Made by a program: the position numbers and the translations under genes
Notes under the pieces: generated by a model
Told to the model about the DNA's origin: nothing
Seen by the model: only the letters and a program-made list of their open reading frames with translations
Databases searched by the model: none
Source: Longimicrobiales bacterium
GTDB taxonomy: Bacteria > Gemmatimonadota > Gemmatimonadetes > Longimicrobiales > Gaopeijiaceae
NCBI GenBank assembly: GCA_965219445.1
Contig: CBDCNQ010000005.1
Span: 1,088,001-1,152,000 of the forward strand
Direction: 5' to 3'
DNA length: 64,000 nt
Part shown: positions 1-64,000 of the stretch, piece by piece
Position numbering within the stretch: the stretch's first letter is position 1
Layout of the letters: every line of letters begins with the position of its first letter

Positions 1-109
1 CCTTCTCACGCGTCGCAGAGAACTTCGGAATGGCGATGGCCGCCAAGATTCCGATGATCACGACCACGATGAGGAGCTCGATGAGGGTGAAACCCTTGTT
101 GTCCCGCAT
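1..109 (-). CDS. pilA: Type IVa major pilin, N-terminal part (runs off window edge)
   Basis: Manual translation from ATG at 109: MRDNKG/FTLIELLIVVVIIGILAAIAIPKFSATREK, a class III signal peptide with G|F cleavage and E5; AGGAG RBS upstream. The ORF track shows only another frame. Confidence 0.93.
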   Translation of the reverse strand, partial: MRDNKGFTLIELLIVVVIIGILAAIAIPKFSATREK

Positions 110-163
110 GGTGATATCTCCTGATAGTAAGACACTGGTGAACATTCGATATGCCCTCTTGAG

Positions 164-179
164 TGCAAAGGCTGGTCCA
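164..179 (-). promoter_or_regulatory. sigma54 (-24/-12) promoter for pilA
   Basis: Minus strand TGGACCAGCCTTTGCA = GG-N10-GC, about 55 nt upstream of the pilA start; a sigma54 activator (PilR) is encoded nearby. Confidence 0.7.
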
Positions 180-197
180 CAAGTTGGCATGTCTTGT

Positions 198-210
198 TAA
201 ATCATTGTTT
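198..210 (-). promoter_or_regulatory. Possible IHF site
   Basis: Minus strand AAACAATGATTTA, one mismatch to WATCAANNNNTTR, in an AT-rich tract just upstream of the -24 box. Confidence 0.4.
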
Positions 211-253
211 ATCATAGTTTTACGTAATTGTGGACAGGCATCTACTGTTCCTT

Positions 254-2158
254 TTATCGGCCGTCCAATGCCGGATTTTGCAAAGCATTGGCATTTTCAG
301 AGCCTTGTAGAACCGCCTGAATACTGTCAATTTGGCCGATTTTGTCCGGAGGCCTCACCTTGGTACGAGCGCTGTCGAGGGATTCAAGCGCCCGAGCCGT
401 GTCCCCCGAATGGGCGTATGCCTCCGCGAGCCAGAACCACTGCTGCCAACGGTGTCCTTCACCCGCTTCTATGGTTTGGCGGCGGGCCTGGACCGACTCC
501 TCCCAGCGGCCCTCCACCGCCAAGGAGTGGGCCAGGAGATGGTTCGAAAGCAGATCTTGTGACCCGTAGGAGGCGATGGCAGCCTCCGCTGCTTCGATCG
601 CGGCCCGATAATTCCGTTCGCTGTAATAGACGCCGGCGAGGAGGCGAGGCGCGATCCCTTCATCCGGGTATTCTTCCCAGGCCCGCCGGAAAAGGGCCTT
701 GGCGGCCTCCGTTTCTCTGTAGGCGAGGAGTCGGCGCCCCACGTCCACAAGGACAGGGTAGCTTCCATTCAAGAGACCGATCGTAACTCGGTAGGCTGCG
801 TTACCCGCCTTCCTGTTGCCGACCATGTGGTACGTGTCTCCCAGGAGCCACTGCGCACGTCCCGACTCCGGGTGCTCACGGATCAGGGTGTCGAAAACGG
901 TGAAGTTGTTTCGCCAAGTGGCGTTCCGGGTGACGGTTCGAAATGACATGAGCGTCAATACGAGGATGAGTGCGCCCTGGGCCACGCGGCGCCGCTCCTT
1001 GTAGAGCTCCGCGCCTATCCATGCGAGCAGCAGCACGAATCCGACCGATGGCAGATAGAGCGTGCGCTCCGCGAGGAGAACCCCCGAAAGGAAAAGCACA
1101 TTGGACACCGGTGACAGCGTGATCACGAGCCATAGGACACCGAACGAGAAGAGACGGGGCGGGGCACGGTCCACCCCGAGTGTCTGCGTTCCCCACAAAC
1201 GTAAGGTCAGTCCGAGCGTCCCCAGGAGGAGAAGAGCACCCAGGACGCCACTTCCGGTCCAGTCGAAGGCGAGAGGAATTACGGCCGGAGCATAATCGGC
1301 GCTCAAGTCGAGAGGGAAAAACAGCAGCCGGAAGTAGTGGGGCCAGGTCGACGCGACTGTCCAGATCCGGGATACGTCTTCCTGCAAGAGGGCAGCACCC
1401 AACGGGGCCAACGGGCTGGCTACGCTTCCAAGCACGGCGTATCGAGCGATCAGGATGAGTCCCGTTGCCACCGCCAGGCTTACGTAGATCGCCCACCGGC
1501 GGCGAACGTATGAAGGCGCCTCTTCGATCGCGACGTTGTCACGTGCCCCGTCCAGAAGGAAGAGCACCGCGGGGAGTGTGATGGCACTCTCCTTCGCAAG
1601 GAAGGCGAGCACGAACAGAAGCGTAACGGCTGCGCCGGGTAGAAGCGCAATCCGCTCTCCCGCCCGCAGAAAGACGAGGCAAGCGCCCAGATACAGAGCC
1701 GACGAGAAGACCTCGGCAAACCCCACAACGTTTGCCACCGCCTCGACATGGACGGGATGAACCGCGAAGAGCAGCCCCCCGGTGAACGCGAGGGCGAGGG
1801 GCACGAGTTCGGCCAGCACCAGCACGACGAGCGCGGTAACAACTCCGTGGAGCAGCACGTTCATCATATGGAACATTGCAGGATTCTCGCCCCAGACCGC
1901 CCACTGAATACCGTAGAGCGCCGTCGTCACCGGCCTCCACAATCCCAGCGCCCGGCCGAACTCATTCGGCCAGTAGGGAGAGACCATAGCCTCCGGTAGA
2001 GTGTCGAGATCCTGGATCGCCGTATTCTGGCCAACGAGAGGAACGTCGTCGAAGGCGAAGTCATTGAGGACGCTGTTCGCCGACAGAAGAACCGCGGCGG
2101 CACCCGCGAGGAGGGCGGCCGAACGGACCGACCGGAGGGGAGAATCCCATGTCCTCAT
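254..2158 (-). CDS. TMTC-like (DUF1736, GT-C fold) membrane glycosyltransferase with C-terminal TPRs, paralog B
   Basis: Motifs FAFDD, WRPVT, FAVHPVHVEAVANVVG, LAKE, LAERTLYLPS; many TM helices then TPR-like helices. Start set at ATG 2158, overlapping the upstream stop (ATGA). Confidence 0.85.
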   Translation of the reverse strand: MRTWDSPLRSVRSAALLAGAAAVLLSANSVLNDFAFDDVPLVGQNTAIQDLDTLPEAMVSPYWPNEFGRALGLWRPVTTALYGIQWAVWGENPAMFHMMNVLLHGVVTALVVLVLAELVPLALAFTGGLLFAVHPVHVEAVANVVGFAEVFSSALYLGACLVFLRAGERIALLPGAAVTLLFVLAFLAKESAITLPAVLFLLDGARDNVAIEEAPSYVRRRWAIYVSLAVATGLILIARYAVLGSVASPLAPLGAALLQEDVSRIWTVASTWPHYFRLLFFPLDLSADYAPAVIPLAFDWTGSGVLGALLLLGTLGLTLRLWGTQTLGVDRAPPRLFSFGVLWLVITLSPVSNVLFLSGVLLAERTLYLPSVGFVLLLAWIGAELYKERRRVAQGALILVLTLMSFRTVTRNATWRNNFTVFDTLIREHPESGRAQWLLGDTYHMVGNRKAGNAAYRVTIGLLNGSYPVLVDVGRRLLAYRETEAAKALFRRAWEEYPDEGIAPRLLAGVYYSERNYRAAIEAAEAAIASYGSQDLLSNHLLAHSLAVEGRWEESVQARRQTIEAGEGHRWQQWFWLAEAYAHSGDTARALESLDSARTKVRPPDKIGQIDSIQAVLQGSENANALQNPALDGR

Positions 2159-3972
2159 GGTTGGCGGCCGGAAGTCTGTGCGTCGCCCCCGGAGGCCATG
2201 CCCTCTTTGCGTGCAAGGACATCGGCACGCCGAGACGCGGCCCCGGCGTCCTCGGAGCGGCCAGCCAACTCCATGATCTCGCTCATGCGACGCCACTCCT
2301 CCGAATTCTCGTGGGCCACGCCAAAGGATGCCCACCGCGCCCGAATGGCCGCGTCGTAGTCGCCCTTCGCCACGTAGCTTTCGGACACGAGTTTCCACAG
2401 GTCTCCGTCGGATCCAACCAGAGACAGGCCCTGGAGTGCGACCGCGTGTCCTTCCCGGCCTCGGCCTTGATTTAGACGCTGTTCGGAGAGGACCTGCCAG
2501 GCGACGGGGTGCGTGGGAAACAACTGGATGGCGTGGAAGAGCAGCGGCTCCGCGTCGGCCCACCGCTCGCCCCGCCCATAGAAACGCGCGACCTCCACGA
2601 GCAGGCTGTACCCTTCCGGAGCCAGCTCCAACGCCGTCTGGTAATAGCGCTCGGCCTCATCGAATTCCCCTACGTTGTCGAGACCCCGGGCACGTGCCCT
2701 GATGGCCATGAACGACTCGGGGTGCTCTTCCCCGAGGGTCGTCAACATCGTGAACGTGCTCATCCATGACGGATTTCTGAGCACGGTCCGCACCATGAAG
2801 CCACCGCACAGGACTCCCGCGGCCACCAAGAGCATACTCAGGGATGTCCTACGCTCACGAGCCACCCAGGACACGACTCCCGCCACAACGAATGCGAGCC
2901 CAACCGACGGCAGGTATAGCGTTCGTTCCGCCAGCAACACGCCCGTCGGGATGAGCAGGTTCGTAACCGGAAGGATCGCGATGCCGAACCAGGCGATGCC
3001 GAACGCCACCAGACGCTCCCTGGGCCAGAGGAAGATGGTGGCCGTTGCGGCACTGAGAATCATGAATAGGCCCAGGACCACGTCGGGCCCCCAGGTCAAC
3101 GCTGGAAAGAGTACCGCCGGAGCGTAGTCCACGACGAGGTCTAGCGGAAACACGAGGAGCCGGAAATACTGTGGCCAGACCGCCAGAGATGTCAGGACTC
3201 TCTGGCCCGCTGAGAGACCCATGAGGGCCGGCGCGGGCTCTTCGCCCGAAAACGAGCCCAACATCAGGAATCTGGCGCCCATGAAGGCAGCCAGAAGGGC
3301 GCCGGTCAGGAGGAAGATTGGTAGATCGGTCCGAACACGGTCCGTGATGCGTCCTTTTTCGCTCCGAAACAAGGCCATGAGCACGAGCAACGCCGGGAGC
3401 GTCGCGGCCATTTCCTTCGAGCCGAGACCGACCATATATAGTGCCCCGATCCCGAGGAGACGGGCGACCCTCCGTGGGCATGAAAGCCCCCTTCCCTTCC
3501 AGAAGATCAGACACGCCCCGAGCACAAAGAGCGCAGAGTACAACTCGGCCCGCCCCACTACGTTGGCGACCGCCTCACTATGGACGGGATGGGCCGCGAA
3601 CAGCGCCGCGCCAACGAGAGCTGGAAGCGTTGCCGACACCTCCAAGATCAACAGGAACACCAGCAGAGATACGGCCGTGTGAACAGCTAAGTTCACGAGG
3701 TGAAAACCAGCGGGATGGCCGTTCCACAACCTCCACTCCAGTGCGAAGCTCGAGAGAGTGACGGGCCGATAGAGGCCCGCTCCGTTCACCACCTGCGGCC
3801 AATAGGGAGACGTCAACGCATCAAAAACCCGTCCCTCGGTCACCACGGGGTTCCCCTCGAGGATCGTGTTGTCGTCGTAGGCGAAACCGTTGAGCACGGA
3901 GTTGGCGAAGGTTCCTACCGCCACGAGTACCACAAGGAGCGCGGCGCGCCACGGCGGGATCGCTCTGGTCAC
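2155..3972 (-). CDS. TMTC-like (DUF1736, GT-C fold) membrane glycosyltransferase with C-terminal TPRs, paralog A
   Basis: Motifs FAYDD, YRPVT, FAAHPVHSEAVANVVGRAE, GSKE, LAERTLYLPS; GTG start at 3972 with GGAG upstream. Confidence 0.85.
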   Translation of the reverse strand: MTRAIPPWRAALLVVLVAVGTFANSVLNGFAYDDNTILEGNPVVTEGRVFDALTSPYWPQVVNGAGLYRPVTLSSFALEWRLWNGHPAGFHLVNLAVHTAVSLLVFLLILEVSATLPALVGAALFAAHPVHSEAVANVVGRAELYSALFVLGACLIFWKGRGLSCPRRVARLLGIGALYMVGLGSKEMAATLPALLVLMALFRSEKGRITDRVRTDLPIFLLTGALLAAFMGARFLMLGSFSGEEPAPALMGLSAGQRVLTSLAVWPQYFRLLVFPLDLVVDYAPAVLFPALTWGPDVVLGLFMILSAATATIFLWPRERLVAFGIAWFGIAILPVTNLLIPTGVLLAERTLYLPSVGLAFVVAGVVSWVARERRTSLSMLLVAAGVLCGGFMVRTVLRNPSWMSTFTMLTTLGEEHPESFMAIRARARGLDNVGEFDEAERYYQTALELAPEGYSLLVEVARFYGRGERWADAEPLLFHAIQLFPTHPVAWQVLSEQRLNQGRGREGHAVALQGLSLVGSDGDLWKLVSESYVAKGDYDAAIRARWASFGVAHENSEEWRRMSEIMELAGRSEDAGAASRRADVLARKEGMASGGDAQTSGRQP

Positions 3973-3989
3973 CTGGATCGGACTCCCGA

Positions 3990-4883
3990 TCAGTCCGAAC
4001 CGGCCACAGGAGGCACGCTGGTCTCCGACCCTCCCCCACCATCCGGAGCGGCGGGGAGCGCCGTGCCCGGTCCATCCGCCGGCGCCCGCCCCTCCCACGG
4101 CTGTACCTTGGGCACTTGCCAGGGATCGAGCTTTGGGCGGAAGAGATTGGAGCGAAGGATGTAATAGAGGGCGGACACACCGTCCTTCCAGTTGATTTTC
4201 TTCCCCTCCGCGTACGAGCGTCCGTCATAACTGATCGGAAGCTCGTAGATGCGAGCCCCCGCCTGAGCAAGGCGGGCAGTCACCTCCGGCTCGAAACCGA
4301 AACGGTTGGCCGACAGAGGTAGACACTTCAGAAGATCCGCCTGAACGACCTTATAGCAGGTCTCCATGTCGGTGAGGTTGAGGTCCGTCAACATGTTACT
4401 CAGCAGCGTCAAGAAGCGATTTCCCACCATGTGCCAAAAGAACAGGACGCGGTGAGGGCCGCCGAGAAAGCGTGACCCGTAAACGGCATCTGCCTTTCCG
4501 GCCAAGATCGGCTGAATGAGGGTTGGCAGTTCGTGCGGGTCATACTCAAGGTCAGCATCCTGGATCGCGATGATATCGCCGGTAGCCCGCTCGAACCCCG
4601 CCCGGAGAGCTGCACCCTTGCCCTTGTTCACCTCCTGGAACACCAGGACATCGATCACTCCCTCGTCCCGTAGGCTCACGAGCAGATCGCGCGTGCCGTC
4701 GGTGGATCCATCATCTACCACGATCACTTCGACGTCGAGGCGGACCTCACGAACCCGCCGGAGGAGGGCCTCGGCGCTCCGGATCTCGTTGTAGGCAGGA
4801 ATAACCACCGAGAGCCTCACCTTATCCCAGGCGAGATCACCGTGCCTTCTCTTATCCATTCCCCGGAAACTCGGCCTGGTCAT
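3990..4883 (-). CDS. GT2 glycosyltransferase, DPM1/polyprenol-phosphate sugar synthase-like
   Basis: SVVIPAYNE, VVDDGSTDGT, NKGKGAAL, IQDADLEYDP, GSRF, DMETCYK, FGFEPEVT motifs. Confidence 0.9.
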   Translation of the reverse strand: MTRPSFRGMDKRRHGDLAWDKVRLSVVIPAYNEIRSAEALLRRVREVRLDVEVIVVDDGSTDGTRDLLVSLRDEGVIDVLVFQEVNKGKGAALRAGFERATGDIIAIQDADLEYDPHELPTLIQPILAGKADAVYGSRFLGGPHRVLFFWHMVGNRFLTLLSNMLTDLNLTDMETCYKVVQADLLKCLPLSANRFGFEPEVTARLAQAGARIYELPISYDGRSYAEGKKINWKDGVSALYYILRSNLFRPKLDPWQVPKVQPWEGRAPADGPGTALPAAPDGGGGSETSVPPVAGSD

Positions 4884-4887
4884 GTGG

Positions 4888-6249
4888 TCAGACCTCGATG
4901 CCGTACCGATTGAGCTTCCTGTACAGGGTGGAGGGATCGATGCCGAGAACCTCCGCCGCCTTCGACTTGTTGCCCCCCTCAGCCGCAAGAACCCACTGGA
5001 TATATGCCCTTTCGATCACCTCCATCGAAGGATTCGGGGGGAGGTGATCCGTGACGAGCGGTTTCGCATCCGTCGCTCGTACCCCCTCGGGCAGGTGGTC
5101 CACTGAGATCTCCGAATCGGGCGTCACGACGGCGGCGCGTTCCAAGGCGTTTTCGAGCTCCCGAACGTTTCCGGGCCAGTCATAAGCACACAACGCCTCC
5201 AACGTATCCTCCCCGAGTTTCTTTTCTCCTTCTCGCTCCGCCAACGACCCGAGGAAACGGTGGGCCAGCACGGGTATGTCGTCCTTCCTCTCGCGGAGCG
5301 GGGGGAGATGCAGCGCGATCACGTTGAGCCGATAGTAGACGTCACTCCGGAACGCTCCTCGACGAATTTCCTCATTCAAATCACTGTTCGTGGCGGCCAT
5401 GATCCGAACGTCGATTTGCCGTACCTCCGTCGAACCCACGGGTATGACCTCGCGCTCCTGAAGAGCCCGGAGGAGCCTAACCTGGGTCGCGGGGGACATT
5501 TCTCCGATTTCGTCCAGAAAGAGGGTCCCCCCGCCGGCCGCCTCGAAGAGTCCCACTTTGTCCTTGACGGCACCTGTAAACGCTCCCTTCACATGCCCGA
5601 AGAGCTCGCTCTCGAGAAGCCCTTCTGGAAGCGCCCCACAGTTCACGGACAAGAAGTCCGCCTCGGCCCGCCCACTGAGCCCGTGGATATAGCGGGCCAG
5701 TACCTCTTTCCCTGAGCCGCTCTCCCCGGTGATCAGTACGGTGGACTCCGTCGGGGCCACCGTCTCGGCCAACTTGAGCACATCGAGGAAGGCCCGGTTC
5801 TTACCCGTCGGCCGGTCGGACGGCCGCATCGACTGTCGGCGAATCTCCTTCTTGAGGGCCTTGTTCTCCACGCGCAGCTGCCTCGTCTCCGCAGCCCTAC
5901 GGCAGATGGCCAGGAGTTCGTCGTTGGCGAATGGCTTCTGGAGGTAGTAGTAGGCTCCCTCGTTGACCGCCCGTACCGCCGTCTGTAGCGATGCTTGCGC
6001 AGTCATCAAGATCACGGCCGTCTCGGGATCGACCTCATGCGCCTTCGCCATGACCTCGAGGCCTGTCATCCCCGGCATCCGAATGTCTGTCAAGACGATG
6101 TCCGGAGAGGCGCTGGGAAGCATCTCGACCGCCTCGCGCCCACTGAGCGCCGACACCACCTCGTAGCCGTTGCCCCGAAGCAGGATGCGAAGCGTGTCGA
6201 GGATGCCCGTCTCGTCATCCACCAGGAGAATCTTCCTCTCCTCACTCAT
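4888..6249 (-). CDS. pilR: sigma54-dependent response regulator (REC, AAA+, Fis HTH), PilR-like
   Basis: Receiver domain, GESGSGKE, GAFTGA, FLDEIG, C-terminal HTH; the symbol rests on context between the kinase and the pilin. Confidence 0.85.
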   Translation of the reverse strand: MSEERKILLVDDETGILDTLRILLRGNGYEVVSALSGREAVEMLPSASPDIVLTDIRMPGMTGLEVMAKAHEVDPETAVILMTAQASLQTAVRAVNEGAYYYLQKPFANDELLAICRRAAETRQLRVENKALKKEIRRQSMRPSDRPTGKNRAFLDVLKLAETVAPTESTVLITGESGSGKEVLARYIHGLSGRAEADFLSVNCGALPEGLLESELFGHVKGAFTGAVKDKVGLFEAAGGGTLFLDEIGEMSPATQVRLLRALQEREVIPVGSTEVRQIDVRIMAATNSDLNEEIRRGAFRSDVYYRLNVIALHLPPLRERKDDIPVLAHRFLGSLAEREGEKKLGEDTLEALCAYDWPGNVRELENALERAAVVTPDSEISVDHLPEGVRATDAKPLVTDHLPPNPSMEVIERAYIQWVLAAEGGNKSKAAEVLGIDPSTLYRKLNRYGIEV

Positions 6250-7925
6250 ACGGCCGCCTCCTGCTTTGTCACGGAAGCCACTTCCGTGCCCGGTAGCAGG
6301 ACGACGAATCGAGTCCCTCCTGTCGGCACCTCCTCAGCGTACACGGCCCCACCGTGTGCCTGGACGGCGCGATGCACCATCGCCAGGCCGAGACCGCTCC
6401 CACCCTTACGCGTCGTATAGAAGGGCGCGAAGATACGCCCGACGTCCTCAGGCGGAATCCCCGGCCCGGAATCGCGAACGCTCAAACACACGGGATGGGA
6501 CACGGTGGTTCCAGGAAGGGGGCCCTGTCCGGAGCGATCCTCGAGGGAGATCTGGACCGTTCCCCGAGATCCGCTGAACTGAACCGCATTGAGGATCAAG
6601 TTGAAGACCATGCGGTGAAGGAGATCGGCGTCCCCCGGTAGGATCAGACGGCCTTCGAGGCCCTCCTCATCAATGCGAATCCCCGCTTCACAGTCCGGAT
6701 GCTGCTTTACCAATGCGACGGCCTGCCGGACCACCCGCGTAAAGTCCACCCTGGCCTTTGCCCCGAGGCGGATCACAGAGAAATCGAGAAATTCATTAAG
6801 CAACCGGCTCAGACGATCCGACTCCGACAGAACGAGCCGCTGAAGGAGTGCACGATCCTCTATGGGAAGGCTGGGGCTGTCGAACTGCTCCACTGCGCTC
6901 CTGATGGAAGCCAACGGGTTCTTGATTTCGTGGGCCAGCGAAGCACTCAGTTCAGCCACGGCCTCGAGCCGTTCGTTTCTGCGATTCAGCGCCTGAATCC
7001 GCTCCAGATCCGTGATGTCTTGGAAGATCGCCGTAACAGATGGGCCCTCTCCCTCGCGACTCTCGAGCACGGTCGTGCTGATGCCCAGCACCAAGTCACC
7101 CGTCGGCCTCTTGACGGACGCCGTCTGGCGGCTGACCGGGCGGAGTCCGTTCATGCTCCTCCGGAGCGCCTCGGCAAGCCCCGGAGCCATCTCCGCAACA
7201 ACATCCAAAATAGGGGCGCCGTGCCACTGTTCGAGGGTCAGATCCAAGAATCGTTCGCCGGCTCTGTTGAGGTACCCCAGTCTCCCACCATCGACGACCG
7301 TGAGCACGCCCGTCGAGATGTTCGTGAGGATGTCCCCCGTGTCGAGCCGTAGTCGAACGAGCTCAGACTGGACTTCTCCGAGCGCGAGCCAAGCCCTCTG
7401 GACGCGGTCTCCCAGCCAACCTGTGATGAGAGCGACGACAGCGAAGAGCCCGATCTGGAGGCCAGCGGTGTTCAGGTCCAGGCTGTCGGCACGTCCCCAT
7501 ACGAGATCCGCAAAGTAGAGGATAGACGAGAGTGCCCCGATGAGGACGCCGCCCGGTAAGGGCAGCAGAAGAGCCCCCTCGGTGATCACCAGAATATAGA
7601 GGGGAGCGAAGGCGACATCGCCGCCGCCCGATGTGATGTGGATGACCGCCGTGACAAGCAACGCGTCGAAAACGACCTGGCCGTACATGAAGTTTCGGCC
7701 GGCTGGGTTGCGGCGCAGGTCGGTGTACCATATGGAAGCGAGCGTGACAGCCGTCGTGATTATGAACAGGAGGGTCGCGATGCGCGTGGCTTCCGGGGGA
7801 GCGGAGAACCAGGCTACCATCATGCCGACGAGAATCCCGGTCGCCAGGGTCACCCGGCCGACGTAGACCCAGCGGAGAAGTCGGGTTCTGCCGAACTCGT
7901 ACCTCTTTGACGTCTCCGGCCTCAC
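6246..7925 (-). CDS. pilS: Membrane sensor histidine kinase, PilS-like
   Basis: Several N-terminal TM helices, PAS-like region, H-box LAHEIKNPL, N/G boxes (NLILNA, DSGPG, GSGLGL); ATGA overlap with pilR. Confidence 0.85.
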   Translation of the reverse strand: MRPETSKRYEFGRTRLLRWVYVGRVTLATGILVGMMVAWFSAPPEATRIATLLFIITTAVTLASIWYTDLRRNPAGRNFMYGQVVFDALLVTAVIHITSGGGDVAFAPLYILVITEGALLLPLPGGVLIGALSSILYFADLVWGRADSLDLNTAGLQIGLFAVVALITGWLGDRVQRAWLALGEVQSELVRLRLDTGDILTNISTGVLTVVDGGRLGYLNRAGERFLDLTLEQWHGAPILDVVAEMAPGLAEALRRSMNGLRPVSRQTASVKRPTGDLVLGISTTVLESREGEGPSVTAIFQDITDLERIQALNRRNERLEAVAELSASLAHEIKNPLASIRSAVEQFDSPSLPIEDRALLQRLVLSESDRLSRLLNEFLDFSVIRLGAKARVDFTRVVRQAVALVKQHPDCEAGIRIDEEGLEGRLILPGDADLLHRMVFNLILNAVQFSGSRGTVQISLEDRSGQGPLPGTTVSHPVCLSVRDSGPGIPPEDVGRIFAPFYTTRKGGSGLGLAMVHRAVQAHGGAVYAEEVPTGGTRFVVLLPGTEVASVTKQEAAV

Positions 7926-8045
7926 AACCCAGCTCCAATCAGGATGAGTCAGTGTACAACTTGGGATGCTATCTCACGCTATTACTCGGCATGGCACAGT
8001 GCAACACTTCTATGTGGCGTTTTGCAAAAGGGCGGCGATCCTGCC

Positions 8046-8684
8046 TCAGAGCTCCGGCCGCCGGATGACCCTGATCTCTCCGAGGAGCGCATAAGCGAAC
8101 CCCCAAAGCCGCCCTACCGGCCGCAGCCCTTCAGTGTCCACGAACGCCGATCCCTCAACTATGGGAAGCTCGGGATCCAGACGCACACCCGTCACTTCGC
8201 CGAGCACCAACCCCCCGGCTTCGCCCAGTTCCACATGCCTGTAGAGTTTACATTCAAGAACCGCCGGGCAGTCCGCCACATACGGCGCGTCTACGGTCTC
8301 GGCCTCCGCCACAGACAGTCCAGCGAAAGCGAATTCATCATCCTCCGGGGGCAAGCTCGCTCCCGTCCGGTTCATCGCCTCAAGCTGGGCTTCAGTGACG
8401 ACATTCACGCAGAAGGCGCCTTGGTCCAGGATGTTGCGGAGTGAATCCTTAGCCACTCCTCCCCTCGTGCCGATGGACAAGCTCACAAGCATGGGCGATG
8501 ACGCCACTGCAGAGAAGAAGCTGAAGGGTGCCACGTTGAGAACGCCGCCCGTATCCCGGGTCGAGACCCAGCCGATCGGGCGGGGTACGACGAGTGACGT
8601 GAGAAGCTGGTACCGTTCACGGGCGTCGACCGTGTCGGTACGGATTACTCTATGCCGAAGGGGCCCTTCCGGCTCGCCGGCCAC
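8046..8684 (-). CDS. Flavin reductase-like (DIM6/NTAB family) protein
   Basis: VVPRPIGWVST, NVAPFSFF, KDSLRNI, GRL motifs. Confidence 0.88.
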   Translation of the reverse strand: MAGEPEGPLRHRVIRTDTVDARERYQLLTSLVVPRPIGWVSTRDTGGVLNVAPFSFFSAVASSPMLVSLSIGTRGGVAKDSLRNILDQGAFCVNVVTEAQLEAMNRTGASLPPEDDEFAFAGLSVAEAETVDAPYVADCPAVLECKLYRHVELGEAGGLVLGEVTGVRLDPELPIVEGSAFVDTEGLRPVGRLWGFAYALLGEIRVIRRPEL

Positions 8685-9437
8685 CTACCCGTCCGTCGGT
8701 ACCGTCAGGAGCTGACCGGCGTAGATGCGGCTGCCTCGGATGTCGTTGGCCGCCCTTAGCTTCGGTACGGTCGTCCCGTGGCGGCGGGCGATGGTCCAGA
8801 GTGAATCACCGTCACGAACCATATAGCGTGTTACAGCCGCGACTCGGCTCCCGGAACCGGTGGAGGCAGACAGCTCACTCACGTAATTAAGGTAGGGCTC
8901 CCGGAAAACGGCCACATGATAGTGCGACGGCTGCCGCTCCCTCGTTGCTTCCAAGACACCGGTCGCCTCCAGATAGAGGAGTGTACTCTCCAACCAGTAC
9001 CTGCATACGGAGTTCAAACTCGTGCGGAAATCAACCGCCATGCCCGTGGGATGAACGGAGAGAGACGAGGCGTTGCGGGGCTGTTCACTCAAAGGACGGG
9101 TGAGGCTCGTGACGACCAACTGCTCTCCACAAGCCTCGCGGTGCTGTCTTCCCAGACGTTCGACGAAGAGCTTCACCTCGGACCGACCGTACGGGAAAGA
9201 CACGTCGTGAAGTACGAAGTCCCGACTACTCGTCAAACGGACCAAGTAGCCCGCATCCACAAACCGCTGAATTTGTGCGTCTGTCCGAAGGAAGGTGAAG
9301 TCATAGGCCTGGGCACGCGCATATGCTCGGTTGATGGAAGCCTCAGAGCCCCGAAGCGCCTGCCCTTCGACCGGGACTATGCCGGGCGCTAAGAGCACCG
9401 AAAGCCCAACCAGCAGGCTCATAGGTCGCACCATCAC
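8685..9437 (-). CDS. Secreted DUF5715-like putative Zn metallopeptidase with C-terminal LysM
   Basis: Signal peptide; SLTRP, SVHPTGMAVD and HYH motifs; LysM YMVRDGDSLWTIARRHGTTV...IYAGQLLTVP. Confidence 0.75.
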   Translation of the reverse strand: MMVRPMSLLVGLSVLLAPGIVPVEGQALRGSEASINRAYARAQAYDFTFLRTDAQIQRFVDAGYLVRLTSSRDFVLHDVSFPYGRSEVKLFVERLGRQHREACGEQLVVTSLTRPLSEQPRNASSLSVHPTGMAVDFRTSLNSVCRYWLESTLLYLEATGVLEATRERQPSHYHVAVFREPYLNYVSELSASTGSGSRVAAVTRYMVRDGDSLWTIARRHGTTVPKLRAANDIRGSRIYAGQLLTVPTDG

Positions 9438-9572
9438 TATCCTCTCGACGTTGGGGGTCCCATCGGATCAGAGCATGCGCTTCAAGGTCCTGAATCAGGA
9501 CACTCGCCTATGTCTAAACATACGAATCGTGAAACACAAGGATTTCGTCATGCACGTCACCCATCGATCAGC

Positions 9573-10193
9573 TCACCCCCCGGCATCGGAGTAGTTGGCC
9601 GCCACCACATCCCAATTGACTACGTTCCACCACGCCGAGATGTAGTCGGGCCTCCGGTTCTGATAGTTCAGGTAGTAAGCATGCTCCCACACATCCACGC
9701 CGAGGATGGGTGTCGACCTCTCGGAAATTGGGTTGTCCTGGTTCGCGGTCGAAGACACGGCGAGGGCTCCGGAGGGTCCGACCGTGAGCCAGCCCCAGCC
9801 CGAGCCGAACTGCTTCCCGGCCGTGGCGCCGAGGGAGATCTTGAGGTCATCGAACGATCCAAAGGCGCTGTCGATGGCCTCCGCCAACTCCCCGGATGGC
9901 TCGCTCGCACCGCCCGGAGCCATGATCGCCCAGAACAACCCATGGTTTACGTAGCCACCGCCGTTGTTCCGCACGGCAGTACGAATCGCCTCGGGAAGCT
10001 CCGCCAGACCCACGAGGAGTTGTTCTCCCGAATGACCATGTAAATCCGGATACCCTTCGAGAGCGGCGTTCAAATTGTTGGTATAGCCCTGGTGGTGCTT
10101 CCCATGGTGGATCTCCATCGTGCGCGCGTCGATGTGCGGCTCCAGCGCATCGTAGTCATATCCCAATGCAGGCAGTTCGAACGGATATCCCAT
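9573..10193 (-). CDS. sodA: Superoxide dismutase, Mn-type signature
   Basis: [36 protein letters not shown]; start at MGYPFELP with AGGAG RBS. Confidence 0.95.
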
Positions 10194-10359
10194 CGTTGTC
10201 TCTCCTATGATCGGCGGGTTCCTCGATACGCCGACCGGTCGCCGCGGTGGCGCCGTGGTCGGGCAGCGAACGGGATTGTACCGTACATCGATCGCCCTTC
10301 GCAAATAGGTCGCATGCGCCTTAAACTTGTCGGGATCGCTCGAACGTCACTCTTCCAAC

Positions 10360-11580
10360 ATGACACCCATGGCACCGGACGAGTCTAGCGCATCCCGACG
10401 GATCCTCCTGGTCGATTGCGACGCGTTCTATGTTCAGGTGGCGCGGCTCGAGGATCCGGAGGGTGCCGGCAAGGCGGACTTACTTCTGGTCGGTGGCTCC
10501 CGAACGGGGCGTGGCGTCGTCACGTCCGCATCCTACGGTGCACGCCGGTTCGGCGTTCGGTCCGCGATGCCCACGGCACAGGCCCTCCGCTTGTGCCCAG
10601 ACGCGACCGTCGTCGGCGTCCCGCGTCGGGCGTGCAGCCTCAAGAGCCGAGAGATCAGATCTTGCCTCGAAAAACTGGCACCGGTCGTGCAGGCCGCATC
10701 GATCGACGAGTTTTACTTGGATCTCGCCGGTACCGAACGTCTCTTCGGCGAATCTTTGGAAGTGACGGCCCGTCATATTCGCGAAACCGTCCTCGAGGCA
10801 ACCCGTATCTCGGTGTCCATCGGAGGTGGAACGCGCCGAATGATCGCCAAGCTCGCCTCCGGTGTCGCCAAGCCCGGGGGCGTGCACATAGTCCCGGTGG
10901 GCCAGGAGGCGGAGTTCATGAAGGGACTGGACCTCGCCGACATCCCGGGAGTGGGCCCCGCCCTCGTCGAGGTGCTGCGAAAACGGGGGCTGGTTCGGAT
11001 CGAAGAGGCATTGGAGGTCCAGCAACCGTGGCTCGAGCGGTGGGTCGGAGGCCACCGAGGGCGCTGGCTCTACCGCCGCATGCGAGGACTGGATTCGTCG
11101 AGGGTCGATCCACGGGAACCCCGCAAGTCCATCAGCTCCGAGCGCACGTTCTTCCAGGACCTGAAGTCGGATGAAGACCTGGAGCGTATGCTCTTGCGCC
11201 TCTGCGGATCGGTCACCCACACGCTCCGCAAGGCAGGCCTTCGAGCCCGAACCATCACCGTTAAACTCAGGGATGGCGACTTCAAGACCCGTTCGCGATC
11301 ACGGACCGTGGTTGAGCCGCTTGAAACCAACGGGGCCACGTACCGGATAGCCCGGGAACTCTTGGCGGAACTGAGAACCCAGCGTAGGACTCCGGCGCGG
11401 CTCCTCGGAGTGGGTCTGACCAACCTGGGCTCGGACCACGATGCCGCCCAATTTGGACTGTTCGAGGAGAAGGATCGCTTGGAAGGCCAACGAGAACGGA
11501 CCCTCGACCACGTCGTCGACGGTCTACGCGAGCGCTTCGGAGACGGCGCGGTCCTGCCCGGCCGCATCATCGGGGACTGA
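10360..11580 (+). CDS. dinB: DNA polymerase IV
   Basis: VDCDAFY, SYGARRFGVRSAMP, SIDEFY, AKLAS..AKP, KSISSERTF; exact start uncertain. Confidence 0.93.
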   Translation: MTPMAPDESSASRRILLVDCDAFYVQVARLEDPEGAGKADLLLVGGSRTGRGVVTSASYGARRFGVRSAMPTAQALRLCPDATVVGVPRRACSLKSREIRSCLEKLAPVVQAASIDEFYLDLAGTERLFGESLEVTARHIRETVLEATRISVSIGGGTRRMIAKLASGVAKPGGVHIVPVGQEAEFMKGLDLADIPGVGPALVEVLRKRGLVRIEEALEVQQPWLERWVGGHRGRWLYRRMRGLDSSRVDPREPRKSISSERTFFQDLKSDEDLERMLLRLCGSVTHTLRKAGLRARTITVKLRDGDFKTRSRSRTVVEPLETNGATYRIARELLAELRTQRRTPARLLGVGLTNLGSDHDAAQFGLFEEKDRLEGQRERTLDHVVDGLRERFGDGAVLPGRIIGD

Positions 11581-12273
11581 CAGGAGGGCCAAGTACCGTC
11601 CGCCGGAGCCCCTCCAGATTACCTCCATGTCCCACCCGGCAAGCCGGGCCCTACTATCCAGCGTGTCCGGATCGACGAACAACTGCGGAAAGATTTCTCC
11701 CACGTGTTCTCCGACCGAAAGCTGGTAGTGTAGCTCACCGATATAACGGCCGTCTCCGCCGGCACCCTCCGAGCACGGGTCATCGCGCAAATCGGTGGAG
11801 TCGAGGATGAGCGCCCCCCCCGGCCCGAGCACTGTGGCCGCAGCCCCGAGCAGGCGATCGAGACCCGAGAGGGTTTCCGCGATCATCGAGCCGTTCATGA
11901 GGAGGGTCACCGTGTCGTATGCGCTCGACGACGGCACGTCGAAGAGGGACCCTTCCCTGGCGTCCTCCAAACCGCGCGCTCGCATGATCCGGACGGCCTC
12001 CGGGATCTGGTCCAGAGCGGTGACCGCGTGGCCCCGCGCCTGAAGCACCAGTGCATGGGCACCCACGCCCGCTCCGACGTCGAGGACTCGTGAGCCGCAC
12101 TGGCGGAGCGCGATCGACTCCCACTCCTCGAACGCCTCTTCAGTGCGAAAGAAAAACGACGCGTGGATTTCTTCCGTCTGCCCGAAGTCATTTCGGACCG
12201 TCACCGCGACGTCCTCTCCGCGATCATGGAACGCCGCCAAAGCCGACCCGAGAGGAGACCATGGCGTGCTCAA
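11524..12273 (-). CDS. Class I SAM-dependent methyltransferase
   Basis: VLDVGAGVG motif I, YDTVTLLMNG; convergent 57-bp overlap with dinB. Confidence 0.85.
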   Translation of the reverse strand: MSTPWSPLGSALAAFHDRGEDVAVTVRNDFGQTEEIHASFFFRTEEAFEEWESIALRQCGSRVLDVGAGVGAHALVLQARGHAVTALDQIPEAVRIMRARGLEDAREGSLFDVPSSSAYDTVTLLMNGSMIAETLSGLDRLLGAAATVLGPGGALILDSTDLRDDPCSEGAGGDGRYIGELHYQLSVGEHVGEIFPQLFVDPDTLDSRARLAGWDMEVIWRGSGGRYLALLSVPDDAAGQDRAVSEALA

Positions 12274-12288
12274 AAGGATTCTACCGCC

Positions 12289-13989
12289 CTAGACCTTGCC
12301 AGTCGTCTTCCAGGGCTTCCTCTCGAAGTAGTCGTCCGTGAGCTCTTTGATCGTTCCCGAAAGCAGAACCAGGGCGATCAGGTTGGGAAGGATCACGATC
12401 CCGAGCGCGATGTCTCCCAATTCCCATACGAGATTCAGCGCGACCATCGCCCCCATGAAGTGCATGAGCAGGTACACGACCTTGTAGGGTAGAACGGCTC
12501 TCTCACCGAATAGGTAGATCGCGCAGCGGTCCCCGTAATAACTCCAGGATATGGCGGTCGAGATGCCGAACAGGAAGACCGAGAAGATCACGACGTAATG
12601 ACCCCAGTCGCCGAGAGGCGAGAGTCCCCTTCGGAAGGCATACATCGTGAGCGGTGCCCCGCTTTCCACCGCCATTCCCCAGAGCGAGGTATAAACGTTT
12701 CCCGCGCCGTCGACGGCTTCGCCTCGGCCGGGAAACACCGAACCGGTGAACACCTGAGTCATGCCCTCGTCCGTGTAGAGCTGTTCCACTGCGACCTCAT
12801 GCCACGCGATGAAAGCGGCACTCCCTGCAGCCTGCGTTCCGTTTTGAACCTGGACTTCAGCCGGTGGCGCGACGTCTTCATATCCCGCTTCGGCGTCGCC
12901 CGACACCCAGCTGAGATCCCCACCAGCGAGCGTGATTTCGGTGGGGACACGCTCATCGTACACGCCCATCATGACGATCACGAGCGCCGTCATGGTGACG
13001 ATCACGAGGGTATCGATGAAGGGCCCGAGCAGGGCGACGACCGCCTCGGAGACGGGCTCCTCTGTCTTCGCGGCCGCATGGGCGATGGGCGCGGAGCCCT
13101 GACCCGCCTCATTGGAGAAGAGTCCTCGATTGACCCCCCAAATCATGGTTACCATGATGGCGCCCACCCCGGTTCCGGCCACACCAGCCGTGGGATTGAA
13201 CGCCTCGCTGAAGATGGTCACGAACGCGGGGATCACGTCGCCGACGTTCATGAGAACGATGAGTAGGGCGGACAGTACATAGACCCCGGCCATCAACGGG
13301 GCCAGGATACTCGTAATGCGCCCAATGCGCGTGATGCCTCCCACAATCACTGAGGCCACGATGGAAACCAAGACCACACCGGTGATGAAGGGGGCAACGC
13401 CGAACGCGGTCTCGGCGGTGTCGGCCACAGTGTTCGCCTGAATGGCGTTCCCCGTGAAGAAGGCCGTGAATCCGAGCATCGCTGCGAAGAATACGGCCAT
13501 CCATTTCCAGTTCGACCCGAGTCCGTGCTCGATATAGTACATGGGTCCACCCGAGACGGTGCCCACTACCTTCTCGGCGCCTGCATGGACCGAGCGGTAA
13601 TGCATGGAAAGGGCGACTTCGGCATACTTGGTGGCCATTCCCAGGACCGCGGTCAGCCACATCCAGACCAAGGCGCCGGGGCCTCCCCAATGTACGGCCA
13701 GCGCGACGCCGGCAATGTTGCCGATACCGACCGTGGCGGAAAGCGCCGTCGTGAGCGCTTGAAAGTGCGAGACATCCCCCGTGCTTGCAGGATCATCGTA
13801 ACGGCCCGTGGCAACCGCGACACCATGGCCGAAATGCCGCAGCTGGATAAAGCCGAGGCGGAGCGTAAGGAAGGTGCCCGCCCCGATGAGGACGATAACC
13901 ACGAGGGGAATGGTCGAATCCCCTACAGGAATTCCCCACTCCCATACGGAAATCCGGACGGCAGTGACGACGTTCTCGAGAGTTTCCAT
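12289..13989 (-). CDS. agcS: Sodium:alanine/glycine symporter (AgcS family)
   Basis: ATVGIGNIAGVA, GGPGALVWMW, GGPMYYI, RGLFSNEAGQGS, SWSYYG. Confidence 0.93.
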   Translation of the reverse strand: METLENVVTAVRISVWEWGIPVGDSTIPLVVIVLIGAGTFLTLRLGFIQLRHFGHGVAVATGRYDDPASTGDVSHFQALTTALSATVGIGNIAGVALAVHWGGPGALVWMWLTAVLGMATKYAEVALSMHYRSVHAGAEKVVGTVSGGPMYYIEHGLGSNWKWMAVFFAAMLGFTAFFTGNAIQANTVADTAETAFGVAPFITGVVLVSIVASVIVGGITRIGRITSILAPLMAGVYVLSALLIVLMNVGDVIPAFVTIFSEAFNPTAGVAGTGVGAIMVTMIWGVNRGLFSNEAGQGSAPIAHAAAKTEEPVSEAVVALLGPFIDTLVIVTMTALVIVMMGVYDERVPTEITLAGGDLSWVSGDAEAGYEDVAPPAEVQVQNGTQAAGSAAFIAWHEVAVEQLYTDEGMTQVFTGSVFPGRGEAVDGAGNVYTSLWGMAVESGAPLTMYAFRRGLSPLGDWGHYVVIFSVFLFGISTAISWSYYGDRCAIYLFGERAVLPYKVVYLLMHFMGAMVALNLVWELGDIALGIVILPNLIALVLLSGTIKELTDDYFERKPWKTTGKV

Positions 13990-14001
13990 TACGCATCCCT
14001 A

Positions 14002-14034
14002 GAAGGCTGTTGAGGAAGTACACTGGGCCGCGTT
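14002..14034. repeat. Solitary degenerate end of the MITE-like family seen at 29216-29486
   Basis: GAAGGCTGTTGAGGAAGTACACTGGGCCGCGTT matches the element's left end at 25/33 positions by eye and is preceded by CTA like the element's right end. Confidence 0.5.
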
Positions 14035-14122
14035 GCGGATGCCACGGGCCGTCTGCAAGACGAAGGGGAGGAAGATTGTGTCGTGGGGTCACGCGGGCAA
14101 GGCGATCCGACGAGACCTCGGG

Positions 14123-14476
14123 TTACTCGGGATCCGACAACATTCTCCCAAGAGGGCGGCCGCCGAGCAGGTGCAGATGGACGTGATACACTTCCTGGCC
14201 GGCATGGGCCCGGCAGTTCAGGATGAGCCTGTATCCCTCCTCGTCGATCCCCTCTTCCTCAGCGATCTTGGCGGCTACCCGGATCATACGGCCCAGCGCC
14301 GCCTCGTCCTCTTCGGTCACGTCGGCGACGGTGGGAACCGGTTTGTTGGGGACGACGAGAATGTGGGTGGGAGCTTGGGCTTGGACATCCCGAAACGCCG
14401 TTACGAGCTCGTCCTGATAGACGAGGTCGGCGGGGATTTCCCTTCGGACGATCTGTGCGAAAACCGTGTCCGTCAT
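14123..14476 (-). CDS. hinT: Histidine triad nucleotide-binding protein
   Basis: [31 protein letters not shown]. Confidence 0.93.
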
Positions 14477-14531
14477 TCTGAACACCGTCCCGTGTTGGGG
14501 CGGCGCGGCGTGGCCATGGAGTGGCTGTCGC

Positions 14532-15734
14532 CTACCCCACCGCGTTGATCATGTCGAAGATGGGCAAGTATATGGCAACGATCATACCACCCACTACGAC
14601 ACCAAGCACGACGATCATGATCGGCTCCATAGCCGCCAGGAGCACCTCCACTGCCGCATCGACCTCATCGTCATAGAAGTCAGCGATCTTCGTCAGCATG
14701 TTATCCAAGCCGCCCGTCTGCTCACCCACATTGATCATCTGCACCACCATCGGCGGGAACACGCCCGACTCCTTGAGAGGCCCCGCAATCGTCTCACCAC
14801 CGGCGATGGAGGTGCGCGAGCTCATGACGGCGTCGTGGATCACTCGGTTGCCCGCCGTCTTGGCCGTGATCTCGAGTCCTTCCAGAATCGAGACGCCCGA
14901 AGACACCAGGGTCCCCAGCGTGCGCGTAAACCGCGCGACCGCGGCTTTGCGCTGAAGGTCTCCCAGGATCGGCATTGCCAGCAAGAGCCTGTCGATAGCA
15001 AGGTTCCCCCCGGGCGTAGCGTAGATGGCCCGAATCGCGAAAACGGTGATCACGATGCCAACTGCGAGCGCCCACCAGAAGGACTGCAGGAAGGCCGACA
15101 TGGCGATCACGATCCGCGTCGGAAGCGGAAGCGGGATACCCGCCGATTCAAACATTGTCTGGAAGGTCGGAATCACGAAGATCAAGAGAATGACGATGGC
15201 GATCCCCGCCACGGAGAAGATCACGGACGGATAGACCATGGCACCCTTGATCTTCCGTATGAGCGCGTCGTTCTTTTCCAGGAATGTCGCCAGACGCAGC
15301 AGAATGGTATCGAGGATACCACCGGCCTCACCCGCCGCCACCATGTTGACGAAGAGTTCACTGAAGACCTTCGGGTGCTTCCCCATCGCGGCGGCGAGCG
15401 TGTGGCCGGACTCGACGTCGTACAGCACCTCCCGTTGGACCTTGGAGAAGGCGGCGTTCTCTGTCTGTTCGGCCAGAATGTCCAAGCTCTGCACGAGAGG
15501 AAGACCCGAGTTGATCATCGTCGCGAACTGTCGTGTGAAGATCACGATGTCGCGAGTTGTGACCCCCGAACCGAACTGAAGAGAGAACTGTTTCGGCTGC
15601 TCCCGTACGGCAACCGGGATCAGTCTCTGCTTATGAAGAAAGGCAATGACGTCTTCCTTCTTTGGAAGCTCGATCTTCCCCTCTTTGATGTCACCACCCG
15701 CCGCCGGGCGGGCACTCCAGTCGAAGGTCGGCAT
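14532..15734 (-). CDS. pilC: Type IV pilus platform protein (GspF family)
   Basis: [42 protein letters not shown]. Confidence 0.95.
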
Positions 15735-15740
15735 ATTCGT

Positions 15741-16928
15741 TTACTTACCTGTTCTTTGAGTTGGGGATGCTGATTCCACTGCGGGTTCACCCACAGCGCG
15801 CAGAAATTCATTTGGGTTAGAGGAGCGTTTGAGGGCCTCCTCCTTGGTGATCAGGCCCTGCATATAGAGCTGATGGAAGGCATCGTTCATCGTCTGCATG
15901 CCATGCTTCTTCCCAGCCTGCATCAGCGAATAGATCTGATGGATTTTCTCGTCACGGATGACGGCACGGATCGCGGGAGTGCAGATCATGACCTCGGCCG
16001 CGCAGACTCGGCCGCGTCCTTTCGTCTTCGGGAGCAGCATCTGTGTCACCACTCCTTCGAGAACGAAGGCGAGCTGCGCGCGCACCTGTGACTGCTGGTG
16101 GGACGGGAAGGCGTCGATCATCCGGTTGATGGACTCGGCGGCCGAGTTGGTATGAAGCGTCGCGAGCACGAGGTGACCCGTCTCGGCGATCGTAAGGGCG
16201 GCGCCGATCGTTTCCAGATCTCGCATCTCCCCGATCAAGATAATGTCCGGGTCCTGCCGAAGCGTGTATTTGAGCGCGGCCGTGAAGCTGTGTGTATCCG
16301 CACCTACTTCACGCTGGTTCACCATGCACCGTTGGTGCCTGTGGATGAACTCGATGGGGTCCTCGATAGTGATGATGTGCCCGCGACGTTCCTTGTTGAT
16401 CAAGTCCACCAAAGCGGCCAGCGTGGTCGACTTCCCAGCCCCGGTGGGGCCTGTGACGAGGACGAGCCCGCGCGGGCGTTCCGCCAATGCCGTGAGGATC
16501 GGAGGCAGGCCGAGTTGTTCGATCGAGGTGATCTCGTACGGGATCTGCCGGATCGCCAGGGCAACACAGCCCCTCTGCTTGAACACGTTCCCACGGAATC
16601 GGGAGAGGTTCTGGACACCGAATGAGAAGTCCAGCTCGGCCTCGGTCTCGAAGCGCTTCTTTTGGTTTTCCGTAAGGATGGAGTAGGCGATCTGGAGCGT
16701 ATCCTTCGGCTTCAAGACGTAATCGATCTGGGAATCGCAGAGTTCTCCATCGATCCGGATCTTCGCCCTCACGCCCGCCGTGACATGGAGGTCAGAGGCA
16801 CCCTTCTGGATCATCTCCTGGAGGAGGACCCGGAGATTGACCTCCTGGGCCGAAGCCCCGTGCTGCGGTGGTGCGGCCTCCGCCGTGGGGGTCTCCGCGG
16901 GGGTCGCCGTGGGGGTCGGTTGGTTCAT
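15741..16928 (-). CDS. pilT: Type IV pilus retraction ATPase
   Basis: GASDLH, GPTGAGKSTT, TIEDPIE, LRQDPD, AETGHLV, AIRAVIRD (AIRNLIRE-like), GMQTM. Confidence 0.95.
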   Translation of the reverse strand: MNQPTPTATPAETPTAEAAPPQHGASAQEVNLRVLLQEMIQKGASDLHVTAGVRAKIRIDGELCDSQIDYVLKPKDTLQIAYSILTENQKKRFETEAELDFSFGVQNLSRFRGNVFKQRGCVALAIRQIPYEITSIEQLGLPPILTALAERPRGLVLVTGPTGAGKSTTLAALVDLINKERRGHIITIEDPIEFIHRHQRCMVNQREVGADTHSFTAALKYTLRQDPDIILIGEMRDLETIGAALTIAETGHLVLATLHTNSAAESINRMIDAFPSHQQSQVRAQLAFVLEGVVTQMLLPKTKGRGRVCAAEVMICTPAIRAVIRDEKIHQIYSLMQAGKKHGMQTMNDAFHQLYMQGLITKEEALKRSSNPNEFLRAVGEPAVESASPTQRTGK

Positions 16929-16960
16929 TCGGTTCGCTTTACGAGTAAATTTTCCATGGA

Positions 16961-18676
16961 TCAGTCAGCGGCGGAGGTCTCTTTAACGACCTCTTCCAAC
17001 GTCGTGGCACCTTTTTCAACCTTCTTGAGGCCGTCCATACGAAGGGTGAGCATGCCATTGTCCAACGCCACTTGTCGAAGTTCGTCCGTGCTGGCCTCCA
17101 TCATGATGGCCTTCCGGATCTCCGAGTTGACGGCCAGGACTTCGTACAGGCCCTGTCGACCCTTATATCCGGAGCCACCACAGTTGTCGCAGCCCTGTCC
17201 TTTATAAAAGGTTTGGGTGCCGGCCCAGTCGAGCGAGATCTTTGCGGAATTCAGGAATTCTTCATCGTATGTGGTCTCCACCCTGCAGTCCGAGCAGATC
17301 CGTCGCAGAAGCCTCTGGGCCGTGATGAGATTGAGGGCCGCGGCTAGATTGAACGGCTCCAACCCCATGTCGATCATTCTGGTGATCGTCGATGGCGTAT
17401 CGTTCGTGTGCAGTGTGGAGAGCACTAGGTGACCGGTGAGCGCGGCCTTGATGGCGATGCCGCCTGTCTCGATGTCCCGGATCTCACCGACCATGATGAT
17501 GTTCGGGTCCTGCCTCAGGAACGCCTTGAGCGCAGTAGCAAAGCCCATCCCGATCTCGTTGCGGACGAGAACCTGGTTGATCCCGTAGAGGTTATACTCA
17601 ACCGGATCCTCGGCGGTCATTATGTTGACGCCCTCATCGTTGATCTGGGAGAGCGCGGAATAAAGCGTCGTGGTCTTACCGGAACCGGTCGGGCCGGTCA
17701 CCAGGACCATGCCGTAGGGGTTCGCGATCGCGTCCATGAACTCCTTTTCGGCCTGGGGCTCGAACCCGAACGAGCCGAGATCGAACGTGAGGTTCCCCGC
17801 ATCCAGGATACGCAGCACGATCTTCTCGCCGAAAATCACCGGAAGCGTCGAGACACGGAAGTCGACCACCTTCCTTTTCATCCGGAGCTTGATACGCCCG
17901 TCCTGAGGGACCCTGCGCTCCGCGATGTTCAGGTCCGACAGAATCTTGATCCGCGACACGAGGGCAGCCTTCATCTTCATCGGCGGCTTCATGACCTCGT
18001 ACAGCGCTCCGTCTAGCCGGTAGCGCACTCGGACTTCCTTCTCATAGGGCTCGATGTGTATGTCGGAAACGCCCTTGCGGACGGCGTCGGTGAGCAGGCC
18101 GTTGATGAACTTGACGACCGGCGCATCCTCGACCTGGACCTGAAGAGCAGCGAGATTCTCCTCCTCTTCCTCCTCTTCGACAAACTCGAGATCCTCTTCC
18201 AGAAAGTCGCCGAGAAGATCGTCGACCTGGTCCTCCGAGACGCCGTAGTACTTCTCCAGATGCTTGCGTAAGGTGTACTCTCCGACGATTACCGGTTCGA
18301 TATCGTATCGGGTCTTGAACCGGAGGACATCGATGGCTTCCATCTCGGACGGGTTGGCCATCGCCACCGTCAACGTCCGGCCCACCCTGCGCAGCGGAAG
18401 CACGAGGTGCTTGTATGCCATCTCCCCATCGATGAGCTTGAAGATCTTGGCATCGACGTCGACCTTCTCAAGGTCGACCGCCGGAAGGCGGTACTGCTTG
18501 GAAAGCATCCGAGTCAATTCGTTTTCGCCCACGAACCCGAGCTTGACCAGAGAGAACCCTACACGCGTGCCGCTTTCCTTGGCGTCTGCCAACGCGTCTT
18601 GGAGTTGTTTGGCATCGATGAGGCCTTCCCGAACGAAAAGGTCACCGAGGCGAAGTTCTGCGACGTTTGTTGCCAT
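16961..18676 (-). CDS. pilB: Type IV pilus extension ATPase
   Basis: N-terminal RLGDLFV (MshEN-like), SDIHIEP, PQDGRI, GPTGSGKTTT, two CxxC pairs. Confidence 0.95.
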   Translation of the reverse strand: MATNVAELRLGDLFVREGLIDAKQLQDALADAKESGTRVGFSLVKLGFVGENELTRMLSKQYRLPAVDLEKVDVDAKIFKLIDGEMAYKHLVLPLRRVGRTLTVAMANPSEMEAIDVLRFKTRYDIEPVIVGEYTLRKHLEKYYGVSEDQVDDLLGDFLEEDLEFVEEEEEEENLAALQVQVEDAPVVKFINGLLTDAVRKGVSDIHIEPYEKEVRVRYRLDGALYEVMKPPMKMKAALVSRIKILSDLNIAERRVPQDGRIKLRMKRKVVDFRVSTLPVIFGEKIVLRILDAGNLTFDLGSFGFEPQAEKEFMDAIANPYGMVLVTGPTGSGKTTTLYSALSQINDEGVNIMTAEDPVEYNLYGINQVLVRNEIGMGFATALKAFLRQDPNIIMVGEIRDIETGGIAIKAALTGHLVLSTLHTNDTPSTITRMIDMGLEPFNLAAALNLITAQRLLRRICSDCRVETTYDEEFLNSAKISLDWAGTQTFYKGQGCDNCGGSGYKGRQGLYEVLAVNSEIRKAIMMEASTDELRQVALDNGMLTLRMDGLKKVEKGATTLEEVVKETSAAD

Positions 18677-18775
18677 CGCTTGGAGCCCCTCCGCGGGGCA
18701 AGAACTGCGTGGAAACGTTTGTGTCCCAAACCCAAAGTTAGACGCGGGAGCCCCCGAGGTGCAAGAATAAAAAAC

Positions 18776-19444
18776 TCAACGTCCGACAATTACGAGGGAC
18801 CTAATTCGTTCTATCGTAGCGGGGCCGATTCCACGGACAGACTCAAGCTCCTGCAACCCTCGGAATCTCCCTAGGTCTTGTCGTAACGTCAGGATGCGCT
18901 CAGCCATCACTGGGCCGATCCCCGGTAGCCTCTGCAACTCTTCACCGCTCGCTCGATTGAGGTCGAGGCGGGCCGGTTTGCGAGCCTCGGGATCTGGATC
19001 CGGGCGAGAGGGGCGGGCCGCGCGCTCGATCCGGGGCCGAGTCGACCACTCGAGGTAGGGTGTAATTCTGGCAAGAGTGGCCGGTCCCACGCCCCTCACG
19101 GAAAGAAGATCGCGCGGCTCGGCGAACGGCCCACGGTCCTGCCGCATCTGAACGATTCTCCCAGCCACTTCGGCACCCACGCCGGGCAGGCGATCCAGAT
19201 CCTCCTCTCCGGCGGTATTGGGGTCGATCCGCTCGTCCTCCGTCAGCGGAAGCGCTCGCCTCCGGGCGTCGTCTCGGCTTCTCCGGCTCTCATCAAGCAA
19301 TACAGCCAAGCCCGACGAATCCTGGACCACGGCTCCTCGGGTCGTCACCGGGCTCTGGACACTTTCTACCGTGCTTCGAAGGAGACCCAGGCCTAGCACC
19401 AACAGAGCGGCGCGCCTGAGGGCACGGGTCTCAGAGGAAGTCAT
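18776..19444 (-). CDS. comEA: ComEA-family DNA-binding protein with two helix-hairpin-helix modules
   Basis: N-terminal hydrophobic segment; two repeats (IDPNTAGEEDLDRLPGVG...VRGVGP and LDLNRASGEELQRLPGIGP...VRGIGP). Confidence 0.85.
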   Translation of the reverse strand: MTSSETRALRRAALLVLGLGLLRSTVESVQSPVTTRGAVVQDSSGLAVLLDESRRSRDDARRRALPLTEDERIDPNTAGEEDLDRLPGVGAEVAGRIVQMRQDRGPFAEPRDLLSVRGVGPATLARITPYLEWSTRPRIERAARPSRPDPDPEARKPARLDLNRASGEELQRLPGIGPVMAERILTLRQDLGRFRGLQELESVRGIGPATIERIRSLVIVGR

Positions 19445-19481
19445 TCGCCACGGTGCCCTCAACAGCCGGGCGTCGCCATGG

Positions 19482-22400
19482 CTATCCGAGCAGGGCGTCG
19501 TCCGCGATGACGAAGCGGCCGAAAAGGCCGAACTGAAATTGGGAGGAGCCTGATTGGAGCCCAACGAAGGACCGCCGATCCGTGTACGAAAGCTGGAGCC
19601 GAACGTCCAAGCGCGACACCGCGGTCTCCACCCTGAAGACCAGGCTTCGAATGAGCTCGTCCAAGAACGGCACGCACGCCCTTCGGGTCGTGGTGCTCCG
19701 ACAGTTTCGATCCGACGCGTACTGTAGGAGAGCCGTGATCGTGATCGGGCGGCTCAAGCGGGCGGCCAAAGCGGAGGGCGGCCGCATCGAGGCCGCGAGC
19801 GAAACCGTATGATTGTCCCTGTCTCTTTCAGTTTCTCCGGTAGGGTCACTTCCCTCACCGCTCGTGAATGAGCCCCGATAACTCGTTGACACGCCGCCAC
19901 CCCATACGAGGGCGATTTCCACCGGAATCCGTTCGTCCCGCTGAAGCCTCTTTTGCAGGCCAAACCCGCCGAAGGCAGTCCTTTGCCTGATGCGTTGGAA
20001 GCCTGCGGATAAGATCACACGTCTGACCAACGCTTGGTCCGGAAGCGGCAAATTTGTGAGCGAAAGGTTCAAGTCGGGCCAGGTCTCCCGCCGGAGCGTT
20101 CGGTCGCTCCGAGTGTCCAACGTGTTCGCCGTCGCCAGACGGTAGTTCACGCCGACTTGAAACTCCGCTGGCAGACGCACGCCGGATTGGACGGTCCAGC
20201 CGACTCGGTCCGTGAACGTCGTCGCTGTGTCAGCCCCCAATGCCGCATATCCATCTTCGCCAGCGAATCCGAAGCGGTAGGAGAAGTTCGGATCCACCGG
20301 ATCGCGATCGAACCTCGAGGTCAACCCGGCTTGGTAGGTGACCGTAACCGGGTCGAGCGAACCCATGATCGCACCTACCCCTCCGCTGAGCGCCGATCCT
20401 CCCGAAGGCTCCCCACCGGGCGTTCCAAGGACCGAAGCCGGAATCAACGTGAACTGCCCGGTGAAGTCACGGCCGCCGTTGACGTCGCGTACCAGTGTAA
20501 CCGCCGAGTCACCGACGGGGTCTAAGGAGCGGTCCACGAAGGTCGCCGTACGATGGCTGGTGTAAAACGTCTGCCAGCCAAGCGCCGTCCGAACCCAATC
20601 TCCGAAACGTGGCTCGAAGCTCATGCGCGTTCGCAGGACCCTGTCGGTCTCCCACCCGAGATCGGCCCCCAGGAGCTCAAGCCTCTCGTCGTTCAATAAG
20701 TCCTGAACACCGGGATCTACGACGGCCTTCTCCGCATCGAGAAGGTCACGGATCGAGACTATGTCCCCCTCAACAGAAAACGTCTCTAAAGGCCGAAAGA
20801 CGATCTCGAAAGCGCTCTCCAGGGATTCTCGGGGAGACCGCGTGGGCCTCACCTGGGAATCACTGCCCTCCTCGAGGATATGGTCGAACCGTAAGGCCCG
20901 TTGACCGCTGCGTGCGTACGACGCACCGAAAGAGAGTCGCTCCGGACTCCACCGAAAGCGGCTCTCGACGACCCCATTCTCCCACGCGCGCGGGAGTAAC
21001 CACCGTAGCACCGGCTTGAGGAATCCGGGGATGAGCCCGAAGTCACGCCTTCCCACGGCCCGACCATATCCCAGGTGCCCATCGATGCCCGACGCCGACC
21101 CCTCGGAGGTAATCGTGGTCGAACTGGCCGTGAAGTAACCGGCCCGCGCCTCCAAGCCGTCGAGCAGAAGACCGAGGACAGGATTAGCGGCCGGCGTACG
21201 TTTTCGAAAAGCCACGTCGACACGTGTTCTCCGCGACCCCGGCGCTCTCAGATTCCGAACGTTGTCCGCCCGGATGTCGCTCCCGATGAGGAAGCGAGGG
21301 TCCTGGTCGTTTCTCACGTGTGTCACCGTGATGGGGATCTCGACCCCCCAATCCGCGGGAGCAATTCGGTCGAGATTGAAGGTCGATCCCAAGCTGATGA
21401 TTCGATCGTCTTGAAACGTCGGGTTCTCCGACAGCTGTCTGAAGAGTGCGCCGCGGCTACTGACCGCCAGACGAGTCGTCCAGACGTCGGAGGCCTCTAC
21501 ATCCAGCGCGAGATGGGACGCCATCCCCGCGTCCCTGAGTGGGGCAGAGAGCCTCATCTCGTTGATCCACACCTCTCCAGCCGTCGGGAACCCCGCCTCG
21601 TTCCAAACGCCTATCGATAATTCACGGACAGCAGCGAGGTTCGGGGCTCGCGCCCGATCCTTGAGTACGATCGCGTACGTGGAGTCCCGTGCCCAAAGCT
21701 CGAGCGGCGGGTCTCCGGGGCCACGCGGGTTGAAAATGAGGTCCTCCTCCGCTTCGCGCCGGAGGTCGATCCACTCCTCAAAATCGATGACGATCTCGGG
21801 GAGCCAATCCTCAGGCGAGATGCTTCCCGGATTCGGCACCGGTTGAAGCGGGGTGCGATACAGATAGAAGTTCTCGGCGTCCTCTCCGACCTTAATGAAG
21901 AATGACACGGGCACGGTGGCTCCCCAATCGCCCGCGCGGGCGAGCGCCCACAGCTTGAGCTCTCGATACGGCAGAAAATCCCTCGGGCGTTGTGGGAACC
22001 GATTGAAGACCTCGGCGCGGGATCCGGACTGTACACCCTCATACTCCAACTTGAGACCCTTCTCGTTGAACTCCCTGCCCACACCACCGAATGCAGCCGA
22101 AGGATCATCTAGCTCCTCGGTCACTCCTGGGGGCGCCTGGTACGCTGCTCCTTCGGTGACGAGACTTACAGGGCCCACCTCGGCTCGCCCGAGCACGCTC
22201 GCCGTATCACCCACGATGCCGTCCAGGACCCCCAACTCGGTTCGCTTTACCCAACTAGCTCCGACCAAGCGCATCCGAAACAGCGTGACGCTGTCGTTGC
22301 GCCGGCCCGCGATCGTCAGACGCATGTGTTTCACCGCTCGAAAGTCGGCCTCTGAAAAGGGTCCGGGCACTTCGGTGACCGCGCCCCCCCGAAGCGGAAT

Positions 22401-25400
22401 CCGATAGAGCTGAAACTCGGTCCCGGTCTCAGCCCGGTTACGTACGAGGAAGGGGGATGAGCCATCGAGCCGAACGACGAACCGCAGGTATCGTTCGAGG
22501 TTGTCCAGGTTACCGTCCCCGTCCAGATCCTCAGTGTCCTCAATACCATTGTTCCGCGTGCAGTTCGCCCTCTGGTCACCGAGATCGTAGACGGCGCCGG
22601 GCTTGGCCTGGCACGTCTCACCCCACAGGCCTCTCTGGTCGGTGGCGTCGCTCCAGACCTCGCCGAGCCGTGGATTCGCCTCGTGATCGAGACGCCCGAG
22701 TCCCCATGGGGCACCGTCTTCCTTCACCCCCGTGGTTCGGCCCTGGCCATCGATGAACATCCCGTCCTCACCGACCGCGCCCAGGTCGATCACAAGGCTC
22801 AGGGAATCGCCGTCCGCCGCGTAGAACTCGAGCGACTCCGTCTTGCTGAGGTCCATTCCGGTGGTACTCAAGCTGCTAGTCATCGACCGCCAGGATGGCT
22901 CGGTCGCACTGCCGGCACTCGGAGTGAACGTCAACACCATACCGGACTCGCGGGCCTGACTACCGGTAACATGGATCTGGCGATCGACATCGACCTCCGG
23001 GAGAAAGCCGGCGAACACACCCACGCCATCCTGACCGGGTCCGCGGACCACCCAGGTATGCTGCCAAACGAGACGGCCCGCTCTGGATTCATTCAACGGA
23101 AGGGGAAAGATGGTTTCTGCCCCGTCGCGGAAAGCCGGGGCGCTACCCAGGACCCAATCGGGTGCGTCGAGAGAGAGAGCCCGTTCGTTGGACGCATCAA
23201 AGTCGTCAAGAAACGCATCGGATCGAATGTTCGGATTGGGGAGAGAGAGTGCGAGCTCCCCCTCCAGGCCGACCCTAGAACTCCTCCCCAAACGGAGCCC
23301 TGGAATTCTCTCCAGAAACCGGTCGATCCCACCCGCCGGAAAGTCGAAATCCATACTGAGTCCGCTGAGCGTGATCGCCGCTGCTTCGGTTCCCAACTGT
23401 GGCCGATTGACCAACGCCTGCTCACTCTGGCGAAGAGCCAAAATGTTGAACCCCCCGTATGAACCGGCCTGGATGCCACCGTTGAAGCCGAAGACGGAAG
23501 TGGGCGTGACCTGGAAGATTGCCTTCTGCTCCCATGTGGCGCGTACGACTGGCTCCGAGGCCGTGGCGAAAAGTATCTCCGGCTCGGTCAACGTCACCTG
23601 CCCGATTGTATAGTCGATGGTATAGTCGAGGTCCCGGACCAGGAGACGGTCTCCAAGGAAGACCCGTTCTGAGTCGTCACGGATCCCCAGCGCACCCAGC
23701 GAAAAGGAGGAAATGACGCCTCGGCTTCGAAGCTCGAAGGGGATGGTCAGGCGGTAGAGCCCGCCGCTCTCCCGCAGGAAAGGATCTTCTGCTTCATAGA
23801 TCGTGGGATTCCCGTCAGACCCGAGAATCTGCGCTGTTTCCCCGGCCGTGAGACTGAGCACCGGGACGGGCGGGGGGGATTGGAACGGGCGGAGCGTGGG
23901 GAAGAAGATGAAGACGCCCGGAACCACCGGTTGCTCTTGAAGAAATTCATCGGTCCACCGGTGCAGTCCCGCCGGGTCGAGGACATCGACGGGGGCCTCC
24001 TCGTCCAACCCGAAGAGTCTCAGGAACGTCAAATCCCTCCCGGCGGGATCCCGGGTGAAGGTACGACCCGCGCTGAGCTCCCCCAAAGAGATGGACAGCC
24101 CGACCGAGGACGGTTCGACGTCGGGCGACGAGGAGACACGGTACACTTGATGCATCTCCTGATCCCAGGTGGGCAGGCCCGGTCTGTGGTTGGCGCTCGA
24201 CGCCCTGAGTAGCTTGAGCGAGGGGCGCCCCCCGGCATTGTAAACTTGCTCGGGATTGTACGTGCCGATCGTGTCGCCCGCCGCAGAAACGTAGGTCACC
24301 GCGAGCATCTCGTCCCGCCCGAGAGGCCGCCTCAGGGCCACCCACAATCCGCTGGAATGAATCGAGTAGTCGACGCCTGCTTGAAGGAATCGGAACCACC
24401 CGGATTCCTGAACAGTATTGCCGTCCCGGCTGGCGAACCCGTCCGCCTGGATGAGCCCATCCACCTGCTGCCGTGTCACGGGGTCCGTCTCGAATCGATA
24501 GATCTGAACCGGATCCACCCCCGGAACGACGTCTAGGGGCGCCATGAACGGATCCAGCGCGAGAACATCGATGTGCGGGCTGCCATCGATCTCAGCCGGG
24601 TCGACGAGAAAGAAGAATTGGCCTCGTACGTAGTCCGCATCGTCGATGACGAGCGTGTCGACCTGTACGAAACCCTCTTGGCCGGGGCCCCCGCTCAAGC
24701 GGAATTCTCGACTCGACACGTCGCCCGTTTGCTGAGCCCAGACACTCCTGAAATCCAGCGGACCTGCCTGCCCTGTCATAAGGAAGCCGAAGTTCCCGGC
24801 AGGAACGCCTTGGGTCAGAAAGCGCGATTGGGGAAGAGCAAAGGTGACGTCCCCCAACTCGACGGTCTTCAGCACCGCGTCCTCGCCACCCTCATAGAAA
24901 ATGTTGAGGTTGTTGGCGGCTGAAAATTCACGCGCTTGGTCGAAATCTACATCCAGTGTGATACGATCGCTGATCGCTCCCGCCGCACGAACGGCAAACT
25001 GAATGTCGGGACTGAGCCGTGGGAGCACACCGGGGTCGCAAGAAAACTGCACGCTTGAATCGCAAGGACGGAACCGGGTCCAATCACCTCCCAATTCGCC
25101 CTGACCGACGATCTCAAAATCCAGGTCGGCGAGTCCTCTCGCCAGCCCGTTCCCCACCGGCGCACTACTGGGAGGGGCCCGGGCCGGAGCGGCGGGCTCG
25201 AGAAGGATCTCCCGCCTCAGGGCCAACCGTCGCCGGATCAGCATCGGCCCCCGGGCCACCACCCACCGAGAAACGTTGGGCCCGGGAGCATCGGTGACGA
25301 TCGTGGGAGCGTCCAAATCGATGGGCACAAGGAGGGGTACGGTCTTCAGGCCTATTTGACCGACGGTATAGCCTCCCGGCGCTGCCCGGCCTGGAAAGGG

Positions 25401-25532
25401 CGAAAGAAATGCGGGAAGTTCGAGCGCGGGTGGCTGAAGACGGGCCGTGTCCGGAAGGGCCGTTGATCCTTGCCCAAGTGCTGCCCGGGGTATGATCATG
25501 GTGAGGGCCAGAATGATTAGCGTCAGAGCCAT
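19482..25532 (-). CDS. sprA: SprA/Sov-like very large outer-membrane beta-barrel (T9SS translocon homolog)
   Basis: 2016 aa with signal peptide; SprA-like motifs TEDLDGDGNLD, FNEKGL, YRELKLW, GEVWINEMRL; long amphipathic beta-strand C-terminal half. Confidence 0.75.
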   Translation of the reverse strand: MALTLIILALTMIIPRAALGQGSTALPDTARLQPPALELPAFLSPFPGRAAPGGYTVGQIGLKTVPLLVPIDLDAPTIVTDAPGPNVSRWVVARGPMLIRRRLALRREILLEPAAPARAPPSSAPVGNGLARGLADLDFEIVGQGELGGDWTRFRPCDSSVQFSCDPGVLPRLSPDIQFAVRAAGAISDRITLDVDFDQAREFSAANNLNIFYEGGEDAVLKTVELGDVTFALPQSRFLTQGVPAGNFGFLMTGQAGPLDFRSVWAQQTGDVSSREFRLSGGPGQEGFVQVDTLVIDDADYVRGQFFFLVDPAEIDGSPHIDVLALDPFMAPLDVVPGVDPVQIYRFETDPVTRQQVDGLIQADGFASRDGNTVQESGWFRFLQAGVDYSIHSSGLWVALRRPLGRDEMLAVTYVSAAGDTIGTYNPEQVYNAGGRPSLKLLRASSANHRPGLPTWDQEMHQVYRVSSSPDVEPSSVGLSISLGELSAGRTFTRDPAGRDLTFLRLFGLDEEAPVDVLDPAGLHRWTDEFLQEQPVVPGVFIFFPTLRPFQSPPPVPVLSLTAGETAQILGSDGNPTIYEAEDPFLRESGGLYRLTIPFELRSRGVISSFSLGALGIRDDSERVFLGDRLLVRDLDYTIDYTIGQVTLTEPEILFATASEPVVRATWEQKAIFQVTPTSVFGFNGGIQAGSYGGFNILALRQSEQALVNRPQLGTEAAAITLSGLSMDFDFPAGGIDRFLERIPGLRLGRSSRVGLEGELALSLPNPNIRSDAFLDDFDASNERALSLDAPDWVLGSAPAFRDGAETIFPLPLNESRAGRLVWQHTWVVRGPGQDGVGVFAGFLPEVDVDRQIHVTGSQARESGMVLTFTPSAGSATEPSWRSMTSSLSTTGMDLSKTESLEFYAADGDSLSLVIDLGAVGEDGMFIDGQGRTTGVKEDGAPWGLGRLDHEANPRLGEVWSDATDQRGLWGETCQAKPGAVYDLGDQRANCTRNNGIEDTEDLDGDGNLDNLERYLRFVVRLDGSSPFLVRNRAETGTEFQLYRIPLRGGAVTEVPGPFSEADFRAVKHMRLTIAGRRNDSVTLFRMRLVGASWVKRTELGVLDGIVGDTASVLGRAEVGPVSLVTEGAAYQAPPGVTEELDDPSAAFGGVGREFNEKGLKLEYEGVQSGSRAEVFNRFPQRPRDFLPYRELKLWALARAGDWGATVPVSFFIKVGEDAENFYLYRTPLQPVPNPGSISPEDWLPEIVIDFEEWIDLRREAEEDLIFNPRGPGDPPLELWARDSTYAIVLKDRARAPNLAAVRELSIGVWNEAGFPTAGEVWINEMRLSAPLRDAGMASHLALDVEASDVWTTRLAVSSRGALFRQLSENPTFQDDRIISLGSTFNLDRIAPADWGVEIPITVTHVRNDQDPRFLIGSDIRADNVRNLRAPGSRRTRVDVAFRKRTPAANPVLGLLLDGLEARAGYFTASSTTITSEGSASGIDGHLGYGRAVGRRDFGLIPGFLKPVLRWLLPRAWENGVVESRFRWSPERLSFGASYARSGQRALRFDHILEEGSDSQVRPTRSPRESLESAFEIVFRPLETFSVEGDIVSIRDLLDAEKAVVDPGVQDLLNDERLELLGADLGWETDRVLRTRMSFEPRFGDWVRTALGWQTFYTSHRTATFVDRSLDPVGDSAVTLVRDVNGGRDFTGQFTLIPASVLGTPGGEPSGGSALSGGVGAIMGSLDPVTVTYQAGLTSRFDRDPVDPNFSYRFGFAGEDGYAALGADTATTFTDRVGWTVQSGVRLPAEFQVGVNYRLATANTLDTRSDRTLRRETWPDLNLSLTNLPLPDQALVRRVILSAGFQRIRQRTAFGGFGLQKRLQRDERIPVEIALVWGGGVSTSYRGSFTSGEGSDPTGETERDRDNHTVSLAASMRPPSALAARLSRPITITALLQYASDRNCRSTTTRRACVPFLDELIRSLVFRVETAVSRLDVRLQLSYTDRRSFVGLQSGSSQFQFGLFGRFVIADDALLG

Positions 25533-25586
25533 GAATCGGCTGATTCGCTCGGATCGGATCTTGCAGTATGGTGTAGGGAGGTCGAC

Positions 25587-27035
25587 ATGAGGATAATCAC
25601 CAAATATCTAATCCGTGCACACACGGGACCGTTCCTCTTCGCATTCTCGGCTCTCACCGGGCTCCTTTTTCTGAACGCGGTCGCTCAACGGATGGACAAC
25701 CTCGTCGGAAAGGGGCTCGCCTGGAGTGTGATCGGGGAGTTCATGCTCCTGTCTCTGCCTCACACGGTCGCGCTCACGCTCCCCATGGCCATCCTCGTAT
25801 CTGTACTCTACACGTTCAGCGAGCTTACCGCCGCAAACGAGATTACCGCCATGGCGGCGGGTGGCATCAGGCCGCTCCGGATTCTACTCCCACTCCTTGG
25901 GGTCGGCACCATCCTCGCAGGCGTGATGTTCTTTTTCAACGATCAAGTGCTGCCCGAGGCCAACCACAGGCTCAAGAACCTGATCATCGACGTCGCGCAG
26001 AAGAGTCCCACATTCGAACTGCGCGAACGGGTCATCAATGAAATCGAGACCGAGGACCGAGGAGGAGCGGTGTACTTGCAAGCCGCCACCATCGACCGGG
26101 TTACGAACGAGCTGACGGAGGTCGTCATCTACGATCTGAGCGACCCGAATGCTCACCGAACGACCTATGCGTCGAGTGGAACGATGGCGTTCAGCGACAG
26201 CCGCACCGACCTGTACCTGACCCTCTACGACGGCGACGTCCTGGAAGCCGACCAAACCCGCTCCGGTGAATTCAACCAGTCGGAGTTCGAGGTCCAGATC
26301 GTTCCGCTGCGAGGGGTCGGAGACGAACTCGAACGGCGAGAGGGGGGTGGCGTCCGCAGCGACCGTGAGATGTCCATCGCCCTGTTGAAGGCTGAAATCG
26401 ACAGCCGGACAGAGGACCTCGGCCGGGTTCGCCAACGGAGTCTCGAACAGGCCCACAAGGCGATCACGGACGCCCTGGGGTATCCGGCATCGGGGCCGCC
26501 TGAGGTAGATCAAGCGGAGTCGACTTCCCGAGGCGAAGAGGGCTCCGTAATTACGCAGGGCCGCGGCCCACGGCTCGTCAACACTACTGATGATCTCACT
26601 CGTGAAACGGCATTGATAGGTCGCCAGAACCTCGGTCGGCTTACGGCGCTTCAGTCGGCATCGGACCAATTCCGTGTCGAAATTCACAAGAAATACGCGA
26701 TCGCATTCGCGTGCATCGTGTTCGTCTTGATGGGCGCCCCCTTGGGCATCCGATTTCCGCGGGGAGGGGTCGGCATGGTCATCGTCACTTCGGTGGCGAT
26801 CTTCGCCGTCTATTGGGCCGGCCTGATCGGTGGAGAAAACCTGGCAAATGAAGGTGTGGTGACACCGTTTTGGGCCATGTGGACGGCCGACCTGGTATTC
26901 CTAGGTCTAGGCCTCGCTTTGGCTGCACGGATGAGCCGAACCGCAGGCTCCAATCGTCGAAGCGGCCTCGGCCACGTGCTGTTCAACCTCTCGAGTTTGG
27001 GGCGCGGGATGGCGACCCATTATCGTAAAGCGTGA
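25587..27035 (+). CDS. lptF: LPS export permease LptF/LptG family
   Basis: LPMAILVSVL, NEITAMAAGGI, EIHKKYAIAF, GAPLG, AMW; tandem with a second permease. Confidence 0.88.
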   Translation: MRIITKYLIRAHTGPFLFAFSALTGLLFLNAVAQRMDNLVGKGLAWSVIGEFMLLSLPHTVALTLPMAILVSVLYTFSELTAANEITAMAAGGIRPLRILLPLLGVGTILAGVMFFFNDQVLPEANHRLKNLIIDVAQKSPTFELRERVINEIETEDRGGAVYLQAATIDRVTNELTEVVIYDLSDPNAHRTTYASSGTMAFSDSRTDLYLTLYDGDVLEADQTRSGEFNQSEFEVQIVPLRGVGDELERREGGGVRSDREMSIALLKAEIDSRTEDLGRVRQRSLEQAHKAITDALGYPASGPPEVDQAESTSRGEEGSVITQGRGPRLVNTTDDLTRETALIGRQNLGRLTALQSASDQFRVEIHKKYAIAFACIVFVLMGAPLGIRFPRGGVGMVIVTSVAIFAVYWAGLIGGENLANEGVVTPFWAMWTADLVFLGLGLALAARMSRTAGSNRRSGLGHVLFNLSSLGRGMATHYRKA

Positions 27036-28105
27036 TCAGGATTCTGGACGTGCTGATGGCGAGGACGTTCCTGCGCATCTTCGCTCTGTTCATCCTCGGT
27101 GCTCCACTCCTGTTCATTGTCGGTGACCTCGTTGAGCAGGTGGACCGGTATTTCGATAGGGGTCTCACGGTGGGCGAGGTCGCCCTCGCCTACGCGTACA
27201 TGCTTCCCGAGTTCATCTCCTGGTCCTTCCCGATCGCCGCGCTGATCGCTGCGGTGTTCACCATCCACTCCATGACCCAGCACCGAGAGATCCTTGCCGC
27301 GAAGGCTGGCGGAATCTCGTTTCACCGCCTGATGGCACCGCTCGTCGTGTTGGGACTGCTTCTGACCGGGGCCGGACTTCTCCTCAGTGACGTGGTGCCC
27401 GTGGCCAAGAGACGCTCCGGGCAGATTCTTCGCAGTGAAGAGGTCGGCCGACAGTGGCGCACCGACTTCGTGTTCAAGACCGACGACGACCAGACGTTGA
27501 CGGTGAGGCGACTCAATGTCTATCCGCCGTCGATGACCCAAGTAGTCCTTGAGGTTCCTGCCGGATCGGACGGGGAGGTGGCACAGCATATTCAGGCGAT
27601 CCGAGCGCCCTTCGACAGTGTGCGCGGATGGACGTTCGAGACCGGGTATCTGCGTATCCTCCCCGACCGGGCCGAACCCCTGACCCTTTACTTCGACTCG
27701 CTCAGGTCGAGTGGCTTCGGCGAGCCGCCAAGGGGTCTGCTTGCGCGGCCCGACGACGAAGACGAAATGACCGACTCCGAAATCGACCGGATGGTAGCCA
27801 ACATCACCCGCTCGGGTGGCGACCCGAGTACGTTGCTGGTCAAGAAGGGCCAGCGGAAGGCCATCGCGGTGGCGACTTTGGTGATCATTCTGTTCGGTGG
27901 GCCCCTCGCGACCAGCTCTCGACGGGGAGGGGCGGCCTACGGAATCGGCATCGCGCTGGCGTCGACGATCCTCTACCTACTCCTGTTCCGCTTGGCGGGA
28001 GCTGCGGGCCAGTCCGGAGCGCTCTCACCGACGCTGTCTGCGTGGCTTCCCAACATCTTGTTCCTGGCTTGCGGACTCATCCTTCTCAAGCGCGTGAGGA
28101 CTTGA
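27032..28105 (+). CDS. lptG: LPS export permease LptF/LptG family
   Basis: EILAAKAGGISFHRL, AWLPNILF; GTGA overlap with lptF. Confidence 0.88.
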   Translation: MIRILDVLMARTFLRIFALFILGAPLLFIVGDLVEQVDRYFDRGLTVGEVALAYAYMLPEFISWSFPIAALIAAVFTIHSMTQHREILAAKAGGISFHRLMAPLVVLGLLLTGAGLLLSDVVPVAKRRSGQILRSEEVGRQWRTDFVFKTDDDQTLTVRRLNVYPPSMTQVVLEVPAGSDGEVAQHIQAIRAPFDSVRGWTFETGYLRILPDRAEPLTLYFDSLRSSGFGEPPRGLLARPDDEDEMTDSEIDRMVANITRSGGDPSTLLVKKGQRKAIAVATLVIILFGGPLATSSRRGGAAYGIGIALASTILYLLLFRLAGAAGQSGALSPTLSAWLPNILFLACGLILLKRVRT

Positions 28106-28156
28106 GCCTGGCCCCACTCAGCCTTCTGGTGTGTGTCCCAGAAGTGTCTCGGCCAC

Positions 28157-29056
28157 TCACACCAGCTCCGCCAGAAACTCGAGAAACCCTCCAGCCAGTC
28201 TGCCTACGCATACTTCCTGCACGGGTCCGGTGAGGGTGATCTCCATCTCTTCGGTGACGGTGACCTCCATGCTGCCACCCTCCATGCGGACCTCGAACTG
28301 GCCGGATGTGGCACGTCCCGAATTCACCGCTGCGGCGGCGACCGCACACGCCGACGTTCCCGACGTGGAGGTCGGTCCCACACCTCTTTCCCAAATTCGC
28401 GCCTCCAGGGTTCGGCCATCAAGCAGGCGGGCAACCTGGACGTTGGTACCATTAGAGAAGGCAGGGTGAACACAAATCCTAGGCCCGATCTCGTCGATAA
28501 GCTCGGGTTTCCATTCCTCGGCAAAGACTACCACGTGGGGATTTCCAATCGACACGGGATGGACGATCGGGCTTCCGGCCCCGCCGAGATCGAGTCTGTA
28601 GTCCTCATCCAAGGCTCGCGCGTCAAGCCCAACGGCTTCTGGTCCGTAGCCGGCCCGGCCCATCTCCGCTGAAACATCGTACAGGCCGTGTTCGGGAGGG
28701 CCCAACACGTGGAGCCGAACGGTATCCCCTCCTACCGACACGTTGAAAGGCTCGTCGTCCACGAGTCCCTCGCGGGCCAAGTACGCGGCCAGGATCCGGA
28801 GGCCGTTGCCGCTTCGCTCGAACTCGGAGCCATCCGGATTGAACATGCGGAGGGGGAACGGCCGGCTGGTCCGATCGAGAAGAAGCACGATTCCGTCACT
28901 ACCGGGGCCCCGCCAGCGGTCGCATACCGCAACGATCCTCTCGGCGTCGAGCGCCCAATCGTCGCCGGCTTCGAAGACGAGATAGTCGTTTCCAAGGCCA
29001 TGCGCCTTGTAGAACGCCGAGCTAGCGGAGCCCGTGTCCTGCCCCGAGAGAGTCAA
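28157..29056 (-). CDS. Diaminopimelate epimerase-fold protein with Ser at both catalytic Cys positions
   Basis: KAHGLGNDY, GSDG, NPDGSEFERSGNGLR, GNPH, ERGVGPTSTSGTSAC. Confidence 0.85.
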   Translation of the reverse strand: MTLSGQDTGSASSAFYKAHGLGNDYLVFEAGDDWALDAERIVAVCDRWRGPGSDGIVLLLDRTSRPFPLRMFNPDGSEFERSGNGLRILAAYLAREGLVDDEPFNVSVGGDTVRLHVLGPPEHGLYDVSAEMGRAGYGPEAVGLDARALDEDYRLDLGGAGSPIVHPVSIGNPHVVVFAEEWKPELIDEIGPRICVHPAFSNGTNVQVARLLDGRTLEARIWERGVGPTSTSGTSACAVAAAAVNSGRATSGQFEVRMEGGSMEVTVTEEMEITLTGPVQEVCVGRLAGGFLEFLAELV

Positions 29057-29215
29057 TTCGTACTCACTCCAACGTGTACGGTCATGTCGCTCGTGATCGT
29101 GGGAGACCCGCGGTACTTCTTCGACAGTCTAGGCCTACCGTGTGGAGGAACGGTGCGCAACCATGAACCCATCCAACTCAATGTCCCCGGGCCGATACGG
29201 CCGGGGCGAGGCCCT

Positions 29216-29486
29216 GAGGCCTGCTGGAGAAGTACAGCGGGTCGCGTTAGGAGCGCCGAGGGTCCAGCGCGTAGGCGGCGCGACGACGCGATGCTGAAGT
29301 ATCGGGGAGGAGCGCCAACACCCGCGATGGGCCCTCGCCGCCCTAACCCGAAGGGCACAGGGGGGTTGCGGTCTCATAGGTCGTCTCTCCTCGTCACCGA
29401 TGCTACAGCATCGCCTCCTCGTCGTTCCTACTCTGAGCTCCGCAAGACCCCTGTGCGCGACCCACTGTACTTCTCCAGCAGGCCTC
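29216..29486. mobile_element. MITE-like non-autonomous element, 271 bp
   Basis: 31-bp terminal inverted repeats (29216-29246 and 29456-29486, one mismatch), two internal hairpin arms, no transposase. Confidence 0.75.
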
Positions 29487-29532
29487 TAGGAATCGCTTCG
29501 CCCAGGCACTAAGTTTAGGGGAAACGTTGGAA

Positions 29533-29580
29533 GGGGTGATTTGAGGCGTATTGCGGCCCGACACAAACCGCTAAAAAGCC
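29533..29580 (+). ncRNA. SAM-II/SAM-V-class riboswitch aptamer
   Basis: GGGGT-GATTT-GA-GGC-GTA-TTGCG-GCCC-...-CGCTAAAAA-GCC reproduces the SAM-II pseudoknot core (GAUUU, GUAUUGC, GCUAAAAA); lies upstream of metH. Confidence 0.8.
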
Positions 29581-29620
29581 AGACCTCGACGCTGAAGGAG
29601 TGCGGCGAGGTTTTAAATTT
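29581..29620 (+). terminator. Intrinsic terminator-like hairpin after the aptamer
   Basis: ACCTCGACGC / GCGGCGAGGT stem (one mismatch) followed by TTTAAATTT. Confidence 0.55.
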
Positions 29621-29667
29621 CGGATCTCCCCTCCCCATCTGCCTCCGAGAGGCGAGATACGAGATCA

Positions 29668-32600
29668 ATGGGCAAGTCCACTCCCAATGGCGGCCGCACC
29701 GAAGCTCTCCAGGCGGCTCTAGCGAGGCGTGTCCTCGTTCTGGACGGTGCGATGGGCACGATGATCCAGAGCTATGGGCTGGCCGAGGACGATTTCCGCG
29801 GTGAGGACTACCGCGATCAACCGGACGCTCTCTTTGGCGCCAACGATCTGTTGTCCGTCACGCAGCCGGACATCATTTACGAGATCCACCGGGCTTATCT
29901 CGAGGCCGGCTCGGACATCATCGAGACGAACACGTTCAACGCACAGGCGATCTCACTCTCCGACTATGGACTCGAGGCGGAAGCGTATCGGCTGAACGTG
30001 GCTGCGGCCGCGTTGGCCCGACGGGCGGCGGATGAGATGACCGCTCGAACCGCCGACAAGCCTCGTTTCGTGTGCGGCAGCATCGGCCCAACCAACCGTA
30101 CCGCATCCATCTCTCCGAACGTGGAGGACCCCGCGTTCCGGAACGTCAACTTCGACGCGCTGGTGCAGGCATACACGGATCAGGCCCGTGGGCTCATGGA
30201 CGGAGGGGCCGACATCCTGATGGTCGAGACGATCTTCGACACCCTCAACGCAAAGGCCGCTACCTTCGCGATCCTCGGGCTTTTCGAGGCGACGGGTGCA
30301 TCCCTTCCAGTGATGATCTCGGGAACGATCACGGATGCCAGCGGACGCACACTGAGCGGGCAGACGACCGAGGCTTTCTACAACTCCATCCGGCACGCCC
30401 AACCATTCTCGGTGGGGCTGAACTGTGCCCTGGGGGCGGAGCAACTTCGACCCTACCTGGAGGAGCTGTCCCAGATCGCTGACGTGCCGGTGAGTTGTCA
30501 CCCGAACGCCGGACTTCCGAACGCCTTCGGGGAGTATGACGAAACGCCGAACATCACGTCGGGCATCATCCGGGAGTTCGCCGACGCTGGATTCGTCAAC
30601 ATCGCGGGCGGCTGTTGCGGCACCAAACCTGCCCACGTCGAGGCGATCGCTGACGCGGTCGCGGACATTCGACCCCGAACCATTCCCAAGCACGAGCCCC
30701 GGTGCCGACTGAGCGGACTCGAAGCCCTCACGATCGGTCCGGAATCGCTGTTCGCGGATATCGGAGAGCGCACGAACGTCACAGGCTCGAAGCGTTTCCG
30801 AGACCTCATCACCGACGGCGACTATGAGGCCGCTGTCGAGGTGGCCCGACAGCAAGTGGCGAGCGGTGCGCAGATGCTCGACATCAACATGGACGAGGGT
30901 CTGCTCGATTCGGTCGAGGCCATGACCACGTTCCTGAATCTGCTCGGCTCGGAACCGTCCGTGAGCCGAATCCCTTTCGTGGTGGATTCGTCGCGCTGGG
31001 ACGTTATCGAAGCCGGGCTCAAGTGCGTGCAGGGCAAGAGCATCGTGAACTCGATCAGCCTCAAGGACGGAGAGGCGGCATTCGTCGAAAAGGCTCGCCT
31101 CGCAAGGCGGTACGGAGCCGCTGTGATCGTCATGGCGTTCGACGAGGAAGGCCAAGCGGACACGGTTGAACGCAAGGTCGCTATATGTGAACGCGCGGGC
31201 CAGGCGCTTGACGAACAGGTGGGCTTCCCGCCAGAGGACGTGATCTTCGACCCCAATATTTTCGCGGTGGGCACCGGGATCGAAGAACACAATGAGTACG
31301 CCATCGCCTTCATCGAAGCCACTCGGCAAATCAAGGAGCGTATTCCGCACGTCCACGTGAGCGGAGGGCTGAGCAACGTTTCATTCGCGTTCCGTGGGAG
31401 CCCACGGGTGCGCGAGGCAATGCACACGGCGTTCCTCTACCACGCCATCCAGGCGGGCTTGGACATGGCGATCGTCAACGCTGGAGCGCTCCCGGTATAC
31501 GACGACGTGCCCACGGAGCTCCTTGATGCGGTCGAGGACGTGCTCTTCAACCGGCGCCCCGACGCCACCGAGCGCGTAACGGCACTCGCCGAGCGGTACG
31601 CCGGAGCGACGCAAGAGCAGGTCGTGATCGACCAGAAGTGGCGATCCGATCCGGTGGAAGATCGTCTTCGATACGCGCTCGTGCACGGGATCACAGAGCA
31701 CATCCAGGACGATACGGAAGAGGCGAGGGGCCAAAGGGCTCGGGCTCTTGACGTGATCGAGGGCCCCCTCATGGACGGCATGAATGAGGTCGGAGATCTG
31801 TTCGGTTCCGGAAAGATGTTCTTACCACAGGTGGTGAAAAGCGCCCGGGTCATGAAGGAGGCCGTGGCCTATCTGGAGCCGTTCCTGGAGGCGGAGAAGG
31901 CCGAAGACGGGCAGCGCGAGACGTCCGGTAGACGCGTACTCATGGCCACCGTGAAGGGCGACGTGCATGACATCGGCAAGAACATCGTGTCCGTGGTGCT
32001 CCAGTGTAACGGCTACGAGGTCGTGGACCTCGGTGTGATGGTCCCCGCCGAGACGATCCTTCGAGAGGCCCGAGACCGCCAGGTGGATGTAATCGGCTTG
32101 AGCGGGCTCATTACGCCGTCTCTCGACCAGATGGTGCATGTGGCCGCCGAGATGGAGCGTCTGGACTTCGATCTGCCTCTCCTCATCGGTGGGGCTACCA
32201 CGTCCCGTAGGCACACGGCCGTCCGAATCGACGGGAGGTACAGGGGCCTGACGGTTCATGTCGTGGACGCCGCGCGCTGCGTGCCGGTCCTCCAAGCCGT
32301 GCTGGATGACACAAAGCGGGAGGCGTTCATCAGGCAGATTGGTGAGGAATACGCCCGGGAGCGGGACGCCCACGCGACTCGAGCGGCCAAGTCCAAGCTG
32401 ATTTCCATCGAAGCGGCTCGGAAGAACCAGGTATCCTTGGACTGGAGTACGTTCGAGCCCGTGGTTCCCAACGAGCCCGGCATTCATGTCTTCGACGACT
32501 ATCCACTCGACGAGCTCGTGGACTACATCGACTGGAGCCCATTCTTCCAGACCTGGGAGCTCAAGGGCCGATATCCCGAGATCCTCGACGACCCGGCTGT

Positions 32601-33384
32601 GGGAGAGCAGGCCGGTACTCTGTACGCCGACGCACATACAATGCTCGAGCGCATTGTTTCAGAGAGCTTGCTGAACGCACGCGGCGTGGTCGGCCTCTTT
32701 CGGGCCCACAGAGTAGGAGACGATATCGAGGTACTCGCCGGCGACGGGGAGTGGTGCACGGTCCACGGTCTTCGCCAGCAGTTCGAAAAGAAGGAGGGCC
32801 GACCCAACGCTTGCTTGTCGGACTTCGTGGCGCCGAAGGAGTCGGGCCTCACTGACTACATCGGCGCGTTCGTGGCGACCGCCGGACTCGGCCTGGACCA
32901 GCTGTGCGCCTCGCTCGAAGAGAACCACGACGACTACGGCAGCATCATGGCCAAGTCGCTAGCCGACCGCCTAGCGGAGGCGTTCGCGGAGCGGTTGCAC
33001 GAGCGCGTCCGGCGGGAGCTCTGGGGCCACGAGTTGGGCGAGGCTCAGTCCAAAGCCGACCTGATCTCCGAGGGCTACCTCGGAATCCGGCCAGCGCCGG
33101 GATACCCCGCCTGTCCGGACCACACAGAGAAGGGGACGCTGTTCGCACTCCTGGACGCGGAGCACCACTCCGGTGTCAGCCTCACGGAGAGTTTCGCCAT
33201 GCTGCCCGGAGCCTCAGTGTCCGGCTGGTACTTCGCTCATCCGCAAGCGCACTATTTCGGCCTGGGCCGGATCGGAAGGGATCAAGTAGTCGATTACGCC
33301 GAGCGGAAAGGAATGTCGATGGCAGAGGCCCAGCGCTGGCTCCAGACCCACCTTGGATACGAGCCAGAGGAGGAGACCCCGTGA
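29668..33384 (+). CDS. metH: Cobalamin-dependent methionine synthase
   Basis: [31 protein letters not shown] cobalamin motif, [12 protein letters not shown] reactivation domain; 1238 aa. Confidence 0.97.
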
Positions 33385-35288
33385 GCACGCGAGAAGCGAA
33401 GGGGACCCACGAGAAGGAGGTACGCGCTCGAGCCGAGGGCGCCTTGAGGGAACTTATTGATGACGGGCAGGTCCACGTTATGGACGGAGCTATGGGGACC
33501 GAGCTCTACGCCAGCGGGGTCTTCGTCAACGTCTCGTACGACGGGCTCAACCTCGAAACGCCAGACATCGTAGAGAGCGTCCACCGGAACTATGTGAACG
33601 CCGGCGCCGAAGTCATCGAGACGAATACGTTCGGCGCCAATCCGGTCAAGCTCTCCAGTTACGGCCTCGCCGATCGAACCGAGGAAATCAACTGCTCGGC
33701 GGCGGAGTTAGCTCGCAGGTCAGCTCAGGGTAAGGCCTTGGTGGTCGGGGCCATCGGGCCGCTGGGGATCCGCATCGAGCCACTCGGACCCACCTCTCGG
33801 GAAGAGGCCCAGGCTTTCTATGGCAGGCAGGTCGATGGGCTCATGGAGGGCGGAGTGGACGGCTTCGTCCTCGAAACCTTCAGCGACCTCAATGAGATGG
33901 AGCAAGCGTTCAAGTCCGTCCGGACCCGATCGCCCTTCCCGATCATTTGCCAGGTTACCGTGGGGGAGGACTGCTGCACCCCGTATGGGACGTCTCCGGA
34001 GGACGTCGCGGCAGAAGTCACGACGTGGGGCGCAGACGTGATCGGGCTCAATTGCTCGGTCGGGCCTGCCGTCATGCTCGACGCCGTGGAGCGAATGGCG
34101 GCGGTCACCGATCTACCCCTTTCGGCCCAGCCCAACGCTGGACTGCCTCGAGCCGTAGGTGATCGCAAGATCTACCTTGCCAGCCCCGAGTACATGGCGA
34201 AGTACGCCCGTCGCATGATTGAGGCTGGCGCCCGCTTCGTGGGCGGTTGCTGCGGCACGAGCCCGGAGCACATCCGAAGCATCCGAGCACTGGTGAGGGG
34301 GGTGCAACCTCCCTCCACGCGAGTCCGCCCGGGATCACACACTGAGCCGCACGACACGCACGTTCAGCCGGACGTGCCGCTCGGTGAGCGCTCCGAGTGG
34401 GGACGCAAGGTCGCGGACGGTGCCTTCGTCACGAGTGTCGAGATCACGCCTCCCGAAGGCTGGGACATCGAGGTGCTATTGGAGCAGTGCCGTCGTATCC
34501 AGGCCGCCGGAGCCGATACAGTGAACATCCTCGATCACCCGCACGCCCATGCTCGGATGAGCGCTTTGCCGGCCGCCATGATCATCGAACGGGGGGTGGG
34601 CATCGAGACGATCGTCCACTATCCGTGCCGCGACCGTAACATGACACGGATGATCAGCGACCTGCTCGGGGCCGCCGCCGCTGGACTACACAATCTTCTC
34701 CTGGTAACGGGGCGTCCGCCCGCGACGGGCCCCTACCCCGACTCGACGGCCTCCCTGGACATCGACTCGATCGGACTCACGAACGTGGTCCACGGCCTGA
34801 ATCGGGGCGTCGATCCCGGGGGGAACGCGATCGGAGTACCCACGCGCTTCGTCATCGGGACAAGGGTGAGTCAGGTTGCCGTGGACCAGGACCACGAAGC
34901 AGGACGGCTGAAGTGGAAGGTCGACGCCGGCACCGACTTCGTGATCACCCAGCCGGTGTTCGACCCCGGACGGCTCCATGCCTTCCTGCAGCGACCGCCC
35001 AAAGCGTCCGTACCCATCGTTGCGAGTCTTCGCCCGCTCACCTCCCTCCGTGAAGCCGAGTTCCTACACAATGAAGTCCCGGGCGTCTTCATCCCCGACG
35101 AAATCATGAAGCGTATGGCTGACGCGCAGGGTGAAGGCGAAGAAGCCGCCAGGACCGAGGGAGTGAGGATCGCCCTCGAAGTGTTCGAGTCCATCCGAGA
35201 CCCGATTGCGGGCGTCCACATCCATGTTCCTGAGGGAAATCTCGACGGAGCACTGGAGGTTCTCTCGGGGGTAATCGACTCGCTCTAG
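33381..35288 (+). CDS. yitJ: Bifunctional homocysteine S-methyltransferase / methylenetetrahydrofolate reductase (YitJ-like)
   Basis: [20 protein letters not shown] then VEITPP, CRDRN, KVDAG, ITQPVFD; GTG start at 33381 behind AGGAG, overlapping the metH stop. Confidence 0.9.
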
Positions 35289-36157
35289 GAAGGCGAGGTA
35301 TCCGCTCCGATCGGGGGTCGGACGGTCACTTTGGCGAGCCTGTCCTGCACCCGCCGGTGGCCCAGGTTGCTGATGTACACCTTTTCCGCCCCGGCGGCCC
35401 GCAAGGCATCAAGGGTTTTTCCGAGCACCTCTTCGGGCGTGGCGCCCGCCTCGAATTCGCGGGCCAACTCCTCGTGGGGAACCGGGAAGAACTCCCCCAA
35501 TTGCGCGAGCGTACCCGGATTGGCACTCCAATAATAGAAGACGCCGAATATTCCCGGAACATCCACTCCCCGGCGATCACACTCTTCGAGGAACGCCTCG
35601 ACCCGATCCGCACTGTAGTGTGACACTACCTGCGTGAGGTAGAAGTCGGCCGAGAAATCGTCCGAGCCGACGTACTCGACTTGTTTTCGCACGTCACGAT
35701 GTGGGTTCGCCCAGCCGCCCAGCGATAATGCAGGTTGCCGCTCCCGGATCCGCTGCCTGAGCGTGTAGGAGTGTGGGACACAGCGTGGCGGGCCCACCGA
35801 GGTGTCTCCACCCACCACCGTGAGCGCCTCGAACCCCAGGGACTGTGCACGATCCCCGTACATGAGGCAGTACTCGAGCGTGTGCTTGCACGTGAGGAAG
35901 GGAACGAGTCGCGGGAGCGGCACATCAGAACCGACGTTGGCCGCAAGGTGTCCGAGGTTCTCCTCCTCCCTTGATCCGACCGCATCGTCCGTCAGGAAGA
36001 CAAAGATGTCGTTGAGCGCAAGACTCCGGATGGAGTGGTTGCGGTCGATCCAGGCATCCATCCCCTCCGCAGCCGAAAGCCCACTCCGTGGGGGCCGAAG
36101 CTCGACGGTGATGAGCGGCCCCGGACGCCGCAGCCGGTCCACTAGGCCCGTGCTCAC
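35285..36157 (-). CDS. MTHFR-like flavoprotein
   Basis: VELRPP, LTD, LTCK, VGGD, GGWANP, YLTQ motifs parallel MetF. Confidence 0.7.
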   Translation of the reverse strand: MSTGLVDRLRRPGPLITVELRPPRSGLSAAEGMDAWIDRNHSIRSLALNDIFVFLTDDAVGSREEENLGHLAANVGSDVPLPRLVPFLTCKHTLEYCLMYGDRAQSLGFEALTVVGGDTSVGPPRCVPHSYTLRQRIRERQPALSLGGWANPHRDVRKQVEYVGSDDFSADFYLTQVVSHYSADRVEAFLEECDRRGVDVPGIFGVFYYWSANPGTLAQLGEFFPVPHEELAREFEAGATPEEVLGKTLDALRAAGAEKVYISNLGHRRVQDRLAKVTVRPPIGADTSPS

Positions 36158-37548
36158 CCCTGCCCTCCCACAAGACGCTCGATCTCGTCGACGGACACCG
36201 GCAAACCGGCTGTCAGCACCTCGTGGCCCTCGGCGGTCACGACCACGTCGTCTTCGATCCTGATCCCGATGCCCACATACTCCTCGGCGACCCCAGCCCT
36301 CTCGAACGGGCCTGCAAAGTACAGACCAGGCTCCACGGTCAAAACCATTCCCGGCTCCAGCACTCGGGACTCACCGGAGGAGGCGTAGTCACCGACGTCG
36401 TGCACGTCGAGTCCGAGCCAATGCGACGTCTGGTGGGGAAAGTACGGCTTGTAGGCTTCGCTTTCGATCACGCACGCTTTGTCCCCCTCGAGAACGCCGA
36501 GGGCGATGAGCCCCTCGACGAGCACGTCTCTCGCCGCCTGATGGATGGACTCGACACTCACCCCGGGCCGAACACATTCGACGGCCCGATCATGCGCCTC
36601 CAGCACCAGATCATAGACGGCCCGCTGGAGGGCCGTAAAGGATCCCGACGCAGGGAATGTACGCGTGACGTCGGACCCGTAGAGGTCCACCTCCGCACCG
36701 GCATCCACCAGGATCAAGTCCCCGTCACGCGCCACATGGTCATTGTCTCTATAGTGCAGCACGCACGCGTTCGCGGCCGAGGCCACAATCGTGGGATAGG
36801 CGGGCCCGCTGGCCCCCTTTTGTCGAAAAGATCCGTTGAGAATCCCCTCGAGCTCCCACTCTCCGACGCCTGGCCGCACCGCCCCAAGCATCTCGGTGAA
36901 TGCCTCCACCGTGATCGTCGCAGCCCGCCTCATGCGTTCCAACTCTTCCGAGTTCTTTATGAGCCGCATGGGATCGAGCAACCGCCCCGGATCGATGATC
37001 GCATGCGGACCGACGCCCTTCCTGGCACCTCGCAGGCGAGCCGTCTGGAGCGCGCCCATGACCAGGCCTTGTACGGGCGACTCGGTTCCGAGGCGGAAAT
37101 ACAATTCGTCGGCCTCGGCGAGCAGTTTGGGAAGATGCTCAGTGAGCGCGTCGCTTCCATATGCCACATCGGCACCGAATATTTCGCGAGCCCGTTCCGG
37201 CCCAAGGCGCTCTCCACTCCAGCGCTCCTCCTCCAGATTCCGAGGCATTACGAAGAGTACGAAATCGCCGTCCTCACCACCGGGGCGAAGCACGGCTACA
37301 GCCTCGGGCTCCGTCACGCCGGTGAGATAGAAAAGGTCGCTATTCGCCCGGTATCTGCCGCCGGAGGCGTTGGCCGCGGATTGCAGCAACAACGCGGCGC
37401 CGCCCAGATCCGCAAGAACGCGCTTACGTCGCGCGGCGAAGATGTCGCGCGAAAAACCCAGTGTCGGATCAGGATCGTTCGTCACGCCTCGTCTCCACGG
37501 TGGGATTCGCCCCTCGGAGGGTACCGCCACCGTCGCAGCGGTCTCCAC
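36154..37548 (-). CDS. pepP: Xaa-Pro aminopeptidase P (M24B)
   Basis: LFYLTG, DAGAE, SDVTRTFP, HWLGLDVHD, TVEPG, GIRIEDD. Confidence 0.93.
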   Translation of the reverse strand: METAATVAVPSEGRIPPWRRGVTNDPDPTLGFSRDIFAARRKRVLADLGGAALLLQSAANASGGRYRANSDLFYLTGVTEPEAVAVLRPGGEDGDFVLFVMPRNLEEERWSGERLGPERAREIFGADVAYGSDALTEHLPKLLAEADELYFRLGTESPVQGLVMGALQTARLRGARKGVGPHAIIDPGRLLDPMRLIKNSEELERMRRAATITVEAFTEMLGAVRPGVGEWELEGILNGSFRQKGASGPAYPTIVASAANACVLHYRDNDHVARDGDLILVDAGAEVDLYGSDVTRTFPASGSFTALQRAVYDLVLEAHDRAVECVRPGVSVESIHQAARDVLVEGLIALGVLEGDKACVIESEAYKPYFPHQTSHWLGLDVHDVGDYASSGESRVLEPGMVLTVEPGLYFAGPFERAGVAEEYVGIGIRIEDDVVVTAEGHEVLTAGLPVSVDEIERLVGGQG

Positions 37549-37569
37549 CGAACCTGCGACGGTAACCGC

Positions 37570-39699
37570 CTATTCGCCGCCGTCGCTCACGGTGGGTGCT
37601 TGTTCGATCAGCCAGTGCTCGAACCAGCTACGAATTCGCTCCAGCCGGTCCACGAGGAGCCAAGGCTCTCCGGTGCGCGATAACCCGTGAGAAGACCTCG
37701 GGTACCGCACCAGCTCCACAGGCACATCCAAGCTCTTGAGAGCCATGAACCACTGCTCTCCCTCGCTAATGGGAGTTCGGTAGTCGTTCTCACTGTGTAT
37801 AATGAGCGTGGGAGCCGTGACATTTTCGACGTACGAGATTGGAGACAGACGACGGTAGACAGACCTGCGCTCCCAGGGCGCACCGAGGAACTCGTACTCG
37901 GTCAAAGGTTGAACGTCAGAGGATCCCCACCAACTCTCCCAGTTGACGATGGAGCGGGAGGTGACGGCCGCCTGAAAACGGTCGGTCGTGGCGGTCAACC
38001 AATTGGTCATGAAGCCGCCGTAGCTTCCCCCGGAGACACCCACACGGGTGGTGTCGGCCTCCGGGTATCGGGCCAAGGCAGCATCCACGCCGGTCAGAAA
38101 ATCTTCGCTGTCCATAACGCCCCACTGCCCGCGGGTCGCGTACATGAAGTCATGACCGTAGCCGCTAGACCCCCGCGGATTGGCGTAGAGTACGAAGAAG
38201 CCGGCCGCCGACAGCACATGGAAGGTCGGGAAAAACGTATTGCCATAAGCACCGTGCGGCCCACCATGAATCTTCAGAATCAGCGGGTACCTGCGGCCCG
38301 CCGTGTAGCCCACAGGTCTGATGACCCAACCCTAGACCTCGACGCTGTCACCGACCATCCACGTCAGCCGCTCCGGGCTTTCCAGGGAGACACGGTCCAG
38401 CAAACTCTCATTGAACTCGGTGGCGCGTCGCTCGGCCGTCCCGTCGCCTCGCGCTACGAACAGCTCCGTCGGGGACACTGCATCGTCGGCTGCGTAGGCC
38501 ATGATATGGCCACGGTCGGTTAGCGAGACACTGGTGAGCCGTCGTTCACCCTGGGTCACCTGAACGACCGGCCCGCCCGCGGCCGGGACCCGGAAGAGAT
38601 GACGATTCCCACGAATCGCAGCGGAGAACAGAATCGCGGTTCCGTCCGCTGACCATTGGGGGGCGCCGGGCACGAGGTCCCAGCCCTCCGTGAGATTCAC
38701 AGGCTCCGTCGTGAAGCGCCCATCACCACCCACGTCCACGACCATCAGATCCTGCTCCGCTCCACGCTCCGCCGTGAATAAAAACGCCAGCCGCGTACCG
38801 TCGGGCGAGGGGGATGGCGAAGTCTCCGAGCCCGGGCTCGGCGTGACGTCCGTCACGGAGCCATCGGCCAGGCGCACCGCCCAGATGTCCCGGGTGAGCA
38901 CGTCGCTGGACTCGTCGTCCTCTTTCTCGTCACCGGAGAAGTAGATGGTACGCCCATCGGACGACCAGCGTACGTCGGACTTGTCGAACGGAAGTGCCGT
39001 CAGCCTTCTTGGAACGCCTCCCTCGGCAGATACCAGGTAGAGGTCAAGGGATTCGTTCACGGAGAAGTGCGGGCGCAGCGTGATCGTACCGTCTGTCTTG
39101 TACCGTGTCGACGTTACGACACGCCCATCGAAACGATCCGGGTCGAGCGTGTTCGAAAGAGCATCCGGAGCAATCCAGCCCTCGCGCTCGGCCGACTCCG
39201 ACTCCGTCTCCGTCTCCTCGGCGAGGGCGAGGTACGCGATCCATTCGCCATCCGCTGACCAGACCGGAGCCCCCCGGACTCCCTCGATATGGAAGGCCTC
39301 TCCGCCGGGGCCCGAGACACGGACGAACCATGTGGAGTTCTCGTCGTCCCCGCGCTCGGAGGTGAACGAAAGAAGCGATCCGTCCGGCGACCACCTGGGA
39401 GCATACGAGTCCCCCGTCGGAGCGGTGAATCGATAGGGGTCATCCGCTGGCCGCCCATTCTCGAGGGCCTGAATCCAGATTTCCCGCCGGCGGAGATTCT
39501 CCTCTTCAAGAGTCCGTGTCACCGTAAACGCGACGAGGTCGCCCTCGGGAGAGACCGCAACGTCACCCACTCTGACCAGATCATAGTAGTCGGCTGGCTG
39601 GAATCCACGCTGCTGGGCCGAGATGGGTCCGGGCATGGCTGCCAACAGCATCCACCCCGTGCCCAATAGTCCGAGCGTTCTCGCCGATGTAGCCTTCAC
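37570..39699 (-). pseudogene. S9 family acylaminoacyl/dipeptidyl peptidase interrupted by an in-frame TAG
   Basis: Signal peptide, PD40 propeller, then ...DSVEV*GWVIRPVGY... continuing in the same frame into HGGPH, GGSYGG, D and H catalytic motifs; stop at 38332-38334. Confidence 0.85.
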
Positions 39700-40050
39700 A
39701 CTCGTCTCCGTGTCACAACACTTGGCGCCCGCCGCACCTGAACCGACCGATACCCGTGCAAAGGTATGGGGGATAGGAACTTGCCTCAAGGCGGAGGCCT
39801 CTGGGGAACCGATTATCCCATGCACGCCAGTTGCAAGGTCGATGCCAGAGTGGCCTGTCGCTGCACCGGCCAAGGCGTTCGCACATGCCTGTTCTTACAC
39901 GCCGTGCGGACGTTGTTCCTGGTTACCCCGGGGCTCGCCGGGGCAAATTCAGCTCTCCCTCTGGTCCTTTCGACCCTGTGGAAGTAGTGTGTGAGCTTCT
40001 TTCGGATGGTGGGAAAGGCCTAGAACACAAGGGATGAGAGGAAGATTTCG

Positions 40051-42246
40051 ATGATGACGATGCCTGTCCGAGTGAACGTTACTCACTGCGTCGCGGCCTT
40101 TTTGACGGCCGTCGTGATGTCGAGTCCGTGGACTCCGGAAGTCGCCGCGCAGCAGCAGCCCGACTCGATCATTCCCTTGGAGCCGATCGAGGTCACGGTC
40201 CTCCGAACACCGCTGCTGATGAACGCTGCACCGTTCGCCGTCTCGGTGGTGACCGAAGGTGATCTCCAGAGGGGCCGGAGCGGTTTCTTCCTGGAAGAGG
40301 CGCTGCAAGGGCTACCGGGGGTACAGGTACAGAACCGGTTCAACCCGGCGGTAGGCGAGCGCGTGGCGATTCGTGGGTTCGGGGCTCGGGCCAGGTTTGG
40401 GCTCAGGGACATCAGGGTGGTGGTCGACGGAATCCCTGCGACGCTCCCCGACGGTCAGAGTAGCATCGATCATCTGGACATCGGATCGCTTGCGCGGGTG
40501 GAAGTCATCCGTGGTCCGGCGTCCGCTCTGTTCGGGAACGCCTCCGGCGGTGTGCTCTCGTTCACCACACGGAATCCTCCGAACACCCCCTACAACATGG
40601 AGGTGATGGGGGTCACTGGAAGCGACGGCCTGTGGCGTGGTCAGTTGACCGGGTCGGGGACGGTGGGGAACACGGGCTACATCGTGAGCGTCTCGGGCCA
40701 AACGTGGGACGGCTACAGAACGATCGCCGCGGACCCAACTCGCCCCCGCGCCGACACGCTCTGTGCCGACGGCGCCGATGCGGGCAATAAGAGCCTTCGC
40801 AGGGGATGCTACGGAGGATCGGACCGGCTCGGCCTGAACGCGCGGGTCATAACGCCGGTCGGTGGTGGCGAGCTCTCCTTCACGGCCAACGTGCTGGACT
40901 TGGATGCCGAAAGCGGCGGATCGAAGACCGACACCCCAGACGATTTCCGCGAGATCAACGACCTCTATCTCAGGTTCAGAACCGGCAAAACTTTGAAGCA
41001 GCAGCAGGCTGGTGCGCGGTGGACCGGCCCTCTCGGGGATGCTCTCCAGGCGGATTTTTCCGCCTACGGGGTCCACAGGACGATCAACAACCCCATCCCG
41101 TTCGACATCATCGATCTCTCGAGAAAAGGGGGAGGTGCTCGTGCTTCCGTGAGCAACACGATCGACACGGGGCTGGGCGATTTTCAATGGCTGGCCGGTG
41201 GCGAGTACGAACTCCAGAACGATGATCGCTCTGAGATCGCGGCCGAGTTCGGTACGGGAATGCCAGCCCCCGGCGCCGTGCCCTTCCTAGATCAAGACGA
41301 GGATGTGCGGAGTGTCGGCACCTTCCTCCAAGGGACGCTGGAGCTGCCCAGCGGCGCCGTCATCTTGGCGGGCGTTCGGTATGACAACCATGAGTTCACC
41401 GCCAATGATCGGGTTCCCGTTGCTCCTGGGAACGCCGACGATTCAGGCTCTCGCACGATGGATGAGGTGACTCCCTCGATCGGGATCAGCGTTCCTGCTG
41501 GGCAGTCTCTCAACTTTTTCGGCTCCGTCGGCACCGTGTTCAATACTCCTACGACGAGCGAACTCTCGAACCAGGTGAGTGGCGCAGGTGGCTTCAACCC
41601 CGACCTCGACCCGATGAAAGGAGAATCATACGAGGTGGGTGCCCGTGGCACCGTAGGGTCGTGGGCAGCGTTCGAGGTGACTGCTTACCAAACGAACCTA
41701 CGCAATGAGTTGATCAGCTTCGAGGTCCCGAGCGATCCGGGTGTGAGCTTCTTCCGGAACGCGGGCAGGTCGCGGCATCGCGGCTGGGAGGGCACCGTTT
41801 CCGCCGCATCTCCCAGCGGCATCGTCGGGGGAGACGTGACCTACACGCGGGTGAACGCTCGATTCCTCAGATACGCGGCGGATGGCGACGACTTCGCCGG
41901 CAATAGGGTTCCTGGCGTCGCTCTCGATCGCATCCAAGCTCGGGCTCGGATGAGCCAGAACATGTGGTGGGCCGAGGCCGTAGGGAGCGGTGTGAGCGTG
42001 GTTCAGGCCAACGACGCGAATTCCTCCAGAGCCCCTTCCTACTGGTTGTTGGATCTGCGGGTAGGTCTACAAGAAATGGCCTTGGGCGGGGCCAACATCG
42101 CGCCCTGGGCAGCCGTGATCAACGCGCTCGACGAGGATTACAATGCTTCCGTGGCGGTGAACGCCTTTGGCGGCCGGTTCTTCGAGCCCGGACCCCAACA
42201 GTCGTTCCAAATCGGAGTGCGCGCGCGATTCGGAGGCGGTAATTAA
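40051..42246 (+). CDS. TonB-dependent receptor
   Basis: Signal peptide, EPIEVT TonB-box-like stretch, plug (IRGFG, VDGIP, EVIRGPASALFG), barrel ending GVRARF. Confidence 0.93.
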   Translation: MMTMPVRVNVTHCVAAFLTAVVMSSPWTPEVAAQQQPDSIIPLEPIEVTVLRTPLLMNAAPFAVSVVTEGDLQRGRSGFFLEEALQGLPGVQVQNRFNPAVGERVAIRGFGARARFGLRDIRVVVDGIPATLPDGQSSIDHLDIGSLARVEVIRGPASALFGNASGGVLSFTTRNPPNTPYNMEVMGVTGSDGLWRGQLTGSGTVGNTGYIVSVSGQTWDGYRTIAADPTRPRADTLCADGADAGNKSLRRGCYGGSDRLGLNARVITPVGGGELSFTANVLDLDAESGGSKTDTPDDFREINDLYLRFRTGKTLKQQQAGARWTGPLGDALQADFSAYGVHRTINNPIPFDIIDLSRKGGGARASVSNTIDTGLGDFQWLAGGEYELQNDDRSEIAAEFGTGMPAPGAVPFLDQDEDVRSVGTFLQGTLELPSGAVILAGVRYDNHEFTANDRVPVAPGNADDSGSRTMDEVTPSIGISVPAGQSLNFFGSVGTVFNTPTTSELSNQVSGAGGFNPDLDPMKGESYEVGARGTVGSWAAFEVTAYQTNLRNELISFEVPSDPGVSFFRNAGRSRHRGWEGTVSAASPSGIVGGDVTYTRVNARFLRYAADGDDFAGNRVPGVALDRIQARARMSQNMWWAEAVGSGVSVVQANDANSSRAPSYWLLDLRVGLQEMALGGANIAPWAAVINALDEDYNASVAVNAFGGRFFEPGPQQSFQIGVRARFGGGN

Positions 42247-42281
42247 GCGCACGCCAGCCTCGGGGCTAGCGGTCGAAAGGC

Positions 42282-43229
42282 TCAGGGAGCGGCCCGACAA
42301 AATGTCGGGTCGCTCACGACCGCCAACGCATTTCGAACGGCCCGCTCGCCGTCCTCGTCGGACGGACGGTTCATCGTTCGTCCATGGGCGACCATCACGG
42401 ATGAGCCACCTCCGTCGAGATTGAGCGCCTCGGCAGCATCGGTTGCAGACAGCGCGGCTGTCATCTCCGCTAGCGTCATGCCCGACGAGTAGGACCCCTG
42501 GCGCCCGTCCACGACCATGACCCACAGGCGTCCGGCTTCGGGATCGTAGGCGACGGCCGTTCGAGGGTGCCGTAGCGACGCAAAATCCGAGTCCGCATTG
42601 TCGTTCAGGACGGGGTCCCCTTCGTCGAGTAGTTCCGGATACCCTCCGATCACCTGGGTCCGACCCGGCCGACTCCGAGACACCAAAGTGCCGGTGGACA
42701 ACCCGCTCCCCTCACGCACCACTGTCCCGATCCAAGGGACACGGCCCGGTGTCCACTCGAGCCCCGGCCGCTCGCGAGACCACAGGATCTGCCCTGCGGC
42801 CACCTCTGAACCCAGAGGACGCCCCTCCGGTGTAAAGAAATCACCGTTGACGGCGGCGAGCACGTCACCCCCGGCTTCCCCGACGAGTTCCGTCACGGTG
42901 GACAGACCCGCCCCATACGAGCCAGCCTCACCCGCCGGCAGAACTCTCAGGCCCAGCTCGCATCGCCCCAGCTCCAGGCGGAGGACGTGTACCGCCCACG
43001 GACCCTTCTCCGACCAGACGAAGTGGTATGAGAGACCCTCATGAACGAAGCGGGCACTCGTCGAGTCCGCTCCCAGATAGGAAAGCAGTTCCTCGGGTAG
43101 CGGCTCGGGAAGACGAGCCGGACGATCGAGGGGCGTGCAGGCGAGAAACAGGGTCGCCACGATGCCCACTAGCGAGGCACCGGCAGCCCTCCACCCTCGT
43201 GCAGCATCTCCTTCCAGCACGGGCCTCAT
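42282..43229 (-). CDS. Phosphodiester glycosidase (NAGPA/DUF2233) family lipoprotein
   Basis: LFLAC lipobox, AAVNGDFF, HPRTAV, VDGRQ, ALNLDGGGSS. Confidence 0.88.
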   Translation of the reverse strand: MRPVLEGDAARGWRAAGASLVGIVATLFLACTPLDRPARLPEPLPEELLSYLGADSTSARFVHEGLSYHFVWSEKGPWAVHVLRLELGRCELGLRVLPAGEAGSYGAGLSTVTELVGEAGGDVLAAVNGDFFTPEGRPLGSEVAAGQILWSRERPGLEWTPGRVPWIGTVVREGSGLSTGTLVSRSRPGRTQVIGGYPELLDEGDPVLNDNADSDFASLRHPRTAVAYDPEAGRLWVMVVDGRQGSYSSGMTLAEMTAALSATDAAEALNLDGGGSSVMVAHGRTMNRPSDEDGERAVRNALAVVSDPTFCRAAP

Positions 43230-43350
43230 CGGATGTTCAAGGCTCCCATTCTGTCGTCCCGACGTTTAGACATGGTGCCATCCCGGAATCGTCTTACGGT
43301 GAATTCCCTAGGATAGCCCCCGCCCCATGATTCTTCTATACTCGGGCGCC

Positions 43351-43911
43351 ATGACCCTCCGACGCGCCAAAGCTGCCCGTAAGGGCCTCAGCCCCATTGG
43401 ACGGCGCGCGTTGGGTGTGGCGCTGGTCCTCCTATCCTCCCCTCTGGCCGGCCTGCTTGCGACTCCGCTGACCGCCCAATCCACCGCCGACAACATGGAA
43501 ATCCGCATCGGTGTCACCACCGGAGGGATCGGATCGATCGGTGCCTCGGTCGAGTTCCTGTGGGGGAGCCGGAGCGTCGACGTGAACCTGGCGACGTTCA
43601 CGTTCAGCGAGGCGAGCCTGGCCGTCACAGCCAAGCAGTATTTCGGCGGCGGCGACCTGCGGCCCTTCGTGGGTGTAGGTCTTTGGGGAGTCGTGGGATC
43701 GACCGGAGAAGAGGGTGAACAAACCGGCAAGGCGCTGATCCTCCGCGCTCCCTTGGGGGGCGACTGGAACTTCACCGGGAGGCAACACCTGGGCGGGAGT
43801 CTGGCCGTGAATGAAGGACTATGGGTCGATCGGGCCGATCCCGAGGACGATACTCCAGTCAGCCGGCGACCGGTCCCGCTTCCCGGATTCTACTACCGCT
43901 TCGAGCCCTAG
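43351..43911 (+). CDS. Hypothetical exported protein, possibly a small beta-barrel
   Basis: Signal peptide ending LTAQ; alternating beta-strand pattern; ends FYYRFEP. Confidence 0.6.
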   Translation: MTLRRAKAARKGLSPIGRRALGVALVLLSSPLAGLLATPLTAQSTADNMEIRIGVTTGGIGSIGASVEFLWGSRSVDVNLATFTFSEASLAVTAKQYFGGGDLRPFVGVGLWGVVGSTGEEGEQTGKALILRAPLGGDWNFTGRQHLGGSLAVNEGLWVDRADPEDDTPVSRRPVPLPGFYYRFEP

Positions 43912-44172
43912 CTACAGTTCTTCGGGCTCGTCCCAGGTTTCCTTCCAGAATTCGTCCTCCTCCCTACTGATCTGCTTCAGATCCAGGGGCTCCGGATCGT
44001 CTCTGAGAAGCGCACCCTCCTCCTCGATGCGACGGATGTCGTCCTGGTCTATCCGAGGGGGTGGGACGTGGATCGACCGCTTGAGATTCCGTCGCATGGA
44101 AATCCAGGCGAACGCGACCAAAGCACCGAGAACGAACCAGAGCGCCGGCCAAAAAAAGCGAAGGACGATCAT
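43912..44172 (-). CDS. Small single-TM hypothetical protein
   Basis: Hydrophobic N-terminus and acidic tail; follows thrC co-directionally. Confidence 0.6.
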   Translation of the reverse strand: MIVLRFFWPALWFVLGALVAFAWISMRRNLKRSIHVPPPRIDQDDIRRIEEEGALLRDDPEPLDLKQISREEDEFWKETWDEPEEL

Positions 44173-44185
44173 GACGGCACCTGGA

Positions 44186-45376
44186 TCATGAGACGGGAGA
44201 CATCCCTACGTATTTGAGCCCGCTGCCCGTGTTGAAGAGGACGACCTCCTCCTCACGCTCGAGGGCACCCATTGCGATGAGCGCCGGCACAGCGGCCGCG
44301 ACCGCACCGCCCTCCGGCGCCGCGAAGATCCCGGTGTCTTCTCCGACGGCCTGAACCCAATTGGCCATGTCCTGATCGCGGATCGCCACAGCGGCCCCCC
44401 CTGACTCACGAATCGCCCTCAGGATCAGAAAGTCACCGACTGCCGCTGGCACGCGCAGCCCCGACGCGTATGTGGCGGCATCCAGCCACGGCTCTGCTTC
44501 CGTGGCACCACTCTCCCAGGCTCGCACCATCGGGGCGCACCCGGCGGCCTGTACGGAGAACATCTTTGGCCGCTCCGGACCGACCCAGCCCATTCGCTCC
44601 ATCTCGTCGAACGCCTTCCACATCCCGATCAGGCCGGTTCCGCCGCCGGTCGGGTAGACGATGCCGTCGGGAAGCCGGCCGCCGAGCTGTTCGAATAGCT
44701 CGTAGCCCATGGTCTTCTTACCCTCCACCCGGTACGGTTCCTTGAGTGTAGAGAGATCGAACCAACCGTACTGCTCCACACCCGTCCGCACCACACCCCC
44801 GCAGTCGGTGATCAGCCCCTCGAGAAGCTGTAAGTCCGCGCCCAGTGCCCGGATTTCGGCTAGAATGGGGGCGGGCGTATCCGTGGGCACCACCACGTGC
44901 ACCGGCATGCCGGCTGCCGCGCCGTAAGCCGCCGCGGCGCCACCCGCGTTGCCCGCGGACGGGAGCGCGAGTGCGGTCGCACCCAGTTCCTTCGCACGAG
45001 AAACCGCCAGGCATAGCCCGCGGTCCTTGAAGCTCCCCGTAGGGTTCTGCCCCTCGTCCTTGATCCAGAGCCGGCCAGCCCCCATGCGGGCGGCTAGGCG
45101 AGGTGCCTCGAGAAGGGGGGTCCACCCCTCGCCCAGGCTAATCTGGCAGGCCGGATCGCGAACGGGAAGCACCTCCTCATAGCGCCACAGATCGGCGCGG
45201 CGTCCCGGGAGATCGGCGGGCTGAAACCCAGGCCGGATGGCCTCGAGATCGTAGCGCGCGAAGTACGGCCTCCCGGCAGACGACAAGCCGTGCAGCGTTT
45301 CGCTTTCGACGGTTTCTCCGGTGTACGTGCACTCGAGGTGACTGGCCCCTCGGAGCGGTTTGGACGAAGACGGCAT
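44186..45376 (-). CDS. thrC: Threonine synthase (PLP fold type II)
   Basis: LGEGWTPL, NPTGSFKDRG, SAGNAG, EGKKTM, PTGGG, NTGSGLKY; start at MPSSSK. Confidence 0.85.
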   Translation of the reverse strand: MPSSSKPLRGASHLECTYTGETVESETLHGLSSAGRPYFARYDLEAIRPGFQPADLPGRRADLWRYEEVLPVRDPACQISLGEGWTPLLEAPRLAARMGAGRLWIKDEGQNPTGSFKDRGLCLAVSRAKELGATALALPSAGNAGGAAAAYGAAAGMPVHVVVPTDTPAPILAEIRALGADLQLLEGLITDCGGVVRTGVEQYGWFDLSTLKEPYRVEGKKTMGYELFEQLGGRLPDGIVYPTGGGTGLIGMWKAFDEMERMGWVGPERPKMFSVQAAGCAPMVRAWESGATEAEPWLDAATYASGLRVPAAVGDFLILRAIRESGGAAVAIRDQDMANWVQAVGEDTGIFAAPEGGAVAAAVPALIAMGALEREEEVVLFNTGSGLKYVGMSPVS

Positions 45377-45387
45377 TGAAGGGGGCA

Positions 45388-47421
45388 CTATAGAGAAGGG
45401 CGCTTTGAAGAGCCCATAGATTCGCCCCCCAGCAGCCGGACCCCGGCGGCAACAGCTACCAAGGCCGGAGCCAGTAGCACCCACGGCGGCGCCTCCCCGC
45501 CATCCTCCAGCCAGGCGCGGAGCGCGGGGGCCGAGGCGATCAAGACGATGCTCCCGTTGTTGACGAAGTGCATGAGGACTCCCACCCAAATGGAGCGCGT
45601 CGACAGGACGGCCCATGCCAGGATGAAGCCGAGCCAGGCCGTGGGTAAGAAGCGGAACGCCGACTGAAAGGAAATGTGGAACGCTCCGAACACCAACCCG
45701 TTGAAGACCGCGACGCGCACCGTGGAGGCACGCCCCCGGGTCCCCGCGAGGAACACGCCCCTGAAGACCGCCTCTTCGCAGATCGCCGGCGTCAGGGCAA
45801 CGAGGGCCAGCAGCCACAATACGCGAGACGGACTCTCGGCCGTGACGAAGTCCTCCAGACCCTCGAGCATGTCCCATGGAACCGGGAGCACAAATCCCTG
45901 TGTCCACGCGAGGAACCAGCCCAACGGCATAGCCCCCATGATCAACAGCAGCGCCCCTGCGACCTGCGGAGGCCCCGGACGTCGGAAGGAGAACGTCTCG
46001 GCGAAATCGAATCCGGCGATCCGCACGAAGAGGAACGCCGGGAGGAGCAAGAGCAGCCATTCGGACAGAAGAAGTCCTCGTTCTCCCCATCCGGCCTGGA
46101 GGGGGAAGCCCATGTAGAAGAAGAGTACGGCCACGGCGGCGATGAATGCGATCGCCTGTCCCCTACTAGGCGTGGCGGAGACCGGACCGAGTAGCCGCTG
46201 CAGACGCTCCCTGAGTCCTCCCCCGGACTCCACCTGTGCGTCCCCCACCCCGAACAGCACGTCCTCCCGGCCGAAGGAGGCCGAGGCGAATGCGAGCGCT
46301 GCCCAGGCCCAGAACCCCGTCGTGGCAACCGCCACTATGGAAGGAGCCAGCTCGGGGCTTCCCGCCATGAGCTCGCGGAAGAAGATCCCCAGTCCCGCGA
46401 CCGGAACGGCCGCTAGCGCGATGGTGAAGCCGATCCCCGGAAACACCGGTAGTAGCGCCGGCACCATCACCAGGAGGTAGACGGGCGTCAGCGCTGTCTG
46501 GGCCTCCTTGAAGGAGCGGGAGCGAAGCGCGATTCCCAAGAACAGTGATCCGAACAACACCCCGAGCGGAATCAGGGTAACGAAGATGAGCAACACCGAG
46601 CCCCACGGCAGGGCGAAGTCTATGTTGAGGCTTCCGCCGAGCTGGAAGAGGCCCGTCTGAAAAGTGAGCAGCATGCTCACTAGATTCAGGGCGGCGGCCA
46701 CGACACCGATCAGAGCGACGGCCAGAAACTTTCCCACCACGATTTGCCGGGGAGGCACCGGAGCCGTCAGCAGGGTCTCCAGCGTGCCTCGCTCCTTTTC
46801 CCCCGCCGCCATATCGATCGCCGGGTAGAAGGTGCCGAGCAGCGTCATGATGATCAGCAACAGAGGCAGGAACCGGCCGAGCGCATATCCACCTAATTCC
46901 TCCGCCCGGGCAACCGAGGAATCGGCGACCGCCAACGGCTCCGCAAACCCGGTCGGAAGTCCGCGCTCGACGAGTCTCCGGGCGACAAGCGTGTCGTGCC
47001 AGGTCCGAAGGGCCTGGGTAAGAACGGTGCGCGCCCGCTGCGAACGCTCATCGGCCGCATCGTAGATAACGGTAGCTCTCTGTGTGGTTTCCCCGTCGGG
47101 CTGAGGGCCGAAGACCACCACTGCACCGACCGAGTCGGAGCGGACCGCCTCCACGGGGTCGGGCACGCCGGGCATGTCGAGCAGCTCGAGGTTCTCGTCC
47201 GAAGCCAAGAACTCCATGACCTCCTCAGAAGCGGGACCGGTCGCCGCCACATGGGACGCCTCCGACTCGATGCGGCGGATGCCCAGAAGCGCGAACTGCT
47301 CGGAGGCGACCAGCAGCAGCGGATAGAGCAGGATGGGGATCACCACCATCACCGTCAGAGTGCGGCGGTCGCGCAACGTCTCGCGCAGCTCCTTCTTGAA
47401 GACGACCCAGGCCGTACTCAC
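45388..47421 (-). CDS. natB: NatB-like ABC-2 permease fused to a CPBP (Abi) intramembrane protease
   Basis: KELRETLRDRR, AGEKERGTLETLL, C-terminal EEAVFRG, FGAFH, HFVNN. Confidence 0.85.
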   Translation of the reverse strand: MSTAWVVFKKELRETLRDRRTLTVMVVIPILLYPLLLVASEQFALLGIRRIESEASHVAATGPASEEVMEFLASDENLELLDMPGVPDPVEAVRSDSVGAVVVFGPQPDGETTQRATVIYDAADERSQRARTVLTQALRTWHDTLVARRLVERGLPTGFAEPLAVADSSVARAEELGGYALGRFLPLLLIIMTLLGTFYPAIDMAAGEKERGTLETLLTAPVPPRQIVVGKFLAVALIGVVAAALNLVSMLLTFQTGLFQLGGSLNIDFALPWGSVLLIFVTLIPLGVLFGSLFLGIALRSRSFKEAQTALTPVYLLVMVPALLPVFPGIGFTIALAAVPVAGLGIFFRELMAGSPELAPSIVAVATTGFWAWAALAFASASFGREDVLFGVGDAQVESGGGLRERLQRLLGPVSATPSRGQAIAFIAAVAVLFFYMGFPLQAGWGERGLLLSEWLLLLLPAFLFVRIAGFDFAETFSFRRPGPPQVAGALLLIMGAMPLGWFLAWTQGFVLPVPWDMLEGLEDFVTAESPSRVLWLLALVALTPAICEEAVFRGVFLAGTRGRASTVRVAVFNGLVFGAFHISFQSAFRFLPTAWLGFILAWAVLSTRSIWVGVLMHFVNNGSIVLIASAPALRAWLEDGGEAPPWVLLAPALVAVAAGVRLLGGESMGSSKRPSL

Positions 47422-48179
47422 GCCCGTTCCTCGGGGGGTACGGCGTCCACCACGTTTCCGCCGTCCCCCCGGACCAGCGCAAGAAAGGCACGCGCCAGGT
47501 TCGGCTCGCCGGTTCTCACGATGAGCGAAGCAGGCGTCCCCTCCGCCACCAGACGTCCGCCACTCAGAACGCCCACTCGGTCGGCCAACAGCTCCACCTC
47601 GGCCATCTGGTGCGTCGAAAAAACGATCGCCTTTCCCCTCTCCCGCTCCCGCTCGATGAATCGATAGATCACCTCACCGCTGAGCACGTCGAGCCCCATG
47701 GTCGGCTCGTCGAGAATCAGGGCGGGCGGATCGTGGACGAGCGCGCGGGCCACCGAAACGCGTTGGGCCTGCCCGGTGGACAGGGTGCCACAGCGCTGGC
47801 TCACGAAAGGCGTGATACCGAACAAATGGATGAGCTCGGCGACTCGTCCATCGAGGGCCGGCCCCTCCATGCGGTGAAGGCGTCCGAAGTACTGGAGCAA
47901 CTCCACGGGTGTGAGGCGTTCGTAGAGTCCCATCGAGGCGGCGAGAAATCCGATGCGGGCACGCACCACGAGCGGCTGCTCACGCACGTCGGCGTCGCCC
48001 ACGAAAGCGGTGCCCGAGGTGGGTGCCTGTAGCGTGGCCAGACACCGGAGCGCCGTCGTCTTCCCCGCCCCGTTCGGACCGAGCAGTGCATATACCTCCG
48101 CAGGCGCGACGCGAAGGGAAAGACCCTCCACCACCCGGAGCTGTCCGTAGGTCTTTGTCAGATCCTGGAACTCGATCAT
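47418..48179 (-). CDS. natA: NatA-like ABC ATPase
   Basis: GPNGAGKTT, LSTGQ, LILDEPT, STH. Confidence 0.88.
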   Translation of the reverse strand: MIEFQDLTKTYGQLRVVEGLSLRVAPAEVYALLGPNGAGKTTALRCLATLQAPTSGTAFVGDADVREQPLVVRARIGFLAASMGLYERLTPVELLQYFGRLHRMEGPALDGRVAELIHLFGITPFVSQRCGTLSTGQAQRVSVARALVHDPPALILDEPTMGLDVLSGEVIYRFIERERERGKAIVFSTHQMAEVELLADRVGVLSGGRLVAEGTPASLIVRTGEPNLARAFLALVRGDGGNVVDAVPPEERA

Positions 48180-48211
48180 GCGGGCACCGTATGGGATTAT
48201 GCGCGCTCGGG

Positions 48212-48240
48212 GCAACCCTCCAGAGCCTCACCACGTCCAA
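48212..48240 (+). promoter_or_regulatory. ECF-type promoter upstream of the ECF sigma gene
   Basis: GCAAC-N18-GTCCAA, matching the AAC...GTC geometry of ECF promoters. Confidence 0.55.
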
Positions 48241-48269
48241 GGGTAACGGATACCTTGAACCCCGTGGGA

Positions 48270-48785
48270 ATGAACGAATCCCAGCTTTTGCGAAAGGCGT
48301 GCCAGGGAGACGGTCCGGCCGTACGCGCTCTTTATGAAAGGTACGCCCCCCGGGTGTACGCGGTCGTTCGCCGTATAGCAGCGGATGACGACTTGGCGCA
48401 GGATTACGCCCAGGAAGCGTGGATTCGTGCCATCCGTGCCCTTCCGACGTTTCGCGGAGAAGCCCGCTTCTCAACATGGCTTCACCGCATCGCCGTAAAC
48501 TCGGCCCTCCAGGCGGTTCGGGGGGAGCAGACGCGGCACAGTAGAGAGGCACCGATGCCCGAGGCGATTGCCGTGGTTCCTCCGGCGCGGGACGCCCTGC
48601 TGAGCCAAAAGCTCGAGTGGGCGCTCGACCGCTTGCCCGAGCGTATGCGCAAGGTGTTGACTCCCTTAGCGCCCCGAGACTTCCTGGCGCTCCGAAGCCC
48701 CCACACCCTCACTCCGCCGACGCTTCGCTCCACGGCTTCGCCGCAGATCGTCTCCGTGAGGGCGTGGGGGCCTCAGGGGGTGTGA
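48270..48785 (+). pseudogene. ECF sigma factor truncated at the start of region 4
   Basis: Region 2 intact (FRGEARFSTWLHRIAVN); similarity ends at ALDRLPERMRKVL (~48659) and the HTH is replaced by repeat-derived sequence. Confidence 0.85.
48697..48771. repeat. REP-like hairpin repeat, copy 1
   Basis: 16-bp stem (15 paired) GCCCCCACACCCTCAC/GTGAGGGCGTGGGGGC; core 48706-48755 matches the reverse complement of 53253-53302 at 44/50. Confidence 0.8.
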
Positions 48786-48942
48786 GTTGCGTTGTTTGGC
48801 CCCCCTAGGCCACGAGAGCGGTCCAGCGTAACCCACCCAGAAAGCGCTTAGACGACGATCATGGGCCTGTGACAGGCGACCGGTTGCGCCTACCGGCACG
48901 CGCATATGATGTTGAGCCTCGGTCTGATCCCGGAGTGCGCCC

Positions 48943-51596
48943 ATGTCCGACCCCGTCTCCCGCCTAAACGCAGCCCTCTCCGGCCGCTACGCCATCGAGC
49001 GCGAGCTCGGCGAAGGCGGCATGGCCACCGTCTACCTGGCCGATGACCTGAAGCACGAGCGGAAGGTCGCCCTCAAGGTCCTGAAGCCCGAATTGGCCGC
49101 CGTGGTCGGTGCCGAGCGGTTCCTGGCCGAGATCAAGACGACGGCAAACCTCCAGCATCCCCACATCCTCCCGCTGTTCGATTCAGGCCAGGCGGAGTCA
49201 TTCCTCTACTTCGTCATGCCGTACGTCGAGGGGGAAACCCTCCGCGATAAGCTGGAGCGGGAGAAGCAGTTAAGCGTCGAGGACGCCCTCGAGATTACGA
49301 AGAAGGTCGCCTCCGCCCTGGACTATGCCCACAAGCACGGCGTCGTACACCGTGACATCAAGCCCGCCAACGTCCTGCTGAGTGACGAAGGCGAGCCGAC
49401 CGTAGCCGACTTCGGAATAGCACTCGCCGTTCAGCAGGCGGGAGGGGGGCGGGTCACCGAAACGGGACTCAGCCTGGGGACTCCGCATTACATGAGTCCA
49501 GAGCAGGCCACGGGTGACCGGGACATCGGTCCCCGCTCGGATGTCTACGCACTGGGATGTGTTCTCTACGAAATGCTCACCGGAGAGCCGCCGTACACGG
49601 GTACGAGCGCCCAGGCCGTGCTGGCGAAGATCCTGACGGACGACGCACCTGCTGCGACGAAGGCTCGAGCATCCGTCCCGCCGAACGTGGACGCCGCGAT
49701 CCGTAACGCGCTGGAGAAGCTACCTGCGGACCGTTTCACGGCTGCGCAGGACTTCGCGAAGGCCCTCGACGATCCAGGCTTCAGGCACGGGGAGGAAGCT
49801 GTGGCGGGGGTGGCAGTAGGCCGAGGTCAGTGGACGGGGTTGGCGGTTACTACCACAGGGCTGGCGCTCGTCCTGGCGGTGGCTCTCGGCTGGTCGCTCC
49901 TCCGCCCCGAGTCATCACAGCCGGAGCCCGTAGTTCTCCGCGCAGGCCTCACGGGCTTCGACGTGAACCTCGGAGGGGGTGTGAGGTTTGCCATCTCCCA
50001 CGACGGCTCCCTGATCGCTGCGACGAGCCAGAGCAGCGGGCCGAACCTCTTCCTTCGCCGCGCCGATGAGATTCAGTTCCGTGAGATCCCAGGCACGGAG
50101 GACGCCGTCTACCCGACCTTCTCACCGGATGGAGAATGGCTGGCGTTCAGGCAAGGAGTGAATGAGATCATGCGTGTTCAGACATCGGGTGGGCCGGTAC
50201 TCCCGGTGGCCTCTGGTTCCCAGCCACACTGGGGCCTTGAGGACATGATCGTCTTTCAGGGCGACGGGCTTTACAGCGTGTCCCCCGCGGGGGGTGAGCC
50301 CACGCTTCTCTTGAGCAATGGCGACTCCCTTGTTGCCGGGCGACCGTTCCTGCTTCCCAATGGAGAGGCTGTTGTGTTCGAGGAGGGAGTAGATCTCGAA
50401 ACGAAGCGACTCATGATGGTGGAACTCGAATCTGGATCTGTGACCGACCTCGGGATCACGGGCAATGATCCCCAGTACGTTCCGACTGGCCATCTCGTGT
50501 TCGGACATGCGAGCCAGGCGTTGATGGCCGTCCCATTCGATCTCGCAAGCCACGAAGTGATGGGGGAGCCCTTCACGGTCCTGACTGATGTCAGGGTACG
50601 TGCTGGCGGCGCTACGCAGTTCGTGGTTTCGGAGACCGGGACCGCGCTGTATGGCCTTACAGGCTTCGGTGTAGGGGGAAACAATCAACTCGTGGAGGTG
50701 GACCTCAACGGAGTCGAGACGCAGTTACCGCTGGACTTTTCGGGGGTCGAATCTCCTCGGTACTCACCCAATGGCCGTTACATCGCCTACTATTTGGACC
50801 CCGAACTTCGGATCTACGACCGGGAAACCGGGGCGAACAACCGACTCTCTATTGCTAGTGGGGGCGTGAGCCGCTGGGCAGTATGGTCGGCCGACGGCCG
50901 CTACGTGTTCTTTGCTTCTAGGGAGGCGGTGGAGACCGTGGGCTACCGAAGGCTCTCGGACCTGTCTGAAGAGCCCGAGCCGATCTATCGGGGCGAAGGC
51001 AGCGTGTTTCCGGTCTCAGCATCTCCGTCGGGTGAGATGCTGATGAGTGGAGAGGTGAGCAGCGACCGTCGCCAGGACCTGCTGATCATGAGTGAGGGCC
51101 AGGACGGCATGGTCTTCACGCCTTATCTGAGGGCCGACTGGAACGAGTATAGCGGGGCGATCTCGCCCGACGGGGACTGGGTCGCATACGTGTCCGACGA
51201 GTCCGGCCAGCCCGAGGTCTATGTGCGATCGTTCCCAGACGCTACTGACCAAGTGCCGGTGTCGGTTGATGGTGGCATGGACCGGTCTGGTTACCCAACG
51301 GAACAGCGATCTACTACCGGTCTCTGGATGGCAACCAGGTGATGCGGACGTCGGTCACGTCTGAGGGAGGTTTCCGTACGGATACGCCCCAACTGGTGAT
51401 CGAGGGGAACTGGGCTGTAAGCACGGGCGGCGCGCCTTGGACGAGGCGCTGGGACGTGCACCCGGACGGCGATAGGTTCGTGCTCGCCCGGAGATTGGGG
51501 CCCGAAGTGGTGGACGCAGATGCACCGGGCCTTCCGGTCCGAATCGTTGTTAACTGGTTCGAGGAGCTGAGGGCACGAGCAGGGGCGGGGCGGTAG
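48943..51596 (+). pseudogene. Ser/Thr protein kinase + TM + PD40/TolB-like propeller, frameshifted near the 3' end
   Basis: GEGGMATV, ALK, HRDIKPAN, DFG, GTPHYMSPE; one base missing near 51277-51280 (GGC AT GGA CCG GTC TGG), after which GPVWLPNG...VVNWFEEL continues in another frame. Confidence 0.85.
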
Positions 51597-51947
51597 CTCC
51601 GCCGCAGTACCCCTGGCACTCAAGTTCGAGACATGAAACGGCCGTACGTATACTCACAGTGCAAAGATACGTACGCCTCTTTGGCGAGCGTGATCCATTT
51701 GTCGGTGATCCTCGCACTGGGGCGACTGTTGGTGTCGGCTGTGTGCTTCGATCAACGAGCTCGGGACAATAGAGTCGTCACGCCCCCTGGAAACTGTCAC
51801 AAGCCTCGACGATTTCCACGAACTCGCGTATGAGGGACTGGTTCCCCGCCAAGAACGCGCTCTGGCCGGGGTCTTCCATGTACCCGAACATGACGCAGTA
51901 CCATGCCTTTCGTTGCAATATGAGGATATGATCCTCATATTGCACAG

Positions 51948-53145
51948 ATGCTTCCTCGTACACTGCATCCATATCTGATCGAGGCCGCTGCGACCCTCCC
52001 GGTCGTAACGCTGACCGGTCCACGGCAGTCCGGGAAGACTACGCTGGTGCGAGCTGCCTTTCCGCAGCTCCCGTATTTCACGTTGGAGGCGCCCGACACC
52101 AGGGAGCGTGCGCTGGTCGATCCACGAGGCTTTCTGAGGGCGCTTCCAGACGGAGCGGTGTTGGACGAGATACAGCGCGCGCCGGATCTGCTTTCCTACA
52201 ATCCAGGGAATCGTGGACGAGGACCCGCGTCCCGGGCGATTCATCCTCACGGGATCCCAAAACCTGCTGCTGCTGGACGGGGTCTCTCAGACGCTCTCTG
52301 GACGCACCCGCATCCTCAACCTGCATCCCTTTTCTCTGTCCGAACTCGAGCGGCGCGAACCGTGGGACCCGGAGTCCGCCTCGGTTCCGACCCCCCCGGG
52401 CGCGGTCGCAGCCGAGCGTTCGTTGCATCCTACGCTGCACACGGGCTTCTACCCGCGGATCCACGATCGCGGATTGGACCCGGTGCCGTGGCTCGCAGAC
52501 TACCGGGCAACTTATGTCGAGCGCGACGTCAGACAGATTGTGAACGTGCAAGAACTGGAAGTCTTCGCACGCTTTCTCGGCCTGAGTGCCGGCCGGAACG
52601 GTCAGGTCCTCAACGTGTCCTCACTCGGCAACGATGTGGGCGTCGATCACACCACCGCTCGCCGATGGCTGGCAATCCTCGAAGCCAGCTTCCTCATTGC
52701 GCTCCTCCGACCGCATCATCGAAACTTCGGAAAACGGCTGATCAAGAGCCCAAAGATCTATTTTCTCGATCCCGGCCTGCTCTGTTCTCTCCTTGGGATC
52801 CGCAATGCGGATGACTTGGGGGTTCACGCATCGCGTGGCGCCATCTTCGAGTCGTTCGTTCTGGCCGAGCTGGTCAAGGCATACGCGCATCGGGGCCGAC
52901 GTCCGCTGGTATTCTTCTGGAGGGACTCCTCGGGTCACGAGATCGACTTCCTGATCGAGCAGGGCTCGCGCCTGTTGGCGATCGAGGCGAAATCCGGGGA
53001 GACAGCGCCCTCAAGCTTCTTCGACGGGCTCGCATGGTGGCGGCAGCTTACAGGCGATCCCCAGACGCCCGCGCTGCTCCTGTACGGCGGTGACGAGGCC
53101 TTCACGCACCGGGGCATCTCCGCCCGGTCCTGGCGGACACTCTAA
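51948..53145 (+). pseudogene. AAA_14 + DUF4143 ATPase, frameshifted
   Basis: GPRQSGKTT, LDEIQ, then an extra A at ~52200 (TAC A ATC CAG); FILTGS, LSGR, PKIYFLDPG, EIDF...EAK follow in a shifted frame. Confidence 0.88.
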
Positions 53146-53233
53146 CTCTAGCTCCGGGATCCTGGATTCGATCGACGCGCGCGTGGCACCACCGATCCGC
53201 CGAAACGGGGGGTGTCAGCACAAGCACAAGCCG

Positions 53234-53314
53234 GGGGGTGTGACGCCCTATCGGAGACGGTCCGCCGCGAAGCGGTGGAGCGAAGCGCCGGCGGAGAGAG
53301 GGACTCACACCCTC
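53234..53314. repeat. REP-like hairpin repeat, copy 2 (inverted relative to copy 1)
   Basis: Stem GGGTGTGA/TCACACCC around the same 50-nt core. Confidence 0.8.
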
Positions 53315-53341
53315 TCAGCGCTGCCCGCAGCTCACCCCCGG

Positions 53342-54556
53342 TTATTCGTACCGAAGCGCGTCGATCGGATCCAACTTTGCAGCGCGCTGCGCCGGCAGGA
53401 TCCCGAAGAACAGCCCAATAGCCCCTGAAAACAGAACCGCCGCAAGCACGACTTCCGGCGCGATGGCCGTGTCCCACCCCTGCACGCGCTCGAGCACTTC
53501 CGCGCCCCCGAACCCCGCAGCCACACCCAGGATGCCTCCCATCACACACAGCACCAGAGCCTCGATCAAGAACTGGAAGAGGATCGCCTTGCGCGTCGCC
53601 CCGAGGGCCTTCCGCACGCCGATCTCTCGCGTCCGCTCCGTCACGCTCACGAGCATGATGTTCATGATCCCGATACCACCGACGAGTAGGCTGATCCCGG
53701 CGATTCCGGCAAGCAGGTAGGTGAAGGTCTGTGCGGTCGCATTGAACGTCTCGACCAGATCACTGGAGTTGCGAATTTGGAAATCCACATTCTCGCCCGG
53801 CCGGATGCGGTGCTCGCGCCGCATGATGCGATCGATCTCGCCGTACGCCTGGTCCATCGCATCCGTCGAGGGTACTTGAGCGAAGATCGAGGAGAGGCGG
53901 CTACGGCCCCCGAACACTCTGTATTGTGCGGTGCTCGTGGGGACGTACACCACCTCGTCGGGGCGATTGAATCCGGCGTCGCCCTTCTCCTCCAGGACAC
54001 CGAGGACCTCGAACGGCTGGCCCCGGATCTGAATGGTCTTGCCGACAAGGAGGGCAGCAGGCGTCTCGAGCTCCTCGGGCACGGAGTAACCGAGCACGGC
54101 CACCCGGCGTCGCCCCTGCACATGTCCCTGGTCAAAGATCTCCCCGTGCTCGACGTTGAGGTTGTACATCCCGAAGTACTCAGGCCAGACGCCCCGTACT
54201 TGGTTGTTGGAGTTCCAACGGAGGTATGAGAGCTGGACCCTCGAGCTGATTTCGGGCGAGACCGTCAGCAGACCGCCCGACTCGCTTCGGAGTGCCTCGG
54301 CGTCGGCCACCTCCAGGTCCTCCGTATCTACTGTCGAGACCCCGCCGGAGCGCCGCCGTTGAGCCCGGATCGTCAGGACGTTGGTGCCCATACGCGAGAT
54401 CTGGTCCTCGACGTTGCGCTGCGCGCCCTCGCCCAGCGCCACCATGGCGATCACAGCGGCGACGCCGATGATGATTCCGAGCGTCGTGAGAAAAGACCGC
54501 AACGCGTTGGCACGAATGGCGCCGAGGGCCACCAAAACGATTTCGCGAATCAGCAT
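53342..54556 (-). CDS. MacB/FtsX-family ABC permease
   Basis: RSFLTTLGIIIGV, GGIGIMNIMLVSVTERTREIGVRKALGA, DPIDALRYE. Confidence 0.93.
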   Translation of the reverse strand: MLIREIVLVALGAIRANALRSFLTTLGIIIGVAAVIAMVALGEGAQRNVEDQISRMGTNVLTIRAQRRRSGGVSTVDTEDLEVADAEALRSESGGLLTVSPEISSRVQLSYLRWNSNNQVRGVWPEYFGMYNLNVEHGEIFDQGHVQGRRRVAVLGYSVPEELETPAALLVGKTIQIRGQPFEVLGVLEEKGDAGFNRPDEVVYVPTSTAQYRVFGGRSRLSSIFAQVPSTDAMDQAYGEIDRIMRREHRIRPGENVDFQIRNSSDLVETFNATAQTFTYLLAGIAGISLLVGGIGIMNIMLVSVTERTREIGVRKALGATRKAILFQFLIEALVLCVMGGILGVAAGFGGAEVLERVQGWDTAIAPEVVLAAVLFSGAIGLFFGILPAQRAAKLDPIDALRYE

Positions 54557-54562
54557 TACGGC

Positions 54563-56002
54563 CTACCGGAATCTCCTGATCCCGCTCGGTCCGCCGCCGC
54601 CGAACGGGTTTGAGTTGTTCGAGCGAATCCGGTCGAGGAATTCGTCCTGCTGGGCTCTCAACTGAGCAGCTCCGACGATCGCGATCAGCTCGCCCTCCTC
54701 AAGGCCACTCACGACCTCGGTGACGTCCCAGTCGTTGAGCCCGATCATCACCGCCCGGGGTTCGATCATCCCGTCCTCGGCCATGACGAAGACCACGGCA
54801 CGGCGCGCCTGTCTCTGCCGATCCACGACCTCTTGTTCACCCTGCCCTGTCTGGGCCCCTCGCCCAAAATCTCCGGTACCGCGGAAACCACCAGGTCCAG
54901 CCGACCCCCTTCCCTCCCCGAATTCACGGCCTCCTGGGGCACCACCCCCCTGTGCGTCCCTTCGAGCGCCGGCCGGACGTCCGCCGGGAGTGCCCGCCCC
55001 GCCGCGGCCACCTCCACGGCCCAACCCCGCAAGGAGAGCACGCGTGTCGATCGCCTCGGGGTCGAGCCCGAGCACCATCGCCGCCGGCTGCGCGTCTTGC
55101 GGCGTTACCACCGCGTTGTTCGGGATCAGGAGCACCCCAGGCGCCTGGGCAAGCTCGATCTCGACCTCGGCGTTCATCCCGGGGCGAAGCAGCCCCGAAC
55201 TGTTGTCGAGCTGCACGATCACAGGGAACATCGTGACGTTCTGCTGCACGACCGCCTGGGGCTCGATCTTCTCCACGACCCCGACGAAACGCCGTTCGGG
55301 ATAGGCCTCCACGGTGACGCTTGTCCGCATTTCCGGTCGGATCTCACCCATGTCGGTCTCATCCACGAGGGTCCGCACCTGCATGGACTCGAGGTTTGCC
55401 ATGATCACCAGCGTGGTTCCGCCCGAGACGTTTTGGGATGCCGACTGGATGACCTGACCCTCCTCGACGTTCTTCTCGAGGACGGTACCCGCCAGTGGCG
55501 CTCGGATGATCACGTCGTCCAAGCGGAGCTGCGCCAACTCGTGGTTGGTCTCGGCCTTGACCAGCGTCGCCCGGGAATTGGCAAAGTCCAGATTCCTGCT
55601 CTCGTGCTCTTGAGTGGAGATGACGCCCGATCGCAACAACTGTTCGGAACGCTCCAGTTGGGCCTGAGAGATCTCCAACCTGGCTCGCGCGACCTCCAAG
55701 TCCGCCTCCGCCTGGTCGAACGCGTTCCGGACGTCCCGAGGATCGACCTCGGCGAGGAGCGCGCCGGGTTCCACCTCGTCGCCAACGTCGACGTAAAGCC
55801 GAAGGACCTCCCCCGATGCTTTGGACGTGACCTCCACCGTGCGGATGGGCTCCACATTACCGGTGGCCTCCGCGGTAATCATAAGATTCCCGCGCGTGAC
55901 GGCGGCGGTCTGGAGCGACGGCGCCTCGTCTGCCTCACTGGTTCCACAAGCCACGACGACGGGAGTCAATATGGCAGCACCCCACGATCTCATCCGCCTC
56001 AT
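54563..56002 (-). CDS. MacA-like periplasmic adaptor (lipoprotein)
   Basis: VVAC lipobox, IRAPLAG, VDETD, LRPGMNA; Gly-rich insertion. Confidence 0.9.
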
Positions 56003-56706
56003 ATGCGCGCCTCTACGTGTGACGTCTGGAAATCCTTTGCGATCAGACCGTCGTGCAGGTGGACCTGTCGCCGTGAGTGCTCGGCAACGTGCCGCTCGTG
56101 CGTGACCAGCACGATGGTCTGGCCCTTGCCGTTCAACTCGACAAAAATGCTCATGATCTCCTCGCCCGTCACCGAGTCGAGGTTTCCCGTGGGCTCGTCC
56201 GCGAGGAGAAGCGCGGGATCGTTGGCCAGAGCCCTGGCGACGGCAACACGTTGTCTCTGTCCTCCGGACAGTTCCGGTGGGCGGTGGTCCATTCGGTCGG
56301 AGAGTCCCACCAACTCTAGCTTACCCTCGGCCCGCTCCTTCCGTTCTTTGGCACCAATCCCCGCATAGATGAGCGGGAGCTCCACATTATGGAGCGCGGT
56401 AGCGCGGGGAAGAAGGTTGAAGGTCTGAAAGACGAACCCGATCTCGCGGTTCCGAATGCGCGCGAGTTCGTCGTCACTCAGTTCGCTGACTCGCTCACCG
56501 TTCAGCCAATAGTCTCCCTCCGTCGGCGTATCCAGGCACCCGATCAGGTTCATGAAGGTGGACTTCCCACTCCCGGACGGACCCATGACGGCCACGAACT
56601 CTCCGGGACGAATCTCCAGGTCGACGTCACGCAGCGCGCGTATGGTCTCGGCGCCGAGGACATAGTCCTTACCAAGCCCTCGAGTCCGAATGATCAAATC
56701 GCTCAC
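55999..56706 (-). CDS. MacB/LolD-type ABC ATPase
   Basis: [27 protein letters not shown]. Confidence 0.93.
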
Positions 56707-56785
56707 GGATCCCTCCCTAGGATTGCCTCGAGCTGGGTGTAGCCGCTGCTCAGATTCGTGCTAGGAATCTGGGCGGTCAAAAGCC

Positions 56786-57202
56786 CTATTTGTTTGAGTT
56801 GCGACGCCGTTCAGCGCGCCTCGCGTCGCGCTCCGCAAGCAATACTTCGTACCTCCTACGTTGATCGTCGGTGAGCACCTGCTTGATTTCCTCTCGCAGA
56901 TCAGCGATTACGGCCCGGTACCGCGGCTGGAACTCCTTGTCCAACTCAGACATACGCTGCCGGTGGAATACTACGAGCGAGTCGACGTCGACCTTTTGGA
57001 CGGCGCTGAGACCGACGTTGTCGACGATCAGCCGGCGGCGACCCCGCTCCCTTCCGGACTGCCTATCCGCACGGACTTCCCCGGGCGGGCTCGCACTGGC
57101 CGTCTGGTCCCATGCGAGCCCGACGACGATACCGCTTCCGAAGAGGAGAACCAATGCGATCCCGGCAACCATCTTCGCTCTCAAGGCGCTTGGCCTAATC
57201 AT
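56786..57202 (-). CDS. Periplasmic helical protein (Spy/CpxP/ZraP-like)
   Basis: N-terminal TM; GLSAVQ and VLTDDQ LTxxQ-like repeats. Confidence 0.6.
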   Translation of the reverse strand: MIRPSALRAKMVAGIALVLLFGSGIVVGLAWDQTASASPPGEVRADRQSGRERGRRRLIVDNVGLSAVQKVDVDSLVVFHRQRMSELDKEFQPRYRAVIADLREEIKQVLTDDQRRRYEVLLAERDARRAERRRNSNK

Positions 57203-57606
57203 CAGAACGTCACCTCGACCAACAGGAAGGGATCATCCACTTCGGACTGATCCATCAACTGTGGCAGGGAGCGGTCTTCGAGCTCCACCGTGAGTGCCTC
57301 CTCGATGTCCCATTCAGGGGTCGTCCGGCCTCGCAGAAAAAGCACACTCGCTATCGCCGCCGCGATCGCCGCGGCACGAATGACCGTTCGGGACCACGAC
57401 TGAAGGAAGTCGGAGACCCCCGCCTCCGCCACGAGACGTCGCCTCGATAATTCATCGTCCGCCCGTGCCATCACCAAAGACCGGAACCGGGACCAGTATC
57501 CAGGATCATCGAGTCCCGGGTCGAGGATAGCCAGGCGGTGGTCCGGTCCCGGGGCGCCATCGCTCCCTTGCGGGCCGAAGCGCCCCCTCGGCGCGTCGCT
57601 CATCAT
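57202..57606 (-). CDS. Putative anti-sigma factor (single TM)
   Basis: Overlaps the ECF sigma stop; one Ala-rich TM helix. Confidence 0.55.
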   Translation of the reverse strand: MMSDAPRGRFGPQGSDGAPGPDHRLAILDPGLDDPGYWSRFRSLVMARADDELSRRRLVAEAGVSDFLQSWSRTVIRAAAIAAAIASVLFLRGRTTPEWDIEEALTVELEDRSLPQLMDQSEVDDPFLLVEVTF

Positions 57607-58196
57607 GCTGTTCTCCCTACTCTCCGTAAGTTTTCACTTTCGGCGGCGACGTGTGCCAGATCCGAGTCCCGCCGTAAGGACTTTCTTGCAAAGTGGAGGT
57701 GCGATCGGACCGTCCCCGAAGGGATTCCAAGGTGCTCCGAAATCTCGCGATGCCTCCAACCCTCGAGATCGTGAAGGAGCACGATCTCCCTTTGGACCTC
57801 CGAAAGCCGCCGGAGCGCGTCTCTCAGCCGTTCCTGAAGTTCTACATGCTCCGCCGCCTTGTCCGGTGTCCGGCTCCGGGTGGCAGCCGTCTCAGGTACG
57901 GCATCCGTATCTCGTAGAACCTCACGACGCACCAAGTTGCGAGCGCGGTTTCGTACGATGGTCATAAGCCAACCGGCGAATCGGGCGGGAATCCTGCAAT
58001 CATCGAGTCGCTCGAGGGCGACCATGAACCCCTCCTGTGTAGCGTCCTCGGCATCGTCATGGCGACCCGTGACCGACAGGCTGACCGCATAGGCAGCACG
58101 CATGTATCGGCCCACGAGAGTCCCAAGGGCCTCACCATCACCGGCCTGTGCTCTCCGGACCAATAGCTCGTCCGACACACTCTCCGTTTCACCCAT
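57603..58196 (-). CDS. ECF RNA polymerase sigma factor (intact)
   Basis: DAEDATQE, FAGWLMTIVRN, region 4 LHDLEGWRHREISEHLGIPSGTVRSHLHFAR; true start may be a few codons downstream. Confidence 0.92.
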   Translation of the reverse strand: MGETESVSDELLVRRAQAGDGEALGTLVGRYMRAAYAVSLSVTGRHDDAEDATQEGFMVALERLDDCRIPARFAGWLMTIVRNRARNLVRREVLRDTDAVPETAATRSRTPDKAAEHVELQERLRDALRRLSEVQREIVLLHDLEGWRHREISEHLGIPSGTVRSHLHFARKSLRRDSDLAHVAAESENLRRVGRTA

Positions 58197-58224
58197 TAGA
58201 CACCCCTGCCGCCCTCCGTGTTGA
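58196..58224 (-). promoter_or_regulatory. ECF-type promoter upstream of the intact ECF sigma gene
   Basis: Minus strand TCAAC-N18-GTCTAA. Confidence 0.45.
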
Positions 58225-58240
58225 GCGTCTTTCGCTCTTG

Positions 58241-58819
58241 CTACTCCTGAGACGCCTCATCCACTCGTTCCGTTAGGGGAGCGACCGATCTTGCCTTGGC
58301 GAGGAGCTCGGACAATAGGAGTTCCGGCAGTTCTTCCAGAGATCTCCCCGCTGTGAGTATGTCCCCGCAAGCCACAGAGGGGTCGGCTGCGGTGTAAAAA
58401 GACAGGTGCATCATCGGAGCCCCCGAATCGATGGCCAAGCCCGTTGATGTCTGGCCACAAAGACGAACGATCCACTCGCACCCGTCGTACTCGAAACTCC
58501 GATGTGGAAGCTCCGTGAGGGGGGTGGGCTTCAATTGGGGCCTCTGGGGTTCCTCACGGCCCGACGTGACCCGGTTTCTGTCGGGTCGGTTGTTTCGACC
58601 AGCCTTCCTTCTGCGAGATGGGCCCTTCCCGCGAGGGCCCGCTGGACGCTCACGTTGACCGCGGAGACCCGGGGCCTTCGACGTGGGCAGGCTGCCCGGC
58701 GCGTCCGACTTTGGAGCGGAGCGCGGTGCGGGCTCCCCTACGACCTCCCTGATCGGGATCGGCTTGGGTTTGCCTTTTACGTCTTTGTTGAGGTCATTCT
58801 GGTCCATGTGCGCGTCCAT
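58241..58819 (-). CDS. Hypothetical protein (disordered basic N-terminus, small folded C-terminus)
   Basis: Fills the gap between neighbours; no family recognised. Confidence 0.55.
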   Translation of the reverse strand: MDAHMDQNDLNKDVKGKPKPIPIREVVGEPAPRSAPKSDAPGSLPTSKAPGLRGQRERPAGPRGKGPSRRRKAGRNNRPDRNRVTSGREEPQRPQLKPTPLTELPHRSFEYDGCEWIVRLCGQTSTGLAIDSGAPMMHLSFYTAADPSVACGDILTAGRSLEELPELLLSELLAKARSVAPLTERVDEASQE

Positions 58820-58991
58820 CTGGGTTGACGAGGAAAATGGTGATACTCTTCCGGGCTCGCTATGGTGCGCAACGGTTTCGTCGTTGCGGATGGGCGATTT
58901 TTCTTTGTTGGCTGACGACAGCGCCAGGTTTTAGCTTTCAAGGGGACGTATGGGGAATCTCACCAGCCGATGCCGGCGATAAGACACGGGC

Positions 58992-59468
58992 ATGACCGAA
59001 GGCACCGTAAATACCAGTGGTGCGAAGCACGAATACGGCCAACTGCTTCATTTGCACACGCGCTTGCTGAGCCAGCTCCGGGAGATTCGTGATCATCTGA
59101 TCGCCCCTGGCACCCTCGAGATCCTTGCCGCGATTCGGCGTCGCACCGGAGCGGATCCCGATTCTGCCCTGTCCGAGATCACTACTGCGGTCGAACAGGC
59201 CATTCGCGCGTTGAAGCTGAGTGAGGGGCAGATCCGCGATGAGGTCATGGAAGATTACGAGCAAGCTGAAGTCGACGGCATCGGTAACCTACCGGCCACG
59301 CTGGCCCGCTTCCTCGCCGAACGCATGGAAATGCCCGGTTTCACCTACGAGGTGATCCACGACGAGAACCGCGGCTGGATCATCTTGTGGAAGGAATACA
59401 CCCAAACGGGCTCGGTTCGTGGCTCCGGCCAGTTCTACGAGCGCCCCTACGCCTGGATCGACGAGTAA
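58992..59468 (+). CDS. Hypothetical protein
   Basis: Protein-like composition, helical N-terminus and aromatic-rich C-terminus (GQFYERPYAW). Confidence 0.7.
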   Translation: MTEGTVNTSGAKHEYGQLLHLHTRLLSQLREIRDHLIAPGTLEILAAIRRRTGADPDSALSEITTAVEQAIRALKLSEGQIRDEVMEDYEQAEVDGIGNLPATLARFLAERMEMPGFTYEVIHDENRGWIILWKEYTQTGSVRGSGQFYERPYAWIDE

Positions 59469-59514
59469 CACCCCGAATCGTCCCGGGCGAAGCGGCGACC
59501 GACGGCTCCACGGC

Positions 59515-60096
59515 CTACTTGCGCGAAGCCCCCCGAGATCTCACGACTCCCCCCTGCAGGGTCGACAACGCCTCGGCTCCGTAGAACATCTTGATGTACC
59601 GAGCTTGCGTCGGTGTGACCCGCCGGACCGTCCACACCAACCGGACATAGTTCGGCTCTCGCGGCTCGGTCAGGAGCCTCATACCGGCCTCCACAGGTAA
59701 ACGATCTCCCTTCCGGTTGTTACACGGGGAACATGACGAAACCAGATTTTGCCAAGAGTTGTCTCCACCCCGGGACAGCGGACGGATATGGTCGCGCGTG
59801 AGGAACTGCCGGCCCCTGAGTTCCCCACGATGACGGCCACAGTACTGGCATTTGTACTCGTCTCTGGCAAACAGGAAAGTGTTCGTGACCTGGCGGCGGA
59901 AGCGACGCGGTACATGGACGAAGCGCACGAGCCGGATCACCGTCGGGAACGGTAGTTCGGTCGTCGGGGATCGGAACGCCCGTGCCTTATCCACCTCGAG
60001 GATCTCGGCCTTTTGGTCGAGAACCAAACGAATGGCACGCCGAGCCGGAATAATGGTCAGCGGCTCGAAAGACGCATTCAAGGCCAGGCAGCCCAT
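59515..60096 (-). CDS. HNH endonuclease (McrA-like, LNASxEPL type)
   Basis: LNASFEPL, RD..CQYC, DHIRPLSRGG..W.N...C..CN..K; ATG 60096 behind GGAGG. Confidence 0.9.
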   Translation of the reverse strand: MGCLALNASFEPLTIIPARRAIRLVLDQKAEILEVDKARAFRSPTTELPFPTVIRLVRFVHVPRRFRRQVTNTFLFARDEYKCQYCGRHRGELRGRQFLTRDHIRPLSRGGDNSWQNLVSSCSPCNNRKGDRLPVEAGMRLLTEPREPNYVRLVWTVRRVTPTQARYIKMFYGAEALSTLQGGVVRSRGASRK

Positions 60097-60241
60097 AACT
60101 AGAACATCCTCCCTGCCAACGGTACTTTTTGGAGCCCTCGAGACCCACTCGACCGGGGACGCAAGCGTCGCCGGCCAGTTCCCAGAATCACCCACCTTTT
60201 TCTTGTACCGCACAAACCTAATGAGGCTCCCCAGGGCTCCG

Positions 60242-62692
60242 CTACAGGAGAGCGCTCGGATCTCGGTCGATCGTGACACGGACGTCCGTGCCACGCGTCC
60301 GGAAATCCGACTGAAGCCGCCTTGCGGCAACACCTAGGGCCTTAACCGACGGGCTCCGAAGGAGAAAGTGCCAGCGCCACCGCCCGTGGAGCCGCTCGAT
60401 CGGTGAGGGGGCGGGGCCGATCAGATCAACCGGAGTCCCAGAAACCACGTGTGTGCGCAGCCAGCCCGCCGCGGCCTCGGCGTTGCCCGCGGCGTCTTTG
60501 GTTATGGGGCTGCTGACGACCACGTTAACGAGTCGAACCAGAGGTGGATACGCCGGGTGCCTGCGCTCGTTCAATTCCCGGGTGGCGAAGGCCACATAAT
60601 CATGCGCAAGCGCGGCTTGGATCGCATAGTGCTCCGGGAGCGCCGTCTGGATCAGCACCTCGCCTCCGAGTTCCCCCCTTCCCGCTCGACCGGCAACCTG
60701 GCTCAGCAGTTGAAACGTACGCTCCGTGGCACGGAAATCAGGCAGGTGAATGCCCACATCCGCATTCACGACACCCACCAGCGTCACGCCTGGGAAGTCG
60801 AGGCCCTTGGCGATCATCTGGGTGCCGAGAAGGATGTCCACTTCCCCACGCTCGACACGGCCGAGGATCTCATGGTGCGACCATTTCCCCGACGTGGTGT
60901 CCACATCCATGCGCGCCAACCGGGCCTTGGGGAGTGTCTCCGCCACGACCCGCTCGACCTGCTCCGTCCCGAGCCCTCGAAACGATAGATCCGTCGAGCC
61001 ACACCGCTGGCAACGCTCCGGCGCCGCCTGCTCGTGGCGGCAGTGGTGGCAGACGAGGCGACTCTTACCCCGATGATAGGTCAAGGAGATCGAGCAGGCG
61101 GGGCAGATTTCGACGTCGCCGCACTCGCGGCATTGCACGAATGGGGAGTACCCCCTCCGGTTCAACAGCAGGATCGTCTGTTCGCCACGGCGGAGGCGGT
61201 CCTGCATGGCCTCGACGAGCGGAGCGGTAAGCACCAACCCCGCCTCGCTCCGGGCACCGTCCTTCTCTTTGCTCTTCTTCCGCGCTTCCCGCAAGTCGAC
61301 CAACCGCACGGGAGGCAACGTCCCTCCGCCGACCCGGTCCGGGAGAGAGGCAAGCCGGAACTTGCCACGCGCCACATTGTGCCAGCTTTCGAGGGCAGGC
61401 GTGGCGCTGCCGAGAACGCACAGCGCGCGCTCTTGGGCACTCCGAACGACCGCCATGTCCCGCGCCTGATACCGGGGCGATTCACTCTGCTTGTAGCTTC
61501 CATCGTGCTCTTCATCCACGACGATCACGCCCAAATCGGAGACCGGCGCGAACAGCGCGGAGCGAGCGCCCACCGCAATGCGGCGGCGGCCCGATTGAAG
61601 CTGCCTCCACGCGTCGAAGCGCTCCCCGTCCGACAGTGCAGAATGGAGGACCGCGACCTGGTCGCCGAAGCGAGCTCGGAAGCGGGCCACCGTCTGAGGG
61701 GTCAGGGAAATCTCAGGCACGAGCACGATCGCCCCTCTACCTCGAGCCAACACGTGGTTGAGAAGCTCGATATAGACCAGGGTCTTACCCGATCCGGTCA
61801 CTCCATGCAGGAGAAAGGGCTCGCCCGGGCCTGCGTCAAATGCGGAGGCAAGCGTTCGGATCACGTCGTCTTGCCGACCCGTCGGGTTGTGGGCTCGGTT
61901 CTCACTGAGGGGAATGCTGGCGAAGGGATCGCGCTCCACCTCACGGTCCTCGACGAGGGCCAACCCCTTCTCCTCCAAGCCGCGAATCACACCACGGCTG
62001 AAGCCAGCCTGGCCCGTCAGATGCGCCAGCTCCACCGTCCCTCCGGATACCGCCAGCGCCTGGTAAGCCTCCGCCTGCCGCCGTGCACGGCCCACCAACG
62101 CGTTCAGCTCCTCGATATCGTCAATCCACCGTGCGACGCGCACCACCCTGACCGTTTTGACGGGAGGCGGGCGAGGCGGGAGCGTTTCGACGCTGACCAA
62201 CCCGTCGGCGGCGAGCGTGCGGATCTCCGGCCATATCGAGCCCATCCGCAGGCCCCGCTTGAGCGCCCGGAGCGACTGAGATGTTCCGGGGGTCAGCGCC
62301 TCGACAAGGCACGCCTCCCTGGGCGACAATTTTTTCCGCGGCGCGTCGCAGAGTGTGATGACGTCACGGGAAGTGTCGGTGAGCACGGACGGCAGCATCG
62401 TCTTGAGCACAATCCCCAGCGAAGTGACGTAGTAGTCGGCCATCCACCGGGCCAGACGCAATTGCGACTCGCTCACCGAGGGCTCCGTGTCCATCACGGA
62501 GAGCACGGTCAGGATGCGCTTGATCCCCTCCTTCCCCCCTTGGCCGACGACGAAGCCGATGCGCTCGTGTCGTTGGAAGGGAACGAGAACCCGAGTCCCG
62601 GGCCGGAGAGGCTCGCCGTCCACGGCGTACGTAAAAGTCTGATCCAGCGGCAGCGGCAAGGCGACACGAACGTAGGACCTCGGGCCGTTCAT
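60242..62692 (-). CDS. priA: Primosomal protein N'
   Basis: GVTGSGKT, LVPEISLTPQ, DEEH, four CxxC pairs, GTQMIAKG, QVAGRAGR. Confidence 0.97.
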   Translation of the reverse strand: MNGPRSYVRVALPLPLDQTFTYAVDGEPLRPGTRVLVPFQRHERIGFVVGQGGKEGIKRILTVLSVMDTEPSVSESQLRLARWMADYYVTSLGIVLKTMLPSVLTDTSRDVITLCDAPRKKLSPREACLVEALTPGTSQSLRALKRGLRMGSIWPEIRTLAADGLVSVETLPPRPPPVKTVRVVRVARWIDDIEELNALVGRARRQAEAYQALAVSGGTVELAHLTGQAGFSRGVIRGLEEKGLALVEDREVERDPFASIPLSENRAHNPTGRQDDVIRTLASAFDAGPGEPFLLHGVTGSGKTLVYIELLNHVLARGRGAIVLVPEISLTPQTVARFRARFGDQVAVLHSALSDGERFDAWRQLQSGRRRIAVGARSALFAPVSDLGVIVVDEEHDGSYKQSESPRYQARDMAVVRSAQERALCVLGSATPALESWHNVARGKFRLASLPDRVGGGTLPPVRLVDLREARKKSKEKDGARSEAGLVLTAPLVEAMQDRLRRGEQTILLLNRRGYSPFVQCRECGDVEICPACSISLTYHRGKSRLVCHHCRHEQAAPERCQRCGSTDLSFRGLGTEQVERVVAETLPKARLARMDVDTTSGKWSHHEILGRVERGEVDILLGTQMIAKGLDFPGVTLVGVVNADVGIHLPDFRATERTFQLLSQVAGRAGRGELGGEVLIQTALPEHYAIQAALAHDYVAFATRELNERRHPAYPPLVRLVNVVVSSPITKDAAGNAEAAAGWLRTHVVSGTPVDLIGPAPSPIERLHGRWRWHFLLRSPSVKALGVAARRLQSDFRTRGTDVRVTIDRDPSALL

Positions 62693-62798
62693 TCAGCCGA
62701 TACCGTCCGCTGCGCCCGAGACGCAACCCACTCCTTCAGCAGCCCTCGAGTGTGGTGTCCCAGAAGTTCGCGAGCCACCGAGAGTGGACAACGCATTA

Positions 62799-63992
62799 CT
62801 AACCCAGGAGGGGCAGAATCTCATCCTGGCGCTCCCGCGGCGTGACCTCCGGACCCCCCACCCCCCAATGCACGTTGATCTCGCTCCGCACACCGACGTC
62901 GCCTGGAATGTAAATGCCAGGCTCCACCGAAAAGCCCACACCGCGAACGAGCACACGATTGTCCCGCGTCTCGAGGTTGTCCAGGTTGGGTCCACTGCCG
63001 TGAAGCTCAATGTCCATGGAGTGTCCGGTCCGATGCACGAAAAACTCGCCGAAGTCGCAGTCCGAGATGAACCCGCGACACACGTCGTCAACCTCGTAGC
63101 CGCGTACCTCCCGGGCCTGCTCATGACAGGAACGCAAGAAATCGACACCGGCCTCGCGTGCTCCCCGAACCGTCTCCCAGATGGTCTGAAGCCGGTCCGG
63201 AACCGCGTCGGAGAGGATGCCCATCCATGTCTGGTCGGCGAACACACCCCCTTCGGTCGGTTTCCCCCACAGGTCGATCAGCAGAACTTCCCCGGCGGCA
63301 ATCGCGTCCCCCGCGTCACGCGCGTCGTAATGGGGATCTGCGGCGTTCGGTCCAATGGCCACATGTGAATCGGCGTCGACCGGTATCCCTCGGGCCGTCA
63401 GCTCGTCGCAAATCCATCCGCCCAGCTGGCCCTCGAGAAGCGGATCGCCACGCCGGGCATATTCTGCAGCACGCGTGAACGCATCCATGGCCACGGCCCG
63501 TACGGTCTCCGCGGAGACCCGATGCGCCTCCAGCTGCTCCTCCGACCAAACTGAGTGGAACGTGGACACCAGGTTCCCCGAACTCACCGGATCCACGCCG
63601 GACTCTCGGAGCAAGTCCAAGATTCCGGACGGCACACGGTCCAGGGTGGGAACACTCGAACGGGGAGAGACCTCCATGGCCAAACGCTTCCGGCCACCGA
63701 TCAGCTCCGAGAGCCGGCTCTCCATCTCGCGCCACCCCGAATAGTCGATGATTCCCCACGGCCAGTGCCGCCACGAGGAGTGCTCTATGGCGTGGATCAG
63801 CGTGACGGGATCTCCTTCGGACGGGATCAGCGTAAAGGAGCGGCGTGATGTCCAGCCAAGACCGAGCATGGCGGTCGCGATTGGGTTCTGGCCCCGGAAA
63901 TCGAAGAACAACCAGCCCTCCATCTCAGCTTCCCGCAGCGCAGACTGCACCCTGGCGACTTCAGCGGCATCACTCATAGGCGCGACGCTCAT
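62799..63992 (-). CDS. M24 family metallopeptidase
   Basis: ADPHY, LIDLW, ADQTW, HRTGH, SVEPG, GVRSE. Confidence 0.88.
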   Translation of the reverse strand: MSVAPMSDAAEVARVQSALREAEMEGWLFFDFRGQNPIATAMLGLGWTSRRSFTLIPSEGDPVTLIHAIEHSSWRHWPWGIIDYSGWREMESRLSELIGGRKRLAMEVSPRSSVPTLDRVPSGILDLLRESGVDPVSSGNLVSTFHSVWSEEQLEAHRVSAETVRAVAMDAFTRAAEYARRGDPLLEGQLGGWICDELTARGIPVDADSHVAIGPNAADPHYDARDAGDAIAAGEVLLIDLWGKPTEGGVFADQTWMGILSDAVPDRLQTIWETVRGAREAGVDFLRSCHEQAREVRGYEVDDVCRGFISDCDFGEFFVHRTGHSMDIELHGSGPNLDNLETRDNRVLVRGVGFSVEPGIYIPGDVGVRSEINVHWGVGGPEVTPRERQDEILPLLG

Positions 63993-64000
63993 CGCGGCGT

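Follow-up and report, generated by a model that had tools for sequence, protein, structure and literature searches.

The closest described counterpart of the locus analyzed here is TfpW, the pilin D-arabinofuranosyltransferase of Pseudomonas aeruginosa group IV / P. paraeruginosa (Pa5196, PA7). TfpW is a 646-aa, 11-TM, DDX-motif GT-C enzyme with a C-terminal TPR domain, its gene lies next to pilA, and it glycosylates pilin (10.1101/2020.04.19.049825). The architecture of GT-C plus TPR is shared by animal TMTC1-4 (CAZy GT105, Pfam DUF1736), which are protein O-mannosyltransferases, and prokaryotic full-length TMTC homologs have been recorded previously as uncharacterized (PMC7801869). Pilin is also O-glycosylated by TfpO/PglL, encoded beside pilA but belonging to the Wzy_C family and using lipid-pyrophosphate oligosaccharide donors. 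Synthases of the DPM1/GtrB/ArnC type, as in three-component GtrABC-like systems, combine a PF00535 domain with a DXD motif.

By analogy with TfpW, it is likely that the present cassette O-glycosylates the type IV pilin, with a GT2 enzyme providing a lipid-linked monosaccharide donor and GT-C/TPR enzymes transferring the sugar to Ser/Thr. Support comes from the gene order, the GT-C fold of a structural model, motifs of a catalytic type, homology to an ortholog of TfpW, and linkage to pilA in two phyla.

Layout of the cassette and the pilin gene

The window is the whole 64,000-nt stretch of Longimicrobiales bacterium DNA that was analyzed, and in its first 7,925 positions the minus strand carries pilS, pilR, GT2, TMTC_A, and TMTC_B, tightly coupled and upstream of a type IV pilin gene. 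The pilS-like sensor kinase (559 aa, positions 6246..7925) was assigned from Pfam 6TM_PilS (E 2e-9, over the cut-off), PAS, HisKA, and HATPase_c domains, and the pilR-like sigma54 response regulator (453 aa, 4888..6249) from Response_reg, Sigma54_activat, and HTH_8. These are followed by a DPM1-like GT2, a predicted polyprenol-phosphate-sugar synthase (297 aa, 3990..4883; PF00535, E 7e-33), by TMTC_A (605 aa, 2155..3972), a GT-C membrane glycosyltransferase over approximately residues 1-405 with a TPR tail, assigned from its AlphaFold model, fold matches, and motifs, and by its paralog TMTC_B (634 aa, 254..2158). The pilS/pilR and TMTC_A/TMTC_B junctions are ATGA overlaps, and gaps of 4 nt and 17 nt separate pilR from GT2 and GT2 from TMTC_A, respectively, so that the co-directional arrangement given in an earlier note on this DNA was confirmed from the junction sequences.

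The same note had the pilin following directly, which does not hold: a 144-nt gap lies between TMTC_B and the 5' end of the pilin gene (1..109, minus strand; PF07963 over the cut-off), which runs off the window. Since this gap holds a sigma54-type -24/-12 site (165..179, minus strand), assigned from the sequence, pilA is probably a separate PilR-driven transcript. Among 97 related loci, 57 have a sigma54-type pattern ahead of their first pilA, compared with 0.6% of random 200-nt windows. A sigma70 scan of positions 1-8200 found no promoter, and terminators were at chance level.

The full pilin gene has 131 codons, as read from the complete copy in locus L001. Past mature residue 30, Ser and Thr make up 25% of the pilin, which has two Cys. 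The Ser+Thr content of the best pilA match of each locus was higher beside transferase genes (median 0.242, n=57) than elsewhere (median 0.201, n=30), kin among these loci not being independent.

Fold, motifs, and relatives of the enzymes

The AlphaFold model of TMTC_A (pLDDT 85.7) matched AglB (3waj, Z 19.7, rmsd 4.5, 330 aligned) and ArnT (5f15, Z 18.2) in a wide structural search, which also returned OST-B, Pmt4, Pmt1, and PglB at Z 17-18 as well as TPR proteins. The GT-C likeness arose from this search; Foldseek gave TPR proteins only, and a sequence search of solved structures with TMTC_A, TMTC_B, and their alignment likewise gave TPR matches only. The two proteins are 35% identical over 540 aa, and a hydropathy scan gave 10 segments in each. 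The catalytic-type motif residues of TMTC_A are D33-D34, R69-P70, R141-x-E143, K186-E187, D282, and E349-R350, and the motifs of TMTC_B are the same except for Phe at the position of Arg141. In 131 Gemmatimonadota copies, DD and RP were retained in all, K of KE in 131 and E in 130, and ER in 130, while the position of the RxD/E Arg is variable across the family (Arg in 45/131).

When compared by motif letters with Table 4 of PMC7801869, the TMTC motifs M1 (DD), M4 (KExxxT), and M7 (ERxxY) and the RP of M2 were present. M2 (SHKSYRP) is incomplete, reduced to YRP or WRP with SHKS absent from both proteins; M3 (RxD) is RxE in TMTC_A and FxE in TMTC_B, M5 DW is DY, and M6 PxxP retains one Pro. The SHKS residues are modeled mannose contacts in TMTCs, and the analysis does not favor mannose above other sugars as the donor sugar of TMTC_A and TMTC_B. 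The likeness to TMTCs proposed in the earlier note thus held for the GT-C fold with its TPR tail and for part of the motifs, whereas no TMTC structure was among the structural matches, which does not in itself exclude such a likeness. PF08409 (TMTC_DUF1736) matched TMTC_B weakly (E 0.007, 16.8 bits against a cut-off of 27), and 13 of 34 homologs were weakly matched with E values no higher than 0.1 (the best being 2.3e-4); TMTC_A had no match. Used as a genome query, the Pfam DUF1736 family gave zero matches anywhere, controls included, and is therefore uninformative in that use. No Wzy_C match was found in the proteins of the cassette; a Wzy_C gene occupies the slot beside pilA in one relative (L146).

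The best solved relative of the GT2 was dolichol-phosphate-mannose synthase (5mlz, E 1.2e-17), followed by ArnC and GtrB. As these are all polyprenol-phosphate-sugar synthases, its earlier description as DPM1-like was borne out. It shares PF00535 and the DXD motif (DAD at 109) with synthases of the DPM1/GtrB/ArnC type but differs from them in having no transmembrane helix and no linked GtrA flippase, and in falling under every NCBIfam cut-off, including those of the equivalogs AglJ, ArnC, PpgS, and PgfS (best AglJ, 101 bits against 325). A GT2 ortholog was present in 123 of the 129 genomes with the transferase and in 67 of the 122 without a TMTC-like match; at 40 TMTC-negative loci, the GT2 lay beside pilA without a GT-C neighbor in 12, and neither was present in 20. 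Of five genomes with the GT2 so placed and no GT-C neighbor, two gave no PMT_2 match. The cassette has no flippase gene, and GtrA was matched in none of five genomes searched. The earlier view of the module as self-contained is doubtful, given the lack of a flippase gene in the cassette, the lack of a GtrA match in those five genomes, and the retention of the GT2 in TMTC-negative genomes.

Linkage to pilA and the likely acceptor

A TMTC-like match was found in 129 of 251 Gemmatimonadota genomes. The 80 loci fetched were the top-scoring matches on longer contigs, with 121 lower matches outside this set, and for that reason the linked share is raised. Among the matches listed, 63/80 loci, 63/66 genomes, and 38/39 genera had a pilA-like gene no more than 5 kb from a copy, and further GT-C-type genes were found in 33 of the 63 linked loci. 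The Gammaproteobacteria sample consisted of 80 loci picked by a pilB primer, blind to the transferase. A pilin was present in 71 and a homolog in 8, which was directly after pilA in 7, with a GT2 next in 4 of these; the 7 of 71 blind-chosen pilA loci with a homolog right after pilA are from Pseudomonadales. Conserved linkage, which the earlier note had proposed to check, was observed in both groups, and the Gemmatimonadota linkage may be largely inherited synteny. Of 40 TMTC-negative genomes, six have other GT-C genes in the pilA slot, one has an O-antigen-ligase-like gene there, and one has an acyltransferase gene.

In the proposed mechanism, the GT2 would form a polyprenol-phosphate-monosaccharide on the cytoplasmic face, which a flippase presumably encoded away from the cassette would carry across. 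In the periplasm, TMTC_A and TMTC_B would transfer the sugar to Ser/Thr of the membrane-anchored pilin, as TfpW does in Pseudomonas, with the TPR tail as the putative acceptor-binding part. We infer a division of labor between the two enzymes, which may serve different sites or different pilins or may add the first sugar and extend it. By analogy with Pseudomonas, the likely benefit would be masking of the pilus from phages. Searches of phage records gave no match for the transferases, none was confirmed on viral contigs, and plasmids gave one weak archaeal match.

The enzymes could instead be general envelope glycosyltransferases that act on many periplasmic proteins or, like ArnT, on a lipid, the pilA slot being an inherited gene order that collects GT-C genes. 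This is considered unlikely, even though the best fold matches of TMTC_A include ArnT, the GT2 persists in genomes without TMTC-like enzymes, and the transferase family comprises tens of thousands of clusters (30,625 at E 1e-10). The family does have other acceptors, since 17 of the 80 listed loci are not near a pilin; these include the genome's own third paralog, which lies on another contig beside an HldD-like gene and forms a separate branch adjoining TMTC_A in the tree described below. General envelope enzymes are, however, a poor fit to the adjacency to pilA, which is kept in 12 of the listed loci where the copy is inverted and is found again in Pseudomonadales, there on the opposite side of pilA, and the sole characterized homolog, TfpW, acts on pilin. 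The TPR tail also fits a protein acceptor.

Transfer to another pilus protein, namely a second pilin, minor pilins, or a downstream-encoded tip adhesin, was deemed quite improbable. Most loci do have two or more pilins and a block of minor pilins just after the cassette, and in three loci of one genus (L080, L091, and L099) the transferase is separated from the pilA-like gene by minor pilins. On the other side, the transferase lies within 1 kb of a pilA-like gene in 57 of the 80 loci listed, several linked loci (L064, L066, L067, and L072) have a single pilin, and the Ser/Thr enrichment is present in the best pilA match itself. The lack of the RxD/E Arg in TMTC_B could also suggest that one or both GT-C/TPR proteins are noncatalytic helpers of pilus assembly working through their TPR tails, like TfpY-type accessory proteins, and nonenzymatic pilin accessory genes are known (PMC11841053). 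The near invariance of DD, RP, KE, and ER, the family-wide variability of the Arg position, and the near-obligate co-occurrence of the GT2 with the transferase make such a role highly improbable.

If pilin glycosylation by the cassette is right, the TfpW/TMTC type would be common in a major soil and marine phylum (those 129 of 251 genomes) rather than rare and peculiar to one Pseudomonas lineage. A very large, unassigned bacterial GT-C family would gain its first candidate acceptor and donor route. TfpW would be tied to the TMTCs of humans, a connection absent from the literature searched, and small bacterial enzyme-acceptor pairs would become available for studying TMTC-type chemistry. A broader reading, which is speculative and on balance rather doubtful, places TfpW, animal TMTC1-4, and the bacterial family in a single protein O-glycosyltransferase family. 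Its usual task in bacteria would be to coat type IV pilins with sugar from a lipid-phosphate donor made by a GT2. TMTC_A and TMTC_B would then attach mannose or a different hexose to beta-strands of the pilin, in the way TMTCs modify cadherins. Cadherin O-mannosylation would descend from bacterial pilin glycosylation, and the cassettes would provide an exchangeable coat against phages in many phyla.

Comparison with TfpW

A TfpW ortholog (L313), identified as such by gene context and not the characterized allele, was detected at E 8e-27 over 395 columns by a profile built from Gemmatimonadota copies alone; its pairwise comparison with TMTC_A gave E 3e-9 and a second pairwise comparison gave E 5e-7. 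The identity to TfpW is 19-21%, and L313 carries DD, RP, GRxD, KE, and ER. The earlier note knew of no characterized bacterial homolog with this role; TfpW is one. A 646-aa homolog encoded after pilA in another locus (L280) was rejected as TfpW despite its matching length, as a GT2 follows it and the TfpW motif is absent. That motif, YX6PFX7P, occurs in its exact form in just two of 139 sequences, L313 and L314, and is YX6PLX7P in TMTC_A and TMTC_B. In a FastTree tree of the 139 sequences, rooted on the Pseudomonadales copies and not including animal TMTCs, the TfpW ortholog fell outside the Gemmatimonadota copies with a support of 0.06 at its own node. Because of this support value and the absence of animal TMTCs from the tree, no order of events is claimed.

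For the D-Araf pathway, no DprE1 or DprE2 orthologs were found in the genome (92% complete), which gave weak oxidase and SDR matches only, and ALO and GtrA had no match there. Contig C5 carries an FAD-oxidase gene with an SDR gene as its neighbor, but their scores were too weak for the pair to be accepted as DprE1/DprE2. With a GT2 in the place of DprE1, DprE2, and GtrA orthologs, the sugar of the cassette is probably not D-Araf.

The cassette resembles the TfpW system in having its transferase genes beside pilA, the DD in the first periplasmic loop, an equally spaced proline motif in loop 4, a C-terminal TPR region, an ArnT-like fold, and a membrane domain homologous in sequence. It differs in lying upstream rather than downstream of pilA, in having two enzymes and no TfpX, and in the 10 membrane segments found in each enzyme by hydropathy compared with the 11 predicted for TfpW. 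The overall design is thus already known from TfpW, and what differs here is the DPM1-like GT2 instead of the D-Araf pathway, the twin enzymes, and the upstream position.

Organization of the pilin locus

The genes of the locus all lie on the minus strand. pilS (7925-6246), which carries the Pfam PilS membrane domain, is followed by the sigma54 activator pilR (6249-4888), the DPM1-like GT2 (4883-3990), the twin GT-C/TPR membrane proteins TMTC_A (3972-2155) and TMTC_B (2158-254), and pilA, a 131-codon gene starting at 109. The junctions from pilS to TMTC_B are ATGA overlaps or gaps of 4 and 17 nt; the gene set, strand, and junctions described in the earlier note were all found again in the sequence. 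The 144-nt gap ahead of pilA contains a sigma54-type site (179-165), and such a pattern was seen ahead of the first pilA at 57 of the 97 related loci, compared with 0.6% of random windows. GC content was flat across the cassette (GT2, TMTC_A, and TMTC_B), and the named homologues belong to Gemmatimonadota.

Past pilA, the genome carries another pilin gene, which is broken, then a second two-component pair, the minor pilins, and pilM. The second tandem pilin (L001:17212-17587, minus strand, just outside the window start) has a stop directly after the N-terminal helix and a 13-nt gap relative to a relative's gene, and is intact at loci L036, L037, and L041; it is either a pseudogene or an assembly error. 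The second two-component pair (L001:14426-17088, minus strand), a sensor kinase with a sigma54 regulator, comes after the pilins and is kept in many relatives. A second pilA copy with flanks (locus L002, G000:C1:220456-221196; 94.7% identity over 752 nt) lies on another contig, surrounded by insertion sequences and an integrase.

Fold and family of the transferases and the GT2

TMTC_A and TMTC_B share 35% identity. In the structure model predicted for TMTC_A (34-row alignment, pLDDT 85.7), approximately residues 1-420 matched the GT-C enzymes AglB (Z 19.7), ArnT (18.2), OST-B (18.1), Pmt4 (18.0), Pmt1 (17.9), and PglB (17.1), with rmsd values of 4.4-5.1 across 330-350 residues, while the tail of the model matched TPR proteins. 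The GT-C identity proposed earlier for TMTC_A is supported by these model-based matches. Only TPR proteins were among the matches listed when solved structures were searched with Foldseek or by sequence. Among the seven TMTC motifs taken for comparison from PMC7801869, DD, KExxxT, and ERxxY are present in both proteins, M2 is cut down to YRP/WRP, RxD is replaced by RxE in TMTC_A and FxE in TMTC_B, and DW by DY. The search for DUF1736 suggested in the earlier note gave weak matches only, to TMTC_B (16.8 bits) and to 13 of 34 homologues (E up to 0.1), none of them over the cut-off. Full-length prokaryotic TMTC homologues, uncharacterised, are already mentioned in PMC7801869. The transferases belong to a huge family, with 60,629 clusters at E 0.001 (30,625 at 1e-10) in many phyla, so the acceptor is not fixed by homology alone.

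The solved structures nearest to the GT2 were dolichol-phosphate-mannose synthase, ArnC, and GtrB. The protein fell below the cut-off of every named family and has no membrane helix, and its sugar cannot be read from the sequence. GtrB-type GT2s are members of GtrABC-type systems; no flippase for the GT2 product was identified. Of the 129 genomes that have the transferase, 123 also have a GT2 orthologue, compared with 67 of the 122 that lack it. Because the GT2 often occurs without a neighbouring GT-C, and two of five such genomes lacked a PMT_2 match, it was deduced that there it either has another use or is a leftover.

Linkage to pilin genes

The TMTC_A membrane domain matched 129 of the 251 genomes of the phylum. 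Linkage was assessed in 80 loci from 66 genomes, drawn from the best matches listed with long contigs favoured and 121 lower matches left out. A transferase and a pilA-like gene lay no more than 5 kb apart at 63 loci (63 genomes; 57 within 1 kb), two of them counted on weak pilin matches at a contig end or frameshift, and 38 of 39 genera were linked (hand count from tables). Because kin are not independent, these counts are descriptive; the weight is carried by inversions, gene swaps, and a second phylum. A transferase copy was inverted relative to pilA at 12 loci. The pilA neighbourhood was also examined in 40 genomes in which the membrane domain had no match. Six of them had other GT-C genes there, one had a Wzy_C gene, and one an acyltransferase; 12 had just the GT2, and the remaining 20 had none of these genes.

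Within the fetched stretches of the linked loci, the GT2 orthologue and pilR were each present in 47, and there was a single transferase copy at 25 loci, two copies at 29, and three at 9. Other multi-pass genes, from clusters with some PMT_2-matching members (6 of 11 scanned), occurred in 33 of the 63, a methyltransferase in 11, and a second, GtrB-like GT2 in 9. Pilin Ser+Thr content beside a transferase was 0.242 versus 0.201 (nominal p 0.003), a modest effect among kin that are not independent.

Several individual loci were also recorded. In one of the 40 genomes without a match, a truncated transferase remnant lies between GT2 and pilA (L115:6089-6427); close kin in the genus carry an intact copy or lack the gene. 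The pilR-pilA slot of three genomes (L079, L086, and L148) is occupied by a membrane protein of 1020 aa that contains a spermidine-synthase domain. Genes for UDP-glucose dehydrogenase and an NAD-dependent epimerase/decarboxylase directly precede GT2-pilA at L123:10380-12664, which may point to a pentose or uronic acid donor there. Large pilin arrays were seen in genomes G093, G104, and G039 (13 and 8 scattered pilA-like matches and 6 tandem copies); the six tandem copies adjoin GT2 and a methyltransferase.

The other 17 of the 80 loci were unlinked to a pilin, some being cut by contig ends. A third paralogue in the genome under study (G000:C2:159641-161407) has no pilin nearby and lies tail to tail with an HldD-like epimerase gene; the same placement was seen at L038 and L040. 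In the tree, it groups with other unlinked copies beside the TMTC_A branch. At L105, three TMTC-like genes and another multi-pass gene are arrayed with no pilin in the 20 kb fetched.

Outside the phylum, 80 Gammaproteobacteria loci were reached with a published pilB primer (PMC2841157; 80 of the 120 stretches listed). A homologue was present in 8, directly after pilA in 7 and then followed by a GT2 in 4. In a Pseudomonas sample reached via one of these loci, 5 of 30 pilA loci had a homologue, one genome being shared with the first set. The linkage to pilin genes anticipated in the earlier note was borne out at 63 of the 80 Gemmatimonadota loci and by recurrence in a second phylum.

Proposed mechanism and relation to TfpW

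The cassette is real and conserved, and its role is probably pilin-directed glycosylation. We consider it likely that the GT2 would join an NDP-sugar to polyprenol phosphate, as its family suggests, that a flippase would move the lipid-linked sugar, and that TMTC_A and TMTC_B, using a DD/KE/ER centre, would transfer it onto pilin Ser/Thr in the periplasm. The TPR tail may hold the acceptor, by analogy with TfpW and TMTC. In Pseudomonas, D-Araf glycosylation of pilin blocks pilus-specific phages (10.1101/150227), which would explain the turnover of the slot content.

TfpW, whose gene adjoins pilA, attaches D-Araf to pilin Ser/Thr; it is a GT-C protein of 646 aa for which 11 helices are predicted, and it has a TPR tail, a YX6PFX7P motif, and a DDX motif that is essential (10.1101/2020.04.19.049825). 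Genome G317 of the Pseudomonas sample has the order pilB, pilA, a 641-aa GT-C, a 245-aa ORF, and tRNA-Thr, together with a GtrA-DprE1-DprE2 cluster. In the 641-aa protein, DD is present together with YX6PFX7P in its exact form, and the ORF fits the 244 aa given for TfpX in PMC11841053. On these features, the 641-aa protein was taken as a TfpW orthologue distinct from the characterised allele. The earlier note knew of no characterised bacterial TMTC homologue with a pilin role; this no longer stands, as TfpW is homologous, its orthologue being found by a profile of 128 Gemmatimonadota copies at E 8e-27 over 395 columns. Pairwise, the orthologue matched TMTC_A at E 3e-9 and TMTC_B at 5e-7 (19-21% identity), and DD, RP, HP, GRxD, KE, the loop-4 prolines, and ER are in register. 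With phmmer, its sole match in the genome under study was the third paralogue (E 4e-11). Profile-profile comparison with seven Pseudomonadales proteins gave a probability of 99.9 over 549 columns.

At several Pseudomonadales loci (L193, L158, L160, L203, L280-L282, and L314), pilA is followed by a GT-C/TPR gene and then by either a GT2 or genes for sugar modification; TfpX is absent. These GT-C/TPR genes differ from TfpW proper and do not seem to have been studied. The literature search, which left most subscription papers outside, found no publication pairing TfpW with TMTC. At the level of titles and listings, no work on the cassette was found under pilin glycosylation with GT-C/TPR, GT105, or Gemmatimonadota, and TfpW, TMTC, and GT-C are all absent as terms from a 2025 review.

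A TMTC mannosyltransferase system is not shown for the cassette. Orthologues of DprE1, DprE2, and GtrA were not found in the genome under study (92% complete), and the YX6PFX7P motif of TfpW reads YX6PLX7P in TMTC_A and TMTC_B. The cassette would act in the manner of TfpW, to which it is homologous, yet is no TfpW orthologue.
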